From: Octopus sinensis
Taxonomy: Eukaryota
Reading direction: 5' to 3'
Assembly: GCF_006345805.1 (NCBI RefSeq)
Contig: NC_043000.1
Coordinates: 5,642,001 to 5,706,000 of the forward strand
Length of the DNA: 64,000 nt
This document shows positions 1 through 64,000 of this stretch, one piece after another. The translations under genes were made by a program, and so were the position numbers. The notes beneath the pieces are model-generated. The model did no database searches. It saw nothing but the letters and a program-made list of their open reading frames with translations, and had not been told where the DNA came from. How positions within the stretch are numbered: position 1 is the first letter of the stretch; the number at the start of each line of letters is the position of its first letter.

Positions 1-328
1 ATAGCTGAAACAAGTAAAAGACAAATGGTAAAATTTATTCATAGTATCATAGTGCAAGTGACTGAAAATTTCCCAATACTCCACGAACGTCTTCACCTCC
101 GACGCAATATTTGAACAAACTGTAATATTGAGAGTAGCAAAGGTGGATCTCTCAAATGAAGACGCAGTTCACCCTAAGAGCTTTTCTTACTGGTTGCTAT
201 GTCAGCAGCTGTTTCAAGCAACGATTTCTCGGTCATGAGATCTCTCCCACTGTTCTCATTTTATATACTCGCGGCTTGTTAGCTTTCAAAACAACATCGA
301 CTTCCTTGCAGTTTCGACAACCTTATAC

Positions 329-562
329 CTTATTTCTTTACTGCCCACAAGGGGCTAAAAACAGAATGGACAAACAAGGACAGACAAACGGATTAAGTCG
401 ATTATATCGACCCCAGTGCGTAACTGGTACTGATTTAATCGACCCCGAAAGGATGAAAGGCAAAGTCGACCTCGGCGGAATTTGAACTCAGAACGTAGCG
501 ACAGACGAAATACTGCTAAGCATTTCGCCCGGCGTGCTAACGTTTCTGCCAGCTCGTCAACT
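329..562 (-). mobile_element. SINE group B (tRNA head, Meta/MESC-like core), full copy
   Basis: Minus strand reads gagctggcagaaacg (A-box-like) ... gagttcaaattcc (B-box-like) ... ctttcatcctttcggggtcgat core ... gtgggcagtaaagaaataag tail; many copies in window. Domain name from memory. Confidence 0.85.
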
Positions 563-646
563 TTATTTCTTCCAATCAGAGCAAACTTTGGACGGCGATT
601 ATGAAGTGTACATCTTAGCCATTCAGGCGACTAGAATATATTGATT

Positions 647-819
647 ACAAATTTTGGCGCAAGGCCAGCCATTTCTGGAAGGGAGCAAATCGATTACACC
701 GGCCCCAGTGCTCAAAAGGTACTTGTAATCGACCCCGAAAGAATGAAAGGCAAAGTTGACCCCAACAGATTTTGAAGTTAAATGTAAAGATTGGCGAAAT
801 ACCCGGCGCGGTAACGATT
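647..819 (-). mobile_element. Degenerate SINE B variant (tail ggccttgtgcc..aaatttg)
   Basis: Retains gaccccgaaag.atgaaaggcaaagt core with an alternative tail also seen at 13820 and 43900. Confidence 0.65.
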
Positions 820-1623
820 CTTATTTCTTTACTGCCCACAAGGAGCTACACACAGAGGGGACAAACAAGGACAGACAAAGGGATTAAGTCGATTACATCG
901 ACCCCAGTGCGTAACTGGTACTTTATTTATCGACCCCGAAAGGATGAAAGGCAAAGTCGACCTCGGCGGAATTTGAACTCAGAACGTAACGGCAGGCGAA
1001 ATACCTATTTCTATTTCTTTATTACCCACAAGGGGCTAAACACAGGGGGGACAAACAAGGACAGAGATAGGTATTAAGTCGATTACATCGACCCCAGTGC
1101 GTAACTGGTACTTACTTTATCGACCCCGAAAGGATGAAAGGCAAAGTCGACCTCGTCGGAATTTGAACTCACAACGTAACGGCAGGCGAAATACCTATTT
1201 CTATTTCTTTATTACCCACAAGGGGCTAAACACAGAGGGGACAAACAAGGACAGAGATAGGTATTAAGTCGATTACATCGACCCCAGTGCGTAACTGGTA
1301 CTTAATTTATCGACCCCGAAAGGATGAAAGGCAAAGTCGACCTTGGCGGAATTTGAACTCAAAACATAACGGCAGGCGAAATACCTATTTCTATTTCTTT
1401 ATTACCCACAAGGGGCTAAACACAGAGGGGACAAACAAGGACAGACAAACGGATTAAGTCGATTACATCGACCCCAGTGCGTAACTGGTACTTAATTTAT
1501 CGACCCCGAAAGGATGAAAGGCAAAGTCGACCTCGTCGGAATTTGAACTCACAACGTAACGCAGGCGAAATACCGCTAAGCATTTCGCCCGGCGCGCTAA
1601 TGATTCTGCCAGTTCGCCGCCTT
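820..1623 (-). mobile_element. Tandem array of SINE B: one headed unit plus three head-less ~190 bp units
   Basis: Four consecutive near-identical units; junction gaaatacctatttctatttctttattacc at ~1000, ~1190 and ~1380. Confidence 0.9.
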
Positions 1624-1917
1624 AGCCGACCAGATTATATTTCCTGTGCACAAGATAATGCATTACATTACACAACAATACTTAACAATTTTCCCTCACA
1701 AAAATACACTGCTTTGCATTATGCTACGAACTCAACATTAAGTCAAAGCTGTCATATCTCAATATTTATTACTAAATTTTTTATAACTATTCTTAATAAC
1801 AAGAAAAACATTTTTTTTAATGTATCTTCATTCTGTCCTTGGAAATTTTTCTGCAAGAATATGTGAAATCTTAATAGAAAGTTCACTGTTTTTGTTCTTT
1901 TTTATGTATATTTAATT

Positions 1918-1952
<35 letters not shown>

Positions 1953-1984
1953 TGTATGTATATATTTTTGCATTGTTTCTGTAG

Positions 1985-2100
1985 CACGAAGTCAATTCTT
2001 CTTAGTTACATAGATTTATCTATGATATGTTTTCAATACTGGAGTGACATTTTTATTGACTTCTCGTCTGGAAATAGACCACGCTCCAATGAAACTAAGA
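1985..2100 (+). CDS. Candidate internal exon (116 nt), unverified
   Basis: Acceptor tttttgcattgtttctgtag, donor aga|gtaatt, single open frame TKSILLSYIDLSMICFQYWSDIFIDFSSGNRPRSNETK; no family recognised. Confidence 0.2.
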
Positions 2101-2190
2101 GTAATTTTTTTTTAATTCAAAATCTTTCTTAACCGTGTCGAGAATACTAGCAATTATTATTATTATTATTATTATTATCAATATATACTT

Positions 2191-2545
2191 AGGCGGCGAG
2201 CTGGCAGAATCGTTAGCACGCCAGGCGAAATGCTTTGCGGTATTTCGTCTGCCGTTACGTTCTGAGTTCAAATTCCGCCGAGGTCAACTTTGCCTTTCAT
2301 ACTTTCGGGGTCGATTAAAGAAGTACCAGTTACGCACTGGGGTCGATATAATCGACTTAATCCGTTTGTCTGTCCTTGTCTGTCCCCTCTGTGTTTAGCC
2401 CCTTGTGGGTAATAAAGAAATAGGTATTCCATCCGTCTTTACGTTCTAAGCTCAAATTCCGTGGAGGTCGACTTTGCCTTTTATCTTTTCGGAGTCGATA
2501 AAGTAAGTGGCAGCTGAACACTTGGATCGACGTTATCGACGTGTC
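2191..2545 (+). mobile_element. SINE B dimer (headed unit plus head-less variant unit)
   Basis: Starts ggcggcgagctggcagaatcg after (ATT)n; junction aagaaataggtatt at ~2420. Confidence 0.85.
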
Positions 2546-2620
2546 CTCCCACGTAATAGTTGGCCCCGAGCCAAAATTTAAAACCATTAATATGAAATTT
2601 CCCGTTATTTGTCGTTATAG

Positions 2621-2709
2621 GTGTGTCTTCATCTCGCAGCGAGGAATTTTTGTATTGTTATCTAGTGCAAATACAAATAGAGAGAAAAATGTTCCCCCTG
2701 TTTTCTTTC
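2621..2709 (+). CDS. Candidate internal exon (89 nt), unverified
   Basis: Acceptor ttatttgtcgttatag, donor ttc|gtgagt; two frames are open. Confidence 0.22.
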
Positions 2710-3019
2710 GTGAGTGATCCAAGCGGAAACCTCCTGAGATGCGTCGGACGTCTTCTGTATAACGAAGACATTTAATTTAACATGTTTAGATACAATTTAT
2801 GGTTTCCTTGATTTGTTTAAATTTCAACTCAAGATGGATTCCCGTCCAGAATAAGGAGCCCCACCTCAAAAATAACGGTTCAGATTTTGGCATGAGGCGC
2901 GTAAATTCAATTTCCTTTTTCTTACTCTGTTCTTATTCTTTCTCTTTTTCATTACAATGAAAATGTTCACTGCTGTGGAACTGTTCGTTATAATGAAATT
3001 GTTCACTACAATGTATGTT

Positions 3020-3448
3020 TAACATATATTAAATAAGAAGCACCTGCTATGCATAATGAAATTGCTCTCGATATGATATAAACCACGCAGGGAAATGTAT
3101 ACCATTATTCAGTTTATTTCAAGATTTCTTGCCAATAGAGAAAGAACCTAGATCCAGGATAATTATATCTATATATATATATGTGTGTGTGTGTGTGGAG
3201 GCGGAATGGTCCAGTAGTTAGGGCAGCGGACTCGCGGTTAGAGGATCGCAGTATATTACCGTTGGCGATTTTTTTCCCTCTGTCTTCCCTTCTCTGGATC
3301 TTTCCTTCTCCAATGTTTCCGACGAAGAGCTCCGCTCAAAACGTTAAACCCTCCTTCTTCCCTTCCTTCCTGAGCGTCCAATAATAATATATTTGTTCCA
3401 CGTCCTCGCGTTGTTGTGTTTTCTCTTTGTGTTTTCATGTTTGGATTA

Positions 3449-3450
<2 letters not shown>
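3020..3450 (+). mobile_element. Penelope-like element terminal remnant with decayed hammerhead-like motif, interrupted by a SINE C head (3195-3253)
   Basis: gttt-ccgacga-a-gagc-tcc-gctc-aaaacgtt-aaac at 3315-3349 has the minimal type I hammerhead layout typical of PLE repeats. Confidence 0.5.
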
Positions 3451-3451
<1 letters not shown>

Positions 3452-3515
<64 letters not shown>

Positions 3516-3746
3516 GTGTATGTGTGTATGTATATATATTCTTGCCTAGATACATTCATAAATTCAAAAATTCATACGTACATACATACATACATACATA
3601 AATACATACATACATACATACATACAAACATACAAACATACATACATACATACATACATACATACATACATACATACAAACATACATACATACATACATA
3701 CATACATACATACATACATACAAACATACATACATACATACATACA

Positions 3747-3778
<32 letters not shown>

Positions 3779-3782
3779 CACA
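3452..3782. repeat. Compound microsatellites (TA)n, (TATG)n, (TACA)n
   Basis: Direct reading. Confidence 0.97.
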
Positions 3783-4010
3783 AACGAAGTGGAGTGTTCA
3801 AGCAAACAAAACATTTAGCTAACGCGCGTTTTGAGATTACTGCATGTAAGCGGAACAGTAAAAGTATATAAGACGTTTTTAAGTTCAACATATAGCTCTT
3901 CACCATTATTGTTATCTAAATTTCTATCAAGCTTCGTTCCTTCGTGAGAAACCCGTTCCTATTTAGAGGAATAATTCAAAAAATTAAAAACGACGATTAA
4001 CATATATATA

Positions 4011-4388
4011 GGCAGACGTATATGGACCACATGGTTCCAGATTTAGTCCCACCAGGTGTTGCCTTATGCAAGAGTCTTCTACTGTAGCCCGGAGCGACCA
4101 GTGCTTTGTGAGTAGACGGAAACTGAAAGAAGCCTGTTGTATGTGTGTACATGTGTGTACGTGTGCGCGCGTATGTGTGTGTGGAGGGGATGCCTTTTAT
4201 CCCCGTGTGACAGTCAAAGTTGGTTTGTTTACGTCTCCGTGTCGTAGCGGTTCAGCAAAAGAGACCGACAGGATAAGTACCTCGTTTAAAAAATAAGTAC
4301 TGGGGAAGACTCCTTCGATTAAACGTTTCAAGGCGGTGCCACAACATCCTCGCAGTCCAGTGACTGAAGCAAGTACAAGATGAAAAGA

Positions 4389-4390
<2 letters not shown>
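4011..4390 (+). mobile_element. Old degenerate SINE group A
   Basis: ccacatggttcc ... gacggaaactgaaagaagcc ... gcggttcagcaaaagagaccga ... gactgaagcaagta. Confidence 0.75.
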
Positions 4391-4423
<33 letters not shown>

Positions 4424-4428
4424 GTTTC

Positions 4429-4835
4429 GTGGCTGTGTGGTCAGTAGCTTTCTTACCAACCACATGGTTCCGGGTTCAGTCCCACTGCGTGGCATCTTGG
4501 GCAAGTGTCTTCTGCTATAGCCTCGGGCCGACCAATGCCTTGTGAGTGAATTTGGTAGACGGAAACTGAAAGAAGCCTGTCGTATATATGTACATATACA
4601 TATATGTATGTGCGTGTATATATGTTTGTGTGTCTGTGTTTGTCCCCCTAGCATTGCTTGACAACCGATGCTGGTGTGTTTACGTCCCCGTAACATAGCG
4701 GTTCGGCAAAAGGAGACCGATAGAATAAGTACTGGGCTTACAAAGAATAAGTCCCGGAGTCAATTTGCTCGACTAAAGGCGGTGCTCCAGCATGGCCACA
4801 GTCAAATGACTGAAACAAGTAAAAGAGTAAAAGAG
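4429..4835 (+). mobile_element. SINE group A (tRNA head, CORE-like segment, internal microsatellite, tail ending gactgaaacaagtaaaagag)
   Basis: tggctgtgtgg A-box-like, ggttcagtccc B-box-like, ggca.cttgggcaagtgtc resembles the CORE-SINE motif. Confidence 0.9.
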
Positions 4836-4853
4836 AGAGAGAGAGAGAGAGAG

Positions 4854-4891
<38 letters not shown>

Positions 4892-4925
4892 TTTCTAAAT
4901 TGACAGTATACAACCATTATATATA

Positions 4926-4956
<31 letters not shown>

Positions 4957-5228
4957 ATGCATATATACACATGCATATATGCAGACAGACATACACATTG
5001 GTGCGTGAACCCAAAATGAAACGACAATACCAAAAGACGCCCCTCTACTCTCGATCAAGCGTCAAACCTCCGATAAAAAGGGACGTGGATAGGAGAAATG
5101 TATGTCTGCCTCGTTCTGGTATTCAGCTCGTAATGGATATTGGAAATCGAGTGCAGCATTCACATTGTTACTTAGCGACAAAGTATTTCTCAGAGCAATG
5201 TCGCTTCAGATACTTCTTGTTTCCCCCA

Positions 5229-5291
<63 letters not shown>

Positions 5292-5403
5292 TCATTCACC
5301 CACTTGTGCGCTTTTTCGTTCGTTCGTTCGTTTGCTTGTTCTTCCTTTCTTTTTTCTATCACTCATCTCATTCTTAACGCATGCAAAATCACACACTAAT
5401 ACA

Positions 5404-5458
<55 letters not shown>

Positions 5459-5492
5459 TATGTATGTATATATATATATATATATATATATA
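5229..5492. repeat. (CT)n, (CA)n and (TA)n microsatellites
   Basis: Direct reading. Confidence 0.95.
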
Positions 5493-6229
5493 GCTACCGA
5501 ATGAAAAGACACTTAATAGAGTGAATAGTATTTGCGTATGAATCAGTGGGTTGCTAAGTGACCAAATGCCACTTTAGAAATTGTGCTAGGATTTTCATCC
5601 AAGTATTGTGTAGTAATCATATTAATAATCTCACATTTAATAGATCACGTAGTATCGCTCTATATTATACAAGGTATTCGGTTATGTTTACAGTGAACGT
5701 CCGTATTAGGAGAATGATGACAGAATGAGAATAGTAACTCTATAATAATATAGTGTATTACATATATCGTAATTATAACAATTATGATAGTTCTATTATT
5801 GTTATTTAAGTTCATGGGTACTGGTACACAGTTTCAGTAGTTCCAACCCTATTATTGGTGGTGCCGTCTTTATACCATGTCCCAACCTCCCTGCTTTGAT
5901 ATATTTTTATTGCTAGCTGAGCTCATAAAGAATTATTTCGGTGATTAATCCAAAACATTGGAAAGTTCTATATTACATATACTCACACACAAAACAAAAA
6001 CATTCCTCAAAGACCCAAGAGGTAAATTTTGTCAAATATTTTAGCCTTTTCAGGGGACGAATGGAATGTTCTGAGTTTTTGAATGTTAGATACGGATCTG
6101 TTTCCTATGCAATGTTTGAAGGGCTGTGAGGAGAGAAACTGCCAAGCAATGTAACAATACCTTCCAGTCCCTCTGTTTTAATTATTTTCTTGTATTCCTA
6201 AGTTTTTGGGGAAGCTTTCCAGAACTCCT

Positions 6230-6479
6230 TTTACATACACAGATATACACATACACACAGACGCGCACGCACTCACACATACACACAACCACACACACAA
6301 GCACACATACATACATACATACATACATACATACATACATACATACATACATACATACACTCACACTCATAAATATAAACATACCAGTATATATTATCTG
6401 TGTATATGTATATACACACATACACACAAATATACATACGCACATGCATACATATATACATGCATACATACATATATAC

Positions 6480-6512
<33 letters not shown>

Positions 6513-6630
6513 TAATATATATGTATATAAATTGCTAATATACATATATATTTTTTATACACTATATGTGTGTGTGTTTGTGTGTGTGTACGTTTTATGT
6601 ATGTATGTATTTATGTATGTATGTACGAAC
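6230..6630. repeat. Compound (CA)n/(TACA)n/(TAA)n/(TATG)n microsatellite block
   Basis: Direct reading. Confidence 0.95.
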
Positions 6631-6824
6631 GTATAGTGCCGATGCATATATCAAGCTGGTTAGCTGGTGTTTCAGGATTGACCTACAAAATTGTGAACTG
6701 TTCTCCAACCTAGAAGCACGAAACGTGTCACTGTTTTAATGTCAGTCAAACGGATTGAAGTGCACGTACTTAGACTCAACCAAGCAGCTCCTAAGAAAAT
6801 AGATGTTTTTGATATTATTTAGCT

Positions 6825-6996
6825 CCAGGTGAACTGGGGCTAGGACTAGTGGGAGGTCCCGCATCAGATGTCTGCATATGATGGGAAAAGAACTCCAGCG
6901 GCAGAGGCTGGTACGGAACCGCCAGCGATGGAGAGCGCTAATGGAACTGGTCGGTTCTACGCATGATGACGCCTCTGGGACAACTAACTTGGAATG
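6825..6996 (+). pseudogene. RTE-clade LINE ORF C-terminal remnant
   Basis: Translates GARTSGRSRIRCLHMMGKELQRQRLVRNRQRWRALMELV, resembling RTE ends (G.R.RGRP..RW ... DR..WR.LV). Confidence 0.5.
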
Positions 6997-7435
6997 ACCC
7001 CAACCCAAGAAGCCAGAAGCCTGCCCAACTGTGAATTAATAAACTCATAGTCAAAATCATTTTAGCCGTGACCATTCCGTCATTGTTGCATTATGAAGCG
7101 CTACATTATCCATTAATTCTGTTTCGTTCCAAAACGATACAATGTCATTTGTGAGAGATTTGGCGCGATTTCGAACATGTTGCGTTATCGCATAGTTGGG
7201 GTTCTCTGTGGATAATGTTGGGATATGAGGTACTCGTACATATAACAATTCTTCAGTTACGAAATAGATTCAGGTATTCGAATGTTCTGTGTTAAAAGCG
7301 GAGATTATTTTATTTGGTGCGAGAGGGGATTCCTGTCCGGAATTATGAAATTTTAAGGATTTAAAAGGCTCCTTTTATTGTTAGCAAACAATACTGATAG
7401 TCAGGAAAAATTGGATTAAAACAGGACCTATTGTT

Positions 7436-7657
7436 TCTTATTTCTTTAATGCCTACAAGGAGCTAAACATAGAGGGTACAAACAAGGACAGACAAATGGA
7501 TTAAGTCGATTACATTGATCCCAGTGCGTAACTGGTACTTAATTTATCGACCCCGAAAGGATGAAAGGCAAAGTCGACCTCGGCGGAATTTGAACTCAGA
7601 ACGTAACAGCAGATGAAATACAGCGTGCTATCGTTTCTGCCAGCAGCTCGCCGCCTT
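7436..7657 (-). mobile_element. SINE B
   Basis: Group B consensus with a ~25 bp deletion near the head. Confidence 0.88.
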
Positions 7658-8830
7658 CGACAGGAGTTATTGTTTCTACCATAGTAACACTAGTAACGTA
7701 TTTAACTCTTGAAGTTCAATCCACTCAAGTTTTGTGTCAGGCCTCGCAAAGTTTACTACTATGCGTAACGGAGGCACTGAAAATTTGACGAGTGTTTTGT
7801 TTGATTGCAGTGCTTAATTAAATTTCTATCAAAAACCAAAAGGCTACTTGTAACATAACTATGTAAATCCAGAAATATTTGTCTGTTTCTCAAAATCTTA
7901 AAGTAATGGAAGATAAAGCTCATTTTGGAATATGATTAGCATTTTAGCATATATATTTAGCGTATAGAACATCAAAATCTTATTAGAGGTCTGTAGCTTA
8001 CTTTCATCTCTCATGACGTCAAGTATTACTTTAATATCACTTATAGACTATTGCTGGATATATGTTTTTATCTGTAACACATAACACAAGAACTTTCAGA
8101 GATTTTACGAATAAAGCAACATAAGCCCAAACTATTTAGTTTCACATTAACCTGTAAATCTTATGCTTAATTTTCATGTTTTGTCGACATCTTTCAGTTT
8201 GTCACATATAATAGCATGATCGAATTCGTAAAAGGATTTTCAAAAAAACATGAAGGTATACGCAGTTAACTCTTGATTTGGATAACTAAAGCTTTTGAGG
8301 CTTACACATAAATCACTAGCCGGGCAGTTTCGTGATATGCAGAAACTGCAATCGCGTTGCTTATTACACAAAAGTTTACCAGTCAAGTGTTGAAGTTGAT
8401 AGTATTAACTAAGACCTTACCGTAAAATAGCGGATTTGTGCCTAAATTAGATATAATTATTATATTGTTAGATAAATTATTATCTTTTCACTTATAAATC
8501 TCTTCAGAACATTTGATAGATTTAATGCAATATGTATGTAGATAGTGAGTCATAATGGAATGCCAAATTTTGAGATAAGATGTTGTAATTTTCCTTTCAG
8601 AATATTCGGAAGTCATTCAGTGTCTAAGTAACTTTGGAATATATAATACAGATAAATTATATATGCTGATATATTATCCGTGACGAGATGCCGCTTTGTC
8701 TGATACGCACATAAAAAGTTACAATTTCGGGGATGAAAAGAAATTAAACTATAAATCTAATAAATGAAATACAAGTGGTTGAACCTTACATTAACACATA
8801 AGTAAAATTATTAATTATAGTACTTATATA

Positions 8831-9045
8831 TACCAGGGGTTGCTGAAGAGTTCTTGGTTTTAAGACTATCGCAAGAGGCCTGGCTGGAGGCCCTGCCTTC
8901 CGAGTTCTTTTACAGGGCTAAGAAAACTGAAGGACCGTCGCAATAAGTATGTGACTCAGTGAGGGGAATATGTTGAGTAAAATCGTAACTGATGACTGAC
9001 TCCTGTATTTTCTTTTTCACAAAGACAGGAACTTTTTATGTGTAT
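8831..9045 (+). mobile_element. Internally deleted mariner element
   Basis: TA-taccaggggttgctgaagagttcttgg left end, decayed right end caggaacttttt; internal GLRKLKDRRNKYVTQ*GEYVE* matches the mariner transposase C-terminus. Confidence 0.65.
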
Positions 9046-9875
9046 ATAAAGGCTTCTAACAGTTTCTTGCCATAGAAACATTGAAATTAGGCAGATTTAT
9101 ATAACGTGATTTGTGTCTCCAAAATGGTGGTGAACACTTTTCTCCATGTGATCGGCTTGAAAAATTGTTAAAACACTCGGATATTTTCCTACTTTTTTTA
9201 ACATGAAACCTATGTTAAGCACTCATTTTCATCGTTCGACATATATATACATGTATATGTATATACACTTACATTTATGTGCGTGTGTTTGTATATATGC
9301 GCGCGAGCGTTAACTGGAGAAGGGTGACGAGTAACAATTATTTAAATAATAATAACAATTATAAGCTTTACACTCATTTAAAAGACATCATTATTATTAT
9401 CAATAATATTAATACGGTTTGTTTTGTTTGTTTTTGTCCGTGCCTGTGGTGTGTGTCACACTTACTTCAATGGAGGAAGTGAGTGGCAAAGCGAGAGGTA
9501 GGAGAACAGAGGAAGTAAAAAAAAAGAGAGAGAGTGAGAAAGAAGGAGAGAAAGAGAGAGAGAATGAGTGAGAAAGAGAGAGGGTGGAAGAGACAGTGAG
9601 TGGTGACGGCGTTCGCTTTGTATGTCTAAATGTTTATCACATCGCAAGAAAAGTAGATACGTAGATCGAAAGAAAAGTTGATACATAGATATATAGACGC
9701 AGCAAATATTAGTTGTTACTTTCACTTTTCATTACCACATGAGGATAAAATTAACCCGCAAGTGGCTGAGTACTCTACAGATATGCATATCATTAACGTA
9801 GTTCTCAGGGAGATTCAACCTCACACAGATTCAACTTCATTCTTCGCCCTTGTAGCAAATAAATGAAATCATCAC

Positions 9876-9908
<33 letters not shown>

Positions 9909-9912
9909 TATA

Positions 9913-9945
<33 letters not shown>

Positions 9946-9964
9946 ATATATCTGTGTGTATATA

Positions 9965-10160
9965 GTGTGTTTGTTTGTGTCTGTGTTTGTCCCCCACCAT
10001 CACCCGTGTTAATGTTTTTTTACGCCCTCGTTACCTAGCAAAAGAAACTGATAGTGTAAGTACCAGGCTTTAAAAATATTCCCTGATCGATTGCTCGACT
10101 AAAACCCCTCAAGGCGGTGCCCCAGCATGGCCTCAGTCAAATGACTAAAACAAGTAAAGC
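9965..10160 (+). mobile_element. SINE A 3' half after (CAT)n/(TA)n/(TATG)n
   Basis: tgtgtttgtccccc ... ggcggtgccccagcatggcc ... gactaaaacaagtaaa. Confidence 0.8.
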
Positions 10161-10251
10161 AAAATATCGTTTATAAAAATACACGCATGGAAATGAAATG
10201 AGAATACTGAAGCAAATGTAAATTAACATTTTTTTACAAGATATACGTTAA

Positions 10252-10485
10252 TCCTTTGAACCCACTTGTAGACTTTAGAGTGCACCATTTCGTTAAGCCA
10301 TGCCCCTGGAAGACGCAAAAACTGACGGCTTAATACTTACGTGTTTACCGTTCGTTAATCGGCAGAAACATCGTTATTTTCAACCGTAAATACAAAACCA
10401 TGTGGCTACCCACTTTTGCTTCTTCCAGGAGCATTATGGCCAATGGAAATCGCACCCACCAGCGCGTATTCGCGGGTTCAAAAGA
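10252..10485. mobile_element. piggyBac-like MITE (234 bp)
   Basis: TTAA at 10248-10251 and 10486-10489; 14-bp TIRs tcctttgaacccac / gcgggttcaaaaga (12 of 14 match). Confidence 0.55.
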
Positions 10486-11544
10486 TTAAATAAATACCTG
10501 GTCTGATATAACACGGTGATTTATACGATATTCAATAAAACCTCTAGCTGTTTCTAAAAGATTCGCCTTTCTTGCTAATTGAGACAATTTATTCTCAATT
10601 ATATTTTTTTCACCCAGTTGTAAATTTGTATCAGAAGGTTGAATTACTCGTAGATATACACCATGCGGAACTGCAAATGAACAAGTGTTTTGCTAGGTTT
10701 AAACTGTTAGTCTGTAACAAATCGAAAAGTTAGTTTGGAAAGGTATGGGTTCCACCAGATTATATTTCCACAAAAACATGAAGACTCTTATTATCCAGCA
10801 AGTTTATGAAACTTACACTTAATTCACACGTTAATCCATAAATCCATTGGATGTACAATTAATTCTGACAGAAGGGTTAATATTTAGATTTCTCACCGCC
10901 CACCGTATTTAATAGATTTCAAAATTGAGATGCTCTTGATAACACTTATGAAAAAGAATCTCTTCATATAACACATTTGTTAAACATATAATTAAAGATG
11001 TTGGCAAGCCTTAGAGCAATACAGCATACACGTTAACATAGAACGAATTTGCTTTTCTTTCTTTACACAAAAATCACTAAGATTCTTAATAACGAATATA
11101 CGTAATAACGAATATATTTCCAACATCTAGCTGAAGTACTTATATTTTCTTAATGTCTATTTTGATTCATTTAAATGTTCGACTGCCTGTGCTTATACAT
11201 AATTTATCAGTTTACTGACTTCACGAAGAATCACTGCTAAAAACAAACTTGCTCGACATCCGTTGTTTCATGCTGCTACGAAACCTTAATAACGTATCAT
11301 TGGAAGGTTAGTCATACTTTGAAAATTACTAGAAAATGTTTTTGCACTCCCACTACCGAGTGTACCAAAAACAAAAAGAAAAATAACGTGCAAGTCATCA
11401 CGCCTCCATTCACACGTGCCTCTAATTATTCAGCTCTCCCTCGTATTTATAAAGTATCTTCCTCGTATCTAGAAATGAGACTAAAACAGATGGTATTTTG
11501 ATGGTGAATGATAAAAACTAATGTTTGTTTATACACATTCATTC

Positions 11545-11566
11545 ATTCACACACACATATATAGTG

Positions 11567-11659
<93 letters not shown>

Positions 11660-11694
11660 CATACACACGCACATATATATACTGTGTATGTATG

Positions 11695-11787
<93 letters not shown>

Positions 11788-11896
11788 TATATATATACTT
11801 ATATATATATATTATATATATATATATACATATATATACATACATATATACAGAGATAGATAGATAGATAGCTAGATAGATAGATAGATAGATAGC

Positions 11897-11942
<46 letters not shown>

Positions 11943-12040
11943 CGGGTATGTCTGTATGTATATATGCATACATCTGTCTGTCTGTCAGTGTGAGTGCATG
12001 TGTGTGCGCGCGTGTGTGTGAGTGTGTGTGTATATATGTG
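11545..12040. repeat. Long (TA)n, (GATA)n and (TG)n compound microsatellite
   Basis: Direct reading. Confidence 0.97.
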
Positions 12041-13819
12041 TGCTTATGTTTGTATAATTTCTTTAGAAGGTCATAAATTCTGTGTATATAAGATAAGCGT
12101 TATACAACGTTACCAGGTATCTCTCAATTATATTCCCCAAACGAAATACCTGATTTCAACCTGATTCTATACACAACACGATTTCTCAATGAAAGCACTT
12201 CACAGAAAGTTTCCCTGTGGAATCTATCTATAACAAATTCCTAAATAGCATATCGAGAAACAAGAGCTTGTAAATTTATCACATGAAATGAACTTTTTAC
12301 GTTACTATGTAAAATATTTAAGCTCACTTAATCTACGGTTACTCTATTACCATAACATTATTATCCAAATTTTCTAAAATGCCAAACATGTAATATGCTA
12401 CTGTATCGTACGGTAGGAAGTATACGTAACTACTTCATGTGACAGATATCTGTTCGCAAGGTGGATTGTCGCATCACAGATTTCGAGCTTTTTTTACAAA
12501 ATTGATTTTTGTTAGCAGACCATCATTAGCGTTCCCAAAATGATTATCTAAATGATATTATTTCAGATTATATTCAACTGTTTCAGACATTAACATTCGT
12601 GGCCTTGGGCTTAAGCTAGAAATATAGTTTTATATTTTAATGAAAGAAAACACGACTGATATGAAATTAGTATTGCGTTGCTTTTATTATTTGTTTACTT
12701 TTCTGCATGTGTGATATTTTTGTTCATACAGTTCTCAATCGTATGTAAACCACTTCTTTAAAAGCTATGATGAGCTCTACAAATAAATAGTAAATAACGA
12801 TAGATTGCTTCTGTTTGAGGATTAATTAAAACAAACACAAATAAGCTGATTATGTTTTAATAAATAATTATACTGTTGCTAATGACAGCCGAAAATGAAA
12901 TACTTATTTATTGAATACAATAATTACAAAAAAAATAAATATGACATGGCCACCGCCCTTGAGCTGAAACTAGAAAATATGTGTGTGTGTGGTGTGTGTG
13001 TGTGTAAATACAGCCCTGTATAGTCCTATATCAAAGGGAGATAATTCTTATTTCATATACTGTATGTCTTTTTGTGACTAAATCAAGAAGAAAATGGACG
13101 CCATTTTGTGATAACCCTACAGCACGTTTTCACTTCACTAGAACAATCGTTGGTGATAACGAGTGAGAGAGAAGAGAAACCGTAAGAGAGAAAACACTGA
13201 CCGAGAGAGTAATGGCAGAATGATTATAGCACACCCGCATATTGTTTGAAGAAGCAACTCATTCAGTCATTTCGATCGATATGAATTGTCGATCTAATTT
13301 ACATTCGAAATCTAATTCTAATTCATTAAATATCGAAATTCAACTCGCCTAAGTGAATTCATTTCAAAACTTACTGTTTTTTGAAAATGTTGAATTATAT
13401 TGATTCCATAACTTTGGACTTCTGCATGCTTAATCGCATATTTTTACTTGAAATTAGCCTAAAATGGCAATCTAGAATTATGGCTAAAATTAACATTCTT
13501 AATAATTTTCATAATTGTTGATGGATGAATTTCAAAGCCAAAATATTCTGAGAAATCATGCTATTTTGTAGCTGTCTTGATTAGGATCCAGTCACGATCA
13601 TGCAGACGTATGGTCGAAGCTATTTCAGTAGTGACCACCCTGACATTTTTTCTTTCCACGATGTTAAAGTATGGTTTGAAAAAGGTTTAGCTAATATTTC
13701 TAACAGGTCGAATAATGTTATAAAGCAAGGGCGGTGGGTCCTTATTTAACTAAAAGACGAGCTCTAAGTGTATAAGAACATATAGAAGCGAACAAAATAG
13801 AGACGAATAAATAACAATT

Positions 13820-14026
13820 TCAAATTTTGGCACGGGGCCAGCAGTTTTTAAGCGGGGAGAGTTCATTACATCGACCCTAATACTTGACTGGTAGTTATTT
13901 TATCGATTCCGAAAGGATGAAAGGCAAAGTCACAGCAGCAGAATTTGAACCCAGAGTGTAAGGGTGGATGAAATGCTGCTGAGAATTTTGTCCAGCGTAC
14001 TAACGGTTCTGTCAGCTCACCGCCTT
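13820..14026 (-). mobile_element. SINE B variant
   Basis: Core gaaaggatgaaaggcaaagt plus head cagctcaccgcctt. Confidence 0.75.
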
Positions 14027-14214
14027 AGCAGCGAATAAATGATTGCGCCGCAAAGAATTATAAATTTCAAATTTTACAAATTCAGAGATATCCAGCGTAT
14101 ATCTTAGCGATTTGGATGTTAAGGCTTAAATCTTTTGTTACTGTATTTTCTTTTGTTATCATATTTCCCTTGAAATATACTACCTTCGTTCCAATTAATT
14201 TTGAAAATAATGAA

Positions 14215-14377
14215 GGCGCAGGAGTGGCTGTGTGGTAAGTAGCTTGCTTTCGAACCACATGGTTCCAGGTTCAGTCCCACTTCGTGGCACTTTGAGCAAG
14301 TGTCTTCTACTATAGCCTCGGGCCAACAAAAGCCTTGTGAGTGGATTTGGTAGACGGAAACTAAAAGAAGCCCATCG

Positions 14378-14451
<74 letters not shown>

Positions 14452-14685
14452 ATATGTTTATATGTTTGTGTCTCTGTGTTGGTCCCCCTCCCCACCACAA
14501 ACATTGCTTGACAACCGATGCTGGTGTGTTTACGTCCCCGTAACTTAGCGTTTCGGCAAAAGGAGACAGATAGAATAAGTACTTGGCTTACAAAGAATAA
14601 GTCCTGGGGTCGATTTGCTCGACTAAAGGCGGTGCTCCAGCATGGCCACAGTCAAATGACTGAAACAAGTAAAAGAGTAAAAGAG
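14215..14685 (+). mobile_element. SINE A, full length with internal (TA)n
   Basis: ggcgcaggagtggctgtgtgg through aagtaaaagagtaaaagag. Confidence 0.92.
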
Positions 14686-15488
14686 GTTTAGAAATAATAG
14701 GGTTGGTTTAATAATAATTTCCTTATTATTAAGCCAATATTTGGAGCATAAACTTTTTCTACTATAGGTATAAGGTCTGAAATCACATCGACTCCAGTGT
14801 ACAACTAGTATATATTTCAACGCCCCTGAAAGGATAAAAGGCAAAGACGGCTTCGTCGAAATTTGTACTCAAAATGTAAAGACGGACAAAATTTTTTTTA
14901 CGGTAGCTTTAAACAGGAGGTTTATACCGCAGCACTAAGGGTGGTCTTGGGCTTTATATTATCTTACACCAATTTTTTACCCAACTTGGTCTAAAGAGTT
15001 CTGTTACTTTCACTTTGAGCACGTGACTAAACATTTTATCATTTAATATCGTATGCAATTGATCTTCAAATAAGTATTATCTGCAAACATCTTTATAGTG
15101 TGTGTCACTTTGTAAACACAGTTCGGACATAATTGTTTCACATTGATAATTCTCTTACATCCAATAACCTAGAACTTAACTGTAGATTTCTGTACTTATA
15201 ACGTAACTATTTCATCGCTGAATACTCTTTCATTCTATTGTCTTATAATACAGCTGTCATATTTATAGCAAATTTCTATCTTTATCTACATTGCTTATGA
15301 TCAGGGCATAAACGTCACATAAATTCATATAAATATGCGGTGTTGTGTTTATGCAAGAAATCAATATATACTGAACTTGTTAGAATAACTCACGTGCTAG
15401 AGGCATTAATTCACGGTTAACCTATATTTAAATGAAATAATTCTGGAAAATGATTCGCGCACAATTTATGTATGTGTATACATACATA

Positions 15489-15524
<36 letters not shown>

Positions 15525-15569
15525 ACGCACAGACACACACATATGTACATACATGTTTACATATATATA

Positions 15570-15626
<57 letters not shown>

Positions 15627-15629
<3 letters not shown>

Positions 15630-16011
15630 AAGCACGCCGTCGGTTACGACGACGGAGGGGGTTCCGGTTGATCCGAATCAACGGAACAGCCTGCTCGTGA
15701 AATTAACGTGTAAGTGGCTGAGCACTCCACAGACACGTGTACCCTTAACGCAGTTCTCGGGGATATTCAGTGAGACACAGAGAGTGACAAGGCCGGCCCT
15801 TTGAAATACAGGTACAACAGAAACAGGAAGTAAGAGTGAGAGAAAGTTGTGGTGAAAGAGTACAGCAGGGATCACCACCATCCCCTGCCGGAGCTTCGTG
15901 GAGCTTTAGGTGTTTTCGCTCAATAAACACTCACTACGCCCGGTCTGGGAATCGAAACCGCGATCCTATGACCGCGAGTCCGCTGCCCTAACCACTGGGC
16001 CATTGCGCCTC

Positions 16012-16014
<3 letters not shown>
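15627..16014 (-). mobile_element. SINE group C (tRNA head, distinct core, tail ...gtcgtcgtaaccgacggcgtgcttcca)
   Basis: Minus strand gtggaggcgcaatggcccagtgg (A box), gtttcgattccc (B box); second copy at 23116-23484. Confidence 0.88.
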
Positions 16015-16042
<28 letters not shown>

Positions 16043-16109
16043 ACACACACGTGTACACATATTTACATATATATATATATGTGTGTGGTGTGTGTGTGTG
16101 TGTGTGTGT

Positions 16110-16152
<43 letters not shown>

Positions 16153-16553
16153 TGTGTGTATACACCCGTGTACAGAGGCACAGAACACATTTAGTAAGAG
16201 TTACATACATTACACTGGTCAACACATATTTTCTGGCTCCAGGTTTATCGATGGTTTTTGGCTAATTTTAGGACCTTGAATCCAAATTTGGCATCAGATT
16301 TTTTCTACCACATCAAATGTTTGAGATATAAAATCTCTTAGCTTTACTAGATACAACTATTTAATGCTCATAAAGAGAGAATTAAATATGCGTAGATGCA
16401 ATTTTTAATAGACAATATATCATTTAATCTAATAAATCAATATACTAAGTTGTGGGAGTACATGCACAGTAACATGTAAGAATTAAGCTTGGTTATAGCA
16501 AAATACGAATACAAAATCTCTATTCATTGTGGTCATTCCTTCTGATCATCTTA

Positions 16554-17572
16554 TTACTGCGAGAACGTCCTCATTTTTGATAATCTCTTGTACACAGCTT
16601 CTGGAATGTCTCTCATCAAGCTCCAGCAGTAATCTGCCATCATGTCTGAGTTCCATTTGCCTTGGTAACATTTTCCCATTACTTCTACATCTTGATTGGA
16701 GTGTTCATGTTGTTCTTCGCTAACATCGTCCATGTTCTCTGGAAATTCACTTAAGTGACTACGTAAGTAGTGAAATTTAATGCTCATTTTTCATCCAAGT
16801 GTTTGCAAACTCAAGAACAGCTCCTCCACAATCTCTTGATAATTGGCAGCTTTCTTGTTCCCAAGGAAATTCCGCACCACATCAGAGAAGGCATTTCAAG
16901 CTCTAAGCTCCGCCGTATTCAATTTTGTAACAAAATATGAATCCGTGAGGAGTGTTCTTATTCGAGGTCTATCAAATATTCCTACCTTCTTCTTCTTGTT
17001 ACTGAGACTTGGAAAGGTAATACATATATAGTATAGATTTCTTATTCCCTAGTCATTTATATATAAATAAGGGTAAAGACCCCCTTCGGTCAAGAATGGC
17101 CATAGGATTGCACTTAGAAAGTTCCCTTCAGGGGTAACTTTCTAGGTGCAAAAGTTACCTATCCAAGGAAAAGGCCGATGCAGCTTGGCACCAGTGACGT
17201 CGAAACTCATTGCTACAGAGCTGAGTGAACTGGGACAACGTAAAATATGATTATGAATTTTCGTAAAATAAGAATATAGCCGCAGTCAAGTAAAGAAAGG
17301 TAATATATATATCTGAAGCAACCTGCTCTGTGGTCAAGTGTTTTGATGAATTGCTTCATCACACCAAGTTTCAACACAGGTTTTGCAAACTTTGTAGGGA
17401 GCCGATGTTTTCTCCTGGTCTCTAAGTGTTACTTTAAATTAAACAAGATACACCTTCTTGGCAAAGTTATTAAATGTTGTGCCTTTGAGCCTGTGGAGTG
17501 AAGTTTCCACAAACGTAACAGAAGATATTAGGATCATTACAGCACGTCCTTCTTTTTTGATGTTGTATCCAT
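16554..17572 (-). pseudogene. Chapaev3-type transposase remnant (N-terminal Cys-rich region fused to C-terminus)
   Basis: RRTCCNDPNIFCYVCGNFT...APYKVCKTCVE, then KLGVMKQFIKTL..CFRYI, then FPSLSNKKKKVGIFDRPRIR...NFLGNKK...MSIKFHYLRSHL..FPEN...VSEEQ...QGKWN..MMADYCWSL; several stops and a 264-bp insertion. Confidence 0.85.
17031..17294 (-). other. 264-bp insertion into the transposase, mostly an inverted copy of 18201-18409
   Basis: Flanked by gaaaggtaatacatatata (17012-17030) and gaaaggtaatatatatatc (17295-17313); includes the non-SINE flank of the source locus. Confidence 0.85.
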
Positions 17573-17921
17573 AACTAGAGGACAGTGGTTCAGTTCACAC
17601 CTGAAAAGAAGAGGAACTGTTTTAAGGCAAAACTCAGCTTGAATATATTATCCAAAGATTTGCATGACTATCCAACCAAATTCCCACAAATAGTGAGGTG
17701 AAGTTAACTTTTGTTATGCTCCAGGTATATACAGGTATATACCGATGGCACAAAAATGTGATGTGATAGAGCAAATCTGGGGTCAGTTTTGGAATCAGCA
17801 CCCAAAGATTAGTTTTAAACAGCTGTAAGATTTTAGGCTACAAAATAAAAGTTTTACTCTGTTGACCAGTGTTACTATTTAAAAGTTTGATTCGTCCCCA
17901 TTCAAATTAAAGTTTCATAGT

Positions 17922-17964
17922 CTCATCACAGGGACCCACCTCATCACAGGGACCCACCTCATCA
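17922..17964. repeat. 18-bp tandem duplication ctcatcacagggacccac (x2.4)
   Basis: Direct reading. Confidence 0.9.
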
Positions 17965-18042
17965 TGAGACCAACGAGACAGGCTTCTGTGACCAGCCTAC
18001 GAATCAAACTGTTTTTAACAATAATGATTATTATTATTATTA

Positions 18043-18097
<55 letters not shown>

Positions 18098-18136
18098 ATA
18101 ATAATGATATTGTGTGTGTGTGTGTGTGTGTTAATG

Positions 18137-18376
18137 AAAGCACGTGGCTCAGTGGTTAGAGCGTCGAGCTCACAATCGTGCGGTAGTGGTTCGATTCTTT
18201 ATTTTACGTTGCCCCAGTTCACTCAGTTATAGAAATGAGTTGCGACGTCACTATTGCCAAGCTGTATCAGTCTTTTCCGTGGATAGGTAACTTTTGCACC
18301 TAGAAAGTTAGCCCTGAAGGGAATTTTCTAGGTGCAATTATATGCCCATTCTTGACCGAAAGGGGTCTTTACCCTT
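18137..18376 (+). mobile_element. SINE group D, tail type gaccgaaaggggtctttaccc, with internal deletion and hairpin
   Basis: gcacgtggctcagtggttagagcg head; core ttacgttgccccagttcactcag; compare the fuller copy at 24561-24898. Confidence 0.82.
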
Positions 18377-18447
18377 ATTTATATATAAATGACTAGGGAA
18401 TAAGAAATCATGTCATGAACTTCAATAGCTTGCAGCTGTTTCCGCTG

Positions 18448-18521
18448 TAAGATGCAATGCACTCATATATGAAACTATAGGGTGATGCACAAGCACTCAA
18501 CTATGAGTGCATTGCATCTTA
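18448..18521. repeat. Perfect 20-bp inverted repeat with 34-nt spacer
   Basis: taagatgcaatgcactcata / tatgagtgcattgcatctta. Confidence 0.95.
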
Positions 18522-18533
18522 TAACAGAATCAA

Positions 18534-18905
18534 GGCGCAGGCATTGCTGTGTGATATGACGCTTACTTCCCAACCACATGGTTCCGGGTTCAGTCCCACT
18601 GCCTCGCATCATGGGCAAGTGTCTTCTTCCATAGCCTCGAGCCAACAAAAGCATTATGAGCGGATTTGGTAGACGGAAGTTGAAAGAAGCCCGTAGTATG
18701 TGTATGGGGGGTGTCTATATGTGTGTATCCTTGTATGTGTGTGTTTACTTCCCAGTAACTTAGCGGTTCAGTAAAAGAGACATATAGAATAAGTACTAAG
18801 CTTAAGAAAGTCCTGGTGTCGATTTGTTCGACTAAAAAACCCTTTGAGGCGGTGGTCCAGCATGGCCGCAGTCAAATGACTGAAACAAGTAAAAGGATAA
18901 AAGAA
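18534..18905 (+). mobile_element. SINE A
   Basis: Head, CORE-like segment and tail present. Confidence 0.85.
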
Positions 18906-19685
18906 TTCATAATTTCAGATATATATATGTATATGTATAGATATAGATATATATATACACATATATATAGATAGATATATATACAAACATATATATATAT
19001 ATATATACATATATAATACCAACCTTCTTCATGTCTATAAAGATGTTTGCAGTAACCACAAGGATTACACCCCAAACGTTAGGATTCTGCTTCAGAGTCA
19101 GAATAGGTTTAATTCGTAAGCATTACTGACCCTCCACAAGAGACAAAATCATTCCACATTAATGTATGCCTTGTATCAGTCTTGAATATTTCCTCTATCG
19201 TTTACACTCATACAATTTGCGTCATGCAAAAATAATCGTCAACTAGATTGACAGGCTTTCATTCGACAATAATTTACTTAGTAAACATTTCGCTATGTGC
19301 TCTTTCCTTCTCTTCTGGCGCTAATACAATCACCTCTGCTTCTGTTGACACACCAATTGTATACTATGTCTACATAAACCTACAGCAGATATCTGTCTCT
19401 TCTCTTGTCAGCTCTAATGTGTTTTATAATCAGACGGTTTGATGTAGTCTATAATTTTTTGTAGTTAATCTGCGCAAACATCTTATATTGTGCAATTTAT
19501 TTTCCTGACGCACTTTTAACTGTTTACATGACGTTGTTTACATTGGTAATATAAGTATAAACCATCAAATACTATCTATTTAGAATTATATGAAGTAAAC
19601 TTTTGAGGGTTGCGTGAGTTGTCCAAGGACAAAATACAATATTAGTAACAAAGTACGAATGACTACTTCGAGCTTCAGTTATTCA

Positions 19686-20089
19686 TTTCTGTATTGCCCA
19701 CAGGGGGCTAAACATAGAGGGACAAACAAAGGGATTAAGTCGGTTACATCAACCCCAGTGCGTAACTGGTATTTATTTGATCGACCCCGAAAGGATGAAA
19801 GGCAAAGTCGACCTCGACGGAATTTGAACTCAGAACGTAACGGCAGATGAAACACCTATTTCTTTATTACCCACAAGGGGCTAAACACAGAGGGGACAAA
19901 CAAGGACAGACGAACGGATTAAGTCGATTACATCGACCCCAGTGCGTAACTGGTACTTGATTTATCGACCCCGAAAGGATGAAAGTCAAAGTCGACCTCG
20001 ACGGAATTTGAACTCAGAACGTAACGGCAGACGAAACACCGTTAAGCATTTCCCCCGGCGTGCTAACGTTTCTGCCAGCTCGACGCCTT
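19686..20089 (-). mobile_element. SINE B dimer
   Basis: Junction gaaacacctatttctttattacc at ~19850. Confidence 0.88.
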
Positions 20090-20184
20090 GTCGAGCTTCA
20101 ATTATTTATCTTGAATATGATGTCGTCTGCGTCTGCGCAGTTATGACAAATATAATCATATAATGAGCCGAATACCCTAACCAA

Positions 20185-20495
20185 TAAGCACGCGCGTTCA
20201 CGATCGTAAGGTCGTGAGTTCGATTCCCGGCGGCGTGTTGTATCCTTGAGCATGATACTTTATTTCATCTTGCTCCAGTCGACCCAGTTGACAAAAACGA
20301 GTAGTGCCTGTACTTCAAAGGGCCAGCCTTGTCACATTTTATGTCACACTGAAACCCACCCCACTGAGAACTACGTTATGGGTACATACATGTCTTTGTG
20401 GAGTGCTCAGCCGATTGCACGTTAATTTCATGAGTAGGCTGTCCTCTTGATCAGATCAACTGGAACCCTCGTCGTCGTAACCGACGGAGTACCAG
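20185..20495 (+). mobile_element. SINE with D-type core and C-type tail
   Basis: gagttcgattccc, ttgctccagtcgacccag, then ggaaccctcgtcgtcgtaaccgacggagt. Confidence 0.8.
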
Positions 20496-20703
20496 TAGTA
20501 GTAGAATTATTAAATATTATATCATTTTAGGTACTAACTTCTTGTGCGCTCGGTAATATATTTTGTGCGCGCGAACCCAGAGAAATTATAAAACATTGCT
20601 TAAAAATTATTGCAGTGACTCTCAAACTGACAAACTGCCTAAAAAATAAAGAAAATTTTGGCCAACAAATTAATAAGGAGACAAATTAAATTATCCTCCA
20701 CGT

Positions 20704-21413
20704 AGGTATAGAAGTGGCTGTGTGGTAAGTAGCTTGCTTACCAACCACATGGTTTCGGGTTCAGTCCCACTGCGTGGCACCTTGGGCAAGTGTCTTCTAC
20801 AATAGCCTCGGGCCAACCAAGGCCATGTGAGTGGATTTGGTAGACGGAAACTGAAAGCCTGTCGTATATATGTATGTATATGTATATGTATGTATATATA
20901 TATGTATATATATGTATATGTATGTATATGTATGTATATGTATGTATATGTATGTATATGTATGTATATGTATATGTATGTATATGTATATGTATGTATG
21001 TGTATGTATATGTATATGTATGTATATGTATGTATGTATATGTATGTATATGTATGTATATGTATGTATATGTATATGTATGTATATGTATATGTATGTA
21101 TATGTATATGTATGTATATGTATATGTATGTATATGTATGTATATGTATATGTACGTGTATGTATATGTATATGTATGTTTGTATGTATGTATGCGTGTA
21201 TGTATGTGTGTCTGTGTTTGTCCCCCAACATCACTTGACAACCGATGCTGGTGCGTTTACATCCCCGTAACTTAGCGGTTCAGCAAACGGAGACCGATAG
21301 AATAAGTACTAGGCATCCAAAGAATAAGTCCTGGGCTCGATTTGCTCGACTAAAAGCAGGGCTCCAGCATGGCCACAGTCAAATGACTGAAACAAGTAAA
21401 GGAGTAAAAGAGA
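20704..21413 (+). mobile_element. SINE A with ~330 bp expanded internal (TATG/TATATG)n
   Basis: Head 20704-20865, microsatellite ~20865-21205, tail to 21413. Confidence 0.92.
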
Positions 21414-21631
21414 GTATATTTTATGTTATTCCCAATGGTTTAGAATAATTTCAAGATTAAATATAGTTATTTGTCTTCGTAATTTTCAATGCCCAAAGAC
21501 CCAAGTCGCTACTTTCTGCTTGCCCGGCATCATGCTTCTCCCCTAGCATCTCGGGATGTGGTCACCAACACCAGTTACCCTCACTGGTCAGCTGTCATCA
21601 CCTTCGAATCTCTGGACATGAAGTTTACTTA

Positions 21632-22045
21632 CTTTTCTTTTACATTTTTCTTTTTCATTTGACTGCGGCCATGCTGGAGCACCGCCTTTAGTCGAGCAAC
21701 TCGACCCCGGGACTTATTCTTTGTAAGCCCAGTACTTATTCTATCGGTCTCTTTTGCCGAACCGCTAAGTAACGGGGACGTAAACACACCAGCATCGGTT
21801 TTCAAGCAATGCTAGGGGGACAAACACAGACACACAAACACACACACATACACATACATATATATATATATATACATATATACGACGGGCTTCTTTCAGT
21901 TTCCGTCTACCAAATCCACTCACAAAGCTTTGGTCGGCCCGAGGCTATAGTAGAAGACACTTGCCCAAGGTGTCACGCAGTGGGACTGAACCCGGAACCA
22001 TGTGGTTGGTTAGCAAGCTACTTACCACTCAGCCACTCCTGCGCC
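21632..22045 (-). mobile_element. SINE A (tail-to-tail with the 20704 copy)
   Basis: Reverse complement of the group A consensus. Confidence 0.92.
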
Positions 22046-22404
22046 TAACACTTTCTAACACTTATTTGAACGAAATACGAGCATGTCATTACACATGCGC
22101 ACACACACACACATTTAACATGCCTCTGCATAGGCACACGTCATTTGATGGTCGTTGACTTGCCCGAGTTCATTGCTGTTTGACAAGTATTGTTTTGCAC
22201 CATGCGATGCGTCTAAAAACCTCCGTCCTCACGCAAGCAAGCTTGTTGGCGGTTACCCGACTTAATCGCCGACGGTTCATTCAGTCATCTAACAAATTGC
22301 ACTGGATCGCATGTTCTCAGTAGCATTGTGTGTATGTGTGTAGGTGTGCGTGTGTGCGCGCGACTGTACTTGCGTGTATATGTTCGTGTGTGTGTATGTG
22401 TGTA

Positions 22405-22750
22405 TCTTCGTTTATATCTTTTTATTGGTTTCAGTCATTAGACTGCGACCGTGCTAAGACACCAGTTGTCAAGCAGTGGTGAGGGACAAACAGATACAAA
22501 CACGCACACACACACGCACACATACATACATACATACATACACACATACATACATACATACATAGACACGCACACACAAACACACATACACACATATGCA
22601 TGCATACATACATAGACACGCACACACACTCACATACGACAGGATTCTTCGAGGTTCCATCAACCAAATCCATTCACAAGGCTTTGGCCGGCCCGTGGCC
22701 AGGACAGAACCTGAAACCATGTGGTAGGGAAGCAAGCCTTTTACCACACG
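22405..22750 (-). mobile_element. Degenerate, deleted SINE A
   Basis: tttcagtcattagactgcg ... ccatgtggtagg. Confidence 0.7.
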
Positions 22751-23115
22751 AATATATTTTTGTGTGTGTGTGTGTACTCAACTCATAAAGAGTACACATA
22801 TTTTTCAGCGGCTGTAATTTACATAAGTCATTCAAAGGCCGAGAGTTTCATGTGTGTGATACAGAAAACTCCCGGCACTTGAATCCCATCATTGACAACA
22901 CTTAAACACTTTACCTGCCTCATTCATACATCTCTTTATAAGTGAAATTGATTTAGCTGTCACCACCTACTTATTTCTCAATCGTGTTTTAAATCCCCTA
23001 CTTTGAATGTGTTTGAGAGTAACGATATGACATAGCAAACTACGAATAGATATATCCCACTTTAGAGCTGAAAGTTTTTGCTCATAACATTGACTCCTTA
23101 ATTCTGCCGCACTGA

Positions 23116-23484
23116 TGGAAGCACTCCGTCGGTTACGACGACGAGGGTTCCGGTTGATCCGAATCAACGGAACAGCCTGCTCGTGAAATTAACGTGTAAG
23201 TGGCTGAGCACTCCACAGACACTAGTTCTCGGGGATATTCAGCGTGACACAGAGAGTGACAAGGCCGGCCCTTTGAAATACAGGTACAACAGAAACAGGA
23301 AGTAAGAGTGAGAGAAAGTTGTGGTGAAAGAGTACAGCAGGGATCACCACCATCCCCTGCCGGAGCCTCGTGGAGCTTTAGGTGTTTTCGCTCAATAAAC
23401 ACTCACAACGCCCGGTCTGGGAATGGAAACCGCGATCCTATGACCGCGAGTCCGCTGCCCTAACCACTGGGCCATTGCACCTCC
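23116..23484 (-). mobile_element. SINE C with 11-bp target-site duplication
   Basis: tctgccgcact at 23103-23113 and 23485-23495. Confidence 0.9.
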
Positions 23485-23539
23485 TCTGCCGCACTAACTT
23501 GATGCAGAAACAGTGCAATGTCAGTTTTAATATTCATTT

Positions 23540-23662
23540 TTATCAGCTGTCAACGAGAAGTAAAGGGACTTGCTGAACGACACTCACCTCTCACTGACTA
23601 AGAATCAGACGCACAACCTTAAGGTCTGAAAGCTCGCTTACCTCACCACTGCGCCACGCATG
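23540..23662 (-). mobile_element. Old tRNA-like SINE head
   Basis: Minus strand gcgtggcgcagtggtgaggtaagcgagctttcagacc; too degenerate to be a tRNA gene. Confidence 0.45.
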
Positions 23663-24030
23663 TTAATTTAATCAAATATGTTAACATTAACTTTTGTTTG
23701 TTTATGTTTTGGTTCGTTTTTTGCTGATTTTCTTTTCTGTTTTGTTTTTGGGTCTGTTTTTTGTTTTTGTTTTTTGGTGGGTGGGGGTTGTTTTTTGGTG
23801 GGTGGATAATGTCACTGAATTATTCATTCACTGAGTGATTAAAGTTTTCTTTATCAATCAATGAACAATCTCGTACATTTTTTTCTTGGTGATTCTTTCG
23901 CTATTACTTCGGTATTTGTGGTCAAGTCTGATGAGGCCAAAATGAGATCAAGGTTTGTCCGGTGTTAGTAGCCTTGCACTCCGCCGAGACGAAGATAATA
24001 TTCACTAGTAAAGGTTCTTTTTTTCTTTTT

Positions 24031-24235
24031 TTTACTCTTTTACTTGCTTCAGTCATTTGACTGCGACCATGCTGGAGCACCGACTTTAGTCGAGCAATTC
24101 GACCCCACGACTTATTCTTTGTAAGCCCAGTACTTATTCTATTGGTCTCTTTCGCCGAACCGCTAAGTTACAGAACGCAAACACAACATCATCGGTTGTC
24201 AAGCAATGCTGGGGGGGACAAACACAGACACACAA

Positions 24236-24280
<45 letters not shown>

Positions 24281-24436
24281 CGACGGGCTTCTTTCAGTTT
24301 CCGTCTACCAAATCCACTCACAAGGCTTTGGTCGGCCCGAGGCTATAGTAGAAGACACTTGCTCAAAGTACCACGCAGTGGGACTGAACCCGAAACCATG
24401 TGGTTGGTAAGCAAGCTACTTACCACACAGCCACTC
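24031..24436 (-). mobile_element. SINE A lacking the first head bases
   Basis: Group A consensus; private flank atttttctttaacgt shared with 26627. Confidence 0.9.
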
Positions 24437-24560
24437 ATTTTTCTTTAACGTTATAATTATATTTAGTATTTTTATTGTTTTTAGGCTCTGTAAATGAAAT
24501 ATATGAACTTTAACTTAAGTACCTGTGAAGAAAATTCCCTCTTCTGTGAACAGTGACGGT

Positions 24561-24898
24561 GAAGCCTCGTGGCTCAGTGGTTAGAGCGTTGGGCTTCCAA
24601 TCATGAGGTAGTGAGTTCGATTCCCGGACCGGGCTGTGTGTTGTGTTCTTGAGCAAAACACTTTATTTCACGTTGCTCCAGTTCACTCAGCTGTAGAAAT
24701 GAGTCAGAACGTCGCCGATGCCAAGCTGTGTCGGCCCATTTGCCTTTCCCTTGGATAACATCAGTGGTGTGAAGAGGAGAAGCTGGTATACATGGGGAAC
24801 TGCTGGTCTTCCATAAACAACCTTGCTTGTCTTTAGGAGGGGAACTTTCTATGTCCAATCCCATTGTCGTTCATGACCGAAAGGGGTCTTTACCCTTT
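24561..24898 (+). mobile_element. SINE D, tail gaccgaaaggggtctttaccc
   Basis: gtggctcagtggttagagcg, gagttcgattccc, gttgctccagttcactcagctg. Confidence 0.85.
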
Positions 24899-25859
24899 AG
24901 TACGTATAAATTGATTCCTGTATATTACTGGTACTTATTTTACCGATCCAGGAAAACGAACCTCCGTCCCGATAGGTTTTTAACTCGGACTACAGAATAT
25001 ATTTTGTCCGTCGCTCTAACGATTTTGCCAACCACCGTTTATTGATAAACTATAATTAGCAAGTGTTCCGTTTGCTTTCAGTTCGTATTTCTCCTACGCT
25101 TAGGCTACTCTACAAGCGCGAATAGCATGCCTCTGTCTATCACCAATACTATCACTAATACACCAAAGTCGAATGAATTAGCAGTGCTATTTGATTTATC
25201 GATTAAAAAACGCTTTAATTAAACACACTTTCTGTTATGTTATTTTAGGAACTACTCCGATAATGTATATACATATAATATTCTTTTCTTTTCGTTCTAA
25301 ACATGTTTCATAATCCATTTGTTGCAAAAGAGTTATATTATTTCAACGCTTGGCTGTCTCTCACAAATGCCTGTATCTTTCCTCTTGTGAGTTACTGAAT
25401 ATCTTAAATAAACGAATGGCAAACGCCGTAAACACAAAAAGCAAGTCCTTGGTGAGCTGAATCCACCAACAGGCTTAAAACGCTGGTTTAAGTCAATTTT
25501 ACTTCACTCATATCTTGTAATGTCCTGCTTATCAATGCGCGTAGACGTCGCTCAGTTCGATTTCCATCTCCGATTAATTTCTGATTTAATCGGTAAAAAA
25601 TCAGTCATGGTTATGTAGTTGAAAAATTATGCATGTAGTTGAGTGGGTGTGTATACATACACACGCATACACACACACATACACTCACATATATGTATGT
25701 GTGTATATATATATATATGTATGTACGTATATATATATGTGTGTATATATATAAATACACCCACACACCACTCACACACACACACATATATTGAGAGAAA
25801 CATAGATGTAGATACATACATGTACATAGTTATATATATGTGCGCGTGTGTGTGTGTGT

Positions 25860-26133
25860 GGCTGTATCGACCAGAGACAATCGGATGTTGTTATGCATTG
25901 ATGGTCACGATGCACTTCCTTGCATCGCTGTAGCTTTCGAATGATGTCATCCCGGTGTGTAGGCTGGCTGGACAACATTTCCGTAAACGAAACACCAGTC
26001 CGTTGCACGGTTACCAATCTACAACTAAACAGCGTGAAATAAAGTGTTTCGCACAAAAATACAACGCACCCCTGGTTTGAGAATTGAAACCACAATCGTG
26101 CCGGTCACTCGAACCACTAGGCCACGTGCTTTC
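25860..26133 (-). mobile_element. SINE D-type head with a further tail type
   Basis: Minus strand gaaagcacgtggcctagtgg ... gatgcaaggaagtgcatcgtgacc ... ctctggtcgatacagcc. Confidence 0.65.
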
Positions 26134-26479
26134 ACATGTACATACATACATACATACATACATACATACATACATACATACATACATACATACATGCATA
26201 CGTACGTACATACATACGTACACGTATGCGCGTTTCCGTTAACAACTGGTGTTGGTTTAAGTCCCGGTCAACTTTACTTTTCATCCCTCTGCGATCGATA
26301 AAACAAAATACCAGTCAAATATTGGGTCAACGGTATCAACTAACACCCTCCCTTCAAAACTGCTAGCCTTCTATCTAAATTGACAAGTCCCTTAACCCCT
26401 TGCGGGCTGTTTTGGTGCTACAGGTGTGCAGCGTATCTAAGGTAAAAAGAGGCCAATCCTCTCCAGACTAAGCTCATTT

Positions 26480-26620
26480 TCCTCGGGTCAGTGGACCGGA
26501 GCAACATGAAATTAGGTGTTTTACTCCAAGAACACAACGGAGCACCCGGTCAAGGGATCGGAACTACAATCTTACGGTCGTGAATCCAACACCCTGACCC
26601 CTAAGTGACGTGACTTCACA
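26480..26620 (-). mobile_element. Degenerate SINE D
   Basis: agtggaccggagcaacatgaaat ... ccaacaccctgacccctaag. Confidence 0.65.
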
Positions 26621-26626
26621 AGTGGT

Positions 26627-26807
26627 ACGTTAAAGAAAAATGAGTGGCTGTGTGGTAAGTAGCTTGCTTACCAACCACATAGTTTCGGGTTCAGTCCCAC
26701 TGCCTGGTACTTTGAGCAAGTGTCTTCTACTATAGCTTCGGGCCGACCAAAGCCTTGTGAGTGGATTTGGTAGACGGAAACTGAAAGAAGCCCGTCGTAT
26801 ATATATA
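26627..26807 (+). mobile_element. SINE A head; inverted local copy of 24277-24451
   Basis: Shares flank acgttaaagaaaaat and private variants; 3 substitutions by eye. Confidence 0.85.
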
Positions 26808-26886
26808 TACGAGGGGCGTTCAATAAGTAATGCCCCTGACCCACTTCCCATAGCAGTAGAGCAACGAAACTTGGCACAGTTATTAG
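26808..26886 (+). mobile_element. Mariner-type left end in a TA run
   Basis: tacgaggggcgttcaataagtaatgcccctgacccac resembles mariner TIR starts. Confidence 0.55.
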
Positions 26887-26889
26887 TCC

Positions 26890-27027
26890 TACAGCTGAGT
26901 GGACTGGGGCAGCGTGAAGTGAAGTGTTTTGTTCTAGAACACAACGCATCGCCTGGTACAGGAATCGAAACCACAATCTTACGATCGTGTGTCCAACACA
27001 CTCTAACCACTAAGATATGTGCCTCCA
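26890..27027 (-). mobile_element. SINE D 5' part
   Basis: cagctgagtggactggggcagcgtgaagtgaagtg ... ctaaccactaag. Confidence 0.75.
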
Positions 27028-27357
27028 CAGATCAAAATTAGAAAGCATTAAAAAAAAGTTAAGGATTGGTAGAACGTCGGAAATAATACATTACGACTTC
27101 TGTTTGGTCTTCGATAAAATGTAGTGACAATCAGGAGCTGACCACCACCCCTTAAAACTGCTGGCCTTTTAACAATCTTTGAAGCATTATTACTATTATT
27201 GTGGAGGCGCAATGGCCCAGTGGTTTGGGCAGCGGACCTTTCGACTTTCCAGCGTTATTAAAATAAAGTACTAGTCATGTACTGGGGTCGATGAAAACGA
27301 CCGTTTCTTTTTACCATATTCCAGATTTAGTGTCTATGTTGGATCCAATATATATAG

Positions 27358-28363
27358 GCGCAGGAGTGGCTGTGTGGTAAGTAGCTTGCTTACCAACCAC
27401 ATGGTTCCGGGTTCAGTCCCACTGCGTGGCACCTTGGGTAAGTATCTTCTACTATAGCCTCGGGTCGGCCAAAGCCTTGTGAGTGGATTTGGTAGATGGT
27501 AACTAAAAGAAGCTCGTCGTATATATGTATACTAGCAGTATTGCCCGGCTCGTGCGCTCGTGCGTTCTATGCACGCGCGAATTAAGCTAAACTTGGATGA
27601 AGATCAATCAAAATTCAATTATTATGGTTTTAAAATCAAGCATTTAATGCCCTCTATTTTTGCGCTTATGTGTTCCATTTCCTCAATAGGAAGTACATAG
27701 AAGCGTTTCATGAATTTTGGTTGATCAAATAATTGCATTGTTGAATTGTTCTTTTAGATCAGTATTTCTCAACGGGGATCTCAGGGGAGAGTTTCAGGGA
27801 GTCGCTAGCGATGTATCGTCATGATCAAAAATCCGGCCTGCAAAAAATTTGGTTAAAGTGATTCAAACTGCAGACTCAACGCAAAATGGTCACATTTAAT
27901 TCAAAGCGTTAAAAATGTTATGAAAACAATTGGTATGTGTTCACAAAGTCCAAACGATTAACACGAAAAAACCCTCCAGGCTACATCCCGAAAATTCATT
28001 TCTTTGCCGAATTTCTGCAATGTTTACGGCGATTCGTTTTTATATCTTGATTTTTTATTTTTCATGCAATTTACGCATGCTTGCACGCGTGGTGAACATA
28101 GTTCACGTCAAACAGCTGACTGAGTAAAGTTCACTATTCAATGCATGGGATAAGGCCTAAACAAACACATTATCGATTTTTGCACTGGCGTGATGAATAG
28201 CGCAGTTCAATTTTCATTCGCCTAAACTTTAAGTGACCCGTTTTTGGTGGTTCTACGATTTGTTGGCTAGGAGGAGATGTGCCGGGAAGTTAAACACACA
28301 GACACACACACACAGATACACACACAGACACACAAGTTGAGTCATATATATATATAGATATAC

Positions 28364-28397
<34 letters not shown>

Positions 28398-28438
28398 CTG
28401 TGTGTGTGTGACTGTGTGTGTGTCTGTGTGTGTGTATG

Positions 28439-28474
<36 letters not shown>

Positions 28475-28508
28475 ACTGTGTGATTGTGTGTGTGTCTGTG
28501 TGTGTATG

Positions 28509-28553
<45 letters not shown>

Positions 28554-28753
28554 TTGTGTGTATCTGTGTTTGTCCCCCCAACATCGCTTGACAACCGATG
28601 CTGGTGTGTTTACGTTCCCGTAACATAGCGGTTTGGCAAAAAGAGACCGATAGTATAAGTACTAGGCTTACAGAGCATAAGTCCTGTGGTCGATTTGCTC
28701 GACTAAAGGCAGTGCTCCAGCATGGCCGCAGTCAAATGACTGAAACAAGTAAA
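27358..28753 (+). mobile_element. SINE A split by a Helitron inserted in its internal TA tract
   Basis: Head 27358-27530, tail ~28555-28753. Confidence 0.85.
27532..28358 (-). mobile_element. Non-autonomous Helitron (~827 bp)
   Basis: Minus strand starts A|TCtatatatatatgactc and ends ccgggcaatactgCTAG|T with a GC-rich subterminal segment; inserted between A and T. Confidence 0.72.
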
Positions 28754-28992
28754 AGTATATATATTTGCTTTTTCGAAGCTGATGATTGTCATCTTTGCTT
28801 ATCTGAGCTTCTCTCGCCAATTCATTGTTTTAGATGGTAAAAATATAGCGTTTAGTGTTTTTTTCTCCCGTTTATTAACCCAGATTTACATGCAGATGTG
28901 TGTTGTGTGTGTGTGTGTGTGTGTGTGTGTGCCTGTGTTTCTCCTCGTGTACATGCGCGAGTTTCTGTGTATGTGTTTCTTGTGAGTATGTA

Positions 28993-29045
<53 letters not shown>

Positions 29046-29915
29046 TCGGATTTACGTGTGGCTATGTGCTTCTGTGCATGTTGTATAGCTTTTAATCCTG
29101 CCAGGTCTTCTACAAAATTTAGATGGTTTTTTTTTTGGTGGGGGGGGGTCCAGGATTATTTCACACTGTATTCTTGTAAGCACATGTACAACTTGATAAG
29201 CAATTGAGTGAGGAAAGTGTTTTTGTTTTGTTATGTCTTTTCTACTTCTTTAAATATACAACAATGATAAACCAAGTGTACTTGGTGTACTCCTGTGTCA
29301 TGAAATAAAACGAAAGATTTCAAAAAACGTAACTACGAGAAAGAAACAATCGTGCCAAATCATGAAAATAAACAAAAACCTTTTCAATTTCTCGTCATTC
29401 AGAGTCTACAAAATAAAAATATTTCAATGCGTTTTTCTGCTTTCTATTCAACCAATATTTCTCACTGTTTCATAAAAGATGATTGCTGTTAAAATATCTC
29501 TTATACGTTCACCCAATTTTTTTCTCCTACCTTTTTTAGTTTCTCATATATAAATTGTACATTTTATTATTACATTTCTTATCAATGGTAGACAATTAAT
29601 TTTAAATACGTTGCGTTAGCAAAATAATTGATTTTCCTTCATGCCGATCATCTCTCTTTTCTTGAAATGAATTTTGTGTGTAAAATTTACATTTGATTAA
29701 GTTGACTTAAATCGAGATATAATTCCGATTACTTCCCATCGTCTTTTCCTCTTTTCCACGCAAAACGTTTATCTTACCCATAATTTTCGCAGCCGTTATT
29801 CACAACTGCAAGACACAAATGTAAACCACAATTCCAAATGCATTTGTTACACGCAAGCGACATGTGTGTGTGTGTGTATGTATGTCTGTGTGTGTGTGTG
29901 TATGTGTGTGTGTGT

Positions 29916-29969
<54 letters not shown>

Positions 29970-30145
29970 AGGTAAGCTAGCAGAAACGTTAGCACGCCGG
30001 GCGAAATGCTTTGCGGTAATTCGTCTGTCTTTACGTTCTGTGTTCAAATTCCGTCGAGGTCGACATTGCCTTCCATCCTTTCGTGGTCGATAAATTAAGT
30101 ACCAGTTGCGTACTGAAGGTCGATTTGTTAGGCTAAATCCTTTAC
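29970..30145 (+). mobile_element. SINE B, 3' degenerate
   Basis: agctagcagaaacgttagcacgccgggcgaaatgc ... gtcgataaattaagtaccagtt. Confidence 0.8.
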
Positions 30146-30489
30146 TATATATATGTAGTAAATTCATAAAAAGAAAAACAAACGTGAAAAAACAGCAACG
30201 TGAGGACGTGGTACATGTCTATCTATCTATCTATCTATCTATATTTCTTATTAGCCTATCGACCTACCTATATTTCTAACTATCCATCTCATTGTCTTGG
30301 AACCTCACCCCAAAAAGCAAAAACAATGTTCTCTTCTAAACGATCCCCCCCAACAACAACAACAACAACAAAAAACATCTTGTTTTATTCACAGAATTGT
30401 ATTTGACAAGTTCTAGAGAGGAAAGAAAGAGCTAATAATAATGATGAAATAAAAGGATTTTTCCCAAAATTCTGACGACTTTTTTCTCA

Positions 30490-30494
30490 GTATC

Positions 30495-30526
<32 letters not shown>

Positions 30527-31162
30527 TGCATGTATGCATGTATGCATGTATGCATGTATGTATGTATGTATGCATGTATGCATGTATGCATGTATGTATG
30601 TATTATGTATGTATGTATGTATGTATGCATGTATGCATGTATGTATGTATGTATGTGTGTGTGTGTGTGTATGTGTGTATGTATGTATGTATGTATGTAT
30701 GCATGTATGCATGTATGTATGTGTGTGTGTTTATGTATGTATGTGTGTGTGTGTGTGTGTATGTAAGTATGTATGTATGGACTCATGAGTCATCTTCGTA
30801 GTCATAAAACGAGACAGATAAGTGACAACCTGGCCACTTGTGGTGGTGTAACACACCAAACTAATCATATCTGTCGGGCATGTGGAAGAGAGTGTAATTC
30901 GGCAGGAGGACTTAAACGAGATGCAAAGGTACATGAAGCCCAGTTACAACTACAGCCGGCTATTACCAGTAAAGGTCTTAGTTGCCTGCCAATTCTGTAC
31001 AAGACATTGTAGATCTTTAGCTGGGCTAAAAAGTCACATTCGATCACAGCACCAGTAACAGTTAAGCTTCGTGCAATGGCCATACTCGATAACGAGGGGG
31101 CAGCCATAATACTGTATGTATGTATGTATGTATGTATGTATGTATGTATGTATGTATGTATG
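30490..31162. repeat. (TATG/TGCA)n tract interrupted by a LINE 3' end
   Basis: Microsatellite at 30490-30777 and 31113-31162. Confidence 0.93.
30778..31110 (+). pseudogene. RTE-type LINE 3' end with C2H2-like zinc fingers, 5'-truncated
   Basis: LMSHLRSHK ... ICRACGRECNSAGGLKRDAKVH ... (frameshift) CQFCTRHCRSLAGLKSHIRSQHQ*, then a short 3' UTR running into TATG repeats. Confidence 0.7.
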
Positions 31163-31544
31163 CAAAAAAGGATCAATACTTCTTTTTTTAATTTTCAGGG
31201 AGACACCCTCCTATTTTATTCATATTCCTAAGAAAGCATTGTATGCGAAATTTGGGGTTGAAAAAGAGAAAATTAGAGGTTGCCACTAAGCTTTAAAAAT
31301 AAATGTCTCTCAGTTTGTGCTCAAAAACATAATATTTACTGATATTTCCGTTGCTATGTACCTCGTTAACCTAGTTTGAAAAAACAAACGCTGACATTGC
31401 AGGCTTATTGTACGTAGTGAGGCACGGCGCATATCGCGTCAACTTATGTGCAAGTTTCCCCAGGAGGCACATCATAACCACTTATGTAAGTTTACTTTTG
31501 TTTTTTTGTTTTTTTTTTTGTGAAGCAAGAATAATATTTTCTTG

Positions 31545-31765
31545 TTTTTGTTTGAGAGTGACAACCTGTAACTTTTAACTTTTAAGGTATTGTTTCTCCT
31601 CTTCATCATTGGTTATCAGTTTATTGTATTCTTCCATCAGTCGTACGCCTTTTTCCGCAATGTCGTTTACCACTTTGGGTCCAGACGCGATATCTCTTGC
31701 ATTCGCAAAACTTTCATCATCATTCCATTCTTCAGAATTTTTTTCAAGAAAAGTGCAAGGACCGA
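31545..31765 (-). pseudogene. DNA transposase C-terminal remnant (Sola2-like, from memory)
   Basis: FLEKNSEEWNDDESF...KVVNDIAE(R)GVRLMEEYNKLITNDEEEKQYL..LQVV with a frameshift. Confidence 0.55.
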
Positions 31766-31815
31766 CAAAAGCCTTGTGAGTGGATTCGGTAGACAGAAAC
31801 TGAGAGAAACCCGTC

Positions 31816-31847
<32 letters not shown>

Positions 31848-31851
<4 letters not shown>

Positions 31852-32080
31852 CTTTACTACCCACAAGGGGCTAAACATAGAGGGGACAAACAAGGACAGA
31901 CAAAGGGATTAAATAGATCACATCGACCCCAGTGCGTAACTGGTACTTAATTTATCGACCCCGAAAGGATGAAAGGCAAAGTCGACCTCGGCGGAATTTG
32001 AACTCAGAACACTTAACGGCAGACGAAATACAGCTATGCATTTCGCCCGGCGTGCTAACGTTTCTGCCAGCTCGCCGCCC
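31848..32080 (-). mobile_element. SINE B
   Basis: Full group B consensus. Confidence 0.9.
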
Positions 32081-32082
32081 AC

Positions 32083-32134
<52 letters not shown>

Positions 32135-32175
32135 GGCTGTGGCCATGCTGGAGCACCGCCAATGAAAAGCAGGAG

Positions 32176-32286
32176 ATGCTTACAGCACCTAGGTTTCCCA
32201 AGCGGTCACCCATCTAAGTACTCACTAGGCTCGACGTTGCTTAACATCGGTGATCGGACGAGAACCGATGCATTCGACGTGATATG
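32176..32286 (-). pseudogene. 5S rRNA-derived copy, 5'-clipped and mutated
   Basis: Minus strand catatcacgtcgaatgcatcggttctcgtccgatcaccgatgttaagcaacgtcgagcctagtgagtacttagatgggtgaccgcttgggaaacctaggtgctgtaagcat matches metazoan 5S; about 8 nt missing at the 5' end. Confidence 0.92.
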
Positions 32287-32319
32287 ATATAAATATATAT
32301 ATGTGTGTGTGTGTGTGTG

Positions 32320-32350
<31 letters not shown>

Positions 32351-32527
32351 CATATGTGGGCACAGGACGTCACGAAATGTGTACAACAAAAAATACGAAG
32401 CACGAGTACATGAAACATAAACTATTCTTTCGAACAACGAAAGACAAATGGAAAACAATACAAACAACATAAAGAAAGACCCTTTATCAGTTTTTGGCTG
32501 TTTTTCTACTCCCGTATTTCGAGCATT

Positions 32528-32574
<47 letters not shown>

Positions 32575-32613
32575 ATGTATGTATGTATGTATATATGTAT
32601 GTATGTATATATG

Positions 32614-32647
<34 letters not shown>

Positions 32648-32664
32648 TTAATATATGTGTGTGA

Positions 32665-32890
32665 GTGCGTCTTTGTGTCTGTGTTTGTCCCCCACCATCG
32701 CTTTTGACAACCGGTGTTGTTGTGTTTACGTCCCTGTAATTTAGCGGTTCAGCAAAAGCGAACGCTAGAATAAGTACTACACTTCTAAAAAAAGTCCTGA
32801 GGTCGATTTCTTCGACTAAGACCCTTCGAGGTTGGTGCTCCAGCATGGCCGCAGTCAAATTGCTGTAGCAAGTAAAAAATAAAAGAATAA
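32665..32890 (+). mobile_element. SINE A 3' half
   Basis: tgtgtttgtccccc ... ggtgctccagcatggccgcagtc. Confidence 0.8.
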
Positions 32891-33085
32891 CAAGTCCGAT
32901 ATTTCAGTATGTTTCGATTGTCGTTCCTGGAACAAGAAAGTCATACCATAGTTTAAAAAGGTGAGCTCGTGCCTTCAAGCAGGTTTTTCGAATTAGTTTG
33001 TTTAATAGTAATATCATGCTAAAATAATAAATAAGTATTATTGCATTTGATATCTCCTCTGTATCGTAGGCTTTCCCTCACTCAC

Positions 33086-33137
33086 CTCCATAACCAACGC
33101 ACGCAAAATAAAATAGAGCAGAAATCAACTTAAACAG
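33086..33137 (-). CDS. Candidate 52-nt exon, signal-peptide-like, unverified
   Basis: Acceptor attttgcggttttag, donor gag|gtgagt, open frame LFKLISALFYFACVGYG. Confidence 0.22.
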
Positions 33138-33458
33138 CTAAAACCGCAAAATCATGAATGTTTCGAAAAGTCTTCATTAATAACAAAATTTAACAAAAGA
33201 ATCTGAAATTGAAAATTACTCGAAATAATTTGAATTGAATTGTTTATCGCTTTATTAATATATTCATTTACTTATCTATTTTTCATTGCGGCATCATGTT
33301 TTCTATACAATTATTGCATAAAATTATAAAAACATTACTGCTAAATTCACAATTTCTATCTCAAAATCGTATACGCTTATACGCGTCATGCATGAAAATG
33401 TGCAATAACTATCCATAAGTTGATGTGGTTTTGTATTGTTGTTGATTTTGTTGTTTTG

Positions 33459-33954
33459 CCCCAGGTCAGCCCCGATCGATTTGACATATGATCGAAGGTG
33501 TTCTATTCGTTAGCATCTTGTCTATTCAAACGGTTTATTTCAAGGCGTGGTTGTCCTTCTCAACCACATAGTTCCGGGTTCAGTCCCACTGCGTGGCACC
33601 TTGGGCAAGTGTCTTCTACTATAGCCTCAGGCCAACCAAAGCCTTGTGAGTGGATTTGGTAGACAGAAACTGAAAGAAGCCCGTCGTATATGCATACACA
33701 TGTGTGTGCGTATATGCATATATATGTGTGTGCGTACATGACGTTTTTCTACATGGTCACTCAGATTAGCCCTAAGGGCAGTGTTTAGCTTGTTGCTTAG
33801 TCCCAGATCAGCCTTCATCGAATAGACATATGATCAAACACTTCTAGTATCTTGTCTGTTCAAACGGTTTATTTCAAGGCGTGGTTGCGTGGGAAGAAAC
33901 TTGCTTTTCAACCACCTGGTTCCGGGTTCAGTTCCACTGCGTGGCACCTTGGAC
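33459..33954 (+). repeat. Local direct duplication (~145 bp, offset ~340 bp) including a SINE A head
   Basis: atcttgtct(a/g)ttcaaacggtttatttcaaggcgtggttg occurs at ~33516 and ~33849. Confidence 0.8.
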
Positions 33955-34817
33955 AAAAATCTTTTACAAGTGTCTACGAAACTCGAAACTAGCTCACAAG
34001 ATAGCTATTTCAACTTTGCGGCGTTGGGTCGTTACTGGCAATATCGACCTATTTTATTAAATGAGCAACCGGCTTAGTTAGGCAGAACAAAGTTCATCAT
34101 TCGATTTAGACTGCCATATTTTATAAAAATATCATATTACAAGTAGAGCCATGACAAAAAGCATGGCAACTGTTTCATTCAGTCTCATTTAAATTCTGTA
34201 TTATTTTCAATCTTTATATACGTGATTTTCGTTTAGAGTTATAAAATTTCTAATTTACCATATATTTCTATTGAGCTTAAGAGGTTCTCGTTTTCTTGAA
34301 ATAACTGTTGGCAAACGTCCAAGTTTATGGAGAAAAGATCAAGGTACTTCGGGTCTTTTTTATGTTTTATTTCTCTATTTTTACACAAATTAAATTAGTA
34401 CACTGAAGATTTTGCTCAGAAGACTATCTTTCTTCAACACTTCACTATCCCGCACCCTTCTTGCATCACTTTTATCTACAAGAAATTAATAAAACACACA
34501 GGCGCACAGAACGCATTATATTATTAGGCTGAATATATTTTCATAATATCAGCATCAATAGCTGAAAAGTAACTACAGAGTTTGTATTCAGTGTCGGTAG
34601 CTTCAAACGAATACCAAAGCTGCAATATGCCGTCGTCTGCGTTGGCATCACCATAATCACTTAAAAAACATGCATGAAGCTAGTCATGAACTGCTGCCAC
34701 CAGTACCCCCCCCCTCTCACCCTTCTTTCTCATTTTAACAATTTCTGTCCCTCAATTTATTTCTTCCCTCTCTCCCCTTTTCTTTCCTCTTCAAGCTCTT
34801 TCTCTTTCTCTCCTCCC

Positions 34818-34852
<35 letters not shown>

Positions 34853-35923
34853 CCTCTTTCCCTTTCTTTCCTTCTATCTCCAGCCACTTCAGCGTTTTTT
34901 TCTCAAGTTAGTTATGAAGAAGAAAAGCAAGAGAGCAAAGATGGGCAAATGCTTTTCAATTATTGAAATATATTCAATATTTGAATCTTTTTGGACGTAT
35001 GGAGATAAAAGATACTGTTCTGAGAAAAGCAACCTAAGAATCAGGACATCAACTGTTGTTTATTGATAAGAATAATCCATTACTTCTACAGCCGATAACC
35101 GACAACCAATATATCTTCAATATTTATCTCTTTTAGAAGAAATATAAGCCATTGGATTATCTGGCATAATGTGACCACATGTCAGTGACGCCTTTCGCGT
35201 TTTGAAACGAAACCAATGTGAAAAGCATGCATAAATATTTCAACTTTATAGAGAAAGAGAAATGAGATCCATTCCATGCATGCCTTTCTTACGTATAAAA
35301 AATAATACTATGACTGGACAAGCATCGAAACCAGAGTACTTTCTTTTCCAAGACAACTATGACAAACGCTGTAGATGCAAGTTTGGTCGCTGAAAACAAT
35401 AACAACGATTGCTGACATCAGTTCAAGCTCACCAATTTTTAAGGGATGAATGCAGTCGTTTTTATTGGCTCCGGTGTATTACTGGCATCTTTTTAAAGAA
35501 AAATTCCTGGGTTATATTTTTATCCAAAGATAAAAATATATTCCAGTTCTTGTCATTAACGGTTTTCAATTCCTGGATAGGGTGCATTTCACGGAGATAA
35601 TTACTTATTTGCATTGAGTCACAGCCCTAGTGGAACCGACATCAGGTTGCAATATCGCAAGAAAGCATGGCAAGACGAATTCATTAAGCCGGACCAACTG
35701 GCAAGAGTCTTAGCGGTAAACCAAAAACGAGACGGTTGATAATATCCATCATCTCTTTGGTCACGCTTGAGTGTCCAGCTGCAAAGTGTAAAGACGGTTG
35801 CTTCTGGTAGGACCCTACAGAGGCGATACCAGAGGAATCTATCCCCATGACTCACCCTAGAATAGTGGATGGAAAAGATGGATGGATAAAAATATAAAAA
35901 TCAACCACTAGGAGATTTTGTAA

Positions 35924-36235
35924 TCTATAATATAAATTAGACATGACCGATCGTTGTATTCTTTCTTGTCTTGGGGTTCACAGCCAAACTGCTGGGTGGA
36001 TTCGCGTGAAAAATGGCACACATGTGGATACGGGTGCATACATTGGAATGCAGATTGTATTTTTTTTTCCTAACTCCGATACTTACCGAGAAAATCAATT
36101 AAAACTTTTCTAATGGAATTTCCCTCTTTCTTCTGCCATTGAAACAACCAGTTGCTGTTATAGATTATGCCTAACCGAAAACGATCACACCCACATCATC
36201 CAAACAGACCGGGTGAAACCGGGCTTAGCTGCTAG
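35924..36235 (+). mobile_element. Non-autonomous Helitron (312 bp)
   Basis: A|TCtataatataaa ... ccgggtgaaaccggg hairpin ... gCTAG|T. Confidence 0.75.
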
Positions 36236-36856
36236 TAGAATATAAAGAGGCAAAAAAATACGACAGGCACTAAGTTTGATAATCTTACCGACATATCACT
36301 CAAAGAAATAATCAGTGTATAGCATAACCACAAATTTATTTGTTGTGCTTGTTATTTTGGATTTTTTTTTTCGAAATGCTCTATCGATTCTGCAAATAAC
36401 CGAAAGCTTTCAAAATGTTATAATAACAAGTATTGCTTGATAAAAGCCAGAGTAAATATACTATCATATTATATGTTTGCATGTGTGCGCATGCGTGTGC
36501 GTGTGTAAATCAAATGAACGTATGCAGAAACCTTGGAGGAAAGCAGGTGGGGAGTAATCAAAATATATAAGAGATGTCAATGAATGAAGACAACAAGAAA
36601 CTATACTGTATTGCTTTACAAGGCATGTTTAATTATCCTATAATATTTCGGCAAAAGTTTCCCCCTTTTAAAGACAAAAATTAAAAATTATTCCAAAATA
36701 TGATTGGCTAATTAGACAATAACTATTCTTGCTTTGTTTCCATTCATTCACATTCACCTTACATATCTTACTTAGCTATCACCTACATGGCCGAAAGGTT
36801 TTGCAAACAGTTATCGCATTTACACATATTGCAATGCTTCAACTCATCATACTCTT

Positions 36857-36914
<58 letters not shown>

Positions 36915-36920
36915 GGGTGG

Positions 36921-38170
36921 GTGGATGGCAATTGCATGTTCTATGCACCCAGGGATTCCAGGGATCCCTGCTTTTTGGATTGCTTCGTTAACATATCCGT
37001 TATACTGTACGAATCTTATGATTCGTCTAGCAATAATTACAAACATGATTTTCCCATCAGTATTTAATAATGAAATGGGTCTGAATTGCCTCAGTGTTTT
37101 TGCATCTTTCTCTTCAGGTAAATAGATACCTTCAGCTATACACCATCGTTCCGCTACGTCTTTCTTCTTCTTCCACATTTCTCTTATCAGTGCAAGCAGC
37201 TGCACAAGTAATTTCGGGCAATACTTATACATCTTGTTGCTCACTCCGTCGTTTCCTGGTGAACTCTTTGCTCTTGCTTTTCTTATGAACTCATCCATTT
37301 CTTTTCATCTGATGTCACTCGAATCGAATGGTGCCCTTCAACCAGGTGGTTTCTTCAGCCCGTGCATTTCTGGGAGTCCTTTATTTCTGCCAAAGTCGCT
37401 CTATGTCCCTTTAAGATGGTGTTCGAGCTCTTCTTTAGTGTAATCTTCCGCTCTTACTTTCAGCAAACAAACGTTTCGCATATTGGTATGGGTTGTTTAC
37501 AAAGCTATAATAGTTCTTTTCTCTCTCCTTTCTTCTGTTCTTCCTTTCTTTTCTTAGTAGTTCTCGATGCCTCTTTTTCTATCTCTTCATATAGTTGCTT
37601 TAACCCTTTCCTTTCCTCCTCCTCCTCCTTTACATCACTCCATCTGGTTCTGAGTTTTTTCTTCTCTTCTTGTATCTTTGCGATCCGACTTTGCATTCCC
37701 TGTTCTTTCAAGTCCAAATCTTTTCTCTCCTTCCTCGTAGATTATTTTAGCCAAGTTCTCAAACTTTTGCTCGTCGTCCCCTTTGAATTTTGGCTGTTCC
37801 GATTCAACTGTGGAATGACCCTCGCTATAGTTTCTTTCCAGGAGGTTCTGGCCACACGTCTTATGGTTTTTCAACCTGCGCTGTTGAATTACTTTCCTCT
37901 GACACACCTTCCCTTGGTGAATTCGCAGCCCGATGTAACTAGCGAAAACCTTTCGCCGCTTCCTTTTTTGTTGTCCATTTTCGGTCCAAATCCATTCCTT
38001 TTCTTTTTCCCGTTCCTGTTTGATCCTCTAATCTACCCCCGTGCTCCGGGATCATGGGTACATGGTTTATCATGCTTACTTGCTGCAACTTTACCCCGGA
38101 TCGGGCTGTCGTATTGTCAATCGTCTCTCCGCTTTGTCATTCTGTTTTCTGGATTGTCAGCAAGTCTTTC
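36921..38170 (-). pseudogene. HERO-like RLE non-LTR retrotransposon, 5' half of ORF up to early RT
   Basis: KEELEHHLKGT*SD ... R*KEMDEFIRKARAKSSPGNDGV ... IYLPEEKDAK..QFRPISLLNTDGKI ... QKAGIPGIPGCIEH; stops and frameshifts; ends at (GA)n. Confidence 0.8.
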
Positions 38171-38221
38171 CCTGCAGGATGAAATATAAGATGAAATATA
38201 AGATGGCCCCAACACACAAAT

Positions 38222-38390
38222 GGGCGTGGCACTGTGCTAAGAAGCTTACTTCCCAAACACACGGTTCCGGGCTCCCTTCTACTGCAAGGCACCTTGAGAA
38301 AGTATCTTCTACTATAGCCTTGAGCTGACCAAAACCTTGTGAAGGGATTTAGTAGACGGAAACTGAAAAAAGCCTGTTGTTTATATATAC
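38222..38390 (+). mobile_element. SINE A head
   Basis: acggttccggg ... ggcaccttgagaaagtatc ... gacggaaactgaaa. Confidence 0.75.
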
Positions 38391-38434
38391 GTGTGAATGT
38401 GTGCGTGTGTATGGGTGTGTGTGCGTGTGTGTGT

Positions 38435-38860
<426 letters not shown>

Positions 38861-38865
38861 CAGAA

Positions 38866-39030
38866 GATTCTGCTGCCTATATATAAGATTTTTGTTGCTT
38901 AAATCTAAGATTTCGCTGCTTCTGCCTAAAATTCCTATTACTTTTATCCGAAATTTTGTTGCCTATATGTAAGATTTTGCTGGCTTTATCTTAGATTTTG
39001 TTGCATATATCTAAAATCTTGTTGCCTATA
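38866..39030. repeat. Degenerate ~21-bp minisatellite (aagattttgttgcctatatct)n
   Basis: About 7 decayed units by eye. Confidence 0.7.
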
Positions 39031-39428
39031 CACACACAAACACACACACACTTACGTGCACACACACACAAACACAAACACACACATACACACACATATA
39101 TATACATATACACACGCTGATTGAATTATGCTTAGAAGGACTCTTACATGTAAATTCTCAATTATTCAACATTAGCAGTTATCATGCCGTTATTCCCACT
39201 TTATCACGATCTTTTAACCTCTGCATTCATTTCGTGGCTTTTTGAAGAATTATCTCAGTAATTATATCCTGTAAAGAAAGTATTTTTGTAGAACAGAATA
39301 CAAATGAAATGTTCAGACTATACACGAAGTCTTGACAATTAACAGAAGCAACATTTTGCATGTTCATCAATTAAAGGTCTATTCTTCTGAAGAATAGAAT
39401 ATATACAGTCAATTTTGGTATTTGTTAC

Positions 39429-40185
39429 TAAGGTGGTCAGCTGGCTGAATCGTTAGCACGCCGGGCGAAATGATTGGCGTTATTTCGTCTGCCGCTACGT
39501 TCTGAGTTCAAATTCCGCTGAGGTCGACACTGCCTTTCATCCTTTCGGGGTCGATAAATTAAGTACCAGTTACGCACTGGGGTCGATATAATCGACTTAA
39601 TCTGTCCTTGTTTGTCCCCTCTGTGTTTAGCCCCTTGTGGGTAGTAAAGAAATAGGTATTTCGTCTGCCGTTACGTTCTGAGTTCAAATTCCGCTGAGGT
39701 CGACTTTGCCTTTCATCCTTTCGGGGTCGATAAATTAAGTACCAGTTACGCACTGGGGTCGATGCAATCGACTTTATCCGTTTGTCTGTCCTTGTTTGTC
39801 CTCTCTTTGTTTAGCCCCTTGTGGGTAGTATAGAAATAAGTATTTCGTCTGCCGCTACGTTCTGAATTCAAATTCCACCGAGGTTGACTTTGACTTTCAT
39901 CCTTTCGGGGTCGATAAATTAAGTATCAGTTACGTACTGAGGTCGATGTAATTGACTAAATTCCTTTGTTTATCCCCTCTGTGTGTAGCCCCTTGTGAGC
40001 AGTAAAGAAATAAGGATCGTTAGCACGCTTATCGATATTTCGCCTGTCGATGCGTTCTGAGTTCAAATTGCGCCGAGATCGACTTTGCTTTTCATCCTTT
40101 CGGATGTACTAGTGGAGTACTGGGGCCGATGTAATCGACTTAACCCCAAATTTCAGGCCTTGTGACTATAGTAGAAAGAATTATA
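39429..40185 (+). mobile_element. SINE B tandem array (about 4 units)
   Basis: Junctions aagaaataggtatttcgtc (~39650) and tagaaataagtatttcgtc (~39835). Confidence 0.88.
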
Positions 40186-40589
40186 GTTATTAACAATCCT
40201 TTTCTCCTTGTTGCGTTACTATTTATTCAGCATTTCCAAGTTACGTTGATATTTTATCTACAACAGTATGAAATATTATACTATTTTACTCTTTAATTCT
40301 TTTACCCGTTTCAACATGTGATGACCTGTGCCCACGCTGGAGCTCTTCCATTATATCAGCGATCTTAAGTAGACGCGCAAAGCAGTGACTAACAGTCAAA
40401 TTTTATAGCAAATATCTCTCAAACGGGTCTGAGAGATATTTGGATCGGTAAAAGGCATTTAACTGTATTTTTTCATGGAGAAAAAATTCTTGCTTAGGAC
40501 AAAACGGTGTAAAATACTATAGTCAGTTCAAAACGTCCTCTATTACATACATATTTCGGACTAATTTTGTTCTAGTCAGCTCCAGATGT

Positions 40590-40845
40590 AGAGGCGCGTG
40601 GCTTAGTGGTTAGGGTGTCAACATCATGATCGTAAGATTGTGATTTCGATTCCTGGACCGGGTGACGCGTTGTGTTCTTGAGCAAAACACTTCATTTCAT
40701 GTTGCTCCAGTCCCCTCAGCTGGCAAAAATGTGTAACGCTGCGATGGACTGGCGTCCCGTCCAGCTGGATGACACATATGCCATAGAAACCGGGAAACGG
40801 GGCCCATGAGCCTGGCTAGGCTTTAAAAGGGTGCATTTATTATTT
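40590..40845 (+). mobile_element. SINE D with V-domain-like segment
   Basis: gaggcgcgtggcttagtgg head; gcgatggactggcgtcccgtccag resembles the V-SINE core (from memory). Confidence 0.78.
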
Positions 40846-41184
40846 TTTTTCAGCTCCAGATACCAAAGGGAGACAACATTGAACTGACTAAAGAAGCTTA
40901 ATTTATCTCATAAGAAATCAATCAAAAATACTGACTGATGGTGCATATCGAAGGTCAGGTTGCAGTAAATTTGTTAGTAGATGCACAATTCAAGGAGTCA
41001 TTTATTACCTTGATTTATTGGTTTCTGTTCTTCCTGTTTGTCTATTTACATTAAATATTATATTGCTTTCTTTTGTCTGGACAGAAAACCTTGTATTTAC
41101 AGGAGAGCGGAAAAAGAAAAAAGTGAGATGTTGTAATACTTCTGCATTATTTTATTCTTTGCCAGTTACCTTTTATTTTGTGTG

Positions 41185-41602
41185 GTTTTTTACTCGTTTC
41201 AGTCATTGGACTGAAGCTAGACTGGGGCACTGCCTTCAAGGGTTTTATTCGAGAAATTGATCCCACTACTAATGTTTTTTCTATTTTTATCATTTTTCCA
41301 AGTCCGGTACTTAGTCAATCCGTCGCTTTTACCGAACCGCTAGGTTACAAAGACGTATGTAAATCAACACCTATTTCTTTATTGCCCACAAGGGGCTAAA
41401 CACAAAGGGGACAAACAAGGACAGACAAAGGGATTAAGTCGATTATATCGACCCCAGTGCGTAACTGGTACTTAATTTATCAACCCCGAAAGGATGAAAG
41501 GCAAAGTCGACCTGGGCGGAATTTGAACTCAGAATGTAACAGCAGACGAAATACCGCTAAGCATTTCGCCCGGCGTGCTAACGTTTCTGCCAGCTCGCCA
41601 CC
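41185..41602 (-). mobile_element. SINE A tail fragment abutting a full SINE B (41370-41602)
   Basis: Consensus matches to both groups. Confidence 0.8.
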
Positions 41603-42499
41603 TCTCGAACCAGTGAAATATCTACGACAGTCATGGTCAAACTGCGGCCTGCAACACTTTCTGAATGACACACCAACGAAACGCTAGCTTGAAATTTTTT
41701 GGAAGTGTGTACCGGCTGGATGACGAGCAATGCTTCTCGAAAAATGCTGTTCCTGCCTGATCTATGATGTCATAGCTGAAGAGAGGTAAGGGCTGCGCCG
41801 GCACTAAGGTTTGATACTTATTACAGCTAAGTAGTGTGGATTAACGTGAAATGAAGTGTCGTGCTCAAGGAATCGATGCACTACAAATTGCACCCACGAA
41901 TGTATGAATTTACGGTCGGAGGTCGAGCATGCTTACCACAAGGCCAGGCGCCTTCATGTGAAATAAGTGAAAGTTCGTAAATGTAGTGCTCCAGTATGGC
42001 CGCATGTCAATCACTGAAATCGATATGGGAGTAAATAATGCTCTAAATTGCTAAATTGAAGATTTCAGAAAAATGCAATAAAATCACTGCAGGAAATATT
42101 CTTATGATTCATTTTATTCCGAAATCAAATGTCAAAGTTCAACATGCTTTTCAATCAAATAAATAATAATATCAATTGGCGAAATAATAAAAGGGAGATA
42201 AAAATTGTCACAACATTCTAACAAAGGGAAATAAAATGGATACTTTCCGCTCGCGTTAAACCTCACAAATTGAAATTAATTGCTTAACTTATAAGTACGT
42301 AGATATTTGGCCTTTTGTTGTGATTTTTTTTTTTTTTTTGCTTTTTGCTCATCTCTTTCATATTCCTTTTGTTTTATTTTGCTTTGTTTTCTAAATCGGT
42401 TATCATACAAATATTTACAGAATATTGTTATAAATATATTCTCTTTGTTTCTATTCATTTTGGCAAAACATCAATGGTGTTCTTAACATGACACGCTAG

Positions 42500-42503
42500 T
42501 GAT

Positions 42504-42570
<67 letters not shown>

Positions 42571-42585
42571 ATATATATATATATC

Positions 42586-42659
<74 letters not shown>

Positions 42660-42938
42660 TGTGTGTTTGTGTGTGTGCGTGTGTAAGTAAGTTTGTGTGT
42701 GTGTATTTATGTATATATTTATTTATGTATGTATACACTTGAGTGACTGTGCGTGACTTCATTCTCTGTTTGAAGTTAATGTGCACCAGTGTCTCTACAT
42801 GAGTTTCCTATATCAGTTTCTTCAATTATTTTCAAAACATAATGCAAAGCAGAAGAGTTAGCGATGGCGTAAAAGCTAAAACGTCAACAAGACGGATTAC
42901 CAAGCTATTTCATATTTTGAGCACTATATCTCTTTCCC

Positions 42939-43006
<68 letters not shown>

Positions 43007-43215
43007 CGCTGTCTATATCTGTCTATGTCTCTTCTTATCTATTTCTCTTCCTCTCTACTCCTCTTCCTATCTGTCTACCTATCCTAAGATTGTCTTCCCT
43101 GAACTAGTCTTCATGTGTAAAATGTGTGATTTTGTGTATGTTTGTACGTGTGTGTGTGTATGTTTGTACGTGTGTGTGTGTGTGTGTGTGGTGTGTGTGT
43201 GTGTGTGTGTGTGTT
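42500..43215. repeat. (CA)n/(TA)n/(CT)n/(TG)n microsatellite cluster
   Basis: Direct reading. Confidence 0.9.
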
Positions 43216-43339
43216 CGAATCTGAACGCTACTGGAGACATACAACCCTTGTCGACCAAACTGGCAACCTGGCCAAGTTTCCTTGGTCAGGAGAGGGAATT
43301 TGAACACAGTGCAGGATCAAATACCTCCTTCCAAACGAT

Positions 43340-43960
43340 GTATGAACTTGGGGAACGCAATGTCCATCCAATAATCCTTTCTACTAGAGGCATAAGCTCT
43401 GGAATATGGGGAAAGGGACATAGTCGATTACATTGACCCCAGTTCTGAACTGGTGCTTATTTTACCGACAACGAAAGAATGAAAGACAAAGTTGACATTG
43501 GTGGAACATGAACTCCGAACGCAAAGGCGGATGAAATAACATAAGCATTTTGTCCGGCGTGATAACAATTCTGCCAGCTCATCGCCGTACGTTTGTCCAA
43601 TATGTATATATAATCACGTTAAATGTATGAGTATACTAGGTTAGTGTTATGCTGACACTTAATTCAACTGAGGTATAGAAAAAAATATAGAAGTAACTTT
43701 GTTGAAGTTGAAGGTTGAAGTTGAAGCAGGCAAATGGAGAAAGTGGGGCGGTGCATGTAGCAACATATCGTTGTGCTGCGTGAAGGTGGCAAGCGGCCAG
43801 AATCGTTACCGCGCCGGGCGAAATGCTTAGCGAGGTTGACTTTGCTTTTCATCTTTTTGGAGTCGATAAAATAAGTACCAGTATAGCATTGGTGTTGATG
43901 TAATCGACTTACCCCCTCCCCTGAATTTGATGGCCTTGTGCCAAAATTTGAAACCAATTT
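43340..43960. mobile_element. Two degenerate SINE B variants in opposite orientations (43340-43590 minus, 43780-43960 plus)
   Basis: Core and head motifs recognisable in both. Confidence 0.65.
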
Positions 43961-44299
43961 ATCGTCATGCTGCATTAAAAGCCATGAAGCCAGGCAAATA
44001 TTTAGAATGATGTTTTATGGCCTGGACACACACCAAGTTAGAGGAACTTGCGAGATCTGGAGGTCTTTTCAACCATTTTGACAATCATCAACATTCTCAT
44101 ACAAGCTTAACTGGCATTATTTCATCTTGTCATAGAGCATGTTGTGTCAGATCGAGAATAGAATTGGTGTGTGTCAGCTCTTTCTCATTAAATTGAGGGG
44201 AAAAAAACTTGCCTTATTGCAGAATCTACCAGGCCTTCGTCAACTTTGACGGGCGAACTAACATAAACACACATAGAGAAACACACGCACGCACGCACA

Positions 44300-44357
<58 letters not shown>

Positions 44358-44619
44358 GCACGCACGCACGCACGCACACATAAATATACGCACATACATA
44401 CACACACACATAGTTCATACTCCAATTTGTACTGCGATACATTCCGTTTAGCAAACTCCAAGAATATCTCTCCATCCAACAATGCTCAGCAGCGTAGGTG
44501 CTATCAGAAAATGGTCACGTTTTTTAACTCACACAGTAAAATTATTCCCCCCCCCCCACTTTGTTGTCCATGCAATTACCACGATAAACTGATTTCACTT
44601 TCAACCTTTCCAACTATTC

Positions 44620-45480
44620 AATAAATATGCTGTCTTAAACACTTGCTGGGGATCCATTCTTTGCTCTGAATGTTGGTCTTCCTCTCGTATGTCTTCGCCA
44701 TAAATCTATAATAAAGCATTTATTGCTTATCTCAGTTACTTACAGACCACTGCCTGCACGTTTTCTCATAAGTCATACACAAAGAACTCTGTGGTGTCGT
44801 GACAACCCCACAACATAACACCAGCTCTTGCAGCAATGCTTGACAAGCAGCAATGTCATACTGTCTGATATTAATCGGAGATAGTAAAAAGGTGAAGCCA
44901 CTCTCAGGAGATATAGCCATCCGGTTGGTTCCCTTTTCTGCTACATGCTTCACAATAGCTTCCTTTATTCAACAATCTCCCGTGCTTCCCAATACATATG
45001 ATGCGTATTAGGGAACCAATAAGTATGTTGTCCGCTCGTGTATACTAGCTACACAAACTTACTGCTTTAGTCGTGAATACAACGCAATTCTTTACTCACA
45101 ATATCTCATGACTTTCTAATTCTAGAAGGATATTCGTCCGTTTCTTATCCATTCTAGTACAACCCCCCCTTGTTTTGTACCACTCCTATCACTGCTTTCA
45201 TTTCCCAGATAGACAGAATATTTATTTCTTTTGCTCGATTTTCATCTCAACAAAACTGACTGACGTGTGCCAACGATCAGCTCCACCAACCTCCACCAAA
45301 TATCATAATATAATGAAGCAGTGAACTTTTACTACTTAAGCTCTACCACTAACGTTGTAAAAAGTACAGTTCTATACATGTGAAATATCCTCATAAACGA
45401 AGCCTTTCCTATCACTGGTCAGTGCACTTTCCATTCTTCCCATTCTTCTTAATGGCATTGTATCCATTTGGAGCGATCGA
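44620..45480 (-). pseudogene. Possible very old RTE LINE remnant
   Basis: Only weak traces (YLGS-like tatgtattgggaagc; YG.E..-like tatggcgaagac); no continuous frame. Confidence 0.25.
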
Positions 45481-45804
45481 TCTGAATTCAGAAAAAGGCC
45501 GTCTTGATAATACTACTCCTTAAATTTCACTCGATAACAATAATTAATCTGTTTCAATCACAGCTACAGCTTCAGTTCTCTTCTTGGCATTATTGAGAAG
45601 TATCGAGTAGATACAGAGGAGGGACTTAAGTGTTTCCTCCCTCGTCATTGGTACCAAATGTCCTCCAATTTCAAAGCGGATTTTTATGCTTTCTACTTCT
45701 GGCAAAAGGCGAAGAATTTTGAAAATAGAGGGCAAGTCAGCTATATTTACCCCTCCCCAGTACTTGGATAACAATAAACGATAAAGATCGTTTCCCGAGT
45801 CATA

Positions 45805-46170
45805 CAAACTCATAGAGCCGGCTTCCTGATTTCCTCACCTGGACGGGACAACGGTCTGTCACAGGATTACTCATTTTTGCCAGCTGAGTGGTCTGGAGCA
45901 ACGTGAAATGAAATATTTTGCTCAAGAACACTACACATTGCTCGGTCCAGGAATCGAAACCACAGGTTTACCATCATGAGTCCAACACCCTAACCACTCA
46001 GCCACGCGCCTCCACTCAGTATTTCACTAGTAATTTATTTCATCGACACCGGAAAGATCAAAAATAATGTTAACCTCGGCGAGATTTGAACTCTGAAAGT
46101 AAGGAGTAGAAAGAAATTCCGCTAAGCATTTTCTCCCACGCCGCTAATGACTCTACCAGCTCACCGCCTT
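45805..46170 (-). mobile_element. SINE D (V-like tail, 45805-46015) plus SINE B fragment (46020-46170)
   Basis: Minus strand gaggcgcgtggctgagtgg ... gtcccgtccagg. Confidence 0.75.
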
Positions 46171-46563
46171 ACGCTCATTATTATGATGCCACTCATTATT
46201 GCTTTGGCGTCAGTTCGCTAAAATTCTCATATTCCTGTTAAACGAGCGACTCCTTGTTTCCACTGAGGCGAAGTTGTATTCCATAAAAAAACAGAAACAC
46301 ACAGTGCTAAGAGCAGCAAATAACCTCCCATCTTCAACTACAATGAATAATTTTCAGGACCACTCACTATAGGTACCGGTCCGTTTTTCCCAGCACGTCT
46401 TCTTTCGTCAAACTGGCTGACGTAGTAAAACGTACAGCTAAATCATTCATCAACCAGAAATAAATGAAGGACGACCTGAATTTTCCGTATTAAATATAAT
46501 CTCATGATATCTGTATGTATATGTGTACATATGTATGTGCATGTATACATATATAAATGTATA

Positions 46564-46637
<74 letters not shown>

Positions 46638-46638
46638 G

Positions 46639-46695
<57 letters not shown>

Positions 46696-47439
46696 AATGT
46701 ATTTATATGCACATATATACAAACACGCATAAACATATGTATATAAATTGATAGTTGATATACGTACCAGAGATAAAGCTTGTAGACGTTATTATATACT
46801 CACCCATGTCTGTGTGTGTGTGTGTGTGTGTGTATGTGTGTGTGTGCGTGTTTATGTTGATCGTATTTTGTTTGTATGTTCTTTTTGTTTTATTCTTGCT
46901 GCTGATTGATATATACCAATTATTTAAATCTGAAAATCATAATCGAATACAAGACAACGTCAATATCAAATACTGATATACGATACGTCATGTCAAGGAG
47001 CCAAATGAAAATGAATGAAAAAATAAGCCACTTTAGTGCCTATATTTAGTGTAATGTGATATTAATGACGGTTCTAACTCGTGACGTTTCTCTTCTTTCA
47101 TCTTTTATCTTTTATTTTTTTCAGTGATTGGACTACGGCCATGCTGGGGCACCACCATAAAGAGTCTTCGTCGAACAAATCAACCACAGTACTTTTTTTT
47201 TAAAACCTGCTACTTATTGGATACGCATCATCACTGATGCCCCCCGGTTTGTAAGATGCTTCGAATCTTTCAGCATTAGAGTCCTTGTCCAGTCGTTGTA
47301 GCTGGGATTGACCATCTCTCAGATTGACCATCCTAGCATCAACGAACCACAGTCCTATCGTCGTTTTTTAAGTGGATTTCTCTGCAGATTCGGTGATGGA
47401 ACGTATGCCCACCCTTCTTTCCTACACTAGGGACTTCAA

Positions 47440-47700
47440 GCCCAGCCAAGGGTTTGCAGGTTGAGCAACTTGCAAATCCCAGCTAACCCTCTTCAGTTGT
47501 CTGTCAGCGACCCCGCCATCGGCTTGGATAATAGGGGGAATGTTAAACAGCTTTTAAGAAGAGCAAATAAAGTTAAGATAGATCTTATTGTTTTACGGTT
47601 AGTAGACTCGCAAACACCCACGGATCTATGCCGCGCAGATTCTGTTGCCGACATTCTTCGAAGACGCCTTGTTCCCGACAAAAGCAATGACCTTCTTTTC
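47440..47700 (+). pseudogene. Possible RTE endonuclease 5' remnant
   Basis: RGNVKQLL...KVKIDLIVL loosely echoes the APE start motifs WNVRTL...KIDI.AL.ETR. Confidence 0.25.
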
Positions 47701-47854
47701 AATTAATGTTATAACTTCCGCATAAATATGGTGATCAACTCAGCAGGTGCAGAGTGTAAAGAGCCTCAGACAAAGAACAGTCTTCAATAGGTTCTTCTAT
47801 GGAAGAGCTGACTGTGGCAAAATTATCGCTGGCGGAAGATCTATATTCTTTTCT

Positions 47855-48062
47855 ACTCTAGGTACAAGGCCCGAAATTTTGAGGGAGGGGGCCATTCGAT
47901 TAGATCGACCCAGTGCGCAACTGGTATTTAATTTAACGACCCCGAAACGATGAAAGGTAAAGTCGACCTCGGCGGAATGTGAACTCAGTGCGTAATGACA
48001 GTCGAAATACCGCTAAGCAATTCGTCCGGCGTGTTAACGTTTCTGCCAGCTCACCGCCTTGA
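47855..48062 (-). mobile_element. SINE B variant
   Basis: Core and head present. Confidence 0.8.
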
Positions 48063-48458
48063 AAAGGAAGGTATATACTGTAAGGTATATTTTATAAGTA
48101 CTGAAGAACTCGTCTCATAAGATGTATTAACTTTAAATCATCAAAATGAAGGTCTTTGTGCTTGAAAGCGGTAAAGAAGGAGACACACACACACACACAC
48201 ATACATATATATTCATATACGTACATACATACATACATACATACATACATACATACAATATATATACGGTGGTGCTCCAGTATGACTGCAGCCGCATGGC
48301 TAAAACGAGTAAAAGAATAAAAGAAATATATGTGTGTGTATACATATATATGTGTACATAAATGTAAATATATATACATATATATATATATGTATATATA
48401 TACACACATAAATATACATATATATATATATGTATGTATGTATGTATGTATATATATC

Positions 48459-48492
<34 letters not shown>

Positions 48493-48515
48493 ATATATAT
48501 ATATTCATATATATA

Positions 48516-48958
48516 GGCGCAGGAGTGGCTGTGTGGTAAGTAGTTGCTTACCAACCACATGGTTCCGGGTTCAGTCCTTGGGCAAGTGTCTTCTACTATA
48601 GCCTCGGGCCGACCAAAGCCCTGTGAGTAGATTCGGTAGATGGAAACTGAAAGAAGCCCGTTGTATATATATATGTGTGTGTGTGTGTGTGTTTGTGTGT
48701 CTGTGTGTGTGTGTGTTTGCCCCCCCCCCAACATCGCTTGACAACCGATACTGGTGTGTTTGCGTTCCCGTAACTTAGCAGTTCGGCAAAAGAGACCGAT
48801 AGAATAAGTACTAGGCTTACAAAGAATAAGTCCTGGGGTCGATTTGCTCGACTAAAAGGCGGTGGTCCAGCATGGCCGCAGTCAAATGACTGAAGCAAGT
48901 AAAAGCGTAAAAGAGAGTAAAGAGTATATATGTGTGTAAATATATGTATATATACATA

Positions 48959-49013
<55 letters not shown>

Positions 49014-49268
49014 TGTGTGTGTGTGTGTTTGCCCCCCCCAACATCGCTTGACAACCGATACTGGTGTGTTTGCGTTCCCGTAACTTAGCAGTTCGGCAAA
49101 AGAGACCGATAGAATAAGTACTAGGCTTACAAAGAATAAGTCCTGGGGTCGATTTGCTCGACTAAAAGGCGGTGGTCCAGCATGGCCGCAGTCAAATGAC
49201 TGAAGCAAGTAAAAGCGTAAAAGAGAGTAAAGAGTATATATGTGTGTAAATATATGTATATATACATA

Positions 49269-49313
<45 letters not shown>

Positions 49314-49315
49314 TG
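48516..49315 (+). mobile_element. SINE A whose 3' half plus flank is tandemly duplicated (period 310 bp)
   Basis: aacatcgcttg at 48730 and 49040; units appear identical apart from homopolymer and GT length. Confidence 0.9.
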
Positions 49316-49508
49316 TGTGTATGTATGTGTGCATTTCTTCATATAAAACATCAGAATTACATCATGATTTTTATGAAACCGAATTGCATCAAGATGCAAA
49401 TCCCAAGGCCGGTTTCCGTCAACCAAGGAGCTTACCTCCGTACCAACCTCGCCTCTGAGCTCAATTTTAACTGCAATGATGTTTTTCTTTGGCTTTTATT
49501 TTTCCCAG

Positions 49509-49579
49509 CTGTTTGTATCTTCAGGCAGTGTTGACAGCATTTTCCCATTTATCAACAAATAAAAATGATGAGAGAGAAG
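49509..49579 (+). CDS. Candidate 71-nt exon, unverified
   Basis: Acceptor ttttatttttcccag, donor aag|gtacta, open frame CLYLQAVLTAFSHLSTNKNDERE. Confidence 0.2.
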
Positions 49580-50591
49580 GTACTACCATAAACACTGTCA
49601 AAAGAGAAAGAAAAAAATTAACGTGTACACAAACAAATTAACGCATGAGTAAAAGCAAAGGTGTTACATTGACGCATCTGATCGGAATTGTTAACTCCAG
49701 ATAAAAGTAGTTATCTTTTTTTCGCTCACCTAATGAATTTCTGGTAATCAATTCATGCAATTTGCTTATCTGTTTTTGTTTTCTTTTTAGTTGTTGAGTC
49801 TTTTTTTCTTCTTCTTCTCGCTAAACTTTATCTTGATCGATAGAATAACATGTGGTATGTTTATCTTTGTGTCCAGTTCTTTGAATGTTGAAACGAGTTA
49901 TCAAATTGCTCAATTAGAATACTACTTCTTTGATAATACACTACGATGTATGTATATCACCCCGCTACTAATTATGATAGTATTGATTAAAGAATTCCGT
50001 TAGATACGTTTTAGTTACAGAAATTATGTTGCAACTAAAACATGCCTTGCGGAACTTACTTATCAGAAACGTGTGATTACTACGAAATTTTGAAAGGTGT
50101 ACATTAGTTAGATAATACTTAGACAAATCAGCTTCTTTCGAAAAATTAAGTTTCCGGATATCAGAATCTCAGGAATCAAAGAATGACCGTAATTTTCCGA
50201 ATTTGTTACATAACATTTGTGGTGTAGAGTTGGAAAGTCGAAGTATATAATCGAGGATACAATTCATGGCGTTTGCATTCAAAAGCCATTATGACAGACT
50301 TAGAAAAGGTAAAACTAATTCTTTTCAATTTTGGTACAAGGCCACCAATTTTACGGGGAAATTTTGGAGGAGGAACGTTGTCAATTACATCTACCTCAGT
50401 ACTTGACTGGTACTATTTTTTCTGTCAACGAAAGGATGAATGGCACAGTCGACCTGGTGGTATACGAACTCAGGACGTCAAAAAAGTGGAAGAAAGGCTA
50501 CTAAGTATCGTGTTCGCTGCGCTAGCGATTCTGCGAACTCGAAGTTGTACCAAACAGAATTTAAGTTCTATTCATGTCATATTTATGGCCC

Positions 50592-50900
50592 AAAGGCGCG
50601 TGGCTTAGTGGTAGAGCATTCGGCTCTACCGAATCGTAAGGTCGGGAGTTCAATTCCTGGCGACGCGTTGTGTCCTTGAGCAAGACACTTTATTTCACGT
50701 TGCTCCAGTTCATACAGCAGGCAAAAATAAGTAGTATCTGTGTTTCAAAGGACTCTGTGTCACGCTGAATCTCCCTGAGAACTACGTTAAGGGTACACGT
50801 GTCTGTGGATTGCTCAGCCAATTACACGTTAATTTCACGAGCAAACTTCTCCGTTGATCGTATCAGCTGGGACCTTCCTCGTTGTAACCGACGGAGTGCT
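50592..50900 (+). mobile_element. SINE with D core and C tail
   Basis: ggcgcgtggcttagtgg ... cgttgctccagttcatacagc ... gtaaccgacggagtgct. Confidence 0.82.
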
Positions 50901-51209
50901 CCTTTTTTAAAATTAAAAAATGGGTCAAATGAAAATCAACACGCCCAGTAATTAAATTTCTAATAAATTAGAATTAATAACGTCTGCCATACACATTCTG
51001 TTGAGTGAGAGATCAGGTCTGTAATTTCCGAGTTAAAGTCATTCACTTTCTTTACGCTGCTCAGAATCTTGGAAAAGCATTAACCGTCAACACTTCCGGT
51101 TTCTAATATTTTTCATAAATCTGAAAAATTATGATTATATCAAATCCCCACACGAGGTTTCCTTTATTCTTAGATCTTTAATGTAATTTGATTGATTATT
51201 ACTTATTAT

Positions 51210-51560
51210 AAGGCGGAGATCTACCAAAATGATTAGCACACCAAACAAAATGCTTAGCGGTATTCCGTCTGTCTTTGTGTTCGGAGTTCAAATTCCGCGG
51301 AGGTCGACTTTGCTTTCATCTTTTCGGGGTCGATAGATTAAGTACATGTCGTACACTGGGTCGATGTAATTGACTATACCCATCCCCCATAATTTCGGGC
51401 ATAATACCTATAGTTGAAAGGATTATTACTTATTATGGACTAGCAGTATAACCCGGCTTTGCCCGGGATTAAGTTAGGATTATTAAGCTAATCAAGTTCT
51501 TTGTTTCAAACCAAACTAAGGAACATCGATATCAAATTTGGGCGAAATCCATTGAAATTG
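51210..51560. mobile_element. SINE B variant (51210-51430, plus) followed by a Helitron 3' end (51440 onward, minus)
   Basis: ctagcagtataacccggctttgcccggg is a reversed CTAG end with hairpin. Confidence 0.6.
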
Positions 51561-51572
51561 GTTTATATATAC

Positions 51573-51625
<53 letters not shown>

Positions 51626-52562
51626 GCAACACACACACATACACACACTACGTACGTATTGCATATATTGCATACATGCTTTTCGTACGCATACATGTTC
51701 GTGTGTGTGTGTGTTTGTGTTGCCCGTATATCAACAAAACACTTTTTTCGTCGATGGAAAAAAACAACAAAAGTCTTAACAAACACTTACTCGTCGCTAG
51801 AAGGGGGTTAACTCCTGTTTGCAAACAATGGTGATTTCTCTGACTTTAAAATTGGTAAGGTTTTGTTTGAAAATCTATTTTTACTGCTATTCACTGGTGC
51901 CTCAGGGAAAAATAAGTTGACGAAAATACAGCTAGGGTCATAATGAATGTCCTTCTAAAATTGGAGCGACATGCGTGCTAATTTGTGGACGTGCATAAAT
52001 TACATTCACGTAAACACGCACACACACATCCTGCCTTTTATATATACAGATTGTCGATTTCAGCATGGCCGAATTTTTAACAAGTTCGCTTCGTAATAAC
52101 GAGGTCCGGTGTTCAATCCTATTGCATAGAATAATGGGCAAATATCTTAGCATTGCTTTGAGTCAACCCAAACCTTTCGGTGGACATTGAGTAAACGTAA
52201 ATATCGTGCATGATAGATAGCAGATGGTAATGAAACTACAAAGAAACTTTGCATTCTGAGTTCAAATCTCATTGAGACCACGTTTGCCTTTCGTGATTTA
52301 GAGATCGATAAATGAGGTAGCAGCTCAGTCCTGGCACGGCCCTCTATCCCTCTAGCTATCACATTCGAAGATGTTTGTACCTGTAATTCAAAACGTTCAA
52401 TCTCGTCACACATTGTGTCACCTGAATTCTGCATTGAGAATTCGACATCGAGAATTACATGCGTCTGTGGAATACTTAACCACTTGCACACTAATTCAAT
52501 TAGCATATAATTCAATTGATCAAACAATTGTTGTTTTAATTATCATTATTAAAACAAATCTT

Positions 52563-53098
52563 AAGACGGCGAGCTGGCAGAATCGGTAGCACGCCGGGCA
52601 AAATGCTTAGCGGCATTTCGTCCGTCTTTACATTCTGAGTTCAACTCTCGCCTTTCATCCTTTCGGGACCGATGAAATAAGCACCAGTTACGCACTGAGG
52701 GCGGGGTCGATGTAATCGACTAGCTCCCACATCGAATTAATTACGATGTTTCTTGTTGATTCTTGACGTTCTGGGTTCGAATCACACCGACTTCAACATT
52801 ACTTTTCTTCCATTTGAGGTAGATAAATAAAGTACGAGTGTTAGGTATGGCCCCTTATTCTTCTAGTTGTTATTTCCTGAAGGATATCACTGAATCTAGG
52901 GTGGCAGCGGTGAGTGATCGTTTGTGTCTGCTCGCGAATACTCAGGCACCTAAAACAATTAGTGAAAGCACGGTACTATCCTTGATTTTGAATGCTGGCT
53001 CTTGTAGTAGTAGTAGTAGTAGTTAGTAGTAGTAGTAGTAGTAGCTCCCTCCACCAAAATTTCAGGCCTTGTGTCTATGGTAGAAAGGATTATTAAGA
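52563..53098 (+). mobile_element. SINE B variant interrupted by a 313-bp insertion
   Basis: Tail atcgactagctccc|tccaccaaaatttcaggccttgtg resumes at 53042. Confidence 0.85.
52729..53041 (+). other. TSD-flanked copy of locus 57560-57870
   Basis: tagctccc at 52721-52728 and 53042-53049; ends in (GTA)n; core matches 57689-57810 at 116 of 122 bases. Confidence 0.88.
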
Positions 53099-53174
53099 CA
53101 AATCTTTTAAAATAATATGTATAATTGTGTGACAATTTCAAATAAGAATAATTTTAGACTGATTTGTTATATAC

Positions 53175-53407
53175 TCTCTTACTCTTTTACTTGTTTCAGT
53201 CATTTGACTGTGGCCATGCTGAAACACCGCCTTTAGTCGAGCAAATCGACCCCAGGACTTATTCTTTGTAAGTCTAGTACTTATTCTATCGGTCTCTTTT
53301 GCCAAAACGCTAAGTTACGGGGACGTAAACACGTACCAGCATCGGTTGTCAAGCGATGTTGGGGGGACAAACACAGACACACAAACGTATATACCGTATA
53401 TACACAT

Positions 53408-53477
<70 letters not shown>

Positions 53478-53635
53478 GACGGGCTTCTTTCAGTTTCTGT
53501 CTACCAAATCCACTCACAAGGCTTTGGTTGGCCCGAGGTTATAGTATAAGACACTTGCCCAAGGTGCCACGCAGTGGGAATGAACCCGGAACCATGTGGT
53601 TAGTAAGCAAGCTAGTTACCTCACAGCCACTCCTA
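53175..53635 (-). mobile_element. SINE A
   Basis: Full consensus. Confidence 0.9.
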
Positions 53636-53989
53636 CTTAGATAATTGCGTAAATACCATTTGAACACATCGCCGAAACCGACGAAGATCCTTTTACTTAT
53701 AAAACAAGGAAAGGCGGAATCGAACCAGAAAACTAGAAACTAGTTTTCTAACTCCGATCGTTGAATTAATATATTCAGTGATAACCACAGAAATGAAATA
53801 CTTAATAGTTACTTATTTCTATTTAGATTTAGGGTGATATCTATATCCTAACTTTGTATCTATATCTATGTCTGTATCGATATCGATATTTATATCGTTA
53901 TTTATGCCACCTTCACAACGTATCTGTATTGATTTCTCTTATAAATCGATTTTTCCGTTCCAAACTGTTTTATCTTTTATCTTATACTT

Positions 53990-55303
53990 TTTCTCAGTCA
54001 TTAGATTGCGACCATGAATGAATCGATTCCAGTACTTCTTTGCCTGTTTTTGGGAGGGTGGGGTCCCCTTAAGTCTGGTACTTATTCTATCGGTCGTTTT
54101 TGCCGAACCGTTAAGTTACGGGGACGTAAACACACCAACACCGGTTGTCAAGAGCCAATAGTACACGCACTTTTACTTGTTTCAGTCATTAGACTGCGGT
54201 CATACTGGAGCATCACCTTGAAGAATTTTAATCAAACGAATCGATTTCAGTACTTTTGTTTTTAACCCTGGTACTTACTTTATCATTCTATTTTGCCGAA
54301 CTGCTACTTACAGGGACATAAACACACCAACACCAGTTGTCGAGGCACAAAAAGTCACACACAGAGGCATGGTTGTGGGGTAAGAAGTTTGCTTCCCAAC
54401 CAGATGGTTCCGGATTTAGTCCTACTGCGTGACACCTTGAGCAAGAGTCTTCTACTATAGCTTCGTGAGTGGATCTATAGACAGAAACTGAAAGAAGCCC
54501 GTTGTGTATATAGCTACGTGTGTTGGTCTTTATGCCTTTGTTTACCCTCCACCCTACCCCCATCGCTTGACAACTAGTGTTGGAATGTTTACATACCTAT
54601 AACTTAGCGGTTTGGAGAAAGAGACCGACAGAATCAGTTCCAAGCTTAATAAGTAAACAAAGTTCAGGGATCGATTCCTTCAACTGAAATTCATCAAAAA
54701 GCGCTACCCCAGCATGGCTGCAGTCTAATGATTGACACAAGTTATATCAATTTGAATACACTACTGAAAGAGCTACTGACAGTTTCATGCTTTTATGATA
54801 TATGAACAGGCATATTTATAGAATACGCCATGTATTTAATTTGATATTTATCTCTCACTTGATGGATTACTTTTTTTTTTTGTTGATTCTACCTTACTCT
54901 TTTCTCTTTTACTCTTTTACTTGTTTCAGTCATTTGACTGTGGCCATGCTGGAGCACCGCCTTTAATCGAGCAACTCGACCCCAGGACTTATTCTTTTGT
55001 AAGCCCAGTACTTATTCTATCGGTCTCTTTTGCCGAACCGTTACGTAACGGGGACATAAACACACCAGCATTGGTTGTCAAGCAATGCTAGGGGGACAAA
55101 CACAGACACACAAACACACGCATATATATATACATATATACGACAGGCTTCTTTCAGTTTCCGTCTACCAAATCCACTCACAAGGCTTTGGTCGGCCCGA
55201 GGCTATAGTAGAAGACACTTGCCCAAGGTGCCACGCAGTGGGACTGAACCCGGAACCATGTGGTTGGTAAGCAAGCTACTTGCCACACAGCCACTCCTGC
55301 GCC
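53990..55303. mobile_element. SINE A cluster: fragments on minus (53990-54350), old copy on plus (54365-54740), young copy on minus (54890-55303)
   Basis: Consensus matches. Confidence 0.8.
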
Positions 55304-55454
55304 TTATTAGATCTTTAAACAAACACACACACATACATACATACTCATTATCCTTATTGTTACTTTTATTACACTTGTCTTTTAATTCTATTACTTTTAT
55401 TTCTTATTTTATTTTTTAACTTTTATTTTTTTCTTTCTATCTTATACACGCTAA

Positions 55455-55836
55455 TCTCTCTATATATAAACGGCAGTTTGTCTGTCTGTGTGTCTGTGTG
55501 TCTGTTAGGTTGTACCCTCACCCTGACCACGGCTTTCAACCGATTCTGATGAAACTTGACACACACATAGCCCAATGTCATAATTCAAAACTAACGCAGC
55601 GAAAATTTTGAAAAGTTCCCCCAGTTCTGAAAAAAATCGATAAATTCGACATGGGGTCGACAATCAGAAACACAAACCACAGACTGTCTAGGGGACGCAA
55701 CTCGACCTTTTTAACTCTCAAAAAAATTTACCATCATTTTTTTCCATTTTTTTGCTATTTTTTGGCTATAACTCTCTAAAAATGCTTTATAGTTATTTCT
55801 CTTACAAACCCGAGCAACGCCGGGCGATACTGCTAG
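55455..55836 (+). mobile_element. Non-autonomous Helitron (382 bp)
   Basis: A|TCtctctatatataaacgg ... cccgagcaacgccggg hairpin ... gCTAG|T. Confidence 0.8.
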
Positions 55837-56164
55837 TTAAATATAAACTCAATTCAATCTATTTAACATTCATTCTATGCTGAATGGTGCTGCAGTATGG
55901 GCAGATTTTTGAAATCCAATGAACCTTTATACAAATATATTTTTTCAAGGAGATATAAAACTATTATAATGGGTACTTATGTACTTTTTATTTTGTGATG
56001 TAATCTTTGGACTAACAATGTTTGCGGCTGAAGAGAGCTTTAAACCATCTTTTATGTCAATAATATACTGATGTAATAACAAATTGTTTATAAAGCTTGA
56101 AGCACGTGTACCGCGATGTCCTTTGTGTTCTGTTTTTAATTTGTTTGATATATATACTTATGTC

Positions 56165-56212
<48 letters not shown>

Positions 56213-57303
56213 CACACACACACACAGATATATATATATATATGCTGGGCTTCTTTCATTTTCCGTCTACCAAATCCACTTACAGGGCTTTGTTCGGCCC
56301 TAGACAATAGTAGAAGACACGTGCTCAAGACTGAACAAAGAACCATGTGGTCCGGAAGCAGACATCTTACTGCACAGTCACACCTAAACCTTGTACAATT
56401 TGTTTGGCAAACAAGTGTAAGCTAAACCTCGGAAGGAAAAGAGCAGTGGAAATTAATTTTACGGAAGACAACGGAGTGTTTTCAGAAAGAAAAATTACGT
56501 TAGATGAGACGAGCCATCAAGAGAATGTCTAAATGGTTGATCGATCTATAATAATAATATCAACCAAGCGTCGATACTAATATCAACGTTTGGCTAATAA
56601 TATCAACCAAACGTCTCAGAACTCCAACCACACTGTAACATTTTAAGGAAGGAATGGCACATAAAGTAATGGCCTAGAAAATTTATGAAATGGCTCTGCT
56701 TTGGCTGGAATGCATATAATCATAGGTCGAGGTTGATCTGGAGCTAAACAAGAACGACAACAACTTTAGAAGGAATAAACCTCCAGAAAATTCTATAGAA
56801 TAGTGTGGAGATTCTGTCAGAATTTAAAAGATGAACAGTTTATTGAGAGAAAGAAATTTGGAGAAACAATGCTACTTTGCGTGATTTACCAGAATAAAAA
56901 TGAAGAGAAGGCTTCTGGAGGAAAAAGACAGGTTTGCCAGTCCTCAATAAGGCGTTTAATTTTTAAAAGAATGTGTTTGTTATATTTGGCACTTATAAAA
57001 GTTGTTATTTGGAAAAGTAACCGGAAAATACGGTGAAATTGCCGCTGGTTTCCACAATAATAGAGTCCTTACCAATACCAACGACCATTTGTCTCCTTGG
57101 ATTTGGTTTTATCCAAATTTCACATTATTTTAACAACGACTGTTAATTTGTAAATAAAAGGGTTATTTTTTTTAATTGGTGACAGAATTATACCCCACCC
57201 CCCAAAAAGAGAGAAGTTATTTTACCTACATTTTCATTCTTAATACGTTGCAGTAGATTTGAACGTGGATATACTAATCACTGTTGTGTTTTTGTCTACA
57301 CAG

Positions 57304-57353
57304 GACAACTCATTTCAGACACTGTGTTTCCACAATATACTCGATTCAATAAG
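57304..57353 (+). CDS. Candidate 50-nt exon
   Basis: Branch-point-like tactaat (~57272), acceptor tgtttttgtctacacag, donor aag|gtaagg; two frames open, one reading QLISDTVFPQYTRFNK. Confidence 0.4.
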
Positions 57354-57716
57354 GTAAGGAGACTTTAAGACACCACGCTGTTTCGACTTGGTTGTATCTC
57401 TTCAGTCAGAGCTACCTGTGGATTAATTAAGATTTAGAATTATAGAAATTAGTCACTATGTGTGCTGATGCCTCCCAGGCCAACAATAAATTGCGCATGC
57501 ACAGAAAACAGCAAAAATGAAAACAACTATCCTGGTTGTCTATTGCTGTGACACTGGAGCATCGGATAGAATTAATTACGATGTTTCTTCTTGATTCTTG
57601 ACGCTCCGGGTTCGAATCACACCGACGTCAGCTATACGTCGCTTCTTTTGAGGTCGATAAATAAAGTGCGAGTGTATGGCGTGGTCCTTTATTCTTCTAG
57701 TTGTTATTTCCTGAAG

Positions 57717-57743
57717 GATTTCAGTGAATCTAGGGTGGCAGCG
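57717..57743 (+). CDS. Candidate 27-nt microexon (paralog at 52883-52909)
   Basis: ttgttatttcctgaag|gatttcagtgaatctagggtggcagcg|gtgagt; an alternative acceptor at 57700 gives 43 nt. Confidence 0.3.
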
Positions 57744-58010
57744 GTGAGTTATTGTTTGTGTCTGCTCGCGAGTACTCAGGCACCTAAAATAATTAGTGAA
57801 AGCACGGTACACGCTGATACTAAACTATCCTTGATTTTGAATGCTGGCTCAAGTAGTAGTAGAAGTAGTAGTAGTAGCTGTTGTTGCTGTAGGGAGGTGG
57901 TAGTAGTGTTGATGGTAATGTTGGCACTGCTGCTGCTGATTCTGCTGCTGAAGGTTGTATTATTATCATTATTGTTCTTCTTCTTCTTCTTCTTATTATT
58001 ATTATTATTG

Positions 58011-58566
58011 AGTGAGAGAGCAGTTCATGCCATCAAAGTGACACTGGGGTAAAATATACGAAGCCCAGTATAGCCATCATGACTACCCATCTGATAAGGG
58101 TACGCCAGGTACATGCATCACAACCATATGTGCGCGACATGGTGATCTCATATCAAGATAAACAGCACATGACCTTGCAGGTGGGGCCCAGTTAAAAATT
58201 TCTTCAGGTTGAGTAGCTCATCCCGCTCAAAAGGTCCCTGAATAAGGGTTGTTTAAGGATGTTGAAAGAACCACCCATGTTTCCAGAGGTGAATTATTCA
58301 AACCCCAAAGAATCCCTCTCAACACATGGCTATGATGCTCCCCCCACTACTTCTGTTCATGATCAGAGATGCACATATCGTCAGCCACTAAGGGACATGG
58401 TCAACTGGTCAAGGTCAAACAACTGACAAGCAAATCTGTGGTATCGAGCAGAATATTTGCTGTAGCCCATCTTTTATACCAAGACAAAACAATGTACATG
58501 ATAACACTTCCAATCAGTTAAGATCAGAAGCCATGAAAGCCACTGCCTGGTACTGCATCAGGGCAT
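58011..58566 (-). mobile_element. LINE 3' segment, Dong/R4-like (from memory), between (TAT)n tracts
   Basis: Non-coding GC-richer 556-bp block bounded on both sides by ATT repeats; Dong/R4 elements are known to target TAA repeats. Confidence 0.55.
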
Positions 58567-58567
58567 A

Positions 58568-58636
<69 letters not shown>

Positions 58637-59100
58637 TCGTTTTATGGATTGTTCAGTTTTACGTATTCTATTATATTTTACATATTTTAACAGCTGTATT
58701 ATTTCACATAGTATACTTGCGAACAATCTTCAGGAAAAAAGGAAAATTCAACAGCCAATTTTGGTAGAACAGTATTCTATTGAAATTTTCAGTATGTGTA
58801 TTCTTTAAGTTTACACTAGAACTACAATGAGCAGAAACTAGAACATCAATATTGATTAGACAATATAGATATCAAGTGGTATATGTTTGGTAGGAACGCA
58901 GGTGATCGAACGAAAAATAGATTTTAGAGGTTTTTTTAATATACGATTATTTGTAAAATTTAATCGTTAATTCTAGTGATGTTTCGCTTGCAGTATATAC
59001 TATTTCCGAAGAGAGGGGGAATTGTATAAGGATCTACTATTGTTGTTGCTCAGTTTGTTTGCTTTTGTTTTTGTTTTTTACTAAAATGCATCGTTTTCAG

Positions 59101-59144
59101 AACTTGTCTTGACTGAACGCAATTTCAATGTTCATCTATAAGTG
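59101..59144 (+). other. Candidate 44-nt exon with stops in all frames (UTR or non-coding if real)
   Basis: Long T-rich tract ending tcgttttcag, donor gtg|gtgagt. Confidence 0.3.
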
Positions 59145-59189
59145 GTGAGTTAAGTTTGAACTTAAAAGATTTATTTTGGTACATATTTG

Positions 59190-59415
59190 TTAAATCCTTT
59201 TGTTATCATATTTGTGTTGAATATTCTGCCCTTTTTTAATTAATTTTGAAACTAATGAAGAAATTAGTAAAATAATTTAGTAAAAAGCTGATGTTTGGAA
59301 CATAAATTAACATAAAATTTAATGGATGGTTTTAATTCAGATTACTTTAAATCAAAATATTTATATCGTAGAACCAAGAGCGATCTCGGTCAGGTTGGCA
59401 TCTACAAAAAGAGGT
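59190..59415. mobile_element. Decayed piggyBac-like MITE
   Basis: ttaaatccttttgttatcatattt start; internal ttaattttgaaa.taatgaa also at ~14195. Confidence 0.4.
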
Positions 59416-59937
59416 GTGACAGAGTCCGTGGTTTGTCGGACAACCGGACGAGATGTTTATTAGTCATAACCTGTTACTAATATTGCAATGGCTCATTTGA
59501 GAGTTGAGCATTTTGGCCACTGACTAAACGAAATGATGTCGAGTCAACAGAGGGATAAGCCAACAAGGATACCTCTATGAAGATGCTCCAACTGCTAGAA
59601 ACAGTAACCAAATATCCCACAAATGACAGTTTACTCTCTTGAAATAGAAAAAAACATGTTGGATATTTTTAGTCTACCTAGATATACTACGCCTGAAAAT
59701 AAGTACGCTAAGCATTAAAAAAGGGCTGAATTGTTTTCGATCATAGATCTGTTTTATCAAGGCTGTCCCTTGACTAAATAAGAATATTATGTTGATGATA
59801 AGGCACGAACTACCAACACGGTTCGTTGTAGGACACTTTTTTTTTACTTGGCCATCCATCGTTCTCGTATCAGTTAAATATTTAATAACTTATTAACAAT
59901 GTTAATCAGAGGCATTGCTTTATAAGTGTGCTAAGTC

Positions 59938-60243
59938 GATACAGATACAACATCGATCTTCCGGAACAGTTGGTACCAAAGATTTTCCGGTTCACTGATT
60001 TTTCCGAATAAGGGGTGGCCACCTTTTTCAATACGCTCTAAATTAAACAAATGTTAAATTTACTTACATAATTAAATGAAATACAAATTAGTATACATGA
60101 TACAGGTTTATTGATACTGTACTGTGCAAGGTACAAGTTAACTAGTCTAGTGATTGCAGAGATTTAAGTTTCCTGATCTTATATTAGTGCGGATTATAAA
60201 AAATTCCGGACCATCAGTCTCAGGAAGTTAGGGTTGTACCTAT
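59938..60243. mobile_element. Decayed pogo/Tigger-like MITE
   Basis: Imperfect long TIRs tacagatacaacatcgatcttccgga and the reverse of tcaggaagttagggttgtacctata, with TA ends. Confidence 0.4.
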
Positions 60244-60523
60244 ATTTATTTATTTTTTTATCTAGTTTCAGCTCACAAGCTGTGGCCATGCTGGGGCACC
60301 GCCATATATGACAGAACTTTTAGTACTTCAGACAAAATGCCTTCCGCTAGTTCATCCAGTCTTGAAGTCAAATTCTATTGGCGACATCGTTGACTTTCAA
60401 TTTTCTGGGATTGATAAAATAAACTTCTAATCAAGTAATGGGATTAAGATAATGGGCTTATTATTATTATTATTATTATCATTATTATTATTATCATTAT
60501 TATTATTATTATTATAATTATAT

Positions 60524-60672
60524 AAGGCGGCGAGCTGGCAGAAACGTTAGCACGCCGGACGAAATGCTTAGCGGTATTTCGTCTCCCGCGACGTTCTGAG
60601 TTCAAATTCCGCCGAGGTCGACTTTGGTTTTCATCTTTTCGGGGTCGATAAAGTAAGTACCAGTTGTAAAGT
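60524..60672 (+). mobile_element. SINE B, 3'-truncated, after (ATT)n
   Basis: aggcggcgagctggcagaaacg ... gtcgataaagtaagtacca. Confidence 0.85.
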
Positions 60673-61526
60673 AAGTACCAATATTTCGACACTTCGTGTG
60701 TCTTCCACAAATTCAAAATAATCATACATATATAACTATAAATGCATATATATAAATATACACACACACACACATACAAACATATATATATGTAAATATA
60801 TATATAAATACTTGTGCGTTCATGTATATATATATATATATATATATATTGCATGCTTATGATACGTTTTTGAAAATATCTCCTGTAATGAAATAGCAAT
60901 ATCACGTACATACACACATGCATGCATGAATCTAAATATACACAAATTTACATTTACTCACGTATAGATTTAAAAAATGAGAGAACCGAACACATGCATT
61001 GACTGACTGAAACATGCATTTATACAAAACAAAAATACAGACAAACATCGTGTATTTAATATTCCGATAACCTCTTCCTCGCAGATTTCATCGTTCATTC
61101 AAAATCATCTCATATAAATAGACGCTGGAGGCAAAAACTGATTTTGAAATTATTATTTTGTATTTACATTCTACACTAACACCTGTTATTGACAAGGTGG
61201 AGTTAATTATCTCAAAACCGTGTCACAATGACATTGTCATTTGCAACGAAGCAATATGTATTCACTATCCGTATTACCGAAAACATTATAAAAAGCATTA
61301 CAAGTAACATATTCAAATCAGATCTGTTCAGGTTAATTCTATTCAGATCAGATCTTATATTCAGAGCATATCTATTTCAAGTGTAAGATGATAAAGTTTG
61401 AATCATCGTCTCATAGCTATTCCTTGCTAACATTAAAATAGGGTGAACAAAAAACGAAACGATGAGAGTTTTTTTTGTTTTTTGATTTTTCTAAGGCCTT
61501 CCTCAAAAATATGCTTTCAATTTTAG

Positions 61527-61588
61527 TTCTACAAGTTGAATATTACGACAAATTTATCACAGTTCTGAACAACTCTATAAATGGGACG
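61527..61588 (+). CDS. Candidate 62-nt exon, unverified
   Basis: Acceptor gctttcaattttag, donor acg|gtaaga, single open frame LQVEYYDKFITVLNNSINGT. Confidence 0.3.
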
Positions 61589-62244
61589 GTAAGATATACG
61601 AAGATATGTTTGTAAAATGGTGGTATTTTTTTTTTAGAGATGTACTTGTCATGCATGTGATTTGATATGAGTCTATATCTTAAAACTAAAACAATTGCAG
61701 CGTGGGAGACACATGTTAGACTTACAGAAACACAAAAGCTGTTAACTTCTCTTAAATATTTGTTGTTTGTAAAATGGTGTCAAAATTTTCGTCACTGGAA
61801 ACTGCGACTTGATTACTGTAAACGTTACGTTGAAGTATAATATTTCCAGTGACCAGTGAGTTCCACCGCCGGCAAATTGCCAGAAATATGAAGGAGGTGT
61901 ACAATCGATTATATTCAAAGGTTGAAAGTTTATTTGACGAAATATTGTTGCTATTAAATTGTAATTCATAGCAAAGTAAGATCTTAGAGTATGCGTAGAT
62001 AGTTGTGAGAGTTTGATAAACGGTTGTATAACTGAAAAATAATGTGTAACAAAGAAAGGATATAGGGTATAATCACAGGTGCATAACAGTTTAGTAGTGG
62101 GTTAAATATTTTGGCCTAGTGCTATAAAAATTGTTAACGGCAGTTTCGCCAAAGTATTAGTGGACCTGTAATAAATATAAAATATTGACCAATGTTCGGG
62201 ATAATCATAACCTTATATTATTCATTATTAACACTGAGAAATTA

Positions 62245-63092
62245 AGGTGGCGAGCTGGCAGTATCGGGCGAATTACTTAGCAGTAATTCTTCTGCCAGTC
62301 AGCAATGCGGTCGGTGGAAGTTTCACTTTCGAATTCTATCCAGAGTTAGTGGGAGGAAAGAACGAGTCGTGCTCAAGGAAAGGCTGGACATCCACAAAGA
62401 TCAATTAGTTTAAGAGGGCGAGTTGGCAAAGTCGTTAGCACGTCGGGCAAGACGTTTATCGACAATTCGTCCGTCCTTTCGTTCTGAGTTCAAAATCCAC
62501 CGAGGTTGTCTCAGCCTTTCATCCTTTAGCACGCCGGGCGAAATGCTTAGCCGTATTTCGTCTACCGTTACGTTCTGATTTCAAATTCCGCTGAGGTCAA
62601 CTTTGCCTTTCATACTTTCAGAGTCGATAAATTACTCACTGGGGTCGATATAATCGACTTAATCCGTTTGTCTGTCCTTGTTTGTCCCCTCTGTGTTTAG
62701 CCCCTTGTGGGTAGTAAAGAAATAGGTATTTCGTCTGTCGCTACGTTTTGAGTTCATATTTCGCCGAGGTCGACTTTGCCTTTCATCCTTTCGGGGTCGA
62801 TTAAATAAGTACCAGTTACTCACTGGGGTCGATATAATCGACTTAATCCGTTTTTCTGTCCTTGTTTGTCGTCTCTGTGTTTAGCCCCTTGTGGGTAGTA
62901 AAGAAATAGGTATTTCGTCTGCCGTTACGTTCTGAGTTCAAATCCCGCAGAGGTCGACTTTGCCTTTCATCCTTTCAGGGTCGATTAAATAAGTACCAAT
63001 TACGCACTGGGGTTGATGTAATCGACTTAATCCCTTTGTCTGTCCTTGTTTGTCGTCTCTGTGTTTAGCCTCTTGTGAGCAATAAAGAAATA
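62245..63092 (+). mobile_element. SINE B nested and tandem array
   Basis: Head fragments at 62245 and 62413, then three units with junction aagaaataggtatttcgtc at ~62720 and ~62905. Confidence 0.88.
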
Positions 63093-63259
63093 AAAATCAA
63101 TTAGTTGGTCTTTTCCGGAAGCCCTTTGGAGTGACTTTGCTGCCCATCTTTTCAAAATCGATAAAATAAGGACCAGATGAACCCTGTGATCCCTGTAACC
63201 GATTAACCCCTTCCCTCTAAGATTCCTGGTTTTGTTCCAAAATTTGAAACAATTATTAT

Positions 63260-63305
63260 TACTGTTGTTGTTACCGCTGAGGTGTTGTTGCTGTTGCTAT
63301 TTTGT

Positions 63306-63339
<34 letters not shown>

Positions 63340-63410
63340 GTTGTTGTGTTGTTGTTGTTGTTGTTGTTGTTGTGGATGTTGTTGTTGTTCTTGTTGTTGT
63401 TGTTGTTATC
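63260..63410. repeat. (GTT)n microsatellite
   Basis: Direct reading. Confidence 0.95.
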
Positions 63411-64000
63411 TCGATGCCAACCATCATTGACAAAATAACAGCGGCTAAATTTAGATATCTACGAAGTTTCAGTCAAGATATTGGCAACAGTTAGATCCGC
63501 TACTTGATATTCATATATATATATATATATAAATATATATTATGCTAAGGGAGAAAATATGGAAATATAAATAACTTGTAATAGGTTGAGGAAAATCGAC
63601 GGCATGATGAAAGAATATAGCGTTGATGAAAGATACGGTAAACTAGAACTGTAAAAGAAAAAATATATACATTATTGTAGAACGAAGCAGTTAAGATTGC
63701 ACCGGTATAAAACACATGCTTACAATCTCTGATTTCAATAAGGCACTGACGTCAGCGATTGAAATAAGAGCTTAAGCGAGTCATTCCTCGCCGCCATTAC
63801 GTTTACGTATACATGCACACACACAAACGCACACAAATACACACATATACACAAACACATGCGCGTGCATACACCTATACGTATATGTATGTGTGTATGC
63901 ATATATCAATGTATATATATATGAATTTGTGTGTGTATGTATATATATATATATATGTACATTCATATATACACGCGTGCGGATATATACATACATGCAT

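What the first reader, a model, noticed from the sequence alone, without database searches (positions are those of the whole stretch)
17012..18409. Inverted local templated insertion with a 19-bp target-site duplication
17036-17246 is the reverse complement of 18201-18409. It includes the non-SINE flank (atttatatataaatgactagggaataagaaatc) and a private rearrangement, so it was copied from this neighbour and not from a family master. It sits inside the transposase between duplicated 19-mers, with ~48 nt of extra filler. Removing it restores FRYICITFPSLSN. This fits either a 3' transduction reinserted about 1 kb away or repair-templated insertion (inference). The two arms would also form a ~210-bp RNA duplex.
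Basis: partly seen in the sequence, partly recalled or inferred. Interest (0 to 1): 0.7.

Follow-up and report, generated by a model that had tools for sequence, protein, structure and literature searches.

The report
Truncated octopus SINE beside inverted relative
A head-less copy of an octopus tRNA-derived SINE sits, with a 19-bp target-site duplication, inside a decayed repeat-encoded gene about 1 kb from a full-length inverted copy of the same SINE subtype; this is most likely ordinary retrotransposition and not local copying, and such inverted pairs are common in octopus DNA.

Summary
The sequence facts hold. 17036-17247 is the reverse complement of 18200-18409 (90.6% over 212 nt). The block interrupts a conserved ORF between 18-19-bp direct repeats. 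Removing 17031-17311 restores ...CFRYICITFPSLSN... The two arms fold into a ~210-bp duplex.

The interpretation that A was copied from its neighbour B is not supported, but it is not excluded either. The window is octopus DNA. I could reach only 109 kb of octopus sequence, so the decisive test, the genome-wide copy number of the shared tail and hairpin, could not be run.

Internal evidence leans towards an ordinary LINE-mediated insertion of a 5'-truncated SINE:
- 14 of the 33 "flank" bases are shared with a diverged third copy.
- Homology ends at a terminus (...GAAATC) like that of other family members (...AATTTC, ...GATTCC).
- B's own candidate TSD starts right after the "flank" (P~0.04).
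- B has more private mutations than A.
- A/B differences are unevenly spread (P=0.009).
- 28 of the 47 "filler" bases are SINE sequence.

Against this, only two copies of the subtype were seen, 1 kb apart, and they share three internal T4 runs.

"Transposase" is unverified: the host ORF has no Pfam, PDB or fold match. Inverted pairs this similar occur about four times in the 109 kb. Interest is low.

The parts
17012..17030 (.). Target-site duplication, left copy (GAAAGGTAATACATATATA). On the minus strand it encodes Y-I-C-I-T-F of the host ORF.
   Evidence: (17/18 match, 0 of 2000 shuffles).
17031..17035 (.). Five extra bases (GTATA) between the TSD and the SINE 3' end. They create TATAG-TATAG, which reads CTATA-CTATA in the SINE sense. 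Possibly a short terminal repeat of the SINE RNA, or junction slippage.
17036..17275 (-). Copy A: a 5'-truncated SINE (no tRNA head) corresponding to B 18194-18409. It contains a 23-nt tandem duplication (17239-17261 / 17262-17284) and the internal hairpin (arms 17108-17124 and 17135-17151).
17276..17294 (+). Nineteen unassigned bases (ATAGCCGCAGTCAAGTAAA) at A's 5' junction. They match the 3' tail of the abundant SINE2 family 13/14 on the strand opposite to A. The match is only marginally significant.
   Evidence: 12 of 200 shuffles reach 13/14.
17295..17312 (.). Target-site duplication, right copy (GAAAGGTAATATATATAT). Relative to the left copy it has a 2-nt deletion, or equivalently one mismatch when read ungapped.
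16557..17404 (-). Host: a decayed C-terminal remnant (about 190 codons, two in-frame stops) of a multi-copy, widely distributed, unannotated ORF family. It is interrupted by the insertion.
   Evidence: no Pfam, PDB or fold match.
18140..18409 (+). Copy B: a full-length SINE of the same subtype. The tRNA-like head is 18140-18197, followed directly by TTTATTTT at 18198-18205. The hairpin arms are 18294-18310 and 18321-18337. The subtype-specific tail GACTAGGGAATAAGAAATC is 18391-18409.
18411..18419 (.). Candidate right-hand TSD of B (TGTCATGAA), paired with TGTTAATGAA at 18129-18138 immediately upstream of B's head. If real, it shows that B's inserted unit ends at ...GAAATC(A).
   Evidence: anchored score P=0.039; two other positions tie, so this is weak.
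24564..24918 (+). Copy C: a diverged member (about 80% identity) of the same SINE family. It lacks the A/B deletions, hairpin and tail insert. Used as an outgroup.
18546..18900 (+). Nearest copy of the hyper-abundant SINE2 family (about 25 copies in the window). Its tail resembles the 19-nt filler.

Best explanation
Copy A is an ordinary LINE-mediated (target-primed reverse transcription) insertion of a 5'-truncated RNA from a tRNA-derived octopus SINE subtype. That subtype has its own tail, and B is an older, full-length member of it.

Proposed sequence of events (the TSD and the element layout are shown; the individual steps are inferred):
1. A LINE endonuclease nicked the plus strand after ...ACATATATA (17030).
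2. That 3'-OH primed cDNA synthesis on the 3' end of the SINE RNA (...GAAAUC, perhaps followed by CUAUA repeats that paired with the TA-rich target).
3. Synthesis stopped within the T-arm of the tRNA head.
4. The 5' junction was sealed untidily, leaving a 23-nt duplication and 19 extra nt.
5. A staggered second nick 19-20 bp away produced the TSD.

On this reading the 'flank' is the element's own 3' tail, and the 1-kb inverted spacing from B is coincidence in a genome packed with SINEs. If A and B lie in one transcript, they would form a ~210-bp dsRNA of the kind already known to be the main hyper-editing substrate in octopus.
For: - TSD of 18-19 bp: 0 of 2000 shuffles reach it. It flanks an insert that splits an otherwise contiguous conserved ORF.
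- Layout: the element's 3' end abuts one TSD copy and the truncated 5' end abuts the other. This is the canonical TPRT arrangement.
- Family membership: the SINE family is dispersed, with copy C in the window and a copy on O. bimaculoides chromosome CM046608.1.
- The 'flank' is partly SINE: 14 of its 33 nt align with C.
- Terminus: A/B homology ends at ...GAAATC, and C-type copies end at ...GATTCC and ...AATTTC at the aligned position.
- TSD positions: the TSD starts immediately after that terminus in the L002 copy (P=0.013), 1 nt after it in B (P=0.039), and 5 nt after it in A (the first two combine to P=0.004).
- Polarised differences: B has 9-11 private changes and A has 2-6. This is the opposite of what an error-prone copy of B would show.
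- Distribution of differences: 12 of 68 in the 5' part against 7 of 130 in the 3' part, none in the last 48 nt, P=0.009. Only 1-2 of the 12 are at CpGs. This fits sources that differ in the body but keep a constrained tail.
- A's 5' junction sequence is absent from B's locus.
- Mollusc SINEs are modular and swap tails between families (PMC4758252).
- Close inverted pairs are common here: 31 within 2 kb in 109 kb, and three are at least as similar as A/B. In O. bimaculoides 0.44% of loci have a >95% identical inverted match within 2 kb (PMC5625713).
Against: - Only two copies of the A/B subtype were seen in 109 kb, and they are 1 kb apart. The chance that a given copy has a same-subtype neighbour within 1.4 kb is about 1% for 10,000 copies and 0.1% for 1,000.
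- A and B share three internal T4 runs, one of them directly after the tRNA head. Copy C and the SINE2 consensus have none, with a joint probability of about 0.02 of having none by chance. A Pol III-driven master carrying these runs should terminate early.
- B's TSD is weak: two other positions score equally. No TSD was found for C.
- The mutation asymmetry is not significant (P=0.07 to 0.33).
- No partner LINE tail was identified.
Confidence: 0.55

Rival explanations
1. A is a retro-copy of a transcript from B's own locus (a source-daughter pair). The last 19 nt would then be B's genomic flank carried along as a 3' transduction.
For: - A and B share every subtype-specific feature, and the tail is 100% identical.
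- No third copy of the subtype was found in 109 kb.
- The shared T4 runs look like decay of a dead genomic copy, not features of a Pol III master.
- The TSD and 5' truncation fit an RNA intermediate.
Against: - A retrotransposed RNA lands essentially at random, so the chance of landing within 1.4 kb of its source is about 1e-6. Proximity therefore gives this model no support.
- There is no Pol III terminator or poly(A) at the end of the shared sequence. The T4 at 18202 would stop Pol III before the part that A contains.
- B's candidate TSD places the 'flank' inside B's own insert.
- B has more private changes than A.
- The A/B differences are non-uniform.
Confidence: 0.12
2. A is a DNA-level, locally templated insertion. 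During break repair or replication (MMBIR/FoSTeS or SDSA-like template switching), the broken end copied about 216 nt from B, 1 kb away, in inverted orientation. It then returned 19 bp behind the departure point, which produced the flanking duplication.
For: - The donor is close (1 kb) and inverted, which is typical of template-switch events.
- Both junctions are untidy, with extra bases and a 23-nt duplication.
- Only two copies of the subtype were seen.
- This model needs no transcription through the T4 runs.
Against: - The copied segment ends exactly at what appears to be the SINE's natural 3' terminus. A polymerase copying DNA has no reason to start there.
- An 18-19-bp duplication with the element's 3' end at one side is the TPRT signature.
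- The filler shows no excess of local templates: it has 24 matches of at least 10 nt scattered over the window, so the nearby ones are expected by chance.
- The mutation asymmetry and the non-uniform differences argue against a simple copy of B.
Confidence: 0.13
3. Dual-template ('twin-priming-like') insertion. The two staggered nicks each primed on a different SINE RNA. One strand copied the A/B-type RNA from its 3' end and the other strand copied about 16-19 nt of a SINE2 tail. The two cDNAs then joined head to head. This would be an elaboration of the best explanation that accounts for the 19-nt filler.
For: - 17276-17294 matches the SINE2 tail 13/14, followed by GTAAA.
- It lies directly against the right TSD copy with its 3' end pointing outwards, on the strand opposite to A. 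This is the geometry that twin priming predicts.
- SINE2 RNA should be abundant, given about 25 copies per 64 kb.
Against: - The match is only marginal: 12 of 200 shuffled fillers reach 13/14.
- It requires a 13-nt internal deletion relative to the SINE2 tail.
- Extra, partly templated bases at 5' junctions are common and need no special mechanism.
Confidence: 0.1
4. Assembly artefact: a mis-join or collapsed repeat created the inverted copy.
For: None specific. The region is repeat-rich and read support could not be examined.
Against: - The arms differ at about 9% of positions.
- The insert is bounded by a TSD, and its removal restores a conserved reading frame. Artefacts do not do that.
Confidence: 0.02

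Closest known systems
LINE-mediated retrotransposition of tRNA-derived SINEs with a central conserved domain and a family-specific 3' tail (mollusc 'jigsaw' SINEs, PMC4758252; octopus tRNA-derived SINEs of Ohshima and Okada 1994, as cited there)
   Same: tRNA-like head with a GGTTCGATTC B-box, a conserved body, and a subtype-specific tail. The insert is 5'-truncated and flanked by a TSD. Head, body and tail differ between subtypes in a modular way.
   Different: The A/B subtype carries three shared internal T4 runs and a fold-back hairpin. Its copy number is unknown, and no partner LINE tail was identified here. My recollection that the body resembles the Nin-DC domain comes from memory and was not tested.
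3' transduction by LINE-1 and SVA (read-through of the element's own terminator into unique flanking DNA, which is then retrotransposed with it)
   Same: A daughter copy would share sequence beyond the canonical element end with one specific source locus.
   Different: Here the extra 19 nt end in a motif like the family's normal terminus and appear to lie inside B's own TSD. There is no downstream terminator or poly(A). Transduced copies are not expected to land near their source.
Twin priming, or 5' inversion, in LINE-1 insertions (Ostertag and Kazazian 2001; from my own knowledge)
   Same: Two segments in opposite orientation inside one TSD-flanked insertion, each with its priming end facing a TSD copy.
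   Different: Classical twin priming uses a single RNA. Here the short second segment resembles a different SINE, and the match is only marginal.
Templated insertions from nearby inverted donors in replication or repair template switching (MMBIR/FoSTeS, short template-switch mutations)
   Same: Inverted copy of a sequence about 1 kb away, a small flanking duplication, and extra bases at the junctions.
   Different: The segment boundary coincides with a retroelement terminus, and the duplication has the size and layout of a retrotransposition TSD.
Neighbouring inverted repeats as ADAR hyper-editing substrates (inverted Alu pairs in human; shown across Metazoa and especially in O. bimaculoides, PMC5625713)
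   Same: Two inverted SINE copies 1 kb apart at about 91% identity, predicted to form a ~210-bp duplex.
   Different: Nothing distinguishes this pair. Transcription and editing of this locus were not testable.

Membership tests
TPRT (LINE-mediated) SINE insertion | Insert flanked by a target-site duplication of host sequence | tested here: met
   17012-17029 vs 17295-17312 match 17/18, and 0 of 2000 shuffles reach this. The same 'YI' codons are present on both sides. Excision restores the ORF.
TPRT (LINE-mediated) SINE insertion | The element's 3' terminus abuts one TSD copy, and the 5' end is full-length or truncated at the other | tested here: met
   The 3' end ...GAAATC lies 5 nt from TSD1. 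The 5' end is truncated within the tRNA T-arm (equivalent to B 18194) and lies 19 nt from TSD2.
TPRT (LINE-mediated) SINE insertion | The inserted sequence belongs to a dispersed repeat family with independent flanks | tested here: inconclusive
   At family level this is met: copy C in the window and L002:12933-13296 in O. bimaculoides. At subtype level (tail plus hairpin) only A and B were seen in 109 kb. No octopus genome was searchable.
TPRT (LINE-mediated) SINE insertion | The 3' tail is shared with a partner LINE | not testable with these tools
   The only LINE fragment in the window (about 38040-36950, minus strand) is 5'-proximal. No LINE 3' ends from this genome were available.
3' transduction | The shared extra sequence is unique flanking DNA of the source locus, lying outside the source's own TSD | tested here: inconclusive
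   This leans towards not met. B's best anchored TSD starts 1 nt after the 19 nt (P=0.039), but two other positions tie. The 19 nt end in a family-like terminus.
3' transduction | Read-through of the element's terminator to a downstream terminator or poly(A) site that marks the end of the transduced segment | tested here: not met
   There is no T-run or A-run at or after 18409. Four T4 runs lie upstream inside B.
Repair- or replication-templated insertion (MMBIR/SDSA) | The donor segment has arbitrary boundaries unrelated to mobile-element termini | tested here: not met
   One boundary coincides with the apparent SINE 3' terminus.
Repair- or replication-templated insertion (MMBIR/SDSA) | A nearby donor, and filler pieces templated from local sequence | tested here: inconclusive
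   The donor is 1 kb away, so that part is met. The filler's local matches are no more than chance, with 24 matches of at least 10 nt spread over 64 kb.
DNA transposase (host ORF) | A recognisable catalytic domain (DDE/RNase H-like or other transposase fold) | tested here: not met
   No Pfam hit for the window ORF or for relatives up to 488 aa. No PDB sequence hit. The AF2 model is confident only for a helical region, and Foldseek gives nothing at E<0.001. Multi-copy status is shown.
Inverted-repeat dsRNA (ADAR substrate) | Two reverse-oriented, highly similar copies within about 2 kb that pair in a single transcript | tested here: met
   Pairing appears in both the MFE and the centroid fold. 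Co-transcription and editing are not testable here.

The most novel reading that the evidence does not exclude
A was copied from its neighbour B by a local mechanism: either template switching at a break or fork, or reverse transcription of nascent local RNA at a LINE-made nick. A decayed, Pol III-dead SINE copy would thus have been duplicated in inverted orientation 1 kb away, creating a long dsRNA-forming pair in one step. If such local copying were common, it could help explain why octopus genomes are so rich in nearby, nearly perfect inverted repeats.
Probability: 0.2. Interest if true: 0.45.

Novelty: already known. Interest (0 to 1): 0.15.

Why it matters
If this is the ordinary case, it matters little. 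It is one more SINE insertion into a dead repeat, and one more inverted SINE pair of the kind already known to drive hyper-editing in octopus (PMC5625713).

It does show that 'private' features judged from a single window are unreliable in a genome whose SINE subfamilies cannot be seen in 64 kb.

If the local-copy reading were right, the locus would be a clean example of a templated inverted duplication that generates a dsRNA-forming pair. It would then be worth asking how many of the abundant octopus inverted pairs arose that way. A genome-wide scan for inverted neighbours that share flanking sequence could answer that.

Tried and rejected
1. Searching the 5.8-billion-protein collection with conceptual translations of the A/B SINE, to find other copies as spurious ORFs: one candidate, no hit.
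2. Exact-pattern scans with the SINE 3' core, the hairpin arm and the body/tail junction against metagenome, viral and prokaryotic genome collections: all empty. These collections hold no usable octopus DNA.
3. Fetching genomic context of host-ORF and LINE-RT homologs (L001, L003, L004): none carries the octopus SINEs, so they come from other organisms.
4. Other O. bimaculoides gene models (P0092, P0083) and window ORFs, including two that span the junctions: not on record. No independent assembly or empty allele could be retrieved.
5. Rfam and tRNA scans of the region: only low-complexity noise and no tRNA call.
6. Literature search for the sequence strings: none found.
7. Local patchwork origin of the filler: the 10-mer match next to the nearby SINE2 tail (18904) is one of 24 chance matches of at least 10 nt, so this idea was rejected.
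8. My first impression that another reading frame upstream of the insert encoded an N-terminal zinc-finger-like region was wrong. tblastn shows host homology only in 17404-16557.
9. Paralogous empty site for B: B's flanks are unique in the available DNA.
10. TSDs of older SINE2 copies as a yardstick for TSD length: mostly undetectable.
11. Structure-based identification of the host ORF: low-confidence model outside a helical core, and no fold match.
Full report
WHAT IS THERE. The window is repeat-rich eukaryotic DNA with about 38% GC. Translations of its most abundant SINE (SINE2, about 25 copies) hit Octopus bimaculoides gene models at 84-93% identity. A 45-kb stretch of O. bimaculoides chromosome CM046608.1 (L002) carries the same repeat families. 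The window is therefore from an octopus.

The finding concerns two copies of a tRNA-derived SINE.
- Copy B (18140-18409, plus strand) is full-length. It has a tRNA-like head ending in GGTTCGATTC (18188-18197), a body with an internal hairpin (arms 18294-18310 and 18321-18337), and a tail ending in GACTAGGGAATAAGAAATC.
- Copy A (17036-17275, minus strand) lacks the head.
- The arms match at 90.6% over 212 nt, E=1e-80.
- A third copy, C (24564-24918), and a copy in L002 (12933-13296) are about 80% similar. Both lack A/B's two deletions, the hairpin's 5' arm and the last 19 nt of the tail.

THE INSERTION IS REAL.
- A lies in a decayed minus-strand ORF whose intact relatives (up to 66% identity) read ...CF.YIC.TFP.LS... 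without interruption.
- tblastn gives two HSPs, 17374-17306 ending ...CFRYI and 17030-16557 starting YICITF.... They overlap by exactly 'YI', so the same codons occur on both sides.
- The direct repeats 17012-17029 and 17295-17312 match 17/18, and 0 of 2000 shuffles reach this. Read with a gap, the duplication is 19-20 bp and the right copy has lost 'AC'.

ANATOMY OF THE INSERT.
- TSD1: 17012-17030.
- GTATA: 17031-17035. With the end of the TSD it forms TATAG-TATAG.
- SINE segment: 17036-17275.
- 19 unassigned nt: 17276-17294.
- TSD2: 17295-17312.

After a 23-nt tandem duplication (17239-17261 / 17262-17284, 14/16 identical), homology to B resumes and runs to B 18194 (14/15). The 19 remaining nt match the SINE2 tail 13/14 on the opposite strand, directly against TSD2. 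That geometry would suit a twin-priming-like event, but 6% of shuffled fillers do as well, so I treat it only as a lead.

IS THE SHARED TAIL FLANK OR ELEMENT? This is the crux.

The direct test is to count copies of the tail and hairpin in the genome, and I could not run it. The protein collection holds no ORFs from this SINE. The DNA collections hold no octopus sequence. Apart from L002, no octopus locus could be retrieved. In the 109 kb available, the A/B-specific 19-mer occurs only in A and B.

Internal evidence leans towards 'element':
2. In the four-way alignment the termini line up: A/B ...AAGAAATC, C ...TGATTCC, L002 ...TAATTTC. A/B carries about 13 extra nt just upstream.
3. The L002 copy has a 9-bp TSD (TAGGATAGA / TATGATAGA) that starts immediately after AATTTC (empirical P=0.013). 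B's best anchored TSD (TGTTAATGAA / TG-TCATGAA) starts 1 nt after GAAATC (P=0.039). A's TSD starts 5 nt after it. The B result is weak on its own, because two other positions tie. If it is real, the 19 nt arrived with B's RNA.
4. I polarised the A/B differences using C and L002 as outgroups. B has 9 firm and 2 probable private changes. A has 2 firm and 3 probable, plus one 2-nt insertion. A copy made from B should show parity, or an excess in A. The asymmetry is suggestive only (P=0.07 to 0.33).
5. The differences are unevenly placed: 12 in B 18212-18279, 7 in 18280-18409, and none in the last 48 nt (P=0.009). CpG decay explains at most two of them. Neutral divergence after copying should be uniform. 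Sources that differ in the body but keep a constrained LINE-recognition tail would produce this pattern.
6. A's 5' junction sequence does not come from B's locus.

EVIDENCE ON THE OTHER SIDE.
- Only two copies of the subtype were seen, and they are neighbours. For N genomic copies, the chance that B has a same-subtype neighbour within 1.4 kb is about N x 1e-6.
- A and B share three T4 runs: ATTTTAC directly after the tRNA head, CTTTTCC and CTTTTGC. Copy C and the SINE2 consensus have many T3 runs but no T4, with a joint chance of about 0.02. That hints T4 is avoided in active octopus SINEs. A master carrying these runs should be poorly transcribed by Pol III. This is the best argument that the shared features arose in a dead genomic copy.

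WEIGHING THE MODELS.
A retro-copy of B would land within 1.4 kb with probability about 1e-6, which is worse than coincidence between subfamily members for any N above 1.
- Proximity does favour a DNA-level template switch. However, that model does not explain why the copied segment ends at the element's apparent natural terminus, nor the retrotransposon-type TSD layout.
- Close inverted pairs are also not rare here. There are 31 pairs of at least 60 nt within 2 kb in the 109 kb, and three have identity at or above A/B's (96%, 93%, 91%). Two neighbouring same-strand SINE2 copies reach 90.6%.
- Porath et al. found that 0.44% of random O. bimaculoides loci have a >95% identical inverted match within 2 kb, the highest value among 19 animals (PMC5625713). 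That figure was computed without a low-complexity filter, so (TA)n tracts probably inflate it.
- My estimates: ordinary TPRT insertion of a subtype member about 0.55, local DNA templating about 0.13, retro-copy of B's locus about 0.12. The remainder goes to variants and artefact.

HOST ORF. The label 'transposase' is not verified.
- The family is widespread, with named hits only as 'uncharacterized' in a frog and a sea spider.
- It is multi-copy: clusters at 90% identity have 10-32 members on different large contigs.
- It has no Pfam match even for 488-aa members and no PDB sequence match.
- The AlphaFold model is confident only for a helical core, and that core has no fold match.
- In the window only the C-terminal ~190 codons survive (17404-16557), with two in-frame stops. 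B lies outside this remnant.

RNA DUPLEX. Folding 17030-18415 pairs the arms over about 210 bp in both the MFE and the centroid structure. Whether the two arms are co-transcribed is unknown. Neighbouring inverted repeats are already established as the main hyper-editing substrate, in octopus especially (PMC5625713), so this part is correct but ordinary.

VERDICT. The claim of local templating is an over-reading of features that cannot be judged private from 64 kb. The most likely reading is a routine SINE insertion next to an older relative. One BLAST of the tail and hairpin against an octopus assembly would settle it.

Noticed in passing
window 16557-17404 (minus strand); proteins P0001-P0055, P0098-P0134: The host ORF belongs to a well-conserved, multi-copy protein family with the motif ...SEEQGERFHQD...RYQGRW...MMADYCW.L.RD. 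It is found in frog, sea spider and many unnamed eukaryotic contigs. It has no Pfam domain, no PDB relative and no fold match. It is probably an unannotated mobile-element protein.
   Followed up: partly
window 18202-18205, 18273-18276, 18292-18295 (B); equivalent sites in A: A and B share three internal TTTT runs, one directly after the tRNA-like head. Copy C and the SINE2 consensus have many T3 runs but no T4. This suggests Pol III terminator avoidance in active octopus SINEs and a transcriptionally crippled A/B subtype.
   Followed up: partly
window 18283-18337 (B) and 17108-17162 (A): The subtype's hairpin arose because about 17-19 nt upstream were replaced by an inverted copy of the element's own downstream segment (TTGCACCTAGAAAGTTA vs TAACTTTCTAGGTGCAA). 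There is also a nested 9-bp stem, GGTAACTTT...AAAGTTACC. This looks like a fold-back template switch. Copy C has only the 3' arm.
   Followed up: partly
window, about 25 sites (e.g. 4432-4834, 18546-18900, 48518-48914): The SINE2 family is extremely dense, at about one copy per 2.5 kb. It carries an internal (TA)n(TG)n microsatellite and ends in (AGTAAAAG)-like repeats. Its translations appear inside O. bimaculoides gene models (P0083-P0097), which means exonised or mis-annotated SINEs.
   Followed up: partly
window 18437-18467 / 18502-18532: A 31-nt-arm inverted repeat (87%) forms a stand-alone hairpin between B and the next SINE2. It is unique in the 109 kb examined.
   Followed up: no
window 325-2540 and 39431-41603: Two regions hold tandem arrays of ~190-230-nt units together with an inverted unit 1-2 kb away, at 91-93% identity. 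These pairs form dsRNA at least as well as A/B.
   Followed up: no
window 21629-22038 vs 24022-24436: Two same-strand SINE2 copies 2 kb apart are 90.6% identical over 417 nt, far above the usual 70-85% between SINE2 copies. This is another case of unusually similar neighbours.
   Followed up: no
window 17922-17957; 18021-18095; 18115-18133: A perfect 18-nt tandem duplication (CTCATCACAGGGACCCAC x2) is followed by long (ATT)n and (GT)n microsatellites that abut B's 5' end and obscure B's left TSD.
   Followed up: no
window about 36950-38040 (minus strand): A 5'-proximal fragment of a LINE (start of the reverse transcriptase domain, RVT_1 relatives at up to 71% identity), cut off by a (CT)n tract. 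No LINE 3' end is available to compare with the SINE tails.
   Followed up: partly
L003 (ENA ERZ25072724 ctg134538), whole locus: This is not octopus. It is a head-to-tail array with a period of about 3.65 kb, in which each unit encodes a 694-aa reverse transcriptase plus three small ORFs.
   Followed up: no

What the first reader, a model, noticed from the sequence alone, without database searches (positions are those of the whole stretch)
52721..53049. 313-bp piece of a downstream locus pasted into a SINE with an 8-bp TSD
The insert splits a SINE B tail, is flanked by tagctccc, ends in (GTA)n and matches 57560-57870, 4.8 kb away. The source continues gtagtagct, giving about 5 bp of microhomology with the target. 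The piece contains a B-box (ggttcgaatc), a decayed B core and about 170 bp of otherwise unique sequence. It is either a SINE read-through (3' transduction) reinserted locally or a rare new SINE with a captured tail.
Basis: partly seen in the sequence, partly recalled or inferred. Interest (0 to 1): 0.72.

Follow-up and report, generated by a model that had tools for sequence, protein, structure and literature searches.

The report
Nested headless SINE-like retroposon, two copies
A 313-bp SINE-like retroposon that lacks its promoter head sits inside an older SINE, flanked by a clean 8-bp duplication, and a second 11%-diverged copy lies 4.8 kb away; this is ordinary nesting of mobile elements in a repeat-rich cephalopod-type genome, and whether the family is rare could not be tested here.

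Summary
Window 52729-53041 (313 bp) is an insertion flanked by TAGCTCCC on both sides. Removing it together with one repeat restores the host SINE tail, which then aligns without gaps to three uninterrupted paralogs. The host SINE has its own 9-bp duplication.

The only other copy in the window is at 57558-57877 (90% identity, three indels). The insert consists of:
- a tRNA-related remnant with a B box but no A box;
- a core about 75% like the host SINE's CORE-type core;
- about 165 bp with no other match;
- a (GTA)13 tail.

This is the signature of LINE-mediated, target-primed reverse transcription.

Copy B starts at the same element position as A. It is bracketed by a candidate 10-bp duplication of its own (5 of 500 shuffles reach that length). 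The "unique" 165 bp is therefore more likely part of the element than B's genomic flank. Read-through from B's own Pol III promoter is not supported: B has no head or A box, and both copies share a TTTT just before the tail.

Genome-wide copy number, the decisive test, could not be run because no searchable collection holds this genome. My verdict is an ordinary nested retroposon, possibly a small chimeric SINE lineage. Interest is low.

The parts
52554..52562 (+). Left copy of the host SINE's own 9-bp target-site duplication, ACAAATCTT
   Evidence: Read directly. The same 9-mer follows the host SINE at 53098-53106.
52563..52720 (+). Host SINE, 5' part: tRNA-related head, CORE-type core and the start of the tail. 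It belongs to an abundant family with about 30 copies or fragments in the window.
   Evidence: K2P distance to the window-derived family consensus is 0.147. The family profile matches a SINE embedded in an Octopus vulgaris transcript over positions 5-173, E 4e-27.
52721..52728 (+). Left copy of the 8-bp target-site duplication TAGCTCCC, which is host SINE sequence
   Evidence: The empty-site alignment shows that a single copy belongs to the host tail.
52729..53041 (+). Copy A, the 313-bp insert. Its parts are a 5' hairpin (52729-52748), a B box (52774-52783), a CORE-like core (about 52760-52840), a segment with no other match in the window (about 52841-53003) and a (GTA)13 tail (53004-53041).
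53042..53049 (+). Right copy of the target-site duplication TAGCTCCC. Its first 3 bp are in register with the (GTA)n tail.
53050..53097 (+). Host SINE, 3' remainder of the tail (TCCACCAAAATTTCAGGCCTTGTGTCTATGGTAGAAAGGATTATTAAG)
53098..53106 (+). Right copy of the host SINE's 9-bp target-site duplication, ACAAATCTT
   Evidence: Read directly.
57548..57557 (+). GTGACACTGG, the left copy of a candidate 10-bp target-site duplication of copy B
   Evidence: only 5 of 500 shuffles give a shared word this long. SINE homology in B starts immediately after it (AGCATCGG).
57558..57877 (+). Copy B. It has the same architecture as A, starts at the same element position, has its B box at 57609-57618, carries an extra 15 bp (ACACGCTGATACTAA) and ends in (GTA)3GAA(GTA)4.
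57878..58037 (+). Degenerate compound triplet-repeat tract (GCT/GTT/CTG/CTT/ATT) plus 28 bp, continuing from B's GTA run up to the second GTGACACTGG. A has no counterpart to it.
58038..58047 (+). GTGACACTGG, the right copy of the candidate duplication of copy B

Best explanation
Copy A (52729-53041) is an RNA-mediated insertion, made by target-primed reverse transcription by a LINE enzyme. The inserted element is a small composite retroposon: a 5'-truncated CORE-type SINE that keeps the B box but has lost roughly its first 23-30 nt, including the A box. That SINE remnant is fused to about 165 bp of unrelated sequence and ends in a (GTA)n tail.

Shown: A landed in sense orientation in the tail of an older SINE of a related family, and it duplicated 5-8 bp of target.

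Inferred: the bottom strand was nicked at 5'-AGCTA^GTCG-3', and the 3' CTA (or AGCTA) of the primer annealed to the (GUA)n, or (GUA)nGCU, end of the RNA.

Copy B (57558-57877) is a second, independently inserted copy of the same element. It has the same 5' end and probably its own 10-bp duplication. On this reading the 165-bp 'unique' segment is the element's own 3' region, by analogy a LINE-recognition tail, and not B's genomic flank. A and B are sister copies about 5.5% each from a common source RNA. That age is similar to the younger host-family copies and younger than the host copy.

The size of the family and the partner LINE are unknown.
For: - A gap-free empty-site alignment against three paralogs proves a clean insertion with a duplication. 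The host SINE's own 9-bp duplication is intact.
- The (GTA)13 tail abuts the duplication, and the TAG of the duplication is in register with the tail.
- Element positions of about 20-146 are homologous to the host SINE family from family position 37 (B) or 68 (A) to 146. Neither copy covers the head or A box.
- B's SINE homology begins at AGCATCGG, directly after GTGACACTGG, which recurs at 58038 (5/500 shuffles). A begins ACATCG, so the two 5' ends agree within 1-2 nt.
- A and B each carry private derived changes relative to the family core. Total distance is K2P 0.11, against 0.147 for the host copy and 0.06-0.08 for young host-family copies. The nesting order is therefore consistent.
- There are no terminal inverted repeats, and no RNA structure beyond shuffled controls (z = +0.98 and -0.06).
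- Mollusc SINEs are documented to swap heads, cores and tails (PMC4758252). RTE-clade LINEs are active in octopus (PMC9115989).
Against: - No third copy was found in the 64-kb window or in any searchable collection, so 'family' rests on two copies.
- B's 10-bp repeat is only moderately improbable by chance (about 1%). It also encloses about 160 bp of extra 3' sequence that A lacks.
- An element without an A box has no obvious way to be transcribed repeatedly.
- Two copies 4.8 kb apart in the same orientation are unlikely by chance unless the family has roughly 1e4-1e5 copies. This is my estimate and assumes a genome of 2-3 Gb.
- The extra CT of identity between B's post-tail sequence and A's target mildly favours an RNA with B's specific 3' continuation.
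- No LINE with a matching 3' end or a (GTA)n tail was seen in the window.
Confidence: 0.58

Rival explanations
1. Local retrocopy. Copy B, or the B locus as part of a longer transcript such as the pre-mRNA of a surrounding gene, is the direct source. A LINE reverse transcriptase primed internally on the (GUA)n-GCU stretch of that RNA and pasted the cDNA 4.8 kb upstream. The pair would then be source and offspring, not members of a dispersed family.
For: - These are the only two copies in the window. They lie in the same orientation, 4.8 kb apart.
- Five bases (TAGCT) are shared between B's sequence after the GTA run and A's target. That is 2 bp more than the tail alone explains.
- In B the GTA run continues into a long compound triplet microsatellite that looks native to the locus.
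- Neither copy has an A box, so autonomous Pol III amplification is not expected.
- An exon-like segment on the same strand lies about 210 bp upstream of B (57303-57350).
Against: - A's 5' end coincides with the point where B's SINE homology begins, and with B's candidate duplication. Under local copying this needs either a transcription start or a truncation exactly at B's boundary.
- LINE-mediated retroposition has no established preference for nearby targets (general knowledge).
- The 11% divergence, with private changes in both copies, gives no direction.
Confidence: 0.27
2. DNA-level templated repair. A double-strand break in the host SINE tail was repaired by copying the nearby B segment (synthesis-dependent strand annealing or polymerase-theta-type templated insertion), and the repair was resolved through the TAGCT microhomology.
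For: - Source and target are close together (4.8 kb).
- There is 5 bp of microhomology at the right junction, and one untemplated base (A) at the left junction.
Against: - A perfect 8-bp duplication of the target is not expected from break repair, but it is the hallmark of staggered nicking by an element endonuclease.
- The copied piece runs exactly from the element's 5' end to its simple-repeat tail, which fits an RNA unit.
- A's GTA run is longer than B's (13 versus 8 units).
- At 313 bp the piece is long for templated filler DNA (general knowledge).
Confidence: 0.05
3. Assembly or duplication artefact: the two copies come from a mis-assembled or recently duplicated segment, not from an insertion.
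For: None beyond the similarity itself.
Against: - The copies differ by 28 substitutions and three indels.
- The flanks are unrelated.
- A sits precisely inside a SINE whose interrupted halves rejoin perfectly.
Confidence: 0.01

Closest known systems
CORE-SINE superfamily (for example octopus OR1 and vertebrate MIR; Ohshima & Okada 1994 and Gilbert & Labuda 1999, as cited in PMC4824008)
   Same: It has a tRNA-related region with a B box, followed by a conserved core of the type ...CTTTCATCCTTTCGGGGTCGATAAA..TAAGTACCAG. It is a short retroposon with a simple-repeat tail and target-site duplications. The host SINE in the window is clearly of this kind, and the insert's core is about 75% like it.
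   Different: The insert lacks the first roughly 23-30 nt of the head, including the A box. Its 3' half is unrelated to the host family's tail. It ends in (GTA)n. I could not compare it with the published OR1 or CORE consensus, because no sequences are held. The CORE assignment therefore rests on my recollection of the MIR core plus the statement in PMC4824008 that OR1 is a CORE-SINE.
Modular ('jigsaw') SINEs of molluscs (PMC4758252)
   Same: New SINE lineages arise when a conserved central domain is recombined with different heads and tails. Some lineages lack a tRNA head and use another promoter (the LP-SINEs).
   Different: Those are demonstrated multi-copy families with consensus sequences. 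Here only two copies are known, and no promoter has been identified.
3' transduction and orphan transduction by LINE-1/SVA in mammals
   Same: A non-element sequence lying 3' of an element is carried to a new site by read-through transcription and retrotransposition.
   Different: A transduction source must be a transcription-competent element whose genomic 3' flank is unique. B lacks a head and appears to be an insertion itself, with the 'unique' segment lying inside its candidate duplication.
RTE-clade LINEs and the SINEs they mobilise (Malik & Eickbush 1998 and Tay et al. 2010, both listed in the references of PMC9115989)
   Same: Short tandem-repeat (often trinucleotide) 3' ends are typical of this clade; this is from my own knowledge. 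RTE elements are reported active in octopus (PMC9115989). That makes an RTE-type partner a reasonable guess for a (GTA)n-tailed retroposon.
   Different: No LINE 3' end matching the 165-bp segment or ending in (GTA)n was found in the window. The one reverse-transcriptase fragment in the window (36855-37298, minus strand) could not be classified.

Membership tests
SINE (SINEBase definition, PMC3531059) | Head derived from a Pol III-transcribed RNA, with an internal promoter (A box and B box) | tested here: not met
   The B box GGTTCGAATC is present in both copies. Homology to the SINE family head starts only at family position 37 (B) or 68 (A), downstream of the family's A box (TGGCAGAATCG at about +11 to +21), and no A-box-like motif lies upstream of B. 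ARAGORN and Rfam find no tRNA.
SINE (SINEBase definition, PMC3531059) | Short length (about 80-600 bp) and a 3' tail of simple repeats | tested here: met
   The element is 313 bp and has (GTA)13 at 53004-53044. B has (GTA)3GAA(GTA)4.
SINE (SINEBase definition, PMC3531059) | Insertion flanked by target-site duplications | tested here: met
   A is flanked by 8-bp TAGCTCCC, and the empty site is verified against three paralogs. B has a candidate 10-bp GTGACACTGG, reached by 5/500 shuffles, which is inconclusive on its own.
SINE (SINEBase definition, PMC3531059) | Many dispersed genomic copies | not testable with these tools
   - The window holds two copies.
- A metagenome scan of a 28-mer found nothing. 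The control scan shows that the collection holds only about 40 bp of related core from another animal.
- The protein-ORF search found nothing. The protein collection evidently lacks this genome's ORFs.
- Text searches of the O. vulgaris transcript supplement and of the literature were negative.
SINE (SINEBase definition, PMC3531059) | 3' region shared with a partner LINE | tested here: inconclusive
   The 165-bp segment has no homolog in the window or in the fetched loci. No LINE library for this genome is available.
CORE-SINE superfamily | Conserved CORE central domain | tested here: inconclusive
   Homology to the core of the window's abundant SINE family is significant (E 6e-12 and 2e-10). 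It is also significant to a SINE embedded in an O. vulgaris transcript (E 3e-8). That this core is the published CORE domain rests on memory of MIR and on PMC4824008 naming octopus OR1 a CORE-SINE.
3' transduction (read-through retrocopy from a competent source element) | The source locus carries a transcription-competent element whose genomic 3' flank is the transduced sequence | tested here: not met
   B has no head or A box. The 'flank' lies inside B's candidate duplication. A TTTT shared by both copies lies about 15 nt before the tail (52986-52989 and 57835-57838).
3' transduction (read-through retrocopy from a competent source element) | The transduced sequence is unique to the source and its offspring | not testable with these tools
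   The source genome is not searchable here.
hAT-type DNA transposon or MITE (8-bp duplication) | Terminal inverted repeats | tested here: not met
   The 5' end ACATCGAATT and the 3' end ...CTCTT(GTA)n are not inverted repeats of each other. The 3' end is a microsatellite.

The most novel reading that the evidence does not exclude
The pair records the birth of a new retroposon lineage, or a genuinely local retrocopy. A 5'-truncated CORE-SINE copy that landed next to a sequence ending in a (GTA)n microsatellite became a template for a LINE reverse transcriptase, with transcription coming from outside the element or from the B box alone. It has produced only one or a few offspring, one of them 4.8 kb from its source. 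This would be a snapshot of tail capture at copy number 2, with source and first offspring side by side.
Probability: 0.25. Interest if true: 0.45.

Novelty: new member of a known kind. Interest (0 to 1): 0.2.

Why it matters
If the element proves to be an ordinary multi-copy family, this is routine repeat annotation. It would be one more chimeric SINE subfamily, nested in another SINE, in a genome where such nesting is everywhere.

If the 165-bp segment exists only at these two loci, the pair would be a rare case in which the founding event of a SINE-like lineage can still be read. That event is the fusion of a dead SINE fragment to a sequence that a LINE enzyme can prime on. Both source and first offspring would be present, which bears on how SINEs acquire new tails. 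Either way, no gene function is implicated.

Tried and rejected
**Attempts to count copies outside the window**
1. An exact 28-mer scan of JGI metagenome contigs gave 0 hits.
2. A control scan with a host-SINE 20-mer gave at least 120 contigs. They share only about 40 bp of core and contain no A/B homolog. They come from another animal, so the negative result is uninformative.
3. A translated-ORF search of the 5.8-billion-protein collection with B's open frame gave 0 hits.
4. Exact-product look-ups of two window ORFs found nothing on record.
5. The LINE reverse-transcriptase fragment finds only relatives of 68% identity or less from ENA contigs, and those contigs lack the host SINE. The collection therefore does not hold this genome, and the result says nothing about copy number.
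6. Text searches of O. vulgaris transcript sequences in the supplement of PMC9115989 found nothing for six element k-mers or for exact host-SINE k-mers. One related SINE in that file was found by chance.
7. A full-text literature search for six diagnostic sequence strings gave 0 papers.

**Ideas rejected**
- A structured RNA or small RNA gene. Rfam finds nothing in the element, and folding energies are no better than shuffles.
- A coding exon. The same frame is open in both copies and the 15-bp indel is in frame, but there are no homologs, no Pfam hits, and the changes are mostly non-synonymous.
- (GTA)n as a general retroposon tail in this genome. One copy of an unrelated SINE ends in AGTAGTAGTAG (20495), but three other copies of that family do not.
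- Uneven A-B divergence as a sign of constraint. The 5' part is 16% diverged and the 3' part 5%. The split was chosen post hoc and is not significant once CpG sites are removed (p = 0.09).
- Internal TTTT runs as proof against Pol III. The two runs in the core are private to one copy each. Only the run near the tail is shared, so this argument is weak.

Full report
**What is there**

The window is extremely repeat-rich: microsatellites plus about 30 copies or fragments of one SINE family. A profile of that family matches a SINE embedded in a published Octopus vulgaris transcript over nearly its whole length (positions 5-173, E 4e-27). The window is therefore from a cephalopod-type genome. The exact species was not determined.

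One member of this family occupies 52563-53097 and is flanked by its own 9-bp duplication, ACAAATCTT (52554-52562 and 53098-53106; read). Its tail is interrupted at 52729-53041 by a 313-bp piece flanked by TAGCTCCC (52721-52728 and 53042-53049).

**Check of the observation**

I joined the two host halves, keeping one TAGCTCCC. The joined sequence aligns without any gap through the junction to three uninterrupted paralogs that carry the same tail (47830-48075 rc, 43360-43595 rc, 51200-51445). This is the within-genome equivalent of an empty-site test, and the insertion passes it.

The insert matches 57559-57852, with 246 matches, 28 mismatches (14 transitions, 14 transversions) and indels of 5, 1 and 15 bp. 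K2P distance is 0.11. BLAST and a profile search find no further copy in the window.

Three bases of the 8-bp repeat (TAG) are in register with the tail, so the true duplication is 5-8 bp.

**Anatomy of the element**

- A profile of the host family aligns to B from family position 37 to 146, and to A from 68 to 146.
- A four-way alignment places the element's first bases (AGCATCGG in B, ACATCG in A) opposite AGCACGCCGG of the family head. That is just downstream of the family's A-box-like TGGCAGAATCG.
- The element therefore corresponds to a SINE lacking its first 23-30 nt. It keeps the B box and a core about 75% like the host's.
- The core (…CTTTCATCCTTTCGGGGTCGATAAA..TAAGTACCAG in the host family) resembles the CORE domain as I remember it from MIR. 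Octopus OR1 is listed as a CORE-SINE (PMC4824008). I could not obtain a consensus to test this directly.
- After the core the element departs from the family. About 165 bp follow that have no other homolog in the window, and then the GTA run.
- No tRNA or Rfam family is detected.
- Folding energy is no better than shuffled sequence.
- An open frame shared by both copies has no homologs and no Pfam domain.

**Mechanism**

The defining marks of LINE-mediated, target-primed reverse transcription are all present. These are a precise target duplication, a simple-repeat 3' end abutting the duplication, a defined 5' end with one extra base, and no terminal inverted repeats.

From the junctions I infer that the bottom strand was nicked at 5'-AGCTA^GTCG-3'. 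Its 3' CTA could then pair with UAG of a (GUA)n RNA end. If the RNA continued as B does (…GUAGCU), five bases could pair. This step is inference.

The partner LINE is unknown. RTE-clade elements are reported active in octopus (PMC9115989), and from my own knowledge they typically end in short tandem repeats. That makes them a reasonable candidate. No LINE 3' end like the 165-bp segment was seen in the window. The single reverse-transcriptase fragment (36855-37298, minus strand) could not be classified.

**Source: neighbour or family?**

Several observations bear on this.

1. Homology of B to the SINE family begins exactly where homology to A begins. No head remnant lies upstream. B is therefore not an old full-length SINE that could have driven read-through from its own promoter.
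2. The 10-mer GTGACACTGG lies immediately before B's first base and recurs at 58038-58047. Only 5 of 500 shuffles give a shared word that long. If this is B's target duplication, B is itself an insertion whose 5' end agrees with A's within 1-2 nt. The '165-bp unique' segment then belongs to the element.
3. The bracket also encloses about 160 bp of degenerate triplet repeats plus 28 bp that A lacks. Either the tail expanded in place and the repeat is a coincidence, or the source RNA was longer and A was primed internally.
4. Both copies have private derived states relative to the family core, so neither is a copy of the present-day other.
5. The distances fit the nesting order. The A-B split is about 0.055 per lineage, the host copy is 0.147 from its consensus, and young host-family copies are at 0.06-0.08.
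6. Of the TTTT runs, two are private to one copy each, and one is shared about 15 nt before the tail. A Pol III transcript would often stop before the tail.

Against a dispersed family: no third copy is known, there is no A box, and a same-orientation neighbour within 5 kb would be unlikely by chance unless the family has about 1e4-1e5 copies. That figure is my estimate for a 2-3 Gb genome.

I put about 0.58 on two independent insertions of one retroposon lineage of unknown size. I put about 0.27 on B, or a transcript through B, being the direct source of A. About 0.05 goes to DNA-templated break repair, which does not explain the 8-bp duplication or the RNA-unit boundaries. An assembly artefact gets about 0.01; the 28 substitutions, three indels and unrelated flanks exclude it. 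The remaining 0.09 or so is not assigned to any named explanation.

**What could not be done**

- The metagenome scan was negative. The control shows that collection holds only another animal's SINEs, which share about 40 bp of core.
- The protein collections do not contain this genome's open reading frames.
- A small published O. vulgaris transcript set and the literature text held no match.

**Comparison and verdict**

The insert works like a SINE but fails one defining test of membership, a complete internal Pol III promoter. A second test, copy number, is untestable here. The closest described situation is the modular exchange of heads, cores and tails among mollusc SINEs (PMC4758252). The 3' transduction model familiar from L1 and SVA is not supported for B as source.

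This is an ordinary nested retroposon insertion and at most a minor new chimeric lineage. Interest is 0.2. The most novel reading still open is a founder event or local retrocopy caught at copy number two (probability about 0.25).

Noticed in passing
window 32177-32294 (-): A full-length match to 5S rRNA (83.5 bits against a gathering score of 38). It is the only Rfam hit above threshold in the window. Its 5' end looks non-canonical. On its strand it is followed by a CA microsatellite and then a copy of the abundant SINE. It may be a 5S pseudogene or a 5S-derived retroposon head.
   Followed up: partly
window 57363-57411 (-): A sub-threshold match to the type I hammerhead ribozyme (21.1 bits against a gathering score of 34). 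The catalytic core CUGAnGAG...CGAAAC...GUC is present, but several stem pairs are non-canonical. It lies between an exon-like segment and copy B, on the opposite strand.
   Followed up: partly
window 805-1674, 2185-2668, 19712-20047, 39601-40084, 62671-63154: At five separate loci the body of the abundant SINE occurs as 2-5 head-to-tail units of 184-190 bp. The tandem multimer therefore seems to be a transposing form of the family and not a local duplication.
   Followed up: no
window 36855-37298 (-), also 37635-37907 (-): A LINE reverse-transcriptase fragment. Its best relatives (54-68% identity, one carrying PF00078) are on megabase ENA contigs that lack the window's SINE, so they come from another organism. 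The fragment itself has no Pfam hit.
   Followed up: partly
loci L001-L120 (JGI metagenome contigs): A 20-mer from the SINE core (TTCATCCTTTCGGGGTCGAT) occurs in at least 120 metagenome contigs. Only about 40 bp of core is shared with the window's SINE. These look like SINEs of an unrelated host animal that carry the same conserved central domain.
   Followed up: partly
window 52729-53003 versus 57559-57852: Divergence between the two copies is uneven: 16% in the SINE-like 5' 131 columns against 5.4% in the 3' part (Fisher p = 0.005, or 0.09 without CpG sites; the split was chosen post hoc). B keeps 17 CpGs and A keeps 11.
   Followed up: yes
window 57591-58052 (+) and 52820-53020 (+): The same reading frame is open through both copies (a 153-aa ORF in B and about 66 aa in A), and the 15-bp indel is in frame. 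There are no homologs and no domains, and the differences are mostly non-synonymous, so this is probably chance.
   Followed up: yes
window 57303-57350 (+): An exon-like segment (cag|GAC...AAG|gtaagg, about 48 nt) lies about 210 bp upstream of copy B on the same strand. It was not verified as an exon, and the gene was not identified.
   Followed up: no
window 20170-20506 (+): A different SINE type, with a Deu/Nin-like body as far as I can judge from memory. This copy ends in AGTAGTAGTAG, but three other copies of the family (15634-15812, 23123-23217, 50633-50897) do not, so the GTA run is not a family tail.
   Followed up: yes
window 52247-52362 (+): A decayed further fragment of the CORE-type SINE lies just upstream of the host SINE. 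It was detected only by the A+B profile (E 1e-7).
   Followed up: no
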